DNA of 62,613 bases, filler included, from Circinaria calcarea (GCA_051942165.1; 12 parts of 12 records of this genome joined end to end with filler, not necessarily neighbours in it); one strand, 5' to 3'. Shown: positions 1 through 62,613, counted from the first letter of the whole stretch. The notes: generated from the sequence alone by a model not told the origin. Program-made: numbers and translations.

Positions 1-173
1 TCGAAGTCTGTAAACGTAGCTGGTGCAGACAAGGCATGACGGCGGCTGGTACGAGATTCGACATTGCCGTTGTAGGTAGGCTCGGGGTAAGCTGGAAGCT
101 GGTCGAAAAGGGTTGAAGAGGAGTTGGAGCTCGTAGAGCGAACGGTGGAGGACGAGGATGTAGAGTAAGACAT
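1..173 (-). CDS. 5' fragment of a hypothetical Ser-rich protein, truncated by the window edge
   Basis: ATG at 173 opens a frame (MSYSTSSSSTVRSTSSNSSSTLFDQLPAYPEPTY...) that stays open to base 1. No family recognised. Confidence 0.45.
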   Translation of the reverse strand, partial: MSYSTSSSSTVRSTSSNSSSTLFDQLPAYPEPTYNGNVESRTSRRHALSAPATFTDF

Positions 174-1475
174 GCTGGATGTTGGTTGCGATGTTGGCTA
201 TTGGTGATGGATACGGATGCCGATGGAAGAAATGCTATAAGGAAAGGGTGTTAGGAATGTTGATTGAGAGCGTTCAAAGTGTTAAGAATGATGGTGGTTG
301 GTGATGCAAGTGTAAGCAGGTAAGAGTATGAAGACAAGGGGAACTGTTGTGGAGGGTTGAAAATGACAGACGAGTTACAAATTATGGAGGAGAGGAGGAC
401 GAACGAGGTGCGGGGTAGGGTTTGGGGTACCTTGAATGGAATTAACGACCGTCAACCCGCAATACTCAATGATTGAAAGGGTGAGGAGTATGAGCAATAA
501 GAATAGCCAAGGGAGGAGGTATTTCGAGCAAATCGAACCAAGAGAAGATACTCCAAAATGACAGTAATGTAAACTGTCCTGTGAAAACGGCCGCAGACTG
601 CATACAGAGTAATAGGATAAACTAAAGTGAGGTTGGAGAAATTTAGGATGTACAAGAGCTGTAAGGGCTTTTGAGGGCATGAAAATTGGAGATCAGATGT
701 CGCAAAACAACAGTTCAATGCGGCAAATCTAGTATGACGAAGACACCGTACGGGGTATACACAAGCTAAAGAACGTAAGGTCTTTTCAACATAGCACGCA
801 TCCTCCCACGACTAATCGCGTATTGACAACCAAAAACGTATATCAATAGGGGTGTTCAATATCCAAAATTTAAGCGAGCCACAATTAGAGATTTGAAGAA
901 CGGGGGATTCGCAAGGTCCATATAAAATAAATTGACAAACAAATAGCGGAACCAGGTTACATTAGACTAAAGAATTCTTATGAGATCTCGATCTATAAAA
1001 TGAAAAGAACAAGACCGGCGTGTATAGAGACAGCATACGAGAAACCAGAAAGGCTTTCAACGAGTCTAACTCAACAAACGCAGCCAGCAGATCTGTGCAC
1101 AATCACAAGAGTGTAGTATACCTCATTTCTGATCCAGATGTCTCCATCAAATTATACATAGAACATGATCCAGCGTCGGCGACATGTTGTTATCCCGAGA
1201 GACTCTAGCATGCAGGCTATCTACCGCCCGAGAAACAGATATAGCAGCAGTAGAAAGCTTTCTAGGATTCTCCAGTTAGGATTCAAAGCTCAACACCTAT
1301 ACCTAGAATGTTCATCCCGACTTGCCACCTTGGAGTAACCATCAGTGGTGGCTAGAGCCGTCTCTGGAAAGGCCTAAGGTATACATGAAATTCTGCGTGA
1401 CAGTACTTCTTCCATGACTGGTGGTGTTGAAAAAGGAGCTTGTCGGCTGGTTGTTGGTACTAAGGTTGATCGTTT

Positions 1476-1942
1476 CTAATGGGCGACGCTAACTTTGCCA
1501 CTGGCTGGAACCGGCTGCGAAGTGCCAGTATGGCTATTGATCCCGCGTGCAGAAGGAAGTGACCTTGGCCGCCTATCCAGCAGTCGTGCTTCGGTTGCTT
1601 TGAGACGGGCTTTAAGCGTTTGAAGTTCCGTGCTTTGGGAAGACACCGCTTGCTTCCTAGATGTAGTCAGCCCCATTTCAGTCAGCTTATCAAACCGATG
1701 CGCGGAAACTATTGAGTCGCTTTCCTGAAAGCTTGTCACGGCACCTTAGAGTTTCTACATACTTTTGCTCAACAGCTCGGGGGAGTTTGTTCAGACGGTT
1801 GTTGATACCGAAAGTATTATCAAGGGTATCTGAGAAACATTGTGCCAAAGCCCTGCACGCATCAGTCTTGTATGACGTCGTAGCTCTGTTGAGCTGGTTC
1901 AAGATTGATGCTTGCCATCCAATTCAACTGCTCCTCCGTATC
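1476..1942 (-). CDS. Hypothetical small coiled-coil protein; spliced, with a possible frameshift near the 5' end
   Basis: ORFs 1690-1902 and 1476-1739 join in frame through a GTATGT...CTGAC...TAG intron (...AVEQK|KQAVSSQSTELQTLKARLKATEARL). The upstream frame (ELDGKHQS) is offset by 1 nt, and the start is unresolved. Confidence 0.45.
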
Positions 1943-2440
1943 TGGCATGGTTAAATACCCGGTTAGGTTAAGATCCCTTGGGAGTGTCAATATGACCAGA
2001 CGAAGAGATTGATTTGCATGTAGCGGATGTATAAATTAGGGAGCTACTACGTGTAATCAATCAACTTTGAATCTCCAACCAGAACATCAACAAGTCGTTG
2101 ACATGTTGATCGGCGGTAGTCCAGTCCGAAAGAAATTACTAGGGATGTAAACCGAAAAAAAAGGAGAGATTGTCGGCACGTTCATGGTGTTCAACATCAC
2201 ACGTATTTAGCGCGCTCTTACCGCGGCAACGGGAGGCCATTCAACCTCAACTCTATGGTAGGTCTGTTGTGCTAGATTTCTCGAAACATCAGCATCTTCG
2301 GCTCTACTTGCGTCGCAACAAGAGTATCGTCGAATCCACAACGGTTCAAAGTGTATGACATCAATACTGCGACGGTGGCGCCTAATTTAGCAACACCGGG
2401 GAGCGAGGGTCGTGACGTTAATGTTCACCAAAAATGGGAC

Positions 2441-5133
2441 ATGGCTGATGCTACACTCCATACGTCGCTGGAAATGCTTCTGTTCTTCCAGTCATTAAGA
2501 GTAATGGGTGTAGAGACTACGAATTTCTCAAAGATCTCCAACCTTCTGGGGGAAAATGAATTTGTTCGGGAAAACAGAAACTACCGACCTGATCGCTTGA
2601 GTGCAGACTCCTTGCAACAATTATACCTTAGGCTCTTAAAGGATGAAGTTCAAAGCCAAAGGCTTGAGAACAGCAGTCCCGTTAGAGACGGTGATAAGGT
2701 ATCAAAAAAGAGAAAACTTTCGCCTTCGCCTTTGCACTCCATTGATGAAGCGGCTGAACACAACCATCTACTTCCACAGCTTGTGAATAGACTCTATGCT
2801 CGGTATCGTGATAATGCCGTCAAAGCAATTCAGGACGAGGAGATCAGATATAAATCACTGCAGAAAGAAATTCATGAGATTGAGGAAGGAGAATGGGATG
2901 CACGGTTACAGCAGCAAGAGATTGCTCCCAGAAGAGAGTCCAAAGGAGTCTCTTCAATCCAAACTCTTCTACACCATGACGATAGCAACGTTATGTCACG
3001 AACGAACAGTATTCAGCATGGGACCAACCTCAAGGAACGAGCGGACAGTGCAGTTGCTAGCGATAATAGAAATCGTTCGCACAGTACAGTTGCGAACGCG
3101 GAAGAAACTCAACCGGGAAGCTATAGCCCTGTCAAACCTGATGCTCCTAAAGGTCCTGCCACCGAATCGTATCACTCACGAACACCTTCGGCCACAGGAG
3201 TACAGCAAGTTACTCCACTGCATCAAGACAGTTCCCAAGGGGTTTCGCGACAGACTTCGCAGTCTCAAAGCCACGTACCGTATCTGCCCCCAATCGGATA
3301 CAACATGCCTTCTCCAACGGCCGATGGGCATAGGAGATTACCTTACCAACAACAAATGGGTGTTCCACTCTCGGCAAGTCCTAGACTCAATCAGATTCCA
3401 TTGATTCCACCAGATCGATCATCAGCTTCGCCGATCATCCTACCACCACCTGTCGGCATGATTCGCTCTGCTGGATCACCTAGCGGTTCATTGGATGCTT
3501 TAGCAGACATGGCTGGTCAACAATACCGTGCAAACCAACCCATTCCTTCACCTAGGTCTTCACACGCGATCGGGCCTTCGCACCATCCTCATTTACCACA
3601 GCCCCGCAATTATATGCAACGAGCCTATCCATACTATGATAGCCAAATTCCATATACGGCCCCTTATCCAAATTATGGTCAACCTCCGTTGCCACCTTAT
3701 CATTCGACTAGTCAGCCAGGTGTATCTCCATTTCCCCCACCAAACCATAGTCATCCTTCTATGCCAAGGCAACAAAGCCTGCCACAGTATCAGCCACCGC
3801 TTACACCTTACCCTCCATACCAGGGATATTCTACGAGCCAAGCAGGTTATCAAGCTATCCCACAGGTCGCTACTCCTCAAAATCAAGTCTTCAGGCATCC
3901 TGCCCAACGAACTCCAGGACTAACTACCACCGGCAAGAGACGACCACCAAAACTATTCCCTATCGATACATCCGCTTCGTCTACAAAATGGAAGCGTTTT
4001 GGTCCTCCTGGCCTGAATCAAACTCCAGGCTCGCCTACTCCACCACGGCCCGAGGATATAAGCCCACTTAGTGAAAAGTCTCCCTCGCCTATTGCCGAAT
4101 CGTTGTTATCCTCGAGTGCGGCTGTGGAAGGAAATCTAATTGAGCAGAATGAAGTCGAGGAAGTAAAAAGCAAGGCACAAGAAGCCCTAAAGTCTGTCTC
4201 ATCATCAAAAAGGGCTCGTGGAGGCCGATCTCGAGGTAGTAAACCAAGAAGCAGAGGAGCTCGAGCTGCAAGCACGGCGTCATCAGCCCTAGCAGCCTCT
4301 ATCCAGACGAGAACAAGAAGTCATTCCATCAACTCCCACACCGACGAATTATCCATAGACACCATTCAAAACTCCACTCGCAAGATTAAACCCGAGCCAC
4401 CTGCGACGCCCGCTACGGCAATCGACGATGCCATCTCTACAGCTTCAACACCTCGTGACGACTCTTCCCGTAAACCTTCACGTCGTGGTGGCAAGACCTT
4501 ACGCAGTCTCGAATCCGCAGAACCATCGCGCCCAACCACGAAGCGTAAACGCGCCACCACCATCGAAGAAACCCCTGACATTTCCATGAACTCACCTTTT
4601 ACCACGAAGCCTACCCAAGTCCTCGCCAGCCGTAACTTCCCCCGCACAAGCGCTCCCATCATGAACGACATCACCGCCCACAAGCTCGCGTCCATGTTCG
4701 CAAAACCTCTCACCGAACGTGATGCGCCGGGCTACAAAGACCATATTTACAGACCTCAGGATCTCAAATCCATCAAATCCGCCATTTCGGCCGGCAGCCG
4801 TGCCGTTGTAGCTGCCAACGATCAAAATACCCCCGCGGCCGATGATATCGGTAGCCCTGGTAAGAGCACCGCCAGTTTCCTCATTGACGCCAGCAAGGAT
4901 GTCATGCCGCCCAAGGGTATCGTCAATAGCGCTCAGCTGGAAAAGGAAATCTGCCGCATGTTCGCCAACGCGGTCATGTTCAATCCGGATTCCAAACGCG
5001 GGTTTGGACCGGCTTTCCGCACCAGGTCAAAGGCCAAGGGCGTTGCTGCTGTAGTGGATGGAGCGGGCGATGGGGGCGGAGAGGAAGAGGGTGGGGGTGT
5101 GGTCAAGGATGCGCGGGAGATGTTTGAGGCGGT
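2441..5133 (+). CDS. Bromodomain protein, BRD8/Bdc1-like putative NuA4 subunit; 3' truncated
   Basis: ORF of more than 890 aa with an N-terminal helical and coiled-coil region, a Pro/Gln/Ser-rich middle and a C-terminal split bromodomain (FAKPLTERDAPGYKDHIYRPQDLKSIK...MFANAVMFN). Confidence 0.75.
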
Positions 5134-5233
5134 NNNNNNNNNNNNNNNNNNNNNNNNNNNNNNNNNNNNNNNNNNNNTTAATTAATTAANNNNNNNNNNN
5201 NNNNNNNNNNNNNNNNNNNNNNNNNNNNNNNNN
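5134..5233. other. Artificial contig-joining linker; identical copies start at 10367, 15599, 20831, 26063, 31288, 36511, 41733, 46955, 52177 and 57396
   Basis: 44 N + TTAATTAATTAA (stops in all six frames) + 44 N, present 11 times. Contig lengths fall monotonically from 5133 to 5118 bp. Confidence 0.98.
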
Positions 5234-5473
5234 CAAGCGACGATTGGGATAGAAGAGGAACGTGATGAAGCGGTGATGGTGGCAACGGAGCTGTATAAGT
5301 TCCTGACCGAGGTTACTGGCAACCTCAACCAGGACGTCGGATTCAGAGGGTACTACGATCAGAGACTCCGGCAAATTGCCAGCCGTAGCAAGACGGGTGT
5401 GTGGGCCGAGGTAACGGGAGCCGCCGAGAGTGGGGACAGTAGCGGGGACATCGAGGAGAGGGAAGAAAAGTAG
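5234..5473 (+). CDS. 3' fragment of an unknown protein
   Basis: Frame is open from the contig start (QATIGIEEERDEAVMVATELYKFL...EEREEK*) with GC-rich, coding-like codon use. Confidence 0.45.
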   Translation, partial: QATIGIEEERDEAVMVATELYKFLTEVTGNLNQDVGFRGYYDQRLRQIASRSKTGVWAEVTGAAESGDSSGDIEEREEK

Positions 5474-5940
5474 GATGTGATGGTGGGGGCAAACCGGCCT
5501 CTACATGTCGAGGCGAAGAGTTTCCTGCCACTATCAGTCTACCCTTTTGGTATCACATTGGAGGCATAATCCCACCGTCACGCGGGGGGTGAAATAAGAC
5601 GGACTGTTATCTGCTTTGCATCGATTCCCGAAACGTAATTCATAACATATGTAAATTTTCTTAGCAAAGTACACCCCTATCGTAACCGTGATGCGTCGAA
5701 AAGTATGATAGCTTGGGTCCTTTCCCCCCTTCCATTCCGAGTAATTTGTACGAGTTGTAAAACATCGATACTCTTTTACCAAATGGTTTTAGCTGCCTTT
5801 TTAACTCCTGTGACTTTTTTCTGATGCCCATTGATATCATATAGGAGGAAGTCAGCCTCCTGCTGATATATCGTCTGCCCCCGCGCTTTATGTATCAACA
5901 TGGTCGAAAAGAATTGCTGGTGGCGAAATTTGCGAGGGTA

Positions 5941-6135
5941 TGCCGATAGGCGAAGTAACCAGTAACCCCCTATTCTATAAATGGGTAGAACTCCAGGCAC
6001 GGCCAGCGGAGCCCACCTCGCGTGCTTTATCGCGGTATCGCGAATGGTGAGCATACCCCCAATTAAGCACATTATCACACAGTTTATCGACCCTTATTCG
6101 TAAGATCACTATACCATTTGTCAAGGATCCTGACA
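5941..6135 (-). mobile_element. LTR-like fragment of the same family as 50194-50413, inside a degenerate AT-shifted region
   Basis: The reverse complement of 6060-6135 (TGTCAGGATCCTTGACAAATGGTATAGTGATCTTACGAATAAGGGTCG...GTGTGATAATGTGC) aligns with 50194-50268. The left boundary is uncertain. Confidence 0.6.
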
Positions 6136-7620
6136 ATCCCTTAAACGTAGCGTTATCATCTAACTCAATAAAAACCCTTTTCATTATCATCGCGCAACTG
6201 CTTCCATAAGATCCTCACTCTACTAGAGGTCCATTGAGAAGAATCTAGAAGTTCTTTTTTATAAATTTAGCACGCCGTCGTTTTATTTGGGTTAAAGGGC
6301 TCTCTGGGTTGGAAGATCATCCTGCCAAAAAAAAAATTCCCCGTGTCTTTATGAAGCCCCGGGGGGGGATATCGTCAGGATGGGGCAACCTCGATATATA
6401 TAATCGAGTATTAAATTATTTATCATTCAAGATCTTTCTCCGTTTTATACCACCGCTGAGTCCAAAACTTGCCAGCAATGGTTTTTTTTACGACGCGTGT
6501 AAAACGCTCGTCTTCAGTAAAGTCTTCAGTCTCATCCTCGACCTCGTTTTCGAACAGACTGGATACGGTAGTCGCGACAGGATCGTCTGCCAGGTGGAAA
6601 AGATAGATGTAAGGATCTTGATATGATTAGTAATTGCAGGACTTGACTAGGAAAGGGACAGAGGACGAACAGAGCTTGGTGGGTGGGGATTTAGGTCGGC
6701 CGAAGCCAGACGCAGATGTCCTAAAAAAAGAGAGAGTAAAAGAACCCGGCCGTAATAGCACGAGCTGGAAGAGAGTATCGCCACACCAGGAGATCGAAGC
6801 CTACCGCAGTATATTGATGAATCTTGGTTTGACCGAAGCCAGACGCAAGGATGAGAAGGAGAGGAAGAAAGAGAATAAACCCGACCTAAACAGCGACGAG
6901 TTAGGGGAACGAGAAAAAAAGAGAGGCAAATTGAACCAGCCTATGGAGTGTCAGAGACTTCAATGGTCGTCAATGCTTTGCGTTTTGTGCGACGTACGTT
7001 TAGCGCTGCATTAACGGGAAGCGGCGAAAGTGCACTACTGTGGTTGCAGGCATAATAAATGTCAGCGGGGTTTCGATTAACTCCGGTATATTCAGCAAAG
7101 ACTGTATAAACTCCCTTTTTTTAAAAAAAAGGTGTAATATGGAGGGTATCCTCCGGTGCATATTCCGTCTTTCGGTATGAAATCAAGCTGCTGTTTAGGC
7201 TGCCTATAATCATTGCAAGACAACCACGCTAACATCTGTTATACCACAGTAGCAGGTTACGCCGGGCGGGGGGCACGGGGGGGATCCTCACACTCCGCAT
7301 GTGGATGCCTTTGACCCTTGAAGGTATCTAGCTTATTAAATGAACGGGCCAGGTAATAGGTAGCACTTAATTAGATGGTAAAAAAAACTATGCTTTCACA
7401 ATGAGCTTTCCACCCCTTCCCTCCGTCTCTTTGTCCTTCACCCGTCATGTCTCTCGCCCTGAACCCTATCGATAATATTCCCACTCATGATGCGGCCGAA
7501 AAGGTTTACATTTCAGCAATACTCGGATCCCGCTGTAGCGATGGCACAAGCGCTTTAGTATCCGAGTGAGGAAGCAGTTGAACATGCCGGCAATACGACA
7601 AGGGCCTTGAACAATTTGGT

Positions 7621-10366
7621 TCAGCGCTTCTCCATTGGGGGCAAGTCTCCATCCCAGTTCACCTTCATCGCTGTACATGGTACACATTATTAGCAATATA
7701 CAAATACAGGTCCAAGGGATATAGCTTACTGGTCGGGAATGGGAAGTAACTTCCATGATTCTCGGTCATGTAAATGTAAAATCCACCTTCACGCGGAATC
7801 TTCATCAACTGCCCTTGGGGTCCCGGAGCACGTCTCAAGTTCTTTAATCCTCCAATGACCTTGAGCATAGCTGTCAAGGCAACGCGGCTAACATCCATAC
7901 CCAAACAAGCGTGAGGACCAATTCCATAGTGGATGTAAGATTCGAGAGGACGATCGATGCGCACAGTATCGGGTGAAGGGAAGACTTTTGGATCTCGGTT
8001 GGCACCAACCTAAGTAGCGTAAGCGGTAACTCGTTCAAAGAAAAACAGAAAGGAGCTACTGTGGTGGTGACCTACGAAGCTGCAAAACACTCTGTCACCA
8101 GGTTTGACATCGACTGGTTGACCACCATCGTCAATAGTGGTTGATACGGTCGCCTTGCGATATGAACCGAAAGTACCATTCAAGCGGATACCCTCCATGC
8201 AGTAATGAAGAATCTCATCGTCGGCTTCGGGCGTATCTTCCAATGCAAGTCGGCGTATTTCCGGCAAATGGACCTGACCTTCCTCTGATAGATAATAGTC
8301 GAGAAGTTGAGTAAACTATTGCCGTTAACTAGCTCTAAGTTGATCTTAGGAGGTGGGTACTGACCACTTGTGCCTGATTTGCCACCATGGCGCCTTGTCA
8401 TGACGTTAGCTTCTGCGCCCATTTTTTAGGGAAGCTGAAAGAAAATTACCAGCGGTAGGCAGAATCTGAGACCAACAGACTTCCTTCTGGCCCAACCCGG
8501 AGTCTAGCAGCCTTCGAACCATATGAACGCCATAATCTGTAAGCTTGGTATAGCTTTGCATCAAGGGATCCACAAGATTCGCAACCCATCCCGTCATGCC
8601 GACCGCTTTCACGTTGGCTTCGATAAGCTTGCCTAGTTGCTGCGTGACGGCTTTGACTCCATGTCGAAGAGGAAATGACTTGGCTGGGTCCAGGTCGAAA
8701 AAGATGCAGATGAAGATTCCGGCCATGACGGCATACATTTCGTGCTCGGAATATATCCCGTTGGGGTTATGGCTCGTCTTCAAAGGCAAAGAGAACACGT
8801 TGGAGGCGAAGTGGATATGGGCAATGTTTCCGACACTGCACGGTTGTAAGTGGGTGTGTGGTATGAGGCATTAGGACGACACTGCGACTTACTCTCTAGT
8901 TATGTCCACTTGATTGATACCAGCTATCTTGCAGGAGTTTTCGTGCAAGAGACGAAGTGTGATGTACTCATAGAACTCCTTAATGTCCCGATGCCAATTC
9001 TCACGATAAAGTGCTTTCCCCATGACTTCCCTTTGCTTTGCATGGAACGGCGTATCTCCAGATCTGCAGTTATCAGCTAAGAGCAAAGACCGTGCTAGCA
9101 GAGTATGGACACTGACAGCATAAAATTGTCGCCTTCGGAACCCATGAGCCATTCAAAGCCATCGTTCCAAGTAACATTAAACTCTTTGGGTCGCTCGAGC
9201 ATGTACTTTGCGCCCACGTAAGAGGTCAAATTAACTCTGGGAGGAATACGAGTAGGGCGATCCCATGAATAGTGCTCTTCACGGCCAAGTTTTCGGAGTA
9301 TCTTCCTATTCTCCGAAGGGATGGTCATTGGGTAATGCTTTGAGCTATTAACATACGTTGGTTTTTCAAAGTTCAAAGTATCAGTGACTTACAGCATAAA
9401 TAGAATTGTATTTGAAGTGATTGGGGAAAGCTCGAAGGAACAGCTTGTAGAGAACGCAGCCTTGGTTGATGTTTAGATCGTATTGCGCTTCACTGTATCC
9501 CCAGTTTGTGAGATTCTTAGGATTGTAGTCGATCTAGCGATTGTGAGCGACTGCTACATATGGGTATTTGTGTACTTCTCTCACCGTATAGAATCTGTCG
9601 CCCCGAACAAGAGCCACCGCATCCGAGAGAATGGCTCTCGAAATTGTGAAATTGGGAGCCTGCAGCGGCGGTGAGCAAATTCGGCTGCATCCAGTAGAGC
9701 TGTAGACTTACGATCCCTACACCAGGTACCATGGGTACCTTTGCTTCTTCCGCTACAATCTAATACACAAGTTAGCCACACGATGCCAGTACTGGACATT
9801 CAAAGAACGAACACCAGGATACATTTCCACGAAGTCTGGATGCTCGTATAGGTGGCGAAGCTGATCTGCAACTTCGGGATCTGGAGAAGAGTCGGGTTAG
9901 AATGGCCTTGGAGGGCTTGACGGTGATGGCCTTACTCGAATTGAAGTCTTCGAAAGTCGCATGTGGCTTGAGGCCAAAAAACTTCCGAAACTCATTGAAG
10001 GTGGCTAGATTCCATTTTCGGGCCTGCATCATGCCAAGGATTGACACGGCCTTCAGTGATACCGGAACGTTGTTGGCCCCGAAAGCACCTAGAAATACAC
10101 ATTAGCAAATGGCTATAGTACACCACGTAAAAATTAGCGTGTCACTTACCAGCGGGGTCCTCGATAGATTCTGTCATGATCTTTACCAGGTCATCATCGT
10201 TGAACTTCCCATCCGCATTCCTGGTGAGATGGGCAAACGGTCGCTTTTGTGGATCCTTGTCAAGCGAATGCTCCCATTTACCAAGCCCTTGGAGCAGTTC
10301 TTGAAGCGATACTTCTTCTGCAGATTTGCCGAATAATTCCTGGTAAAGACCTTCAGTCCACTTCTC
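7621..10366 (-). CDS. Linoleate dioxygenase-cytochrome P450 fusion (Ppo / linoleate diol synthase family); 5' truncated, multi-intron
   Basis: Peroxidase/DOX part: QARKWNLATFNEFRKFFGLKPH and YEHPDFVE. P450 part: MVANQAQ, ExxR (MEGIRL) and the heme-thiolate signature YIHYGIGPHACLG. The last exon ends MKVNWDGDLPPMEKR*. Confidence 0.93.
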
Positions 10367-10466
10367 NNNNNNNNNNNNNNNNNNNNNNNNNNNNNNNNNN
10401 NNNNNNNNNNTTAATTAATTAANNNNNNNNNNNNNNNNNNNNNNNNNNNNNNNNNNNNNNNNNNNN

Positions 10467-11322
10467 CTGCGTCCCACGGAGCTTGACCCAAGAAGTTCGC
10501 GCTCGGGCTCGCGGCCTTGCTTTTGAGGAAACTCGGTGCAGCCTGCCTTGATACCTGCAAACCGTGATAGATTAGATTGTTGACACAACGGTACGGCCAT
10601 AGGATTGGGTACTACAACTGGATTACTTACCGGCAAAGTACAGTGCATAGTTTTGTGGGTTTCTCACCGCCAGATCTGGGGGCAAAGCAGAGCAGTCTTC
10701 TGGTCTATATACCTCCGGTAGTAAGCAAGGTGTTTTGAGATAAAGATGCGTCAGCTCATGCACCAGGAGGGAGTACTGCGATTGAGCCACCGCATCTGCA
10801 TGAGCCCTGTGAGCTGTTCCGCATTGATCTCTGGTTGATAGCTGAGGCCGAGTCCAGAAGGGAGGGCACAGCACGATAAGTTGAGTGTTGCCTCCCCAAG
10901 CCGCATAGTGTCCTTGGTTGCAGAATTCCCAGCCGTATCGATGCGCAGAATCGGAGCAGATAATTGTGGGATGGTACCTATGACCACCGTTCGTATAGGT
11001 TGTGCCATTTTGTATTTGTCTGAAGACAGCCTCCACCTGTTCGAGGTAATCGTTACCAAAGAAGGTTTTGTAAGCAACGGTAATGCGTTTTGATCGAAAC
11101 TCCATTTTAATGTCGCTGGCGAGCTGATCAAGGAGTCTCCCAACTTGCGGTACTCTGGTGCCACAGTTCTGGATCAAATAGTTGCGATGGAAAGTATAGT
11201 CATCTGCGATGTAAGTTATGTGACCTTTTCGGATGAGCATTTTCTTTACCTGGCTGAAAAAATGCTCCGGTGAATGAAGCATAAACAACAAGCAAACCTT
11301 GGATCGTACTGCGTATATGCAT
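10467..11322 (-). CDS. Secreted zinc metallopeptidase-like protein (M35/deuterolysin-like fold); 3' truncated
   Basis: A signal-peptide exon (MHIRSTIQGLLVVYASFTGAFFQP) splices in frame to ORF 10623-11417. It contains IVLCPPFW, HELTH (HExxH) and NPQNY, and a GTAAGT intron leads to a further exon. Confidence 0.7.
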
Positions 11323-12228
11323 GGTGGCCAACTGACGCGTCCGCAATGAAGGAGTTTAAGCCTCGTAAGAAAATCTAGATTGGATATGGATCCGATTAAG
11401 AGGCATGATGGGCACACATGCGCTAAGAAGGGAAAGGAAAAGAAAAAATCGAAGGCGATATGGAGCGCCGAAATCTATTACCTATATAGACAAATCGGAT
11501 CGACTTTGGCAGCTGTTCTATTTGCGCGCATGCATAATCACATGGCACATCAAACGCAGTCCAAACCAATTCCCATTCATCCTTCCGCCGTCAGAAAGCC
11601 CAAACATCGCCAAATCGCAACAAAGACAGCTAGAAAGAAAAGCTGCGGCAGAACAAAACCCCTCTGGTCTCCGTTCCATAACCGCTGGAGCTCCTGCAAG
11701 ACTAGGCTTGTATGGTCGCATACCGATCCCGATAAGTCCAAATTACAAGCATTAGGCCTTTCAAGACTACTCCCATTCCGAATAAAATACATCAGTACAG
11801 CTCACCGGTTTGGGTAGAGCTGATGAAAGCCGTTGAGCCAAGATCCGAGAAATTGTAGGTTGGTGTTTGTTAATTTTATGCTTGGACTCGTAATACTTTT
11901 ATGGTTAGCATAAATCCTCCATTGACTGGTCACCCTGGCGACCGCTGTTCTTGAATTCATACATCCCGAAGTTCCTTCGTTCAGGGCTACAATGAGGTAC
12001 CAATAACTGTTGAACTACCCTTACTATGCCGTTAGTTTTTTTATTTGCTCTGAAGCGGTGTTCTTTCGTGCAGTCTTCATCACATATGTTACACAGGCGG
12101 CTACGTAGGGCTCCGCCTGGTAGGAAAGCGCCATCGCCTAGAATATACGCTTCAAGTCCCGCCTCATAGATGGTTTTATCCTGAGAGCGTTTGTACTTGT
12201 TCTGCGTGTCGACACTCTCCTGGCATCG

Positions 12229-15200
12229 ATGGACCCAATAAGTGCTGCTGCAAGTGTTCTAAGCATTGCGCAAATTGCTTTACAGGTTACTTCTGCTTTG
12301 GTGAAATATGCGCGAGATACGCAGCATGCCTCCACGGAGAGAACCTTGTTAGTCGAAGAAGCTTCTTCCCTTTCGCGGATGCTCGAAAGACTTCGAGACA
12401 GAGCAGAGGGTGCAAGCCTCAATGATGATTGGCTTGATGATCGCAAGGACCTCATACGACAGTTCCAAAGAGCCTATGAGGACCTTGCGAAATCACTGAA
12501 GTTCAACGTCTCTACGGGGCAACTGACACAGGAGACCCGTTTTAAGACGATCTTATCCTTGACGAAATGGTCATTTACCAAAGCAGAGGTTTACTCGCTC
12601 CTCGAGCGTATAAGTCGCCTGCAGCAACACGCAAATATCCTGCTTTTGAACGATCAGTAGTTAGTGAAAACCCTTTTGTCCCCGGAGCATACTATGGCAA
12701 CAAGGCTAACAGGTTAATCTCGTGTCTAATAGCACATTGGTCGAACGAATGGAACAAAAGCAGCAAGAAAGTAAAGTCACACGAAGCTTTACATCCGCGT
12801 TTCCGCTACTGCTAACCTGACAAGTCTTGGATCAGAAGTTGAAACTAGACCTCCTTAATTGGCTCTCGCCTCTACAAATGACTCAAGTCCACCAAACCAT
12901 CTCCGACCGAGTAGTAGCAGGTTCAGGCAGATGGTTCTTAAGCGCTAAGGAATTCAGAGATTGGCAATGTGGGCGGAAAGGATACTTATGGTGCTCGGGG
13001 ATACGTACGCATTATTTCCTTCTATGAATAGATTACCAAAGCTAATCTCAACCTCGTAGCCGGAGCAGGAAAAACCATTATCACGTACACCTTCCCTCTT
13101 GGAGATTTCTTTACAGGATATTAACACAGTCAAGGTCAATCGCTATGGACTTCCTTCTTAGTCGGCAGAATGAGAATCAGGAGAAAAAGATTGGCATCGC
13201 AGCTTTATATCTAAGATATAATGACCCTGAACAAACCCTTGATAATCTATTGTCCAGCCTCCTAAGGCAGCTGGCTCAGGAGTATGAGGTCCTTCCGCAA
13301 CCGTTACAAGACTTATACGTGCACCATCGTGATCGGAACACCTCGCCATCGCTACACGATATTGTAGAAGTACTATACTCTTTGGTGGAGACCTACAGCA
13401 GAATTTTTATACTTGTCGACGCCCTGGATGAATGCAGCGAGGAGGTTCGATGGGGACTACTGGAGAAGCTTCGCGGAATGGGATCCAGTGTTCACTTATT
13501 GATCACTTCTCGTTTTCTAGATAGCATTAACGAAGAATTAGAAGATTTCAGCCGACTGGAGATCAAGGCTAACAAAGCAGATGTTGAGCTATTTATCGAT
13601 TATCAGATACGGAAGAATAGGAACTTGCGGAGGATCGTTGAGAAAGGTCCAGCAATGCGTGATGCTATCAAGGAGGAAGTCGTTAAGACTGCTGAAGACA
13701 TGTATAGAGACCTCTGCCTATTATATTGGTAACTGGTATCTATCCACCTTGATACTGACGACACTCTCAGGTTTTTGCTCGCTCGACTCCACGTTGAATC
13801 CTTAGCAAGCGCCGCAGCTCTGTCCATCAAACACGTTCGGAGGAAGCTCCAAACCCTTCCTACAACATTGGCAGGCACATATGATGAAGCGATGCAACGG
13901 ATTGAGAGACAGGAGCCAGAGCATAGGGATATCGCTTTGAAATCCTTAGCATGGGTCAGCTATGCCTTCCGGTCACTGTCTTTGAAGGAACTTCAGCATG
14001 CCTTGGTAATTGAGCCTGGAGATACCGATTTGGATGAGGAACTTATAATGGATGGAAACAGTATAACAGCTTTGTGCGCCGGTCTGGTGGTTATCGACCA
14101 GAGAACCAACCGCGTAAACTTGGTTCATTATACCATGAAGAACTACTTTGAGGATGTTCGCGAGAGTCGGTTCCCTGGGTTCCATGCAAACATTACGATG
14201 AGTTGTGCCACGTACCTTACCTTGAACCCCCTTAAAGAGGCGACTATCTGGGAAATTCTCCGACAGTTCCCCCTAGCATATTACGCAGCCCAATACATGG
14301 GAGCTCATGCACGGCAAAATCCCGAAGATGCCCTGGAGTCATCTATCTTGGACGTACTCTGCAGGCTTCTTTCACATCCTGATAGGAGGAAGCCCCTTCT
14401 ATCCCTCTTAGACGGTCTGTACCTGATAAAGTCTGGTTTCTACTCATCAAACAAGTCAATACCTGGTTCTAGGAACGATACTGCCACTGATGAGGCTTTG
14501 GAACTGGGAGTGGGCTCATTGTTCAATGTAATCTCTGAGCTTCATGGTGGAAGCCCTGGGATGAATTTTCCAAAACTTGAAGATGAGGCTGACGAAGATG
14601 ACGAGGATAATGAGAATAGAGCAGAGACATGGGATATTCAAGCCAAGGCAAGCCGATTACCCGAAGTTACAGCTCTCCACCTCGCCGCCTCAATGGGACT
14701 TGCCAAAGTGGCCTCCATGTTGCTCAAGGAAACTCCGGATATAGACGCAGTAGACGAGACTGGAAAGACGGCACTAGCGGTAGCAATGGAAAAAGGATTC
14801 GAGAAAGCGGTTGAGTTTCTCGTGAACAGCGGCGCATGCGTGGACCTGGAGCATGATCATGGACGGGCAGTGCTGTTACTTGTCACTGAGAGAAAATGGG
14901 ACAGTGTTGTTCAAATCATTGCACAGAAATCAAAACTCTCGAGTACTACGGGTGAGACTATCGATATACCGGACCAGGTACAATTATTACTTGCAGCACA
15001 TGACGGTAATAGCGAAGAAGCTCGACGTCTCATAGCGCAAGGAGGTATCCATTTAGAGTCTGGCGATCGCATCTATGGTGCAACGGCCTTGTTTATTGCA
15101 GTCGAGCGCAGCCATTCGGAGATGGTGCAGGTCCTCCTTGCTGCTGGCGTAGACGTGAACTCCAAAGACAGTATGGGCCAGACATCATTACATAGAGCTA

Positions 15201-15598
15201 CCCGTCGTGAGAGTGATGTGTTAATGAGGTTGCTATTAAGAAGCGGAGCGGACGTTGACCTCCAGAACGACGAGGGTCGAACGGCGTGGAGTGCAAATGC
15301 TCGTACATGCAACGAACCTCTTCTAGGTATCCTTCTGGAAGCAGGGGCCGACCCAAGCACCAAAGGCCACAACGGGATCAGCGAGCTCTTTCAAGCGTCA
15401 GCGAGCGGAGAAACCACCTACGTCAAATTCTTACTCAAAAGTGGCACCGACCCCTCAATCAAGACTACATTTGGCTGGGCTCCGTTGCACTGGGCGGCTA
15501 ACAATGGGCATATAGACTGTGTTGAGCTTCTCATCGAGGCTGGTGCTGATACTTCTCCTCTTTCCGATCAAGATTCCACGCCGCTTGACTTGGCACTT
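12229..15598 (+). CDS. Fungal NLR-like STAND protein: HeLo-like N-terminus, NACHT, ankyrin repeats; 3' truncated
   Basis: N-terminus MDPISAAASVLSIAQ. Walker A (GI|PGAGKT) is split by an intron at about 13005-13059. Walker B is ILVDALDE, followed by LLITSR and FLLARLH. Multiple ankyrin repeats (TALHLAA, GKTALAVA, GQTSLHRA, GWAPLHWAA). Confidence 0.92.
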
Positions 15599-17298
15599 NN
15601 NNNNNNNNNNNNNNNNNNNNNNNNNNNNNNNNNNNNNNNNNNTTAATTAATTAANNNNNNNNNNNNNNNNNNNNNNNNNNNNNNNNNNNNNNNNNNNNGA
15701 GGGTGCGGGCCCCCGATGTGGTATGTCGACTTGAAGGTGAAAGTGTCGCCGTTGTATATGGGCTCGTCCTGCCTGTATAACTGCGTCTTGAGCATGCCGC
15801 ATGAGGCATGTTGTCACTCCCATACAAGTCCTGCAGTCAGCTGCACATTCCACTACTTTGCATGATACCATTGGATGGCGTTCTGGGAACGCCGAAGCAA
15901 CGAGCATTTGCGCAAATACTTCTGATCGAGCAGGTAGTGCAGTCCACAAATGCGGGCGATTTCAGCAATCTTGAGCGACCGGCTCATGCTGCAAGGCACC
16001 AATTTGGCGACAATGGCGTACGGTATCCTGTCAATTCAACATCTTCTTCAAGGTAGTATTCCGGTCAGGAATGGACGACACCACGCCGGAACCGGATGCT
16101 ATTCATCCAGAATTGCCGTTGCGGCGAAAGAAGCGGCGACGAGAAGGGCCAGAGAGTTAAGAGCCAATGACATCGCCGCTTTTTGTCCTTACTAAACCTT
16201 ATTCGGACAAACAGAACTCTGACGCGGACACCTGAGATGGCCAGTGTTCCTGATTCTGTGGTCGTATGTGAATGCTGTTTCTGCTATTAAATATATATTT
16301 CCAAGAACATTTTCTCCATACGCTTTACCCACGACTTACACACTACACATACAGCAACTCCACAGGATATCATAACAGTATTTCATAGCAGTATTTCCTA
16401 GCATTTTATCATACAAATATTCCGACCATACCGTGCAGCCCTGTTGACAACGTAGTGCCCTCCCTATAATGCTCCTCCTTTCTAGGAGAATAGGTTTTAT
16501 TAAAACACGGGCAGGGAAACAAGTCTTTGTCTTCGATGGAAACTGAAGACAAATGCACCTATGGTATTTTAACACTCCCATCCCAGCTGGTGCAAGGCAA
16601 ACTCGCAGTCTCTACCTTCCCTCGACAGCAACCTTTCATCCAGAAGAACAAATCCCTCCTTTTCCACCCTATCGTACATAGAGTATTGTTTTCGCCTAGG
16701 TGACCATAGCCTCGCCTTGGACGCTACCTGCTTTCATGGATATCCTAGTACGCCAGTCCGCACTTTATAATAACCTCGTAGTCGAGCAGCCTAATATATT
16801 CTTCTTGCTTTTGGATTCAGGCTCTGCACTCCCGTTTAACCCACGAGCAATACTTTTAATTCCGCACTTCCCCTTTCGTTCTTGATGAACCTTTCTTTAC
16901 GAAGCCATGTTGAGGTTAAGTAGCCGTACCGGCCGAGAATTGACACGAGGTGAAGGCCTGCAGTATGAGAAAGAATTTGTCACTTGGAAGTTGGGATGAA
17001 ATGAGGGTTTATAGTCGTCAAATTGTGATCGGAAAAACCACGAGCTCTAGCACACACCTATGCGAGCTCGGATATATCTCGATCTAAAAACGCTTGGGTA
17101 TCTCATTCTTGAGCCAATTATCCTCTCCCTTTTACCCAAAGCCCTTGGAGCAATCAGAACTACCCTCGTTGACCACATCCACTTTACCCCCTGACCTTTT
17201 CTTCCATAACCTATAGAACCCCTTATGAAATCATCCCCCGTAACCACCTACATTTGCTTCCGACTTTCCACCACATCCAATAACTTGCTCCATTGCTT

Positions 17299-17595
17299 CT
17301 AGTATGCACTCCGCTGCTTCTTTTCCTTCCGCTGATTCTCAGCTTGTTTTGCGCCCTCCTTGGCTCCCTCCTTGCCAGCTGCTTTGCCAGCCTTGCCAGC
17401 GACTTTTGTGCCAATGCGGGCGGCGGCGAGGCCAGCGGCTATGAGTGGAAAAAAGGGTTCTGGAGAGGGATCAGCGACGGCGTTGGGAAACGCGTCGGCA
17501 ATGGGAAAGGCGTCGGGGTCAGGGTAGGCGAAGGGGGTTGCGAGAGAGGAGGAGAGGAAGAGGAGGGTGAAGAGGGCGGGATTTGAGAAACGCAT
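17299..17595 (-). CDS. Small secreted prepropeptide: signal peptide, X-Pro/X-Ala dipeptide pro-region, cationic amphipathic peptide
   Basis: MRFSNPALFTLLFLSSSLA | TP FA YP DP DA FP IA DA FP NA VA DP SP EP | FFPLIAAGLAAARIGTKVAGKAGKAAGKEGAKEGAKQAENQRKEKKQRSAY*. Good start context (CACAAATG). Confidence 0.8.
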   Translation of the reverse strand: MRFSNPALFTLLFLSSSLATPFAYPDPDAFPIADAFPNAVADPSPEPFFPLIAAGLAAARIGTKVAGKAGKAAGKEGAKEGAKQAENQRKEKKQRSAY

Positions 17596-18374
17596 TTGTG
17601 GGATCTTAATATAGTGAAATATGTGGGGAATAATTAGATGGAGAGAATAGCAGAAGTATAAGAACGTAGAAAAGAGATGTGAGAAGAGAAAGACCTCGTC
17701 CTGCGAGAATCGTGATGAGATTTGCTATACAGTTCTCTGGTCGGGGATAGGGAGCCTTTTGTATTTCCAATACCGCTTTGCTCGAAGGAAAAAAACAACA
17801 TGACACATCCAACAGGAGGATCAGAGTTGGAGTAGTACGTAAATTGGAGTAGTACATGAATTGCAGTAGTATATGAAACACATCGCATCTCATCTTTGTT
17901 ATTCAGGATGCAGCTGGGCTTGACGTGTATCATCAGCTCCTATTGCACAAGGCCTTTCTACAATGTTCTAACAAGTCGGGGCAGCAAGAGGCGTGACAGG
18001 TGCAGCTCTAGGGAGAGTTGTAAGTATTTTTCTTGACGGATGTTGGAGTGAGTTGGTAAGGCTGCGCTAATGACTCATCCCCTTGTTCATATGGTAACCA
18101 GACCGCGTCGGCGCGCTCTAATAGAAAACATCTGGGCAAACAGCTAACAGCCAGAAGCAAATCCCCCCTGAGCCTTAACACTTTCTAATTGCACAATTCA
18201 AAGTTGGGACGCCAATCTTGAATTAGAACTACAACTTATCAAATCATTCAATTCAAGATACAGCCCTGCCTGTTCATCAATTGCAGTCTAAAGGACATCA
18301 TCGGACCTGACACGACTTGTTCAACCCTGTTCTAGAGTGCATGGTCACTATCTATGGTTTAAAGCTACTTCAAC

Positions 18375-20830
18375 ATGCCAAGGGTCGAAAATGCTCTATC
18401 GCAGTTAGTGATATCGTTCTTGCCAGCTTCCTCCGATGTAGAGGACGAAGAAGCTACACCAGAGCAGAAGCATGACCAGAATTTAGAGTTAGCCAGAAGC
18501 ATCCTCAAGAAGTAGGTGAATGTTCCTACGACTGATGCACAAGTTTATATCATCTAATTCTTTCGTAGCGAGGCTGTAGAGCTTCCTGACAATGATCATA
18601 TCTCTTACTTGGTCAAGAAGAAGTGTAGGACTATTTCTGACCGCGTCCCAAAAGAAAGCGCTGAGTTCCTCTAGTGGAGCGAGTTAATGATGCTCCGGAC
18701 ACGGCCGTCAGATACTCTAATCTTTACTCCAAACTTCTTACCATGCCGGTGGTCAATCACAAAGGGGCCGTCTTATATCTGCTTCATCAATTGGCCGGAT
18801 CTGGATTGGATAATGTCCATGCCTCTGAGGTCGCTCAACCTTACCGTATCGAGGGTAACCCTGTTCCGAACGGCCTTCATCAAAGATTTGAAGGTACTGC
18901 GGATCAAGACGAGGAAGAACAAAGTAATGTTATGAACGACGCATTTCCCCCAGCAAGCCCCTTTGGACTGTCACCGCGTCCGAGAAATCGCAATGGCAGT
19001 CACCAGGATGGCGTTGACCCCAATGGCATTTTTGGCAGGGAGGCAGAGGTGCAACCACGGTCTCCGAATGTTCCTTCATCCATGAAAGATGCGGCCGTCT
19101 CGAAATCAAGTCAGATGGCAGAGGCACCGTCAGAGTCTACCCTCTTGCGTGATTTGCCTTTTACCTTACAAGGACTATCATCTACGAACTTGCAATTCAG
19201 CTCCATGCCATCCTTAAGTCTACCGCCGAATCTCCCTTTACCAGTGATATCTCTATTACATACGCTGGCGGAGCCATCATTGCTGTACCGGAAACTCTCA
19301 GAGTTTGTACAGTCCGAGGTTAAAGGATTGAATGGACAGAGTTTACGGTCTGCTATTGGTAGCGAACTCCGATCTTATCTTGGATTAATTGCTACCCTCG
19401 AAGGTGAAATACGACGGACCATTTCCTCTGGGAAGGATGACCTTCCACCCGGTAACATTACCAAGGCTAGAGTGACACTCAAACGGTGCGTGATATGGAC
19501 TAGGGAAGCTACTTTGGGTCTTCGGCTCATGAGCGTAATGGCAGAGGAGTCACAAAGTAAGCGTTGTGCACGGAGACTGGTAGTCATCAACCTACTAACG
19601 GATTCCAGACTTGAAAGGGGGTCAAATAATCTCGATGATTCATTCCTTCTCTGCGTCTTACGGTGATCCCTTTGTTGGCGCCTTCGCTGAGCGCATGCTA
19701 GCACACATGACTACACCGTTCTATAATATGCTACGACATTGGATTTACGACGGACAGCTATTAGACCCCTACCTCGAGTTTTTTGTAATCCAACAGGATG
19801 TAGAGAGGATCGGTGGGAATGATTTGAACCCCCGAAAAGTGCCGGCTTCCAGTGTGTGGCAGGAAAAATACAAATTAGACAATCAAGCAGTGCCGACTAT
19901 TCTTACAGAGGACTTTGCAAAGAAAGTGTTTTTAATCGGGAAGAGTCTAAATTTCATCCGATACGCATGTGGGGACTCTGCCTGGGTTGAAGCGTACTCA
20001 AAAGACGCATCGAAAGAGCTTCACTACGGCGATACCGCGACTTTGGAGATGTCTATCGACCAGGCTTACAAGACTACCATGGCTCGATTGATGCATCTTA
20101 TGAATGACCAATTCAAACTTTTCGACCACCTCAATGCTTTGAAAAAGTATAGTCTTTTGGGTCAAGGTGACTTTGTTGTTTTATTGACGGAGTTACTATC
20201 CTCCTATTTGGATCGGCCTGTAGGCTCAATATTCCGCCATACTCTCAACGGCCAGCTGGCACATGCAATCCAAGGCTCAAATGCCCAGTACGACTCACCG
20301 GTTGTACTTCGATGCTTGGATGCAAGATTACTCGAACTCAGTCACGGAGAAACTGGATGGGACCTATTCACGCTAGAGTATAAGGTTGAGTCTCCGGTGG
20401 ACGTTGTCATTACGCCTTTGGCAAATAAACAGTACCTAAGACTATTCAGCTTCCTCTGGCGTATCAAGCGTGTCGAATATGGTCTGGGCATTACGTGGAG
20501 ACGCTGCATGACCGGCGGCCGCGGCGTTCTTGCGAGCGTCAGTGACAAGTTGGGTCGAGACTGGAAGATGGCAAGATGCTGTATTGCCGAGATGATCCAT
20601 TTTGTCAACCAGCTCCAGTATTACATCCTCTTCGAAGTCATCGAAGCTAGCTGGGACAAGCTCCAAACCTCCATCACCAAGCCCAACTGCACGCTCGACG
20701 ACTTGATCGGCGCGCACACGAAATACCTTGAGGACATCATGTGCAAGGGGCTCCTCGGCTCCAGCACGTCCAGCATCACCGAGACTCGTGAAGACAGCTT
20801 CACCAGCCAGCTCCATTACATCCTCAAAGG
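18375..20830 (+). CDS. SPC98: Gamma-tubulin complex component GCP3 (Spc98/Alp6); 3' truncated
   Basis: GRIP-domain motifs LLRDLPFTLQG, YGDPFV, WIYDGQLLDPYLEFF, IGKSLNFIR, LLGQGDF, GWDLFTLEYKV and QYYILFEVIE. Short 5' exons have canonical introns. Confidence 0.92.
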
Positions 20831-20930
20831 NNNNNNNNNNNNNNNNNNNNNNNNNNNNNNNNNNNNNNNNNNNNTTAATTAATTAANNNNNNNNNNNNNN
20901 NNNNNNNNNNNNNNNNNNNNNNNNNNNNNN

Positions 20931-21156
20931 TTATGGCAAGGGCAGATGGCCGTGGGCCAGTGGAGAGACCCTCGCCGGATAGTTGGAGGCGGACTTTTAT
21001 CATGTCAATCGGCTGGATGAGGGTTGTCGCCGCCATGCCAGCGAGCCCGCCGTTTATGAAAGGCAGCGCTGTGCGTGTATAGGGATGGTGGAGAGCGGAT
21101 GAGGCGGTTGAGGGGGGAGCTGCGGAAGAGATTCGGGAGGGGGCTCTAGTTGACAT
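20931..21156 (-). CDS. Mitochondrial carrier (2-oxoglutarate/malate carrier-like), N-terminal fragment
   Basis: PFINGGLAGMAATTLIQPIDMIKVRLQL carries the Px[DE]xx[KR]xR carrier signature. Confidence 0.88.
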
Positions 21157-23107
21157 GTTGGGCGGCTGTTTCTCGCGTGGAAATTGTACGTTGTTATTTG
21201 TTTAGCCAAAGGGCAATGAAGATTCGGAGCAGATTGTTTTTTCTTTCTAGCTCAGGAAAACTGGCGGCGTGTCAGGTGGAGAAATGTGACGAGGTCAGGT
21301 CGAGCATTGATAGCGGAGTATTCCAGCTCAGCACTTTGGACCTGCTAGTTCGTCAACGAACCCACCGCAATATCTCGCTGATACGCGGCAAAACGTGAAC
21401 AAGCAGGAACCAGCTCATACACACTCCCAGGACATTCTCACAGCACGAGGCATGCTACTTGTCCAGGCGTGCTTGAACGAGAGTGGGATTGCGGTTCCGT
21501 ACCTTTGGTCTCCGTGCCCGCCTACTATCTGTACAATACCGCCCTCAGCGTGAGCCGAGAGTACGCCTTACTACCAAGTCGACGAAGACGATGGAGCAGT
21601 CAAGCCGAGGTAGCACATGGATGTGTGTCAATGAGGGAGGCCCTTCATGATGGTTGAAGGATGCCTCAGCCACTGAGCACCGTAGGCGCGCTTCATGACT
21701 GGTCGGGTGAGGGTTAGGTGGGTGTTTGGTGCGGGGAAAGAGCGACCCAAAGGGAAGACTGCCATGCTCTCCCGTCCATCTTTGCAGTCTAATTGGTAAA
21801 TTGAATTAGAAATTTGGGCAGGCAGGAAAGTACTTCGGGTGATGTCGGTTGACGGAAAAAGACAGCCATCATCAAAAGGGGATAAGATAGGGGGGTAGTA
21901 TTTTGTTGAGTATGTCTATCAGAGAGTTAATATGGAGATAGCTCTACTGAGCTGATAGGAGAGCTATCTCGCCCACTGAACCGCGTGTAAGAGTGGCATC
22001 TGATCCAGTTTACCCTGATCATTTGTTGTATAGATTGACCCGGACAAGGCTGGATGCCATTGCTGCCTCTACAACTGACCGCCGTTGTTCTCTTCGCATC
22101 TCATCACCGTTGACCGGCTCCTGGGAGTAGTCACGCGAAAGCGTTGGTACGTGAAACCGGATCGAGAACAAAACGCCCCCACTACTGCCACTGCCCCTCC
22201 ACTCGTATCAAACATTGCGGGGTAATAAGGTTGGGACCGATAACTGTGGCGCTAATTTTAGAGCGAACTAGTGGTGAACTGATCTACGGTAGCCGGGTTG
22301 GACCAACACTACCTCCTCCATCTCCTCTCTGCAACAAGGAACATATGCACAGCTGCTGCTCATCGAGCATGTCTCAATATCTTACTTTCTGCTTTGGACG
22401 GTATCGCGACTGATATCATACATGGCATTTTGCAATAACTCACTGATGAGGTTGAGGTATTGGCGTGACGCAACATGCTGAGACGGTACATTTCAAACAC
22501 GTGTTGTTTCCAACGTTCGATGTTTGCCTTTCGTTGTGCTCTGTTGGGCAGACCCCTAATGTTGCCCTTTCCTATTCATCACATAAAATCGTGAGCCTTT
22601 TTGCTCCTGCTATGCTTACATCTACTGAGACCAATCAAAGTATCACCACATCCCAAGTTTAAGTGGACTATTTTTTGGTGCCTCCTCGAAACCTTCCGAG
22701 CGTGACTTTCCATTCATCCACTTGTTAGTGTTGTCGCTGCTTGTTAGCGATCGTAGGATTCCTAACATCGGGTGACTAAAACATTTCATACCTTGCCCCG
22801 TGTAGGCACAAGACCTCCAAATGGCCCAACTATCGCAACTCCGATAAGAACACTGCCGCTTTGTTTGTATTTTCCGTAGCGTTGCATGTTGGTCTTCATT
22901 CGTGTATGTATTTCAGACGTGAACCTCTCTCTCTCCTCTCAAGCTTTAGTTAGCTGCATCCGTTCAACGACTCTAGTTGTGGATTGCTTCCTCCAGACCT
23001 TAGTGCCCGTTCCCTTTGATCGTCATCTTCGTATATTTCTTAATCTCAGGCAGCGCCTCTTTCTATAGCTCAGGAGCCTAAAGCCGGTCTTTGTTTAATT
23101 TCCAATA

Positions 23108-24511
23108 ATGACCGCCCTAATTCTCGGAGCTGCGCTCGCTCACTTTCTCGCCGGCGTCGACGCCAGAGCAATACGATATCCTTTCAAAGCCCCTTTTCAA
23201 ACCCTAGCGGTTGGTGTATATGACGGACTATTTCCTGAAGTATCACTAGCTGGCAGCGGAACAATGGGTGGAATTGGCTTCCCAACAGGCAGTGTCTTTC
23301 CCGTGTATACTGGGTCTAGCTTGATATCTCCTACCGGCACTGGATCTTCTCCAATCTTCCCAATAGGTACTGGATTAACTCCACAAACCAGTACTTTGGC
23401 GCCGCCAGGCTTTTTCGTCAGCCTACCTTTTTATCCAGTTACCGTTACGCAGACTCTCACCTTAGTACAAGCCCCAACTCAAACATCAACAATATCCAGT
23501 TCACCATCGACGTTAGACGGTATATTCCCATCAAGTGGTCCCAGCAGTACAGCTACGAGCTTTCCTTTGCCTTCAATCAATTCAGAGACAGGTATCCCAT
23601 CAAGCACAATAGCGCCATCTAGTAACGCTACCAGTGGTAATGCTTACACCCTGGTGGGGAATGGTCCGGTCTCTCTTCCAGCTACAATTGTTATTGTTCC
23701 TATGTTAACCACTCCTGCAATGACAACAGCAGCAGCAGCAGTAGCAGCAACAACAACGATAGCAACCTCGCTAGGCTTAGATTCAAATCTTTCCTCGCTT
23801 TTCCAGAGTCCTTACAGTTCCCAAAGTCTCGCATCATCAGCATTACTACCGACCGACACGCCTTTATCCCTCCCGCTAAGCGGAACAGGTCCGGTTACAA
23901 CTTATCCGACACTAGTCCCTAGCGACACTTCTATCATGACACCAACCACCATACCTTTGGTATTTTCTACTGTACTTAATCCTGCCGAGACAACTCCTGT
24001 ATCATCTTCAGAAGGGATTCCACCGCCGTTGGTTCCACCTTATAGCAATTCGTCTATTGGTATGGCATCAACATCAGCAGGAGGCCTACCAGCTAGTCCC
24101 ATCGGTACAGGAATCCCAACGTTCACTACGGAGACTGCAACTATCACGACTACCGATACCGCTATCTTTACCGTTACTTCTACAGCACCTGTCAATACAA
24201 TCGCTCCTCAACAAGGGACACCTCAGCCAGAGACTCTTCAGCAAGGAGCTCCCCACCAAGGAAATTCACTATCAGAACCTCCATCATTGGGAGCCTCAGA
24301 ACAGGGAAACCCTTCACAGGGAGGCCCCGGACCAGAAAACCCCCAACCAGGAGGCTATCAGCAGGGAAAACCCCTCATGGACGCCTCTTCTCTAGGAGCT
24401 CCTTTACGAAGATTGTCTCATTCTGAGGACCCCCAACATGGAAATTCCCGCCTGGATGTTTTTCAACGGGGATATGTGAAGCGATACAGCCCTCGGCGAG
24501 GGACTTCTTAA
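23108..24511 (+). CDS. Secreted Ser/Thr/Pro-rich mucin-like protein with C-terminal degenerate pentapeptide repeats
   Basis: 467-aa intronless ORF with a signal peptide (MTALILGAALAHFLAGVDA), an S/T/P-rich body and an xPxQG-like repeat tail. No GPI-type hydrophobic tail. Confidence 0.7.
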   Translation: MTALILGAALAHFLAGVDARAIRYPFKAPFQTLAVGVYDGLFPEVSLAGSGTMGGIGFPTGSVFPVYTGSSLISPTGTGSSPIFPIGTGLTPQTSTLAPPGFFVSLPFYPVTVTQTLTLVQAPTQTSTISSSPSTLDGIFPSSGPSSTATSFPLPSINSETGIPSSTIAPSSNATSGNAYTLVGNGPVSLPATIVIVPMLTTPAMTTAAAAVAATTTIATSLGLDSNLSSLFQSPYSSQSLASSALLPTDTPLSLPLSGTGPVTTYPTLVPSDTSIMTPTTIPLVFSTVLNPAETTPVSSSEGIPPPLVPPYSNSSIGMASTSAGGLPASPIGTGIPTFTTETATITTTDTAIFTVTSTAPVNTIAPQQGTPQPETLQQGAPHQGNSLSEPPSLGASEQGNPSQGGPGPENPQPGGYQQGKPLMDASSLGAPLRRLSHSEDPQHGNSRLDVFQRGYVKRYSPRRGTS

Positions 24512-26162
24512 GGCGAGATTGCTGAGCTAGTAGCTTAGTAACAAGGGCGACTAAAATAAAGATTCTCTTGGTAAGCTTTTAGCCCCTTCCGCTGACTCGG
24601 GCCAAGGCTTTTGCTAACCCGTACAAACAGATCATGGCTTGAAAAGGGCAATAGTCATGTACATCGATAGAACAGATCCTTCAGGACAGTTTCAGGATGC
24701 CCATCTAACCACAACCTTCGCTCCTTGCCCCGAGCGAAATATTCCTCTCCCCATCGTTTATGTTTCTTCCTTTTCCTTTTCCTTTTTCCATTTTTGTTTT
24801 TCCATTTTTCATTTTTCATACAGAAATGTCGATCCCCCCACCATACAAAGACGGATACGGCGTTCATCACCGGCGTTTTCCGGGCAGCAGGCGTTTAGAC
24901 TAGAAGAGGTACAGAGGTAAAGATAGAGAATAGATAGATACGATACCTACATAGAATACTAGAAATCAAATCTTACCATCCCTTCGTCCACTCTCCCATC
25001 TTCCCCCCCCCTTTTCGCATTTCCGCAAAGACTCCCATGAAACTATCTCATGTGTACCTACGCCCCGCAGAGCACAGCGCAGCACGGCACGGCACGGCAT
25101 ACCCCTCCCTATTCTCATCTCGGCCGTCATAACTTCTACTTCGTACACCTTGTGTAATTCAGTAGCTCTCGCTTGTATATTTCAGGGGATTCTATAGCTT
25201 GGCGCGCGGAATAACGGAGTCGGGAATTGGGAGTCGGGGGTCCGGGGGAGGAGGAGGAAACGTTTCTACGGATGAGTTTTGGTGTTCGCACCACTGACAA
25301 TAAGTACTCGCACGCCTTTTGCTTCCTCCCTTCCCGCTCCCCGTTCCCCGTTCCTGCTGTTCCATTCCATCAACGCCTTGAGCTTCTCCAGATTCGAGTA
25401 TTCCCCCCACCAGGAATATATAAGCAATAAACTCCACTTACAGCTCACCTCGTGCAGGGGGGGTGTCGAGAATTACCAGCCTTTTTGGATCTCACCCCCC
25501 CCCCAGTCCCAGCTTAGACTAGGCTACCATAGGCTTAGTTTCTCATCTATTAAAGCTCCCCCCGAAAAGTCCCAGAAAGCCTCCGGAAATTTCCAGCCCC
25601 CGGGACCCCCCCGGCGGTGTGTGCCTTTGTAGACTTCTACTCTGTACTACTGTATAATGCAATCCCATCATAGAAGTATTCACGCGGTTACCAAGTGCTA
25701 CCTAGTCTAGTCTAGTTCGGAAAGAATTAATCCATGTTTTGGAATAATCTCGAAGAAATTGGGACATGGAAATTCACTCCCCGTTTCGGCCTGCCTTCCT
25801 TTTTTTGTCCCTTTCGCTTTTCCCTTTTCCCTTTTCCCGGAAAAACTCTCACGGTTGGAGTCGTCGTCATCGTCGTCTCGGTCCCTGACTTTTGCACAAC
25901 CCTCCTATACACATGCACATTACCGCTCGCAACTAGACTCGTGGGTTTTCGAGTTCCGTCGCCTGCGTTTCGAGGGGAGCGAGTTAGATGCATGAGAGTT
26001 TCCCACAGGCTATATCCGAGGAGTTCTTTCGGGGGTAGTTAGACATTCTACCGGGATATGAANNNNNNNNNNNNNNNNNNNNNNNNNNNNNNNNNNNNNN
26101 NNNNNNTTAATTAATTAANNNNNNNNNNNNNNNNNNNNNNNNNNNNNNNNNNNNNNNNNNNN

Positions 26163-26921
26163 GTTTCCGTCACACCGCCGGACCCGGCGGCAAAATCATG
26201 CACGGAATGTCCGTTGGGGGCCCAAGTCTCGATGTCGGGACGCGGACCGGCGTTCTCGGTTGCTTCGCGGCGACGGCGGTGGCGTTTATGGAGAATGGAG
26301 GCGATGACGGCGATGAGGGTGAGGCCGAGGAGGAGGACGATGAGCATTACTACCCAGCGCCAGTGGGTGGAGAACCTAGATTGTGTTGGGGCGTTAAAAG
26401 GGTATGGTTTGGAAGGCGAGGGAGGAGTGGGAAAGAGGTGAAAAAAAAGAAGCGCACCATGCTTTTCCATTGGTACTGGTGTCATTCCCCTGATTGACGC
26501 CCAGCACCGGGCCCGAAACCGCCGTGGCAGTCGCTGTCGGTTTCGCAATCGTCGTCGTCGTAGAGGGATACAGAGTCGCGATAGTAGTTGGCTGTCCGGC
26601 AGCAGCCCCGACGGCGCAGAATTCCTTGTACCATGTATTGATGGTTGCAAAATCGCCGTCGGCGCATTGCGGGGCGCAGATGTTGGTGGTGGCGGCAGCT
26701 CTCATCGGAGAGAGGTAGCCGGATTGGCAGAAGCAGGACTGGTAGATTCCGGCATTGCTGACGGGAGCAGCGGGGGGGACGCATCCTGTTTGCGCTTGGA
26801 TAAGGACCAGACAGGTTTGAGCGCAGGTAGGGAGGGTGGTGGGGAGAAGAGTAGGTTGCTGAGCGGAGGTGAGGCGGGCAAGGAGGAGGAGCAAGGCTGG
26901 GATGAGGGGGTAGAAAGCCAT
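26163..26921 (-). CDS. Single-pass membrane protein with an 8-Cys CFEM-like ectodomain; 3' truncated
   Basis: Signal peptide, LPTCAQTC...C...CFCQS...C...C...WYKEFC, a Thr-rich stalk and an intron, then the TM segment WRWVVMLIVLLLGLTLIAVIASIL followed by HKRHRRRR. Confidence 0.8.
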
Positions 26922-27632
26922 TGAAAGCGATTGTGGTTTTGTGATGGCGAGCCTCACTTGTGGTAAACTGATTGCGAGGAACGATCGATGGTCTCCGAGA
27001 CTGGAGAGGGAGTGAGTGATTGCATCTGATGGTCAAAGGATATTCTATCGACTTGAGCTCGAGGGGAGGGGGAGCTTCGACTTCGGGTACTTTAGGCGAG
27101 TCTCACGTGATGATGGCAATTCTGCTGGGACCTTTCCAAACACGGAAAGGCCGCCTCTTCGAGGTCCTGAGGCTGACTTCTCAATTGAAGCTGGTGAGCA
27201 GAAGTCGTTACATTGAAGACAATTAGTGTAGGGGTGTTCTGTTATCACAACATATAGATCAAGTCTTTTGTTCTGGAATTCTATACATTCAAGGTGTCTA
27301 ACTATTGAAATAAGCTACGGTTCCTGTGTGAGGGGTCTTCCAGTATTATTTTGTCATTTCCGGCAGCAACTTCTGCACACCGGCCTCAAGTATTAGTCTG
27401 TCAAAATGAAGATTGACTGGAGACCTTACCCCATTTCAAGACCACAAATCAGCAAGGAGGAATTGTGTCTATCAAAGTAACTAAATTGATTGGCTAACCT
27501 ATCCTGCGACTTCCCCATGTGGTAAACAAAAGTTTTCTGACACGGTGAAGCTTCTCTACCAACTTTCACTCCTCGTGATGACAACGCTTTTCGAGTACTC
27601 CCTAGTCTTTCTACGAAGTCCCAATATCACAT

Positions 27633-28563
27633 TCATGGTTCTGCCCTTCCGTCCAGTTCCTCCTCGTAACAATAATGCCGGCGTGCTCGAGGGCGCTGGA
27701 AGTGCTGAACACTAGTTCCCGCTTTCATGGATCCGTCAGCATAGAAGGGGAATATCCACTGGGAGCTCCAGAGCTCTTCGAGGATACTTTGTCTCCGGCA
27801 AATGTTAAAAATGCGACACTTAGTATAGCTTTTCCAAGAGAAGTAAAGAGCTCCGCAGCCCCCCTGAGTTTGGATCTGCAGGAGACTGTATACGCTCTCG
27901 AATGATCCGAGGGTTCTCTCCGACTATCCAGGCCGGTGTTGACGATAGGGAAAGTAATACGTTCCTGGGAAGATGATATCCTAAGCTAGCATCTATGCGT
28001 ACCAGTGCCGTTTTCGACCCCGCGATCCACGATAAGAATCTCTGTTCTGGTCATGAAGGTCAATTGTTGGGTATGGATCTGCCAATTTGCTGTTGATCTC
28101 CTCGCAGCTGGAAGTGATGTTTACAACTTTTCCGGAATAGGCATCTTTGTAACTCTTTGAAGCGCACAAGGACCGGAAGTAGAGGGCGACATCTAAAGCG
28201 TTGGTATTAGATATTCTTTCTTTCGACTCCAAGACTCGACCCACAAGTCACTTGATTGGTTGGCCCCATGCCGCACACATTGTTAATACAAGCTTCGATA
28301 TATCCTTGTCCGTTCCCACAAGCCGCGCAATGTCCATAATCCAAGAGACATTGTTGCTGAAGAGGAAGAGACCAAAGTCAGTGGACGTCCCCAGGGATAC
28401 CAAACCGGCGAGGACATACTAGGCATGGAGGGGCCAGGCTTTGACAAGAAAGACTGCCCTCACCGCGGCAGGGATCACTAGCCAGTCCGGTGTCCTTGGA
28501 TTGACATAGTGCATGCGTGGCGACGGCGAGTAGGCCTGTGGTCATTGCGAACGGGAACTTCAT
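27633..28563 (-). CDS. Cys-rich secreted protein, multi-exon; 3' end uncertain
   Basis: Signal peptide MKFPFAMTTGLLAVATHALC. A GTATGT...CTGAC...CAG intron joins PPCL|QQCLLDYGHCAACGNGQGYIEACINNVCG, and a GTGGGT...TAG intron joins into ORF 27993-28244 (YVALYFRSLCAS). A further open frame ends at 27633. Confidence 0.6.
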
Positions 28564-29536
28564 ATTGTAACCTCAACACAACAGTGAAACGGAAAAAGAT
28601 GTAGTGATCGAAGAATGGCGGGGGTAACAGGATAATAAGAGCTCAATGTAAAACGAGGGGTGACACGAGATGAAAGACGGTACGACCTGGGACGACCGAC
28701 CGAGTGCAGTATAACAAAGAGAGAAGGGAAAAGCGGACCAGCGGAGGCTTTGTAGATGTGACATTTCTTCGCATGGGTATCTCCTACCTTCCTACCGAGC
28801 CCACAGTGGTTTTCCGTACTAATCCCACGTGCTGCTACACATGATCTTCTAGCTCAGGCAAGGGCGAACGGTCAGGCGTCCAATTGATTGTACATGTGTA
28901 TCAATTGGCCTGAGATGCTACAGCAGCTTTTGTCAGACACACGCTGAGGAGTCATTTGGCCGCAAACAACGTGGAACATGAAATGTCAAATCACATTGAC
29001 AATGACTGCGACGGACTGGTACGTAGTAAATCCCGCTCGCTCGATGAATGCGGCATGGCGGCGGCCTGGTGGATAGTCCGATCCATACCATAGGCCCGAT
29101 GGCCAATCGGATCGAGTGGAATGCAAATTCACTGTACAAATCTTCAGATATACCATGTAGATAGCCGAGTGGCATGATATCACCATGTTGGACCTGAAGA
29201 TGGCTGTCGAGAAACGCACTACTAGCCTTTACCACCGCATCACAATATCCTATAAAACACCGTCGTCGAGACTTCGGCTTAGCGTTACACTCCATGGCAA
29301 TATTAAATTTCAATACAAATTCGGCGCTTTGGTAGATTCGCAATGGCGTCGTGCTTCAGTGCGGCCATTTCATTCGCTGCACGTCGGCCCATTGAGGCTT
29401 ACGCTAGAATACTTTGTGGCTGCCTCGTCGAGGTATCAATCGGGCAAGACGTACCCTCGGCGAGCTAGGTTTCTGGACATACGCATCTATCCACATCAGA
29501 GAAGTTTGGGCCGTGGTTGATCTCACGATCTTGTCG

Positions 29537-31287
29537 CTAATCTCCCCTGGTTCCTGTGTCCAACTCTCGCGGATGGCTTGGTCGTAGCAAAAGCTGGGCT
29601 TCTAGATCTGCGTTCCGCTTTCGGGCTTTGTCCAGTTGTAGCCTTAGCTGTTGAACTTCGTCTTTTTGGCTTTCTGGCTGGATTCTCTTTTCGGATCCAA
29701 ACCCTTGGGGCTTGTCGTTGACAGCTTGCAGTGGCCTGCCGTCGTCCTCCCTTGACCCCTGGAGAATTTCTCCCAAGTCGATATCCTGCATAGGTCGCGT
29801 TAGGGCCGGACTTGGGATGACCTTTCGCGTCATGGAGCTGTGATAGTGGTGGGCTTGACAGTCAAAGCTTTCATCAAGGTATTTGCTAATGTTCCGTCGC
29901 CATCGCCGCCCCTTTTGGCTTTCGATATGTTTCTGAATAACTAGATGGTCGTCTTGGATACTATTGTCTAAATCAGCTCTGCTTTACACAAATGCTTATC
30001 CTTGAGATCTCCAAACACTCACGGCCTGAGAGCACTCTCCGCATGTTCATGAAGGCGTTCTACCCGTACATCCACTCCTAGGTCTACAGTGTCCAAGCAG
30101 TATTGAATGGCTTGAACTATGCCAACGTTTCCAACAGTCCGCCGGAGGCACTGTAACAGTTCTGCTTGGGTCAAAGTCCCATTATCTTTAAAGAAAATCG
30201 CTTGTCCGTCCTCAGCTCTTCCAATACCAAGGGGTATCCCAAGTGCCAGTTCCGCAAGCATGCGCCCAAGTAGGAGAAGTTTGGGCTCGCATGCATCTTC
30301 TGCAATACAAAGCGGATGGGTATGAGAGCTGATACAAGACTCTAATATATATTGGCCACGCGAGCTTTTGAGCTTTGTACGGCGAAGTTTGCAAGTGCAC
30401 GGATTAGAAGTCCACGGAGTATTCCAGAGGAGAAACATCCAATTCACGAGGCCGAGGGCAACTACGCTTCTCTCCTCTTCCAATGCTTTCCGCCGCGCCG
30501 TATGTGAGGTGCTTACCCCAAGGAGCTTCCTCGTCGGGGGCCCTTGAGACACCGGTGCTTCAAGTATGGCAAACTGCTGTTTTTGATTGGGAATTTGGGG
30601 AGAGCGTGTGCAAATTCTGAGTTGGTCAAGCATCATCTGCCCTATTTGAGCTGGTGTTTCGTTTGGTTGACTGCTGTGTTGAGTTCGGTATTCGATCCGG
30701 AACCTCTGTGCTGTCCAGAGGTTGCATATACATCTGCACTGTATCAAAAAGTCGACGCTGATGCTCGCTAGGCAATTCGTTTGCGTTGCGTCGCCATCTG
30801 GATCTGGCATTCGAAGTTCCAACCCCCAATCATGATTGCCAAGGGCTTGGTTTTGAAAGGAATATAGATTATTTGCAAATTCGGAGAAGCCGTCGACCAT
30901 GACTTTTACCTTATCTAGCAACTGCGGTTCTTTCTGTGTTGGGTTCTTGTCGATTTCAGCTCCTTGTCGAACTCGTAAAAGTACGCGACTGGAATGGGTG
31001 AGACCTTTGGTCAGAGACTCTAGACGAGTCAATTCTTCGCGCAGCTTAGTGTTCTTTGCCAGGGCAAAAGCAATCTTGTTGAGGAAGTTCCCACGCTCCG
31101 GGCAATGCCATGGCTTGACCTGTAGCTTCCGCACCATCCCTTCCCAATCAAGCTTTTCTGATAGTGATAGTACTCTGACATGACGCCCTCTTTCGCTAAG
31201 CTTAAGATGAGTTGTGATACCGACAATCAGCTCCTCAATAGCCCTAAGACGGTTTTGAATCTCGTGGTAACCGTCCACGCCCCAGCA
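29537..31287 (-). CDS. Hypothetical protein with a degenerate kinase-like C-terminal region; 5' truncated
   Basis: 419-aa ORF plus a likely downstream exon. Motifs ALGLVNWMFLLWNTPW, LLLLGRMLAELALGIP and AIQYCL resemble the C-lobe-like domain of fungal HeLo/prion-inhibition-associated proteins (recognition only). Confidence 0.55.
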
Positions 31288-31387
31288 NNNNNNNNNNNNN
31301 NNNNNNNNNNNNNNNNNNNNNNNNNNNNNNNTTAATTAATTAANNNNNNNNNNNNNNNNNNNNNNNNNNNNNNNNNNNNNNNNNNNN

Positions 31388-32401
31388 CAGGAGTCCTTGA
31401 AAGAACTTACATCCATTGCGTTTCGTCGAGCTGATTGTTCGCATGCATGACCTTCCGCGAGTGCCTATTTCCCCAGTATCAGTTGGCGTTCCCCCCCGTA
31501 GATAAATGGAGTTTACGAACCCAGAACAGCGAATTAGCCAGTGCATATTCGCGTAGGTTGGCAAGAACTTCATCATCAATCTCGAATGCAGAGAAATTTG
31601 CTATGAAAGGTTTAGTAAAGTGATAAATCTGCCATATGGATGTCATACGAGAATTTGCAATGGCCTCTTCCGAGAAAGCCTCCAGAGGGGTAGCCTCGTA
31701 ACTAGTAGCGTTGATGAATTTGTTGTATATGATCTGCACATCCGAATAATCGGTAGGCAAAAGGGCAATCTGGTCAGCAATCGCCTGTGCGTCGGCGAAC
31801 GTTGGAACATCCTTTCCTACTCCAGCGAAGCTCAGAACAATATTCCTTCCGTTGGATCGACTTAGTTGTGCTTTCGACTTCTCGCCAATTACTACCAGGT
31901 CCGCATCCGGCTTCTCCATAAGCATTTTCCGGGCAGCTTTTGAAAGTCCAGAGTGAATACCACCACACAAGCCCTTGTCGGAGCTTGCCACGACAATCAG
32001 CCTCTTCTTCCCTTCACCCTCAAATGGCTTCGTCTCGGCGTTTTCGAAGACCGTATTGGATGTTTGTCCATAACTCCGGGACTCCGTCATTGCACGTTGT
32101 GCTCTCGTGAGCTTGGTGGAGGCCACAATCTTCATGGTCTTGGTGATCTTCTCAATGTTGCGGATGGACTTTAGACGGCCTTCGATTTCACGTAGGGTAG
32201 CGAAGTTTGCGGCATTGACGGTGACGGTGACGGGACTGCAATCACCGGAATCAGCCACATCACGTTACGCATTCACAAACATGGACTGGCTCAGTGTACG
32301 AGACACGGACAATGGCAACGGACAATGATCTCGGACCAGGAGGCCTACCGGATGGACGCTGCACCGACCCTGAGGGCGGGTCGGGCTACTGTAGAAAGCA
32401 T
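31388..32401 (-). CDS. ATP3: Mitochondrial F1 ATP synthase gamma subunit; 3' truncated
   Basis: ATLREIEGRLKSIRNIEKITKTMKIVAS and SSDKGLCGGIHS. The presequence exon is MLSTVARPALRV. Confidence 0.97.
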
Positions 32402-32910
32402 GGTGACGGCCTGGAGTGAATGGCTGACAAGAGTGGTGGTAGTGTCTGCCCTCTGAGTAAGTTCGGCTCAATATCAATGTTATGCCTACTCACCACAATC
32501 AGCCTCTCAACAGCTTCCGGCGAAATCGGAAAGACTGAGTGTTCGGCACCGACGCTAAGCCACATGTGGAACAGGCTGCGTATCCGAGGCCAATCAACAT
32601 TTGAGCAACACACTCTAAATGCACTTCTCTGCGCAAAGATCTCGTAGCCTTTCCATTGCCAAAACACTTCCTTTGCCAGTCGGTCTTTTCCCTTCTTACA
32701 TTACTTCACCCACACGGCGTTTCACTGTTACATATATTCACTGAGTCCTTGGCTCAGTAGCAGCTCGTGCATACTACATTAATACCTCTTAGTGAACCGG
32801 GACCAGGCACTTGATTACGGTCGCGTTAGCTACTACTTGTACTGCTCCTACTTTACTCGCTCCTCTCATTCCTCACCCGGCAAAAGTACGGACAAGGAGC
32901 AGCAGCCGTC

Positions 32911-35900
32911 ATGAGTTCTTCAGACGACGATGTGCCCATAGGGCGCAATAAAAAAACCAATGGAGTCTATCCACCAAATGGTCCGTATTCCAGTCACTAT
33001 ATTTAGCTGGCTGCTACCTTCGAATTATTCACTTGTTCATTGGTCCCTCTTCATGCCCAGTGTTTCCTCATCCCTCGACTTCATCCTTTACACATATCTT
33101 TCAATTTACTCTCACTTTACTTCCCTATCTTACTCTCGATTACTGATCATACTATCCAGGTGTCGCTCCAAAATCCAAGGACACCATTCCGCAGAGCCTC
33201 GACAAGGCCATGGACAAGGCTAATCCAGGCGAGAACGCCCAGGCGGGAATTTCGATCCGCAACGGTCCGCTAGAAGAAATGGATATCGATGAGCCTCCTG
33301 CCAAGGATGCGAAGCCCAACGGAAATGTCAATGGGAAACGAAAGTCCCGCCCTAGCAACGGCAAGTCCTATAAGGAAGCCAGTAGTGAGGACGATGGGGA
33401 TGACAAGCCTCTGGTACGTCTGGTATTCGAGGTCGAAGGTCGTCTTTGACGTTGCTGACTCTTCACAGAGTAAGCGGCGTCGTGTATCCACTGCAAAGGC
33501 CAAGGTGGATTCTGATTCCGACGATGCCCCGTTGGTCGCAAAAACGGCCAATGGCAAAGCCCCTACACTCCTGAAGAAGCCGCCGAAAGTGGCCGAAACT
33601 GCTCTCGGTGAATCAGATTCCGATACTCCACTGGGCGTTAAGCTCGCCAAGGACAAAGTAAGATTCGAAAAGCGAGCCGAGAAAGAAGCAAAGGTTCTCC
33701 GAAAGGAAGAAAAGAAGGAAAAATCCGCTGCTGCAAAGAAGAAAACCAAGAAGGAGGACACGGATGAAGACGAGGAGCCAGCTAAGAAGAAGAGACAAAC
33801 CAACGGGACTACATCTACCAAAAAGAAATCAAACGGAGTGAAGAAAGAAGACTCCGATGACGATGCTCCTCTCCCCCGTAAAACAGCTACTACGAAAACC
33901 AAGGCTGAGACTAAAGCTGATGCATCAACTCCGGCAAAGAAAGGATCCAAAGCAAAAGCAGTGAAGAAGGAAGAAACCGAGCAGGATGAAGCAGCCGAAG
34001 AGGAAGAGGAAGAATACCGTTGGTGGGAGGATCCTACCAAAGGGGATGGAACCATCAAGTGGACCACTCTAGAGCACGCCGGGGTTGTCTTTCCACCGCC
34101 TTATGAACCGCTTCCCAAGAACGTCAAGTTGCTATATGATGGCATACCAGTTACGATGGCACCAGAGGCAGAAGAGATAGCAGGCTTCTTCGGAGGCATG
34201 CTCAACTCTACGCACAACGTGGAAAATCCCACATTTCAGAAGAATTTCTTCAAGGATTTCACCAAGGTCCTTGCTGACACTGGCGGTGCTCGAGACAGAG
34301 ATGGTAAGAAAGTCAACATCAAAGAGTTCGAAAAGTGCGACTTCAAGCCAATCTTTGAATATTATGATGCTCAGCGTACCCAAAAGAAAGCTCTTCCTAC
34401 TGCGGAAAAGAAGCGGCTCAAGGCTGAAAAGGACGCTGCTGAAGCACCATATATGCACTGCATGTGGGACGGTCGAAAGCAGAAGGTAGGAAACTTCCGA
34501 GTCGAACCTCCTGGGCTTTTCCGAGGTCGAGGAGAGCATCCGAAGACAGGAATGGTCAAACAGCGTGTCCAGCCAGAACAGATCATCATCAACATTGGCA
34601 AAGACGCTACTGTACCTGCCCCGCCCGAAGGTCATCGATGGAAAGAGATCAAGCACGACCAGGAGGGCACGTGGCTAGCTATGTGGCAGGAGAATATCAA
34701 TGGAGCCTACAAGTACGTCATGTTGGCCGCCAACTCGGATGTAAAAGGTCAGAGCGACTACAAGAAATTCGAAAAGGCGAGGGAGCTAAAGGTAATGTCT
34801 GACATTGTGGCTGATATGTCCGAAGCTAACATAGTCAGAAACACATTGATCATATTCGCAACGATTACAACGCAGACCTGAAAGCCCCAAAGATGGCTGA
34901 CCGGCAACGAGCTACTGCTATGTATCTCATCGATAAATTTGCTCTACGTGCTGGAAACGAAAAGAACGACGATGAGGCTGATACTGTTGGCTGTTGCTCG
35001 TTGAAGTTCGAGCATGTCACTCTTCGGCCGCCTGACACTGTTATTTTCGATTTCCTTGGTAAAGACAGCATACGTTTCTACAACGAATTCCCGGTTGATG
35101 CTCAAGTCTTTAAGAATCTGAAGATCTTCAAGAAAGAACCAAAGGGGGAAGGGGACGACATCTTTGATCGTCTGACGGTAAGCAAGTCTTACCACATATG
35201 TTGAGCAAAGTTCTAACTCATTGCTAGACGACAGGACTAAACAAGCACTTGGGAAGCTACATGACTGGCTTGACGGCAAAGGTCTTCCGTACCTACAACG
35301 CTTCGTGGACCATGGCCAATTTGCTACGTGACATGGAGCTGAAGGGGAACGTACAGGAAAAAATCAAAGATTACAATGAGGCTAACCGAAAAGTGGCCAT
35401 CTTGTGTAACCACAAGCGTACTGTTGCTGCCGGGCACGAATCTCAGATGGAGAAGATGGGTGATCGTATCAAAGGTCTCAAGTATCAGAAGTGGCGTTTA
35501 AAGCAGATGATGATCGACGTAGATCCCAAGATCAAGAAGATAAATGGAGCCGCGTACTTTGAGCTCGAGGACGACTTGGATCAGGATTGGATCAAGGAAC
35601 ATCAAGATTATCTTGTTGAAGAGCAACGTCAGAAGATACAGAAGAAATTCGACAAGGAAAACGAGAAACTGAGGGCAGAGGGCCAACCTGAGATGAAGGC
35701 CAAGGAGTTGGAAGAAAGGATGGAAGTGGCTGACGAGCTGGAGAAGAAGTTCAAGAAGGAGAACAAGACCGGAAAAGTGGAGGCCGAGGGTAAGGGACCG
35801 ACGATTGAGAAGTTGGAGAATAACCTTACGAAGCTGGATCAACGAATTGTGAACATGGGCCTGCAAGCAGAGGACAAGGAGAGTAACAAGGAAGTCGCAC

Positions 35901-36104
35901 TTGGGACGTCGAAGATCGTGGGTCTATTCCAAAGGATCTTGTCTGAGTTGAGGTACTGATCCTATATAGAATTACATTGATCCTCGTCTCACCGTCGTCT
36001 TCTCCAAGAAATTCAACGTCCCGATTGAAAAGTTCTTTTCGAAAACCCTACGCGAGAAGTTTGATTGGGCAATCAAATCTGTCGATGAGAACTGGGAGTT
36101 CTAA
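32911..36104 (+). CDS. TOP1: DNA topoisomerase I (type IB)
   Basis: [56 protein letters not shown] and CNHKR. The catalytic region LGTSKI|NYIDPR spans the last intron, and the gene ends ENWEF*. Confidence 0.98.
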
Positions 36105-36610
36105 ACCCAGGTGTTGGTCTCATTTGATGCATTCATTTGCTGGAGCAGATTTTGGAATTATAGAATGTGTCTACGCAGCCTGCATCAGCTTTTTCTTGGT
36201 AGCTTGGCTCCAAGAAGAGCTCCACACTTCTCCACGCTTGCAGCGAGTGGTACATGGAGATAAACAATTCGCTTCTTCCGAAGCATCATTCTCCTTGCAC
36301 TGTCGAAGCATTTCTTGCATGGTATCATGATCATCCATGGCTGTGATGGGTATGGCAATCGCATCCGGGCGTTGGTACTGGCGAATCATGGGTGAAAGAT
36401 AGAGCAGAGCAGAGCAACAGTCTCCCTTTCTGCTCAATAGCGGAACGAAGATAGCATATTAGCTTTTACCAAATAAATACTGCTGCCATCACACTGATTA
36501 CTATTTACTANNNNNNNNNNNNNNNNNNNNNNNNNNNNNNNNNNNNNNNNNNNNTTAATTAATTAANNNNNNNNNNNNNNNNNNNNNNNNNNNNNNNNNN
36601 NNNNNNNNNN

Positions 36611-37066
36611 GGCGTAACGAGTGGGGATACCGAAGAGGAAGGCGTCGTACTCCTCGAGCGTCTGGGGCGTTACGAATGGGATTGCATCGGTTTGGCCGGG
36701 AGCATGCATCTTTTCAAGGACTTCGGTCGGGAGGGTTTCTTTGACCCTAAAGGGGGTGGTGATGTCAATCAATGACTATTTCATTCTCTCCGTGGGTGGA
36801 CAAGTTGTCCCTGGGTGTGGGAGAGATGGGCCAAGCTTACTGGTAGAGGTCGGCTTTTCCCCCTGCGGCTTCAATGCCAGCTTTCTCGGCTTCGGCCAGT
36901 TTGTGAATATGACCATACATGGAGTACTGGGATCGGTCACATTCATCAGCTGATAAGCATGGAATACGTAAAGTCATCCTATGTATCGCCCTTGATTGAG
37001 GAAAGTGGGGTTTAGTGGGGCTCAATTGGAGATACTCACAAAGACAATAGCGACCTTGGGTGCCAT
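36611..37066 (-). CDS. wrbA: Flavodoxin-like NAD(P)H:quinone oxidoreductase (WrbA/Pst2/Ycp4 family); 3' truncated
   Basis: Exons MAPKVAIVF | [29 protein letters not shown] | [16 protein letters not shown]...[12 protein letters not shown]. Confidence 0.93.
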
Positions 37067-37691
37067 GATGACCGAAAGAGCTCAGAGCTCCGAGCTGAGA
37101 GAAAAGACTTGTTGGCAAAGGGGTAAGAAGGTCAATTGAGGCTACAGGTAATGGTTGGATTCAGGGAATGGAATTAAGAAGATATGGTGTTTATATCTCT
37201 ATTGCGCAAGCTCGGGCCCTTATCAACCATGTCGCGATCGGCCAATGAAGAAAGGGAAAATAGGCGAAAACGGGAGGACTAATGAAACTCATAAGCCTTA
37301 CGCAATGCTGACACGCTGATTTGGCCTTTGGTGATTTCGAATGCGAATGATTTCGAAGCAGCATGTGGCATTAGTCAACCAAACGCTGCCTAAGCACGAG
37401 TACCAACCTTAGTCATCATTCCGACACGTAAGAGCTAAGAATGCTCGATGTTTCTCCCGGAATTTGAGGCTGCCCGATATGGTTTGGAGCACCAAGCCGG
37501 TGCTGGGGAACTCCCCCCGGCTGACAACAACACCATTATACGGAGGCTAAGGCAATAATTGATGAGCGACGGCTTGGAATCCCGCAAGTTCTTCCCGCTT
37601 GCTAAGATGATATTCTCAACCACACAGCAGCAACCGCGCCGGTTCATTCCAACCATGGTCCAATAACCATTAGTGAAAGACGAGCCAGCAT

Positions 37692-40600
37692 TCATATCTC
37701 CGCCTCAATCTCCACCAATTGTTGTCGCTCTATGACACCCTGTCAGCCTACCGGCCCTTCCGTTGGAACTCTAGACTATCAGCTTACCCCACAGTCGACT
37801 GGCGGCGGAAATAATAATCTCCGCTTTCAGCATGAGTTTCTGCTGATACTTGGCTTCCTCGTCCCCATTGATCTTGGATTTCTTGGGCTGTGCCTACAAG
37901 ACCATGAGCCTTGCTGGATTGCATCCATTCCCCATTGAAAATGTATTACCAGCAAGAGTATCGGAACTAGATTCCTTGCCTCCGCCTCAGCCACGGCCCT
38001 CAAGCCCTTCAGCCCATTCTCCCAGAAAATTCTTGCTGTCCGGCTCTTGACAAAGGGAATCTTGGCCAACTCAAGTAAATCGGCCTTGGCCCCCGCCTTT
38101 AGCCGGTCGCTCATGTGTATCAGTACGCTCCTGAGCATGCCCCAATTCATACGTTCACAGAATGCGATCATTCCTGCTGCGAAGCCGTCGCATGTCTGTG
38201 CCAAATTCTGCACAAACCCACGCTGCATCTCATACTTCCGAGCTACAGCGTGGATCGGGACTTCGTTGCAGAGATCTCGAAGTTGAAAGGCTGCATAGAA
38301 GCGGCGATAAATGCGGGATATCTCCTTTTCCTGCGCCGTATTTTCCGGCAAGGATTTTCCACTGTTAGCCCTGTCTCTATGTTTAGCGCTGAGAAGCAGT
38401 ACGGGACGAATCCTACCAACATGCGATTGACCAATGCAGGATTAACGCCGGCGAACCCGAGCACTCGAAGGCCACTTTCATCTAAACCGTCCATCTCCCT
38501 CCGGAATATGGGCCAATTGATGTCACCCAAGGTTAAAGGTTGAACTGGAGTAAACATGTAGAAAATGTGCATCTCGCCGTCCATGACGAATGCTCGAAGT
38601 GCCCTCTGAAAGTCGCTGTGTACGAAACTACCATCTTCAGGGGTCAAAGATGAAATGACGGTTGCTTGACCCAAGAGCGTGGCCTCGTACGTTCCTGTTC
38701 GGTCGACGTTAACCATTCCTGTTGTGCAAAGGTCCTCGATAGTTTCCTCCACCATCGAGTCCAATGCGACTGGGCCTTCGATGTGGTACAGCAAAGTCCT
38801 CCGGATATAGTCTTGGATTGCATCTCTGTGAGTTGCAAGTCGGACTACAATGACCTCCAGCAAAGCTCTGAGCAGCAGTCAAATTTTTGCAAGCGAAGGC
38901 GCATGGTGACTCACCTTTTGATGCCTCTCCTCTCAGACGTCAAACAGCTTTCGACAGGTGGCAGGTCTGCCTCGAGCAAGTTGGCTACATCCTCCAAATC
39001 GTCCTTCTGACAGCAGATATAGCTCTCGCCAATTTCGTCTTTGCCCTTGCGTCCAGCCCTGCCTCGCATTTGTCGACTATACAGTTAGTCACCCGACATT
39101 GCATGGTTTCAGTTAGTTGGGGCTCACAGCATTGCCGGCCCGATGAGGTCTCGACCCATTCTCGCTCCTTGGAGGATGACACGTCTAGCGGGGAGATTGA
39201 TCCCAGCAGCCAGGCTGCAAGTAGCTACTATTGCCTTGAGAACTCCACAATCAAAAGCGCCGGAAACGATATCCCGTTCTTCCGTGGTAAGACCCGCATC
39301 TTGAAATTGTCAGTTTGGCTTGGGATCGTGTTGTTTTCACATACGGTGAAAGGCAACTCCTCGAATGATTGTCTTCTCCAGGACCTCATCCAACCCTACT
39401 GGAAGGCTCCGCAGACTGCTCAAGACCTCCTTTCTTCGGTCGAGTAGATCGTCATCCTGAACTGCTGGCATAGCTTCAGATAACAAAGCCGCAGTAGTCT
39501 GACATTTAAGTCGACTGCTACAAAAGATTAGAGCTCCATAACCAGACTTGGCGGTTTCAACGGCTAATGAAATAACAGCATTGGCGACAGGGTTTGCAAG
39601 CTCGATATGTTTTGATGGGACAATAGCTCGGACTGGCGAGATTATGGGCTTTGACTGAGTAGAATTGAGTTGGCTCGCGGTTTTGAAGAAGGAACTTGAA
39701 GTTGAAACTGGGTAGATTGAGTTATCGTAAACTAGGTATTCTTCAATGGGTATCGGCCTGTACTTGGATTGGTAATATTTTGCATCCAGCCACCGCGCAA
39801 GGACTTCAGTATTCTGCTACCGTCAGCACCGCTTCTTCAGCTGTCTGGGCTAAAGCTTACCGATAAAGTAGCACTCATACCAACGATTTGGATACTCCGC
39901 TGCATGCAGAGCAACTTTGTGGTCATGAGCTCCATGAGATAGCCGCGGTATTCATCGTGAACCATGTGCAATTCATCGAGAACTACTATGCCAAGATCGC
40001 CGATGTTGCCTTCTTCGACTGCTTTATTAATCATAGAGTTTGCCTTTATGATATCAGTTAGTATGGCTCGAGGTCGATCACTTCTGCCCAAACCTTCTCA
40101 ATGGTACAAACTGCAATGTCAACATCTGTCCACTCGTTTCGAGCCCTACTCCCTCCAAAGAAACCGACAACTCGAATCGAGCGATGTTCTTGATTCTTAC
40201 GCCACATTGGAATAGACGGGCCCAAGGCCTCACTAGGCGTATCTAGCCTCTTTTCGACACCTTCGACGGCTTGCCTCAGCCAATTGAGCTTCTCCTGCAC
40301 AAGGGCTACGTATGGAAGGACGAGCATTGCCTTCTTGCCCTCGATGACTCTTTTCAACATCATGACGTCTGCCACCAAGGATTTTCCGCCCCCCGTAGGA
40401 GCCGTATAAACAAGATTCTTCTCGCCCGTGAGCAGTCCACGACCCAATAAGCATGACGATTGCCAAGGATAGATGCTTTTAATCCCAAGCGCAGCAAAGT
40501 TTCGAACAAGCGTATCAGGTAGACTATAGCTAGGATGCGACAATGACAGTAAGGGATTCTGGGAGACGCCGGGGGTGGAGGCTAATCTCACCCTTTGGGT

Positions 40601-40894
40601 ATAGGCCGACGGCTTCGAGGATCCCTCATTTATAGGGTTAACCTCTCTGATTTCGCTCGCTCGAAGGCGGCTCTCGGTTGCGAGTGCTACTTCGATTCGC
40701 GGGCGCTTGAACGCATGCAGTGTGTTATTCGATGTTTGATGGAGACTTTGGCGTTCTGGAAGAACATGAACCTCGGATGCGAGTTGTACATGTGGTCTTT
40801 TGATACCATGTACAGTTCCAACACTGTATTGTTGCCTCTGCGCAAGATCAACAGAAGTGGTGAAGCCAATCGGCGCAGGGTGATGAGAATACAT
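37692..40894 (-). CDS. HELQ: HELQ / Pol theta-like SF2 DNA helicase, no polymerase domain
   Basis: YPWQ Q-motif, [49 protein letters not shown] and RQMRGRAGR, plus a C-terminal HhH-like segment ([13 protein letters not shown]). Confidence 0.9.
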
Positions 40895-41832
40895 TTTCTA
40901 CCGAAGCAACGGCAAAGCCCAGCAACTACCAGGAAAGGCAGCTCATAAGACCTAGAAATCCCAAGAGAGATACATGTACAATAGCAGTCTGCGATGCGAG
41001 AAAGTCCATGGCCACTCCTCCCAGTAAACAGATGACATGCAAATAATCCTAATTCACCGAAATCCCGAACTAGCGTGCCAAGTACGCCTGACCCGACTAG
41101 GCGACGCATGCTAAATTCACGCCCCCTTCACCTCCACAATGATACGGGATAAGTATGATGAACAATGTTCTGGGTGCGTTGAGGCTGTTAATCAATAGAA
41201 AATTGCGGAGAGAAGAATAAGTAGATGTACCATAGTGTCGGTGTTCTCATTTCGACAGTAGGAGGCAGAGCTTCAGGTAGTAGTCTGTACCATCATGTCG
41301 AGCAACAATGGGAATCAAAGCATCCCCAATCCGAAAGACGTGGCCGGCTTAGGTCCAGTCACTTTCCTGATCCAGCACCGTGGATGCAAGACATCAACAG
41401 TCCTGTGTTGATATGTTTATCCGCCTGTGAATGCTGCCTAAGGTACTGTAGATGCTGTTGATAACAATAATGTTGCGGCCTGGCGAAATGATGTTTTTCT
41501 CGCAAAGGTAAGGTAAGGCTGCATGTCAAACGTTAGTCGGTGCCATCACTCCTAAGGCTAAGAGGCGCGAGTAGAAACCACCCCCCCGGGATCGTGATAC
41601 CCTCCCACCTTAATGTATCGCTTCGTCCCTCTCTATTCTTTTGCTCTCCTTCTCAACGCAACCCCCCTACTGGAGCTCGATAGCTGGCTTACGGACATTA
41701 CACAGCGATACGGTCACCTTCCATTGCTCCAANNNNNNNNNNNNNNNNNNNNNNNNNNNNNNNNNNNNNNNNNNNNTTAATTAATTAANNNNNNNNNNNN
41801 NNNNNNNNNNNNNNNNNNNNNNNNNNNNNNNN

Positions 41833-42229
41833 TCCAGACTTAGCACTTTTTACAGGCACGAGAGTTGTGGGCAGTGCACACCTTGTCGGGAAGGCAGCAA
41901 GTGGACCGAACAGATTATGAGAAGATTTGAGAAAGGACAAGCTAGGGAGAGAGAAATTGATATGCTTCAAGAATTGACGAAGCAGGTTGAGGGCCATACA
42001 ATCTGCGGTACGTATTACTCACTAGATGTCCTCGATCTTTTGCTCACACAATTTGTCAGCCCTCGGAGAAGCATTTGCGTGGCCATTACAAGGATTAATC
42101 AGACATTTCCGGCCTGAGATGGAGGCCCGTGTTCGAGGATATGCGGAGAAGCATGGTGGGGAGGCTCGCGCTGGCGGCTGGGATTGGGACGCCCACAAGC
42201 GTGGCAATCTCATTTCTCCGGGCCAGTAG
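41833..42229 (+). CDS. nuo-51: NADH:ubiquinone oxidoreductase 51 kDa subunit, C-terminal fragment
   Basis: [13 protein letters not shown] and [26 protein letters not shown] 4Fe-4S motifs. Confidence 0.96.
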
Positions 42230-43205
42230 ATACATTGTGTTTACTTTCCTACGTTTAGACCTGGGTGCTCACGGGTTGATGTTTTAGCGTATGATCATAA
42301 GAGGGCATTGAGAAATATGCGGTTTTCCCTCGATTCACTCTACTTTTGGCCTCTAACTGAGGGCTGTTCAACAAGAGCACAGTTTGACGGTCGCTTTCCC
42401 ACACCTTTATGGACCATATTCGTGAGAAGCGATATCAAAATCTGCCCGGCTAATTAATCTTGACTGCGTACGCACACAAGTTGATACAGTTAGGGTAGTT
42501 GAATCCATAGAGTCCAGGGCGAAGATGGTTTGATAATGAAACAAGCCGGCTTTGGTTGGAATGCTTTTGTCTTTTCTGACTCGGTATGTCGAAAGTAAGG
42601 TACGAGTGGTTGGAATTAGGTATTACATGATATAGGTGGACTGTGGACACACCCTATTAAAACTTGGCAATTTATCTGACTGCATAATCTAATTGAGCCA
42701 ATGAACCCCGGTGCGATGATCGCGTCCCATGGTTCAGGGGAAAGTGATTACGGTACGGCGATCACAGAGCATTCAACGAGCTTCCTCCGAAAACGTGCTA
42801 CTGAAAGACCTAAAAAAAGCTAAGCATGTGTGGTGGTCGGAGGGTCGCTTGCGTGCCCCTTCCTATTCCTCGAGGCTTATTGTTCCCCTACGGCCTGCAG
42901 CTAGGAAGCTCTCACTTGTCCGTATCGACTATCCATCCCCAGCTCGGTGCTTTGGTACTCGATGCTGGGATAGCAATAGCAAGGATGCTAATTGATACCG
43001 ACAGGATGGGTGTTGGATGATGGGCGATGAGCGATGCGGAGTTTTTTCACACTATACTGGGTTCCTAGGCGAGCTCCCGAGCTTTTAATAAGGCCCTGAG
43101 CTGCCTCAGGAAGCCGCAATGAGATTCAGCTTGCTCTCACCTACAGCCAGAAAAGGAGTTTTCTAACTTAAGTCGTGCAGAGCATTCGCTTTTCCAAAAC
43201 CCACC

Positions 43206-44395
43206 ATGCTTGCTTTCACCCTATTCTCAGCAGTAGCCGCTTTGGCTGATGCTGCTGCCTGCTTGGATAAGAGGCCGCTCATGACACCGGCTAGCGGCAC
43301 TTCCACCTGAATTCTGGATTACTTTCAAACCAGCCCAGGATTATTTCCAGGTAAGGTATTGTACTAGCCACCACAGATACCTATTGACCTTTATCAGGCC
43401 CTACTGCGACCGGGCGTGCTCCATTCCTGGCTCAGACCAATCCCGCTCCTTTTGAACCTTCCCGGACATTTCTAATCAGTGCTCCATTGGAGACGGCGAG
43501 CTCATTGCTGCTGATTCATTAAACATTTCAATCTTTTCCCTCGTGGTCTCCAGGATCTTTCTGGGAGTTACAATTAGACAGTACTCTATAATGCCCAAAT
43601 ATCTTTCCCTACGAGACGGTAGCTTTTGGATATTCTGCTTTCTGTGATCTGTTCACGTTTGCAGAATGGCAAGGATACGAGTACTCGATTATTCTTATTT
43701 ATGCTGGTAATGGCATGTTCCAATCACCTACCGGACGTGCTGTGGGAATTGGTTTCCTTCAAGAGACGTTGGCTGTGAGTTTTCCTGACTATCTGATCAG
43801 GCAATGGACCCCCTTGACTGATATACCTTGTACAGATGCTTGACCACCACCTGCTTACGAAAGCAAACACGTAAGCCAACATAAGCAACACAGACCTTGA
43901 TTGAGCCAGCACGTATTAAAACCAACATTAGATCACGTTAGACAGCATGCCCTCTACTTTCCCTTTGAATCAGACCTTGTACCAACATTGCTTCCATCTT
44001 GACCGCTATCGGGCTTAAACAGTTTGCCCAACTTCTCTTAACAACCGGCCCTTGACCTGATCAACAAACGGTCGTCTCTCATATGAAACCGTTCAGGGGC
44101 CATCTAGATATTGAAATCTTTATCGTACCTAAACCTGTTGTAGCTAATATAACCAGTGTTGCTGATGCTTATAGCAACGGTAATACGATTAACTGCATTC
44201 ACTCTAATCAACGCACGATTCCTTTGGGCGCAAGCTTTCTGAAATGTGGCAATCGAACCGATGGATGGTGTGAGCTGGGCACATTTCTGGGTGCCCATTC
44301 AGGTTCGCGTGAGGCCGCCTAATAAAATTACAGCTGCAATGAGGTCTATTCGGTGGTACCGTATGGAAATCTATTCAATGGGGTACCGCAATCGA
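43206..44395 (+). pseudogene. Degraded histidine acid phosphatase / 3-phytase (PhyB-like) pseudogene
   Basis: Signal peptide, GPTATGRAPFLAQTNPAPF, FPLNQTLY, NIASILTAIGLKQF and NQRTIPLGASFLKCGNRTDGWCEL are recognisable. The frame has stops and frameshifts, and no RHGxRxP motif is visible. Confidence 0.75.
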
Positions 44396-45149
44396 CTCGG
44401 GTATCTTGAAGATCTCTTCCTGCGCCTTAAGGGATCCAATGACATGGGAAAAGTACATGATCCCTAAGGAAATATGTCTAGAGCAATGACTTGGTTGAAG
44501 GGAACACGTGACTAAATACTACCATAGATAATGGACCACATGATACCTGGGGCTTTAGTAACAATTATGCTCTACTATGAAGAACTAATCACCACGAGGA
44601 CCAAAATATCCGCAACCCCCCCGCGTGGATCCAGTCACAGGGGTGTCAAATGTTCAATATCCGCAATAATGTCCGCAAAAGCATGTAGCTCTAAATACAT
44701 CTTCTTCAAGTTTGTCGAGCTTCCTTGGGATATCGGCCCCTTTTTCAGGACTGCTTTATTTGATGGTCAGGGACTTTCTCGTACCATAGGCGAGACGCTA
44801 GTTTAAAGCTTTCTTTTTTCGGCAAATATCTAAAATAGCACGTAGTTTATACTATTCTTTCTCGAATGGCACACTCTATCTAAAATAGCATATTTTTATA
44901 AATTATATTATACGACACTTCTTTCTAAAATAGCTTATTTTAATAAATAAAAATTCTTTCTAAAATAGCAACTGCCCCATAAAAAATGTGAAGCTGTTAT
45001 ATAATTATTATAATATAATAAGGGCTAATCAATCCCCTATTTAAATAGTGCCCTCTGCGCGTATCATAAGGTCATTAAATCCCCTTATATTTTTCATAAG
45101 CATCCACCTCTATTCTAATATTATATTCTATCCCTATAAACCTTCCGGA

Positions 45150-45474
45150 TGTTACGTCCCTAAGCTTCTTAGGCAAAGGCAATACTAGTCACTGGTATAA
45201 GGCGGGGGCTCTGTAATATGCGCACGGGTTCTATACCAATCACTTAGCAAATAAGAAATAATAATAGAAGTATATTACTATTTTTATAAAATCTTAACCA
45301 CACCGGTCGAACTCTACGGAAAGGATTAAGATTATATAAATCTTCTGACGTTACACGAAACTTCCTAAAAGGGGTGAATATAATAAATGTTGTGAATATA
45401 GCCACGTCCAGCACGTCCAATATATCCAATATTATTAATACGTCTAGCCCGCGTATTACCCAGACCTCTTAACA
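45150..45474 (-). mobile_element. Older, mutated LTR copy, inverted relative to 45629-46005
   Basis: TGTTA...TAACA termini. 45150-45290 is the reverse complement of about 45865-46005 with mostly G>A changes. No matching TSD. Confidence 0.75.
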
Positions 45475-45628
45475 CAGCCCTATAGGTCGCGTTATTACAC
45501 GAGGTCCCCCTTTAAGGATTTCGTCTCGAATATCTTTCTTCTTCCTTTATACATTCTATCAAGAAACAACTACAAAGGGAACGCCTAGCGAGGCGTATCG
45601 AAATCTTTAATATAAATATGGCCCCATG

Positions 45629-46005
45629 TGTTAAGACACTAGAGAGGGCGTGACCTGAGGAACCCGGGAGAGGCGTATGATTGAGTTATGCTCCCGAGGA
45701 TCCTTGTGTAACGGATGGGAGTATAGGGAGCATAGGGCTTGGCATGCTCCCAGAGATCCCTGTGTAACATATGGGAGCAGTGGGAGCGGGAGTGCTACCC
45801 CTGTCCCAGGGGATCTATATAACCACAGTCCTTCCTGTAGTATTTGACCTGTGTGGTCAAGACCTTACAAGTGTAGCAATATACTTCTATTGTCACTCAG
45901 TACTTGCCAAGTGATTGGTATAGAACCTTCGTGCATATCTACAGAGTCCCCGCCTTATACCAGTGACTAGCATTGCCTTTGCCTAAGAAGCTTAGGGACG
46001 TAACA
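45629..46005 (+). mobile_element. Solo LTR (377 bp) with 5-bp TSD CCATG
   Basis: TGTTA...TAACA inverted termini, CCATG on both flanks (45624-45628 and 46006-46010) and an internal TATATAA box. Confidence 0.88.
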
Positions 46006-47956
46006 CCATGCTCTCATTATCGTCGTATTAACATCGAGAACCGTTATAAGATCTCTCGAGATTCCGCTTTTTATAGGCCTTACGTGGCCTCGGGCGTAAA
46101 AGGTTATAATATATTAGGTCCGACCAACATCGAATGAAACCATATCGAAACACAGCGTGTGAAACTGGATAAAGAGCTTTAAGCTATAAAAAAGGAATTT
46201 AAAAAAATATCCGAATTATTATCTTATTATTATCGTTTATTAAAGCAACAGAAACTTCTTCGGGATAAGGAAAAAAAAATAATTATTTATAAATTCTTTT
46301 TTATTAAAGAATTAGAACATCTTGAGGAACAAGAGTATTTTATTAACGAGATCCTATCTTTCTCGTCACCCGGCCTTCTTTTATCGGGATTCGACCCTTC
46401 CTTCTTCCTACCCTCGGAACCTCAGGATTCTGATAATAAAACTCTTCAACCTTCGCTTAATAATACTTAAGGTGTTTAGGTGGTTTTTATATATTTTCGG
46501 AGATATCACACTTTTTTTATTTTATTAAATAATATATTATTCTTCTAATCTTATCTGTATTTAGGATATTTTCGATCTTGAATTCTTTTTTCGATTCGGG
46601 TGCGATCTTTAATAGATTATTATCTATTAAGGTCTCTAGGTCTGCTGTTTCGAGTAGAGAAATATAAAATATTAAATAAATCTTTATTCTTTCCGGCAGT
46701 TCTATTTTATAATTAATTATAAATACTTTTTTTAGAATTTTAAATAATTTTATTTTCTTAAAATCTAGTTTATCGTTTAATCGTATTATTTTAATATTTC
46801 TTTTAAATAAATATATTTTATTCTTTTTTTTAAATCGGGTCCACTCCCGTAAATCTTATTATAATAAATTACTAATTTTATATTTAAAAATATAATATCA
46901 CGGCTTAATTCTTTATAGAAGAATTATATTTTTTTAATTTTTATATTAATTTATNNNNNNNNNNNNNNNNNNNNNNNNNNNNNNNNNNNNNNNNNNNNTT
47001 AATTAATTAANNNNNNNNNNNNNNNNNNNNNNNNNNNNNNNNNNNNNNNNNNNNCTGCTACTTACTAGCAACCCCCACTTGTGATTGAAAGCCACTAATA
47101 TTAATACGGGTATATGCAAAACTTGTTATGGAAAGGAAGGGAACAGGTCAGTTAGCTGACACCGGGCCCTCTGGAGCCTTAAAAGCCTGCCTTTAGGGTA
47201 ATCGATGGAATTAATCAAATCTCTATTCACATGATCTGCATGTTTGCAACTCCCGGTGACACAACTAACCCCCCGTTTCCCTTTTTCACTTTCCCCTTTC
47301 AAATATTCCCCACAAGACACACCTTCCCACCTTCCCATCCTTCACTCACCTCCCCACCTCTCCCTCATCCTCCTCTTCCCTCCCTCTTCCCTCCCTCTTC
47401 CTCCGGAAACATCACATCATTTCCTTCCGTTTCGAGTAACACCGACCCCCAGGGATTGGCGTCTTGGCGTATAGTGAAAACTCTTCATTCCCACGTTCTT
47501 CCTCCTGTAACGATTAGCCCCCTTGAATATACTGCGTATGGCCATCGTATTGCTCGTGCCTCACATTGCCATACACCTTACTTGGCCTTAGATTACTTTT
47601 CAAGTAAAAGTACTGTACGGCATCACAGAATTTTGAAAAGTATAATTATTTTCACACTTTATATTTAAAACCCCCCTTTTCTTTCTTATTGATTTTCGTG
47701 CAGTCGTTTTAATTTATAGAGTAGTTGAAATACGGTGCATTCCTCTTTACCAGGAAGTTGCTATAGGCAACACCCAATTGGGAATAGCGTAGTAGTGGGC
47801 GAGTATATATCTCGCCCACACAGCGTAGCTAGTTAGTCAACCTTCAATGCAATAGTGGTTCCACCAATAAGTCGTGTAGTAGCACTCACCGTACTACCTT
47901 CAACTAAAATCATAACAACAAGTTATAATTACGTGATTTTTCTATTTCGGCATAAT

Positions 47957-49867
47957 TTATATCAAGGTAATTTCTTTCTTTTCCTGTTGAAATAGCATTT
48001 TGAAATCATTTCTCCAGGAGGGCCTGCGAGGCAATTCCTGCGTGTCGTAAAGCAAATAGTGTCCGATTCTCCTGTACAGCCTCTCACCCTCTATCTCCAC
48101 CTCCTTTAAAACCAGGCCCTCCCACTTACCTAGCCAATGATCTTCGCCCAACGCAGCAAGCCAGCACCTGGTTCCCTCCGCCAGCCTGTCATCCGGATCA
48201 TCTATATTAACCTGAAAGAAGTAAATATCATCAAACCATGTCCTTGGCTGGCCGAGTATAACAGGCCTGCCTTGCGTCCATTCTATTTCTGCATAATATG
48301 CTCTAATTTTCAGACTTGCAGAGACGATTTGCCCGGTTAGATTCCTCTCGTCGACTAGAGCCAATGTATAAGCCTCCGCATCTGCCAATGAGTTATACCG
48401 GCCGGTGTCTACGAACAACGGCCCATCCATCGACGCCCAACTCCAACTCGGAGTTTTGTTCTGGCTCTCGTCCTTATTCTTTTTCGCCGGTCCGTTAATC
48501 CTTCTTGGTATTTTCTCACGCCGTTTCTCTGCCGCGAGCGGAGGTTGTACTTGCCAGTTTAAACTATACGGTAAAGTCCTCCAGAAATGACCTGCAATAT
48601 ACACATCGTCCATCGCGCTCTCCATCCGCGATGCAATGCCAGACAGCGCCACCAACTTGTCTGCCTCGGGATATGTAAGCTCGCGGTCGACGTACTCTTC
48701 TAAAATGCGCCACCAGACGGATCGAAGTTTCCCGCCATCTGATGAATTCGGTATGGCCTTGTCAGAGAGGCGAAACAGGTCCGAGAGATTTTCGAGGCCG
48801 TACGGGAAAGATTCGCATGCGTTCGGAACTTGGACGCAATCCCAGAAGAGCTCTCCGAGGCCAAAGCTCAGGACGCGTACAGAAAGAAGCCGCTCTTGCA
48901 GAGCCCACGCGCGAAACCCGAGCGGCTGGTCGTAGATCGCTTCGCGAAAGTAGTCCCAAGAGAGGATGGTGCAGGTGCACTTTTCGGACTCACCATCGCC
49001 AACGATTCCCGTTGTTTCGACTTCGAATGGCAGCGTCGCGTTGGGAGTGCACCCGCCAAGGCAGCTTTCGTTCGGGTGCGCGGCTCTGGAGAGGGAGAGG
49101 TTGACGATGCAGTTGGAGTATACGTCCTGCATTTTATTGCACTCGGAGCGCCAATCTTTGGTACTTCCCGGACCAGATTGGATGACGCAGAGAGCGTCAA
49201 TCCAGAGATAGCGGATAGAGAGACATTTGATGAAGTGGATAGCCTCTCGGAAGGCGATAGGGATGTCAGAGCAGGGAATACCTAATTGAAGCTCCTGTAG
49301 GTTCGAGACTGTAAGGCGGAGGAAAGTCGGGTTGGGCCCCCAGCAGTAGCTTAACGTCGCATAGGGACCCGAGAGCTTCTCTTCTGCTGGCAAGATAACA
49401 CGTATTGTGGATTCTCCTAGCTCAAGTAGTCGCGTAGGATATGAGCGTGGTTGCGTGTTTTTCTGGCACTGTTCATGCCCGTTCAAGCAGTCGCTCATCC
49501 ATCTCTGAGCAGTTCGCGAGGCGTCTAATAACGGGATAGCCGATATTCTATTCCTGATACTGAAGTCCGTGGTAAGTTTCGGGCTTGGTATGGCTAGGAA
49601 GGCCCGACAGTCTTTGGTCTCTTTCCCGTCTTTAAGCATTATCATATCAACGATTATTTGAGTACCCGCCTCTGATCTGTAGACGCGGTACTTATACGGC
49701 TTCACTATGCATTTTTCGAGGGCACCGGACTTCTTTAAAGCGTACTGTAATAGAGGCTCACATATGTAGCAGCCGCTTGCTGCGGCATTGGTAAAGGACG
49801 TGAGGTCTGGATGGTGGTCCGCCCACGCGCTGCTTTGAAACATGGGCACGCATTTTTCGCAGAGCAT
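47957..49867 (-). CDS. HET-domain (heterokaryon incompatibility) protein
   Basis: 636-aa intronless ORF with PTRLL, YATLSYCWG, IRYLWIDALCVIQ, DWRSECNKMQDVY, RAWALQERLLS and PSWSWAS. Confidence 0.93.
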   Translation of the reverse strand: MLCEKCVPMFQSSAWADHHPDLTSFTNAAASGCYICEPLLQYALKKSGALEKCIVKPYKYRVYRSEAGTQIIVDMIMLKDGKETKDCRAFLAIPSPKLTTDFSIRNRISAIPLLDASRTAQRWMSDCLNGHEQCQKNTQPRSYPTRLLELGESTIRVILPAEEKLSGPYATLSYCWGPNPTFLRLTVSNLQELQLGIPCSDIPIAFREAIHFIKCLSIRYLWIDALCVIQSGPGSTKDWRSECNKMQDVYSNCIVNLSLSRAAHPNESCLGGCTPNATLPFEVETTGIVGDGESEKCTCTILSWDYFREAIYDQPLGFRAWALQERLLSVRVLSFGLGELFWDCVQVPNACESFPYGLENLSDLFRLSDKAIPNSSDGGKLRSVWWRILEEYVDRELTYPEADKLVALSGIASRMESAMDDVYIAGHFWRTLPYSLNWQVQPPLAAEKRREKIPRRINGPAKKNKDESQNKTPSWSWASMDGPLFVDTGRYNSLADAEAYTLALVDERNLTGQIVSASLKIRAYYAEIEWTQGRPVILGQPRTWFDDIYFFQVNIDDPDDRLAEGTRCWLAALGEDHWLGKWEGLVLKEVEIEGERLYRRIGHYLLYDTQELPRRPSWRNDFKMLFQQEKKEITLI

Positions 49868-49972
49868 CGCGGGTCCGAAAATATTTAGTTTGGAACTGCT
49901 GCATCGATCGAAAAGATGTCAAGTTATATGACTCAGGGAGAGTCGGTAGAAGAAGGTCCAAAGCCCCAATGT

Positions 49973-50185
49973 AAGGCCCCGTTCGGTAGCACCGATTATT
50001 GAAATCGATTATGAATAATCGATTATTGGACCCTGAAAATGCTAAGTGGGCGTTCGTTTGGCACTGATTATCGAATTCGAATAATCGATTATGAATAATC
50101 GATTATTGCAACACACCAAAAAATAGAGCCTTGGCATAAGTAGGTCGGGACCTACTTTTGGCGATTATTGAAATCGATTATTACT
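49973..50185. repeat. Cluster of palindromic AATCGATT(AT) motifs, possibly a DNA-transposon/MITE subterminal array
   Basis: Three blocks of CGATTATTGAAATCGATTAT / GAATAATCGATTATTG at about 49993, 50065 and 50162, preceded by TAA-GGCCCCGTTCGG. Confidence 0.55.
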
Positions 50186-50193
50186 AGCGTTAC

Positions 50194-50413
50194 TGTAAGG
50201 ATCCTTTACGAATAGTATAATGATCTTACGATAAGGGTCGGTGAATTGTGTGATAATGTGCTCAATTGGTTCGCATCAGCGTATGAATTATTGCTGAAGA
50301 ATTCTCGTGTAACGCTTCGCGAGGAAAACCTTTCTCGCTAAACCAATACCTCGTGACCTCGGTGTATAGTTCCCCCGTAGGGTTCGTAGGGGTTCTCGGG
50401 TGGAGCCCTTACA
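50194..50413 (+). mobile_element. Solo LTR-like element (about 220 bp)
   Basis: TGTAAGG...CCTTACA inverted termini. The first 75 bp or so are shared with 6060-6135 on another contig. No clear TSD. Confidence 0.65.
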
Positions 50414-50557
50414 TATTATTTCAAATTTATATATGTATATTCCGCACCCTCAAACCCCGAAATTTATTATTTAAAAATAAAAAATAAAAAGAAATATATT
50501 ATAAATACTTTAATATTTAAATAAACCCCTCCCCGTATATAAATATAAGAAACCCCC

Positions 50558-50924
50558 TGTAAGGGCGCTGCAATCCTTGGGGCCTATTGAGGAATATGAT
50601 AAATCCCGATTGGTGATAGCACGGTTACATAGGGTGTAGTTGAACTGTTGCCCTAGGCTTAATACATAAAGGAATATATTGAACTCGTTATGGTTCTATA
50701 AACATGCTATTCTAATGAGCGCCGAATAGCCTGTCTATATATTATGGTTGCTCCCTTTGCTCCCGTTGCTCCCATCCTGATTATAGTAAGCAACACGCGA
50801 GCTTCCTATGCTCCCCATGGTTACACAAGTCATCATCGTGAGCAACCCCGGAGTTCGGTCCCTATGGCCCCGAGACCTTACCCCATTAGTCCTTAGTGCA
50901 TGTCATGGTGCTGGCGCCATAACA
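50558..50924 (-). mobile_element. Solo LTR (367 bp) with CCCCC flanks
   Basis: TGT...ACA termini with CCCCC on both sides (possible TSD). Internal TGCTCCC repeats resemble those in LTR 45629-46005 read on the opposite strand. Confidence 0.7.
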
Positions 50925-51011
50925 CCCCCCTTTCTCTCGGGATTAAGAATAAAAAAAAAGCCCGCCTCGAGCTAAACAAACAGCAAGGGCGTGTTTATTT
51001 AAATCAACCTA

Positions 51012-51045
51012 CCATACCCATACTCATACCCATACCCATACCCAT
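51012..51045. repeat. (CCATAC)n microsatellite
   Basis: About 5-6 imperfect hexamer copies. Confidence 0.8.
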
Positions 51046-51572
51046 GATACGAACTAACCAGGGGTAATTTTCCCATCCGAGAAAAAAAAAGGGGGGAGGG
51101 GCGGGGTTCGAGAAGGTACAAAGAATCCTCTAACGGGAATGAAAAAACCCCTTCCCCCCCCCAAAAAAAAGATTCTGCGCGGCCCGGAGAGTGGGAAAAG
51201 TGGAAGTAAGCAAGCAGAAGCACAGATGGCGTTGTATGAAGCTGTGAATCTGGTTTATGCTGTTGATGCAAGGATGAAAAACACGGAGTAAGCTTTTTTT
51301 TTCCAAGTCATGGGCCATGGCGGATGGGGCATTTCGACATATAGATACGGCAAAAGGGCTATCGTATGAACTTAAATGTACCCCCTTAATGCTGCAACTC
51401 CTGAAAATGCACATTGATGACGCCTCGCATGCGAAAACCGCTCATCACTCACCGTTCACCGTCCCATAACCCAATAAAGGAGCCCCTCGCTGCAGACGCT
51501 AATGGACCATGACATGCAAGTACAAAATCCCGCGGGTGAAGGTATGCAGTTCTTTAACTTATAGTAGACCTA

Positions 51573-52176
51573 TCAACCAGCCTGCCCATTATAAGCACCC
51601 GCAAAATCCAACTGCCCAATCTGCCCCTGAATCAGATCAACCTCCCTGCTCAGATCCTGTACGTTCTGCGACAAACTGCTGACTTCATCAAACTTTCTCC
51701 GTTTATTAGCATCAGCAATCATTTCCCCGACAAAGAACTTTTGCTCTTCCAACACAATCAGACGGTCACGAAGGGATTTTTCTTCTGCTTCCATGGCAGA
51801 TACTGCACTGCTGCTACTTGCTTGCGACGAGGCGTCAATATCATTGTACTTGATGGCCGTGAGAGCATTGACTGGTCGACCATTTGGAGTGGAGTGACCG
51901 TTTGGGACGGCACCGTGTGGGGATGCGTGTTTGAGGACTTTGGGAAGGGTTTTCAAGGGAAGCATGTGGAGATGGAGGAAGTTTGTAGCTTGTTGATAGA
52001 TGGCTTTTTGCAGCTTCTTCTGTGTATCTGACGTGGATGGGAGATCCCGGATTCGCCGAGCTGCAACATCATATTGTGCAAAAGAATCCATCAATCGCTT
52101 TCGGATCTTTGAAGCATCCGCAAGCTGTGCCGATGTTGGCGCTTTATCTGGGTCTCTGTGATAACCCTAAGCTAAT
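51573..52176 (-). CDS. PEP7: Pep7/Vac1 (rabenosyn-5-like) C-terminal fragment
   Basis: FLHLHMLPLKTLPKVLK and the Rab-binding hairpin LIVLEEQKFFVGEMIADANKRRKFDEVSSLSQNVQDL. Confidence 0.85.
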
Positions 52177-52276
52177 NNNNNNNNNNNNNNNNNNNNNNNN
52201 NNNNNNNNNNNNNNNNNNNNTTAATTAATTAANNNNNNNNNNNNNNNNNNNNNNNNNNNNNNNNNNNNNNNNNNNN

Positions 52277-52588
52277 CCAGACCGTAATCCCATCATCTCC
52301 GTCTCCACGGGCAATATAGGGTTCCGCAAAGCCGGGAGAGGCACTTATGATGCGGCCTACCAGCTTGGTTCATACGTGATGGGGAGGATCCAAGACCAGG
52401 GGCTGATGACAGAAATCGTGACGCTAGAGTTGGTGCTGAGGGGGTTTGGACCGGGGAGGGAGGCCGTTACCAAGGTGCTGTTGGGAAGTGAGGGAATGGG
52501 ACTGAGGCCAAGGATCGTGAAGGTGACGGATAGCACCAGGCTAAAGTTTGGGGGGACAAGAAGTCCGAAGCCTAGGAGACTTGGCTAA
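52277..52588 (+). CDS. MRPS18: Mitochondrial ribosomal protein uS11m, C-terminal fragment
   Basis: STGNIGFRKAGRGTYDAAYQ, VLRGFGPGREA and DSTRLKFGGTRSPKPRRLG*. Confidence 0.9.
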   Translation, partial: PDRNPIISVSTGNIGFRKAGRGTYDAAYQLGSYVMGRIQDQGLMTEIVTLELVLRGFGPGREAVTKVLLGSEGMGLRPRIVKVTDSTRLKFGGTRSPKPRRLG

Positions 52589-53813
52589 GAGGTGGATGAG
52601 CAAGGCGAAGACGATGTATAGAGGGTCAAGACCCAAGCGAGTCGAGATACATATTGATTGCACAGCTACAACTGAGATAGTTGTGGTTCGGCTCTTCCAT
52701 TGTGATCCTCCGCGACATGAGACTTGACAGGGTGAGCTTAAGCCGAGGTGATCCACTCCAGTGAGGTTTACTTCTTATGCCAACTTACCTGTTTCCAGGG
52801 GCGTTTTGCTCTAATTCTGCGTTCAATGCTGCTCTGCGTTAAAAATCATCTTCTCTACAGTTCTTGATTTGGTTTATCACATTTTGGAACTTCCAATTTC
52901 AATCCGAACCATTCAGAGTAGTCGACTTCGATCTTCATCAGTAATCATGATATTTCGTCTCCTTAAACCTAAATATAGTCACATCTTACCGACCCCTAGT
53001 ACACAAGCTGCTTCGCAACAGACACCCTCAAGAATCAAACCGGCCCTTGCAATGGCGGATAACCGCCTCCCACATTCCTTCGCGCTACCATCAACCTGCT
53101 TCTTGTCCATCCGGGTATTCTAATGAATATATCGTCCTTGTATCATCCTTATGACTTGCCTGTACAGGTATAAGCACGCAATCCTAAGGTTTTCTACTCT
53201 GCATCAACCTTTGCTCTTTGTGAATTTCTGCCATTTCTTTTTTCTGGGAACCGTTGGTAACAGGCCTTCAGCGACATTCCTTGTGGAATATTGTCCTGGT
53301 GCTAGTTAGTTCTGTTGGGAATGTTCAGCGCTGATTAACTACTCGGCTTGGGAAAGTTTCCTGCCGATGTCTGATCGACATACGACACAAAACTCCAGGT
53401 GGATAGCTCGTGATTAGGTGAGAGGGAGGTCATGGTGGTGAATATGAAGAAGGGTTCGGAGTAAAGTGATCGGCACTCACTGACAGCATCTAGAATTTAT
53501 GGCATAGATTGAAGATGGAGATTGTGAAGGTTGCAGGGGATAGCCTGTTTATGATGATCGGACGGTAATCAGATTATGAGGCATTTTTGGTTACAAACAT
53601 CGAGTTGATCACAATCAGGGGCAAGTCTTTCGATTGGGATCCATTTCTCCGGTTGAGAAATTCGATTATACTATCCTGGACGGATATGCCATGGTTGAAT
53701 CATTAGATTTTTCTCTACTACCAAAAATTGTCATGTTATATACAGGCCTTTTTACAATCTCAATCTTCTGACATCATATCGGTATTCCCTCCTCCCTTTT
53801 CGCCCGCCACCGT

Positions 53814-55173
53814 TTACAAAATCTTCAACGGACACCCGCTTCCCTCGAAAATCGGATTCAATTTCCCAGCCGCCCAACTCATAACCGCCAACGGCAACTC
53901 CAGCACCCCACTTAGACTACTTGGCACATTATCCGTCGCCAACTGATATAGCAAGCACTTGATATCCGACGGACTCCCTACGAGCTTGCCCCCCTGAATC
54001 GCATTGCCGAAACTGCCCAGCAGGTTGAAATTGCCTGCCCCAGCATTCCCACCAAAGAGAACAGGGTGTGCCAGGTACAGCAAATTGATTTCCACCACGA
54101 CCAGGTCGGTGGTGTATGGCGTCACGCGGTTGTACCAATTCGGCGGGATTCTCTCCGCGTTGTTGAACGTGTAGCTTCCTTTTCCGTCGCTGGCGGCGCC
54201 GAAAAACGAAGACATGGTTGCGAGGTCCGGTATTCCCGCCGGTCCCAGCGAGGGGAAGAGTTCGTAAAGGAAAGTAGCCGCGCCATAGAGTAGGAGGGCT
54301 TTGGGTCCAAAGTAGAAATTGGGGTTCTGGGCAAGAGATTGCTGGTAGCGTTGATAGCGGTAGAGGGCCAGGTTGTCTCGATTAAAGTTTCCTTGGCAAG
54401 TCGACTGCATCATGCCGAAGAGGGTACCGTTGAAGCTGTAGTTATCGCCGGCTGCGAGGAAGTAGTCATTTCGCGTCAGGGACGTGTCCCCTTCGAATTT
54501 CTACCAAAGAGTGATTAGCGTGTCTGCAAAAACCATGAGGGTCAAAAGTGAGGCTGACATTGTGGCCGTTTAAACCTAGTTGACGGCCCAGGAGGGAGCC
54601 GGTGGCCGAGGTGCGGCTTGTAGCATCACAGCCAATCGACAGCTTTTGCGTTACAATGTCGCCGTCCATGGCCACGCCAAGGGTCGCTAGGATGACGGCC
54701 AAGTCGTAGCCGACGTTATAAAGATTCTGCTGAGCATCGACCAGCTCCGTGAAGGTAGTGATGCCGTCGTGACTGATGAACTATTCGAAGAGTTAGCTGA
54801 TTGAAACTGGCGTCTCGCCGCCTCGTCCCATCTGATATACATGATGGTTGGCGGCTGCATTCAAGCCCGGACAGGGCCCACGGATGTCATTTGGGCCGGG
54901 AGCTTCGAAAGCATGGGCGGTGTCCCCATCTGCAGGGACCTTGATCCCACCACGCTGCGTGCCTGGCAGTCCGTTCTTTGCACCCGTGTAGGGATATGTA
55001 GCTGAATAAGGAGCGGCGCCCGGGTGATTGGCATTGAAGGGGCAGCTTAATTGACGTTTCGTGTCTCGGGACCGCTTGGAGAGCAAAGACGAGTCAACCC
55101 CGGGCATATCGGCTACGAATGGAAATGCAATGGCCGGGCCCATGAGCAGGAAAAGGGACAGGAGGGGTGCCAT
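53814..55173 (-). CDS. Secreted heme-thiolate peroxidase / unspecific peroxygenase (long type)
   Basis: Signal peptide and KR pro-site, proximal motif DIRGPCPGLNAAANH, distal FEGDTSLTRND and C-terminal cysteines. Two introns. Confidence 0.92.
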
Positions 55174-56093
55174 CTCTGCACGACTCAAGCTGCCCAAGGA
55201 GGATGGACAAGGAAGGATGAACGGAGACGAAGCAAGCAGGCAAGAGGAGTGCGCATGTCTTATATTGGAGAGATTCCTCACGGACGGCCCTTACCTACAG
55301 ACCCTGACGCACATGGGTTCGGCCCCGGCTCGGGCAAAGTGAATGGTTCAATGCTCAATGCCAGTCCGACGTGAGGATTTAGAGCAAAGTATCACAGATG
55401 CTGAGTGCCTCGGTCGGTCTCCAGCTGATTGGCCATCTTTTACTCCAATTTGGTCGGCAGATAAAAACCGGGTTAGCCGAAGGCCGTCAGCCCTACCAAC
55501 CTACCAACCAGAGACCCCGTCACAGCTCCCCCGCTTTAGCGCCACCTCTTTGGGCAGTCTACCGAGGACTGTGAGCTTTAAAATCGGTGCTCGAGGAGTA
55601 GAGCGGCCAATGAAAGGAAAACGACTGCAACCTAATCCTCACTTCGGACTCTGGAAAAGGAAAATCGCAATGCAAACCCCGCATTGGCATTGACGAGTCT
55701 CGCCCAATCCGGGCTGTCCCGGGACTGCTCGGTTGGTTACACGGTACCCTGCATGGAGAAACACTCGGACCGCTCAAATCATTCGCCGAATACAAGCGGC
55801 TTATCAGATCGTACGACATATTGGAAGCAAACGTCGCGAGCATTCACGCCATTCATCCCCGTACGTGGGGTTTGAACGTCCATTGCAATCGAACCAAGAC
55901 TCTGTGGAACGTCGAAGGCAGCGATCGTAATACAACGCCGAAGAAGGAGCTTTACGTCATCGATTCGGATCTAAGGCACCGAAGGCGAGATTGGGACCGA
56001 ATCCCGTTGAGGCTGTCTTCCTGCTGGACGCACTTGTGCCATGTCCCACCCATCAGCACCGCCAGAATCCCCTTTCTGGGTCCTTTGGACTAT

Positions 56094-57395
56094 CTACGCC
56101 TTTGCTGCACCAGCTTTAACGAGGATGATATCGCCATCATCTAGGACATAGTCTTTCCCTTTGGTCATCACCTTACCGGCTGCCTTGACGGTCCCTTCGT
56201 CCCCTAGTTCCTTCAAGACGTCGAAGTTATAAACGATGCATTGGATGAAGGTCTTCTCAAAGTCTAGGTAGCGAGGTGTCAGTGAGGGAGCAGTCGATAC
56301 CAAGGCGTACACTTACCGCCATGAATGACGCCTGCAGCCTGCGGCGCTTTCGTGCCCTTCCGTATCGTCCATTGTCTGACTTCGTCGGCGCCAGTCGTGA
56401 AGAAGCTCCCGAGATGCATCATTTGCCTCATGGTGACTATTATCTTAGGTAAGGCGGACTTCGTGCCTAGTTTCTTACATTCCTCTTCTGCCTCCGCATC
56501 ACTGTCGAACCTAGTCAGGCGTTCCTCAAAGGAGATGGACAAGGGGATGATTGGATCTCCCGTCGCGTGCTCCTTGACCCATTCAGCAATCTTCGGTAGA
56601 TGTTTGTTCTTTTGTCGAATGTAATCTTTCTCACTAAGATTGACGAGATATACAACGGGCTTTGCTGTAAGCAGAAATAAAGGATTTATAACCTCGACCT
56701 AGTTTCCGAATAAGCTCTCGGCTCTAAATTAGGCGCGCGGATAAAGACGACAGGAAAGACAAGTATTTTCAGAGTTGGACTTTATCTCAGTACGGTCTCT
56801 ACGTGAGATTGTATATGAGGTCGTTCATAGAGCTGGGATTATATCGAGCTTGATAGCTCTTATTCATCATTTGGAAAGGAAAGGTCGTGTTGAGACTCAA
56901 GGAAAGCGAGCAGCTCATACCTCTTTCGGAGACCAGCTCTCTTTCCGCACATCTTTGCCATCCTTTAGCCATGCCAATATCTTCTCCACGGTCGCCTCTT
57001 CCTCCTTCAGTTTCTTCATCTCGAGGCTCTGACCTCCTCGTCGTGTCTGCTTCTTAAGATTTTCCAGAGCTTTTTCAACGAATTCAATGTCCTTGATCCG
57101 TAGCTCTTCGCTGATAATATTGAGATCTCGGATCGGATCTACATCACCCTCGACGTGAATAATCTCTGCATCATCAAAACATCGAACAACTTGGAAGATG
57201 GCATCTACGGCGCGGATGTGTGATAGGAAGGCATTTCCCAGACCGGCCCCAGTTGATGCGCCCCGAGTCAAGCCAGCAATGTCGTAGACCTTAAGATTGG
57301 CGGGAACCTGTGACTTTGGCTTGTAATGCTGGCAAAGCCAATCGAACCGTGCATCCGGAACGATCACCCGAGCCTCCTCAGGGTCAATTGTTGCG
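56094..57395 (-). CDS. OLA1: Obg-like ATPase OLA1/YchF; 5' truncated
   Basis: ATIDPEEAR, DIAGLTRGASTGAGLGNAFLSHIR, LLTAKPVVYLVN and the TGS domain FFTTGADEVRQWTIRKGTKAPQAAGVIH. Confidence 0.97.
56765..56875 (-). ncRNA. snR69: Box C/D snoRNA, snR69-like, in the OLA1 intron (56699-56920)
   Basis: Box C ATGATGA (56870-56864), box D CTGA (56772-56769) and D' ATGA (56828-56825). D' is preceded by the guide TAATCCCAGCTC, complementary to LSU rRNA GAGCUGGG(U)UUA. The D+5 rule points to the C of GAGC. Confidence 0.8.
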
Positions 57396-58416
57396 NNNNN
57401 NNNNNNNNNNNNNNNNNNNNNNNNNNNNNNNNNNNNNNNTTAATTAATTAANNNNNNNNNNNNNNNNNNNNNNNNNNNNNNNNNNNNNNNNNNNNCACAC
57501 ATGGATCATGGCTACCTTACATTCCTCTATATCAAACATCGCATTCGAAAAGCGTCTTGGCCTGAATCCGTGCGCGGTTTTGCTATCACAATATCCTCTG
57601 GAATCTCTATACTACAGAGAAGCATACATGCGGGACTTCCCTATACTTGCAAATAATCTCAATCTTCACATTCTCAATCATATTTCGATACTTGATAGAA
57701 TGATACCGTATCATGGTGGGATTTAGTTGGGAGCGTGCGGCATGAGTGGGCTTGGTGAGAAATCGGGTCCCTCCGGTCCATACGAAACCTACTTCTTCCA
57801 AGTGAAGTCTACCTTTGCAATCTGAATGCCGCATCCAGCACTTTCTAGATCTGGGCTGTTACGCTGTTGGCTAAAGTACGAGACCCTCCCGAATCCGGGC
57901 CCCCTGCTTCTACTGTATAGCTTCTGCTTGATGTCCCACGCTCATTCCACTTCTTGTAGATAGATGAGGTAGATTAGGTTAACAGTAACATTATCGTTGT
58001 TCGTGATTGACATTCAAGCTAACGGAATGTCAATAAACAATAAAAGCAATGGACTTTTGAGCTAGATCGAGCTCGGGTTTCATTAAACCAGTAGAGCAGA
58101 CAAAACCAAATACTTGAAACGCCGTCCTCTCGAAGGTCAGACAATTTCCCACCGATATCTTGCATTCATCGAAGAACTCCATCGGTCCTGACCAATGTCA
58201 CACTGCCATTTTGGGTTGTGGATTATCTCTTTATGAATGACGATCCTGTCCACACATCTTGAGGCATCACTCTTGATTAAAAGTCTCCTTCGTTGCCTGG
58301 GCTCTGCCTCCCCAAGATGGGCATTTGCGTGGAGACGGAAACGCATCGACCAGATCGACCTTTGGTAGGTTGTATATCTTTACGAGACACTATAATGAAG
58401 GTTCATCTTCGTCCGT

Positions 58417-59322
58417 TCAGAGCGCCGATGAAGGGCGCTGTATCCGCTGTATCTCCATGGCTACCCCTTCCCACTCGAACGGCCTCAAATAATTGGCCGG
58501 ATCCTCACTCAGCGCCGAGACTCCGGACTCGGCAGTGTGCCAGCTCGAAGTTTCTGACTGCCAATCGTGTTCGACGCGAAACTCGGGTTGTGGGAATGGA
58601 TCATCGAGGTCATCGTAGTCAAACATTGTGACTCCATGGATAGCCTCTTGGAAAATAGCCTCTCTCCGTTCGGGCTGCCTCTCCATGAGTGTACGGAACT
58701 GGGATCGAACTGGTGATAATTCGGATTCTGACCGGGCAGATCGTGGTGGAATGTAATTGTGCGTCGAACGAGACTCGAAGGATGATGAGTGACGGGTTTC
58801 GAACCCCTCGTCTTGTGCTATGAGCCACATTTGCTCATCGGGCATCCAGACCATGGGTAGGGCCGGGCCACCCCTATCTCGATCTCGATGCGGTTGAGAA
58901 ACGGACAGAGTGAGGTGAGGGGCGGACGTAAGATTACGTCGCTGCTGTATGGTAGGTGTATAGAGTGTGGCCTGGGGAGCTGTTCGTGCTCTCTTTATTC
59001 GGGAAAGGATGCAGCGAGGAGCATTAGCATCATCTCGTCTCTGAGCTATCTTTCTCCCGCACAGTGTCCTTTGTGGGAGCGGAGGTAAAGGCTTATTGAT
59101 AGAGACCCGAGGGACTGGTCGGTGAACAGCCCTTTGGTAGCCTGGCAATGGTATTTCTGCGTAATATCTTGGATAATCCAGTGGTTCATCATGATGTCCC
59201 GGGTGCGCGAGAGTGTCATTGGGGCCTCTTCGGTAAGCGGGTATTTCGGGAACGGTGAACTGATGGTTGTTTGGTGTTGGAGACACGGCGAAGAGTGAAA
59301 GATCAACTAGTCCCGTATCCAT
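58417..59322 (-). CDS. Hypothetical, largely disordered protein
   Basis: 301-aa intronless ORF with short motifs SINKPLPPLP and MVWMPDEQMWL. No function recognised. Confidence 0.65.
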   Translation of the reverse strand: MDTGLVDLSLFAVSPTPNNHQFTVPEIPAYRRGPNDTLAHPGHHDEPLDYPRYYAEIPLPGYQRAVHRPVPRVSINKPLPPLPQRTLCGRKIAQRRDDANAPRCILSRIKRARTAPQATLYTPTIQQRRNLTSAPHLTLSVSQPHRDRDRGGPALPMVWMPDEQMWLIAQDEGFETRHSSSFESRSTHNYIPPRSARSESELSPVRSQFRTLMERQPERREAIFQEAIHGVTMFDYDDLDDPFPQPEFRVEHDWQSETSSWHTAESGVSALSEDPANYLRPFEWEGVAMEIQRIQRPSSAL

Positions 59323-61361
59323 GGTGAAGCCTTGTGTTGCATTAATGTTTTCCTATGGAAGAGCATATGATGGACGTTTTGTTATAGATTCGGGGCCTTT
59401 GGCGTGTGCTGATGACAGTGGTGGCCTTGTTCTTCGGGCCAAACCAGTTTAGAAGAGGAGCTCTCTCGGCAGTGTGGTAGTAACAACACGAGTAAGCTTA
59501 GGTCAAGCACTTGCATGACAGAGCGCCAACTACCCGCCTGCAAAGGGCGGTGCCCTGCAGGGTGGCCTTCAGGGCCCGCCAGCGAAGCTGTTCTGTGCCG
59601 CACAGAAGCAGAAACGTCAGCAAGGTAGTCAAGGTGAGATATGAGAGAATTCAACCATGTTCAAGGAGGGGTGCAATGCTTTTTCTCAATCCTGGGAGCG
59701 TCCGATCTGCATCTGTTCTAGTATTTATAATTCAAAGCCATCAGATACCCGCAGTCTTGCGCCGTCCGCTACAAGTGCAACAAAATATGAATAGCCGGAC
59801 GCTTCCACGGCTATTACGCGTGTTAATGCAGAGGGAAAAAATTCGCAATGAAATCATGGAGAAGGCTGGAAGGCTGGACTGGGGGAGTTTCGAACGCAGC
59901 CCGTCAGCCTCGATGAAAAGGAAGCTCCGGTCGAATCTCGCCGCTAGGAGAGATGGCCGCATGAAACACGGAGCACTGACTGAGTAGATCAACGGAAATG
60001 AGTGAGAGGGGCGCTAGGCACTAATGATATTCATGACTGTGGAGAGCGGTAAGGGTTGAGATAACGCAGGACAAACAACAAGATGGGCAGGAGTATAGGG
60101 ACTCTTTTCCATCGATCATGGGTTTACCTTGACATGTTGGTGCTCCGACTCATTCGCTTGGAGTGGCCTGGGGCTGTGTGCTTTGGGAATTGCGGAGGCT
60201 GTGTCCAGCCGGAGATTTTGTGTGGGTCATTACCGCCCTGAACGATGGATGATTGGAGGCTTTGGAGATGCAGTCAGATATCTCGGTGGTGGGTGATGGA
60301 GTGTCGGAAATCATGGGAAAGGATGGTCAGGTTATCACTTGCAGCATCTGCAGTCCATTTGTACGGTGGGGACACGACTGTGAATGGATAAATGTGCGCT
60401 ACGCCCCTCAAAGGGACAGATTGTGCATTTGAGACTCGCCATAGCCCCAGACCATTGCGGCTCTCCCGCGGCATGGATCATGCTGATTGCCACCCCGTTG
60501 GCAGGTAAATTCAAAAGGGGTTCTTCACCTTCACCGTGTGGCAAACTCGCCTTGTCGCTTAGATTAGTATTGCCGTTGTCCCGTTCAAATACCCGAGAAT
60601 AACATGCAAAACGTCTCAACAATTGGGGGGTTTTGATTTATTTTGTTTATGCTCGGAAGATGTTAGGTAGGCCCGGAATAACAGTGTTCCCAGCCAATCG
60701 ATATCTCGTCTGCAAGGCCACCCCCGCCTGGCTTTACATAGTTCTATTGCACATCCACAACGGAGCTATGTTATGCTAGTGGAGCCCTTCTGGCCAATAT
60801 ACCGGCTTAAATTCTGCGCCAACAAGGTAGGCCTGCCACCTGGGTTTTACGATATCTGGTTTAGAACATCGGTGCCGGGCTACCGTGCATAACATTATTC
60901 TTACTAGAAAAAACAAAACCCCCCGAAAATTTTCACTATATTATGTAGTTGCGTAAAAATGGATCAGATTAGTCTCCGACGCAACACAATACGAGGCTTA
61001 CAAAGTACTTTGACGTAGGAAGGGAGAACAGCGCTGATGTATATCGACTGTTCTCACCATCACCATCAATCATCATTATGTCACATTTAGCTGAAGTTAG
61101 AATAAATATCATACAACGGGTACATGGTCATAGACCTTTGGAGGCACCACATTTATCTAATTAGTGCATTTATCTAACTAGTAGTGCTATGCACTAGAAT
61201 CTCGATCCAACAAAACTTGTAAGGCAGCCATGATTTTGGTTATCCACGCGCAGGAAATGCCTCAAAGATCCCTATTTGATACACCGAATACAGTCTTAAC
61301 ATCCACCTATGCTTTTCTAATGTTCAGGTCAAATGCAAGGGTATCATCACGACCGGCTGAT

Positions 61362-62187
61362 TTATGCAAAGAGAACGGCAGCAACTGCACCAATGCCAGC
61401 CAAAGTCATGGACGCACCGAAGGAGCTGGCCCGCCCAGTGAAAGGAGTAATTGGTGAACTAGTAGGTGGTAGGCCAGAAAAAGCACTAGAAAAATGAGCA
61501 TAAGATACGATTCAAGCAGTGTAGGATAATTTACCCAGTTCCGGACGCGACACCAGTTGAGGACGGGATACCAGGGATTACGGGAGCAGTGACAAAAGTT
61601 GGAGCAGCGCTGAAGGATTCAGACACAACAGCGCCAACAGTGACAGTCGAGAGGACGGTGGTGGGCACACACGTGCTGATTGTGATGACCGAAATCGATG
61701 GGGCAGAAGTAGCAGGAAGGGCTGCGTTGTTTGATGAGACCGATACAGCTACTGGAGAAGATGGGACAACTGAAGGAGCTGCGGAGGTCATGTTGTACGA
61801 TGCCGTTTCGGGAAGAGCAGCGACTGAAGTTGATTCGGAAGCGATCGGGTACGAAGTGGCAACAACAGCCGAAGAACTAGACGATGCGACAGAGATGACA
61901 GTGTACGTTGATGACTCAGCGACGGACGAGCTGGCAGCATTGGTGCTCACCACCGGGTAGGTTGTGGTAGAAATAACGGTCGACTCGGCCGGACAGCTCT
62001 TGACGTCGGTAGCACAGCTGGTAACAGTCACCTGTTGGGTTGTGTAGCGAGTGACTTCGACGGCGACGCTGGACGTGATGGGAGTGATGTATGGCGCTTG
62101 GGGTTGGCCGTCGCCGATTTGGGAGACGTAGGTCGTTGCAGTGGCAGCACCAACGAAGGCGGCAGCAATGGCAAATGAGTAACGCAT
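61362..62187 (-). CDS. GPI-anchored Ser/Thr-rich cell-wall protein with one PIR-type repeat
   Basis: Signal peptide MRYSFAIAAAFVGAATA, VSQIGDGQPQA, TVTSC...SCP and an intron, then PFTGGASSFGASMTLAGIGAVAAVLFA*. Confidence 0.88.
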
Positions 62188-62613
62188 CTTGTTGGATTGA
62201 TAATTTCTGAGCAAAGATGCTTCTAAGTTGAAGAGTTGGGAAGAGCACGAATTAAGAGAGTGTAATGAGTGGAATGACCGAAGTCGAAGCAAAAGGAAAC
62301 TGGCGCTTGAAATAAAGTCTCAAAGTGAGTGTCGAAGATGCTGTGTGTGTAGGAGGGTACTAACGCTTGGTCCTTATAACACGCCGGGAAATTACTGTCG
62401 GTTGGCAAGAGGAATAGGAGTTGCGTTAGCCCGGCCAATCCTATCTTAAATGACCACCCCGTCACGATTGGCGGAAGCATTGATTCGTTCGTCAAGGGTA
62501 AAAGGCAAGCTTGCAGGGTATGGATTACAACACTACTGCAGGTACGCTATAATTGGCCGTAGGGGATTCGCATTTTCAGCTATGCCGCCAGCAAATTGTA
62601 CCACAAGGACGTA

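Follow-up and report, generated by a model that had tools for sequence, protein, structure and literature searches.

A Circinaria calcarea open reading frame predicted to encode a secreted precursor of a cationic peptide behind a phased run of X-Pro/X-Ala dipeptides

Introduction

Can a fungus keep a linear cationic peptide in check with nothing more than a run of dipeptides ahead of it? The question is raised by an open reading frame (ORF) on the minus strand, at 17299..17595 of the 62,613-base window that was analysed, this window being the whole stretch of Circinaria calcarea DNA. In the initial annotation, the ORF was read as a fungal gene for a precursor in the style of venom and frog-skin peptides, from which a dipeptidyl peptidase would unmask a cationic amphipathic peptide. 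To our knowledge, gene-encoded fungal antimicrobials are almost all either Cys-rich (defensins, AFP/PAF) or released by Kex2 (candidalysin, KEP peptides). The present analysis considers whether the ORF is a gene, whether its layout is that of a precursor trimmed by dipeptides, what the released peptide would be like, and whether similar precursors can be found.

The ORF and its genomic context

The translation of 17299..17595 agreed letter for letter with that given previously. The ORF has 98 codons and a TAG stop (17299-17301), and its lone Met is residue 1; the frame stays open for 43 codons further upstream, with no in-frame ATG. The features of the locus are as follows.

17299..17595, minus strand: whole ORF, from the translation and the ORF listing.
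17539..17595, minus strand: predicted signal peptide MRFSNPALFTLLFLSSSLA, residues 1-19, from a sequence rule and the AF2 helix at residues 6-17.
17455..17538, minus strand: pro-region, residues 20-47, a run of 14 X-Pro/X-Ala dipeptides in one phase, with a net charge of -5 and predicted to be coil.
17419..17454, minus strand: hydrophobic head FFPLIAAGLAAA (residues 48-59) at the N-terminus of the predicted product, from the Kyte-Doolittle profile.
17347..17418, minus strand: Lys/Ala/Gly segment, product residues 13-36, with a basic residue every 3-4 positions.
17302..17346, minus strand: polar basic C-terminal tail QAENQRKEKKQRSAY, with one Lys-Lys and no KR or RR.
17635..17695, minus strand: tract rich in pyrimidines (CT), lying 40-100 nt ahead of the ATG.

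The window consists of 12 joined pieces, contigs from a fragmented assembly, in descending length from 5133 to 5118 bp, with eleven linkers of the form N44-TTAATTAATTAA-N44 between them, and the true context of the ORF is limited to the piece at 15699..20830 (~5.1 kb). This piece also carries a divergently transcribed gamma-tubulin-complex gene, which extends from ~18743 as far as the end of the contig. In 15699-17298, no stop-to-stop ORF exceeds 104 codons, and Rfam gave 0 matches in the contig of the ORF. An argument from the ankyrin/STAND ORFs at 13046-15598 as neighbours was dropped; these are on another contig and are therefore uninformative about the ORF. The other contigs of the window hold a HET domain protein, a deuterolysin-type M35 peptidase and topoisomerase I, as well as long uninterrupted exons of 914, 637, and 636 codons, features that suggest a filamentous ascomycete. 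No paralogue of the ORF was found in the remaining 11 contigs, where the next-best tblastn match reached 24 bits (E 0.037, 61532-61786).

With regard to coding potential, the ORF is a GC island, its GC content of 0.596 compared with 0.430 and 0.453 in the flanks (GC3 0.64). CT-rich tracts, like the one upstream of the ATG, are known from promoters of filamentous fungi. The base at -3 of the ATG is C, not a purine. The frame antisense to the ORF is likewise open, for 100 codons, ORFs of 80-100 codons are common nearby, and the codon-usage score gave no discrimination for the ORF, as it did not separate real from spurious ORFs within the window. The exact protein is absent from a collection of 15 billion proteins, in which one of ten other ORFs of the window is present; the ORF has probably never been annotated.

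That the ORF is a real gene is, judged from the DNA, quite probable. The evidence for this is that the lone Met opens a signal-like peptide and that a dipeptide phase begins at the predicted cleavage site, together with the GC island and the CT-rich tract.

A phased dipeptide run behind a predicted signal peptide

The signal-like N-terminus MRFSNPALFTLLFLSSSLA has Arg2 in its n-region, the core ALFTLLFL and the c-region SSSLA. By the -3/-1 rule, the predicted cleavage would be allowed after either Ala19 or Ser17, and both of these sites preserve the dipeptide phase. Residues 20-47 read TP FA YP DP DA FP IA DA FP NA VA DP SP EP, which bears out the 14 consecutive phased X-Pro/X-Ala dipeptides that had been noted. 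The second positions are held by Pro (8) and Ala (6), and neither residue is found at any of the 14 first positions. Leu18-Ala19 is in phase too, giving a run of 15 dipeptides.

When the whole protein was shuffled, 15 dipeptides were reached in 0 of 200,000 shuffles, the maximum being 13, and shuffling residues 20-98 gave 14 dipeptides in 2 of 200,000. The hypergeometric chance that all 14 Pro/Ala among the 28 residues fall on even positions is 2.5e-8. Three of the dipeptides are not independent, because the run contains an internal 18-nt duplication (DAFPIA/DAFPNA). A DNA microsatellite as the source of the phase was ruled out, since Tandem Repeats Finder reported no array inside 17455-17538; elsewhere in the ORF it reported only a 9-nt repeat in three copies (17370-17400) and, where the signal peptide is encoded, short arrays. 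A search of the window in six frames yielded no second such run, whether of at least six dipeptides (strict) or at least seven (loose).

From the predicted signal cleavage site the phase holds without a break, stopping exactly where the hydrophobic head begins. After the run comes the pair Phe-Phe, followed by Pro, and it is here that the phase breaks, so that the break falls, as had been described, at a 51-mer starting at 17454. The run thus ends at a bond that a dipeptidyl aminopeptidase would not be predicted to cut, which would set the N-terminus of the product.

The predicted product

The predicted product, FFPLIAAGLAAARIGTKVAGKAGKAAGKEGAKEGAKQAENQRKEKKQRSAY (residues 48-98), is a 51-mer with its first codon beginning at 17454. 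Counting supports its reported composition of 12 K/R and 4 E with no Cys, and the basic residues at positions 13, 17, 21, 24, 28, 32 and 36; the net charge is +8, of which residues 1-41 on their own carry +4. The whole 98-residue protein is without Cys, and so it was correctly set apart from the defensins. It was likewise correctly set apart from the KEPs, having a single copy of the peptide and no KR/RR site. The N-terminus has what we take to be a resemblance to the 'F-L-P' starts of frog peptides of the temporin/brevinin type.

The proposal that the basic residues form one helical stripe did not hold up. These seven residues span ~140 degrees of the helical wheel, and the hydrophobic moment is not raised above that of shuffled sequences: the Fauchere-Pliska moment at 100 degrees is 0.156 for product residues 1-41, a value reached by 5278 of 20,000 shuffles, and for residues 9-38 the observed moment was reached or exceeded by 11,034 of 20,000. 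The hydrophobic periodicity peaks at 90 degrees, not at 100. The apolar face of the helix is almost entirely Ala/Gly, a weak basis for lysis, and the Lys/Ala/Gly segment derives in part from the three-copy 9-nt DNA repeat.

Polarity is instead arranged along the chain, with 12 uninterrupted apolar residues (FFPLIAAGLAAA) and then a cationic tail. The Kyte-Doolittle maximum over 19 residues is 1.35, at residue 48, compared with 1.29 for the signal peptide and with the usual threshold of 1.6 for a membrane span. From the single sequence, AF2 gave two helices, at residues 6-17 and 50-97, separated by coil at 18-49; its confidence was modest (mean pLDDT 64.6; blocks from residue 51 onwards averaging 68-79). 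Of the properties of linear cationic helical antimicrobial peptides, the charge, the lack of Cys and the predicted helix are present, and the segregation of faces, seen as a high moment, is not. The 51-mer looks more like a hydrophobic head with a Lys/Ala/Gly-rich tail than a well-formed amphipathic helix, and for this reason membrane lysis is something that we can only infer. The lone Lys-Lys near the C-terminus is a possible, weak Kex2 site, Kex2 being described in the relevant text of one survey as using KK 'to a lesser extent' (PMC6339444).

The reading of the ORF as a precursor therefore stands in its architecture, a signal peptide, an acidic phased cap and a cationic Cys-free peptide, with support from the sequence statistics and from fungal precedents for processing by dipeptidyl aminopeptidases, and has to be weakened with respect to the amphipathic helix.

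Database searches

Searches with the ORF returned little. There was no significant match in Pfam (only AIM3, at E 3.6), a word-indexed protein search produced 55 candidates of which none scored, and ESM Atlas gave no usable match with either the ORF or the protein P0003 described below. Two scans of metagenomes, one using the ORF as query and the other an ORF-P0003 alignment, produced 590 and 596 pattern matches, respectively, 0 of which were confirmed.

Against 1.84 billion representatives, phmmer reported two matches at E <= 0.001, P0002 and P0003. P0002 (1603 aa), in which 11 repeated stretches were matched, was rejected as an artefact of composition and repeats. There is no clear homologue of the ORF among these representatives, and it is nearly an orphan. 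These searches yielded no second member of the undescribed fungal peptide family that had been suggested.

A similar design in Agaricales

P0003 (308 aa, from a JGI contig) is the informative match and leads to the one look-alike family of note. Its start resembles a signal peptide, and it contains, four times over, a unit running ...Ala-Arg, Glu-Pro-Glu-Pro, LFGLGAVAKIGGKLMHKVGHKKAKQGAE...NSRR, with acidic spacers between them. The 40-aa peptide in this unit has a net charge of +4, is preceded by Arg-Glu-Pro-Glu-Pro and shows the same order of features as the ORF. BLASTP aligned PEP-FFPLIAAGLAAARIGTKVAGKAGK... of the ORF with PEP-LFGL----GAVAKIGGKLMHKVGHKK... of P0003, at 35% identity over 65 residues and 30 bits; as a single match, this would not reach significance across the database. 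For the ORF and P0003, phmmer gave an E-value of 1.4e-5, which is a sum over the four repeats.

Searches seeded by P0003 and by an alignment of first units identified 12 further members (the whole set being P0003-P0015). Two of these are NCBI hypothetical proteins, from Agrocybe pediades and Psilocybe cyanescens, and the family therefore belongs at least to the Agaricales. These relatives of P0003 also indicate that fungi encode cationic peptides behind X-Pro dipeptides. The Agaricales proteins start with a signal peptide, which is followed by an acidic pro-region. Glu-Arg and (Ser/Glu)-Pro then lead into a cationic peptide of 26-42 aa, often rich in His, and behind it stands Arg-Arg or Lys-Arg; the plan further includes acidic EF(D/E)(D/E)EL..R spacers and a (D/E)(D/E)LD end. 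By this plan, the cationic peptides are predicted to be set free after Arg-(Glu/Ser)-Pro. A string search found no paper containing any of four peptide strings, and since no paper with their motif strings was found, the Agaricales precursors are themselves uncharacterised.

Is the ORF related to these proteins? When it was compared by hhalign with a nine-member alignment of the family, the probability was 2.15% and only the signal peptides were paired. At the level of the cores, the last 57 residues of the ORF and one unit of P0003 gave a local score of 67, which was reached by 0 of 20,000 composition-preserving shuffles. For six of eight relatives of P0003, the score of the ORF against the first core was reached by between 0 and 71 of 5000 shuffles (P0010, 0; P0014, 6; P0009, 8; P0005, 11; P0006, 44; P0015, 71), and for the remaining two by 414 (P0011) and 979 (P0013) of 5000; these eight tests are not independent, because the members are mutually related and were found partly with a profile containing the ORF. 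The ORF shares residue order with the family beyond composition. Its core and that of P0003 are also alike in length (41 and 40 residues), in charge (+4 in both) and in mean hydrophobicity, which is nearly equal.

In the secreted Agaricales precursors, in ways that recall the ORF, a peptide of about 30-40 aa comes directly after (Glu/Ser)-Pro or Glu-Pro-Glu-Pro; it starts with Phe or Leu-Phe, has Lys every 3-4 residues and ends in a polar basic stretch. The common design, as predicted, is one of X-Pro dipeptides, Phe, an apolar head, Lys every 3-4 residues and a polar basic end. However, the Agaricales precursors hold one to five cores with acidic spacers; their dipeptides are preceded by a monobasic Arg, each of the peptides is followed by RR/KR, and many of their peptides, unlike that of the ORF, are His-rich. 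The ORF has neither the EF(D/E)(D/E)EL..R spacers nor the (D/E)(D/E)LD end. The shared design may reflect either remote homology or convergence, and the ORF has not been filed as a member of the family.

Proposed maturation and alternative explanations

From the ORF, the phase, the break point and the charge layout, all of which are observed, we infer an expressed, intron-less gene for a secreted pre-pro-peptide that would be trimmed to maturity without an endoprotease and whose product would be membrane-active. This reading as a whole is put forward tentatively, its chances being slightly below even. The protein would be imported co-translationally and cut by signal peptidase after Ala19 or Ser17. 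An aminopeptidase of the Ste13/DPP-IV type would then strip the acidic cap, as 14 or 15 dipeptides, in the late Golgi or outside the cell; the use of either Pro (8) or Ala (6) as the second residue of each dipeptide fits the specificity described for such enzymes in the relevant parts of two surveys (PMC6339444, PMC9769878). Trimming would halt at Phe-Phe-Pro, because Phe is not accepted at P1 and Pro follows the bond, setting free a product of ~51 aa with a net charge of +8; an extra cut at the Lys-Lys/Arg cluster would yield ~41 aa with a net charge of +4. Judging by its charge layout and by the logic of an acidic cap, the product may bind and perturb the anionic membranes of competing microbes, and the cap (-5) may shield the producer during export.

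Whether there is a gene here at all has to be asked, as the lack of a significant homologue, the absence of the sequence from a protein collection that holds another ORF of the same assembly, the many nearby ORFs of 80-100 codons, the open antisense frame and the non-discriminating codon-usage score are what a chance ORF in a short GC-rich island, with coincidental features, would give. This is nonetheless unlikely: the phase was reproduced in 0 of 200,000 shuffles and runs from the predicted signal cleavage site exactly to the hydrophobic head, the lone Met opens a signal-like peptide, and one of the two database matches is a fungal-type secreted precursor with X-Pro dipeptides at the aligned position, which would be very unlikely for noise. 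If the gene is real, its product might still be secreted and dipeptidyl-trimmed without being lytic, acting as a signal, as a surface-active or wall-associated peptide similar to the Ustilago Rep1 repellents, or as a Lys-rich peptide that binds polyanions of the cell wall or nucleic acid. The processing evidence is identical for such a peptide, and the weak amphipathicity and the low-complexity tail, rich in Ala/Gly/Lys/Glu and derived partly from the 9-nt repeat, would suit it. A hydrophobic head of 12 residues with a cationic tail is, however, the layout of membrane-inserting peptides such as melittin and candidalysin, and the presence of an acidic cap is easiest to understand if the peptide, once free, harms its producer. 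Hormone-like roles have been suggested for STE13-signature peptides in the relevant part of the survey by Le Marquer et al. (PMC6339444), but at 51 aa and with 12 basic residues the product is unlike the short pheromones of the alpha-factor type, and a non-lytic function seems fairly improbable.

Two further explanations leave the dipeptides in place. In one, the ORF encodes a small type I membrane protein, in which FFPLIAAGLAAARIGTKVAG spans the membrane, the acidic stretch forms a short stalk on the luminal or extracellular side and the tail, rich in Lys, lies in the cytosol, following the positive-inside rule. A hydrophobic stretch ahead of a strongly basic tail would fit this, as would a Kyte-Doolittle value (1.35) that is the highest of the protein and above that of the signal peptide (1.29). 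The value is nevertheless below the usual threshold of 1.6, just 12 apolar residues are uninterrupted before Arg and Lys follow, a stalk has no need of a strict alternation of Pro or Ala, and the corresponding segment of P0003 cannot be an anchor because it is present four times between cleavage sites; a membrane protein is thus very unlikely. Alternating X-Pro segments are also known as extended spacers in other proteins, and the X-Pro/X-Ala stretch might be retained for this purpose, the ORF then encoding a small wall or secreted protein with a rigid spacer rich in proline. With Ala at six of the 14 second positions, and neither Pro nor Ala at any first position, the specificity of the enzyme fits better than a polyproline spacer, and retention of the stretch is the most improbable of the explanations considered.

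Implications for fungal secreted peptides

If the reading as a dipeptide-trimmed, membrane-active peptide is correct, a linear cationic peptide gated by a dipeptidyl-aminopeptidase 'fuse' alone would be a new activation logic for fungal secreted peptides, and its convergence with insect venom would be striking. A wider claim would be that filamentous fungi have linear, Cys-free peptides, cytolytic or similar to those of host defence, that are switched on purely by dipeptide trimming, convergent with the activation of melittin, and that the ORF and the Agaricales precursors are two faces of an overlooked, kingdom-wide class. This wider claim is speculative and rather doubtful.

Maturation by dipeptidyl aminopeptidases is already known in fungi, as are melittin-type precursors in insects. 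Topic searches of the literature found no fungal melittin-type precursor among titles and abstracts, nor, in titles, abstracts and the string search, was a description found of a fungal precursor in which a fuse of 14 dipeptides is the whole pro-part ahead of a linear cationic peptide. The same is true of the cationic polyprecursors of Agaricales. Six motif strings are absent from the searchable supplement text of the Le Marquer 2019 and Umemura 2020 KEP surveys; the full tables perhaps lie outside that text, and parts of them may list the Agaricales proteins. A signal peptide, at least six X-Pro/X-Ala dipeptides and a short cationic core would make a simple search pattern for mining fungal genomes, where small peptides are missed by annotation pipelines, and the Agaricales family would supply many more candidate peptides.

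Comparison with known processing systems

A close parallel to the proposed precursor is found outside the fungi. In honeybee prepromelittin, the signal peptide is followed directly by an acidic pro-part made solely of X-Pro/X-Ala dipeptides, with no need for an endoprotease site; the precursors of related hymenopteran venom peptides share this scheme. The stepwise removal of the promelittin pro-part by DPP-IV was reportedly demonstrated by Kreil et al. in 1980. Melittin, like the predicted product, is Cys-free, hydrophobic towards its N-terminus and basic towards its C-terminus, although the predicted product is about twice as long, far richer in Ala/Gly/Lys and weakly amphipathic. The precursors come from different kingdoms and have no sequence relationship, and the ORF lacks a C-terminal Gly amidation signal.

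Candidalysin, which has a hydrophobic helix and a basic C-terminus, offers a fungal comparison for the peptide itself. It is ribosomal, Cys-free, linear and secreted, and is cut from its precursor in the secretory pathway, as is proposed for the product of the ORF. In contrast, its release depends on Kex2/Kex1 at KR sites and there is no sequence similarity. Candidalysin (Ece1, Candida albicans) is listed as a KEP-derived peptide in the relevant part of one survey (PMC9769878).

With alpha-factor and the STE13-signature KEPs, the ORF would share the removal of X-Ala/X-Pro by Ste13, which frees the N-terminus of a secreted, unmodified peptide. In the relevant parts of the same two surveys, X-Ala/X-Pro dipeptides are given as the specificity of Ste13/DPP-IV, the enzyme is described as widespread in fungi, and the STE13 signature as widespread in KEPs of Ascomycota, Basidiomycota and Glomeromycotina (PMC6339444, PMC9769878). 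Only 15 of 250 fungal catalogues were without at least one of KEX1, KEX2 and STE13, according to the relevant part of the survey by Le Marquer et al. (PMC6339444). In a KEP, KR/RR sites flank several copies of the core, each site being followed by 1-3 dipeptides, whereas the ORF has a single core, no KR/RR and one KK, and its 14 dipeptides run from the signal cleavage site.

It is in the alkaline extracellular protease AEP (XPR2) of Yarrowia lipolytica that a fungal dipeptide run is found in the same place, directly behind the signal peptide, and it is removed in the late Golgi according to the relevant parts of two papers (PMC10095220, PMC6311201, citing Matoba and Ogrydziak 1989). There, the run precedes a large pro-domain and the Lys-Arg site of a 32-kDa subtilisin-like enzyme, whereas in the ORF the run is the entire predicted pro-part and the cargo would be a 51-aa peptide.

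Composition of the window

The window consists of 12 separate contigs, ordered longest first (5133 to 5118 bp) and chained by linkers of the form N44-TTAATTAATTAA-N44, which carry stops in all six frames. These linkers lie at 5134-5233, 10367-10466, 15599-15698, 20831-20930 and seven further sites. No gene on one piece is a neighbour of a gene on another. Two genes of the same assembly are located on contigs other than that of the candidate peptide-precursor ORF, both of types typical of filamentous ascomycetes:

13046-15598, plus strand, STAND NTPase/ankyrin (NLR-like) gene
47960-49867, minus strand, HET-domain protein

Sequence surrounding the ORF

Two features were identified close to the ORF, one on the opposite strand and one upstream:

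17284-17586, plus strand, antisense open frame of 100 codons
17827-17877, a 17-nt unit repeated three times in tandem (plus-strand consensus TTGGAGTAGTACATGAA)

The head of the antisense frame has no ATG, and the frame is probably a by-product of GC-rich codons. The tandem units are 232-282 nt upstream of the ATG of the ORF, within the 1.1-kb divergent region that it shares with the gamma-tubulin-complex gene. A CCAAT-like box can be read on the minus strand of each unit, and the array may be a promoter element.

Agaricales polyprecursors

The proteins P0003-P0015, which include the look-alike match to the ORF (P0003), all come from outside the window; their Agaricales sources are Agrocybe pediades, Psilocybe cyanescens and JGI contigs. 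Each is a secreted precursor that carries between one and five cationic peptide cores, often His-rich, each core preceded by Arg-(Glu/Ser)-Pro or Arg-Glu-Pro-Glu-Pro and followed downstream by RR/KR, then acidic EF(D/E)(D/E)EL..R spacers. Their motif strings had no match in the literature text searched; this is apparently an uncharacterised Agaricales family, the cores of which are candidate mushroom antimicrobial peptides.
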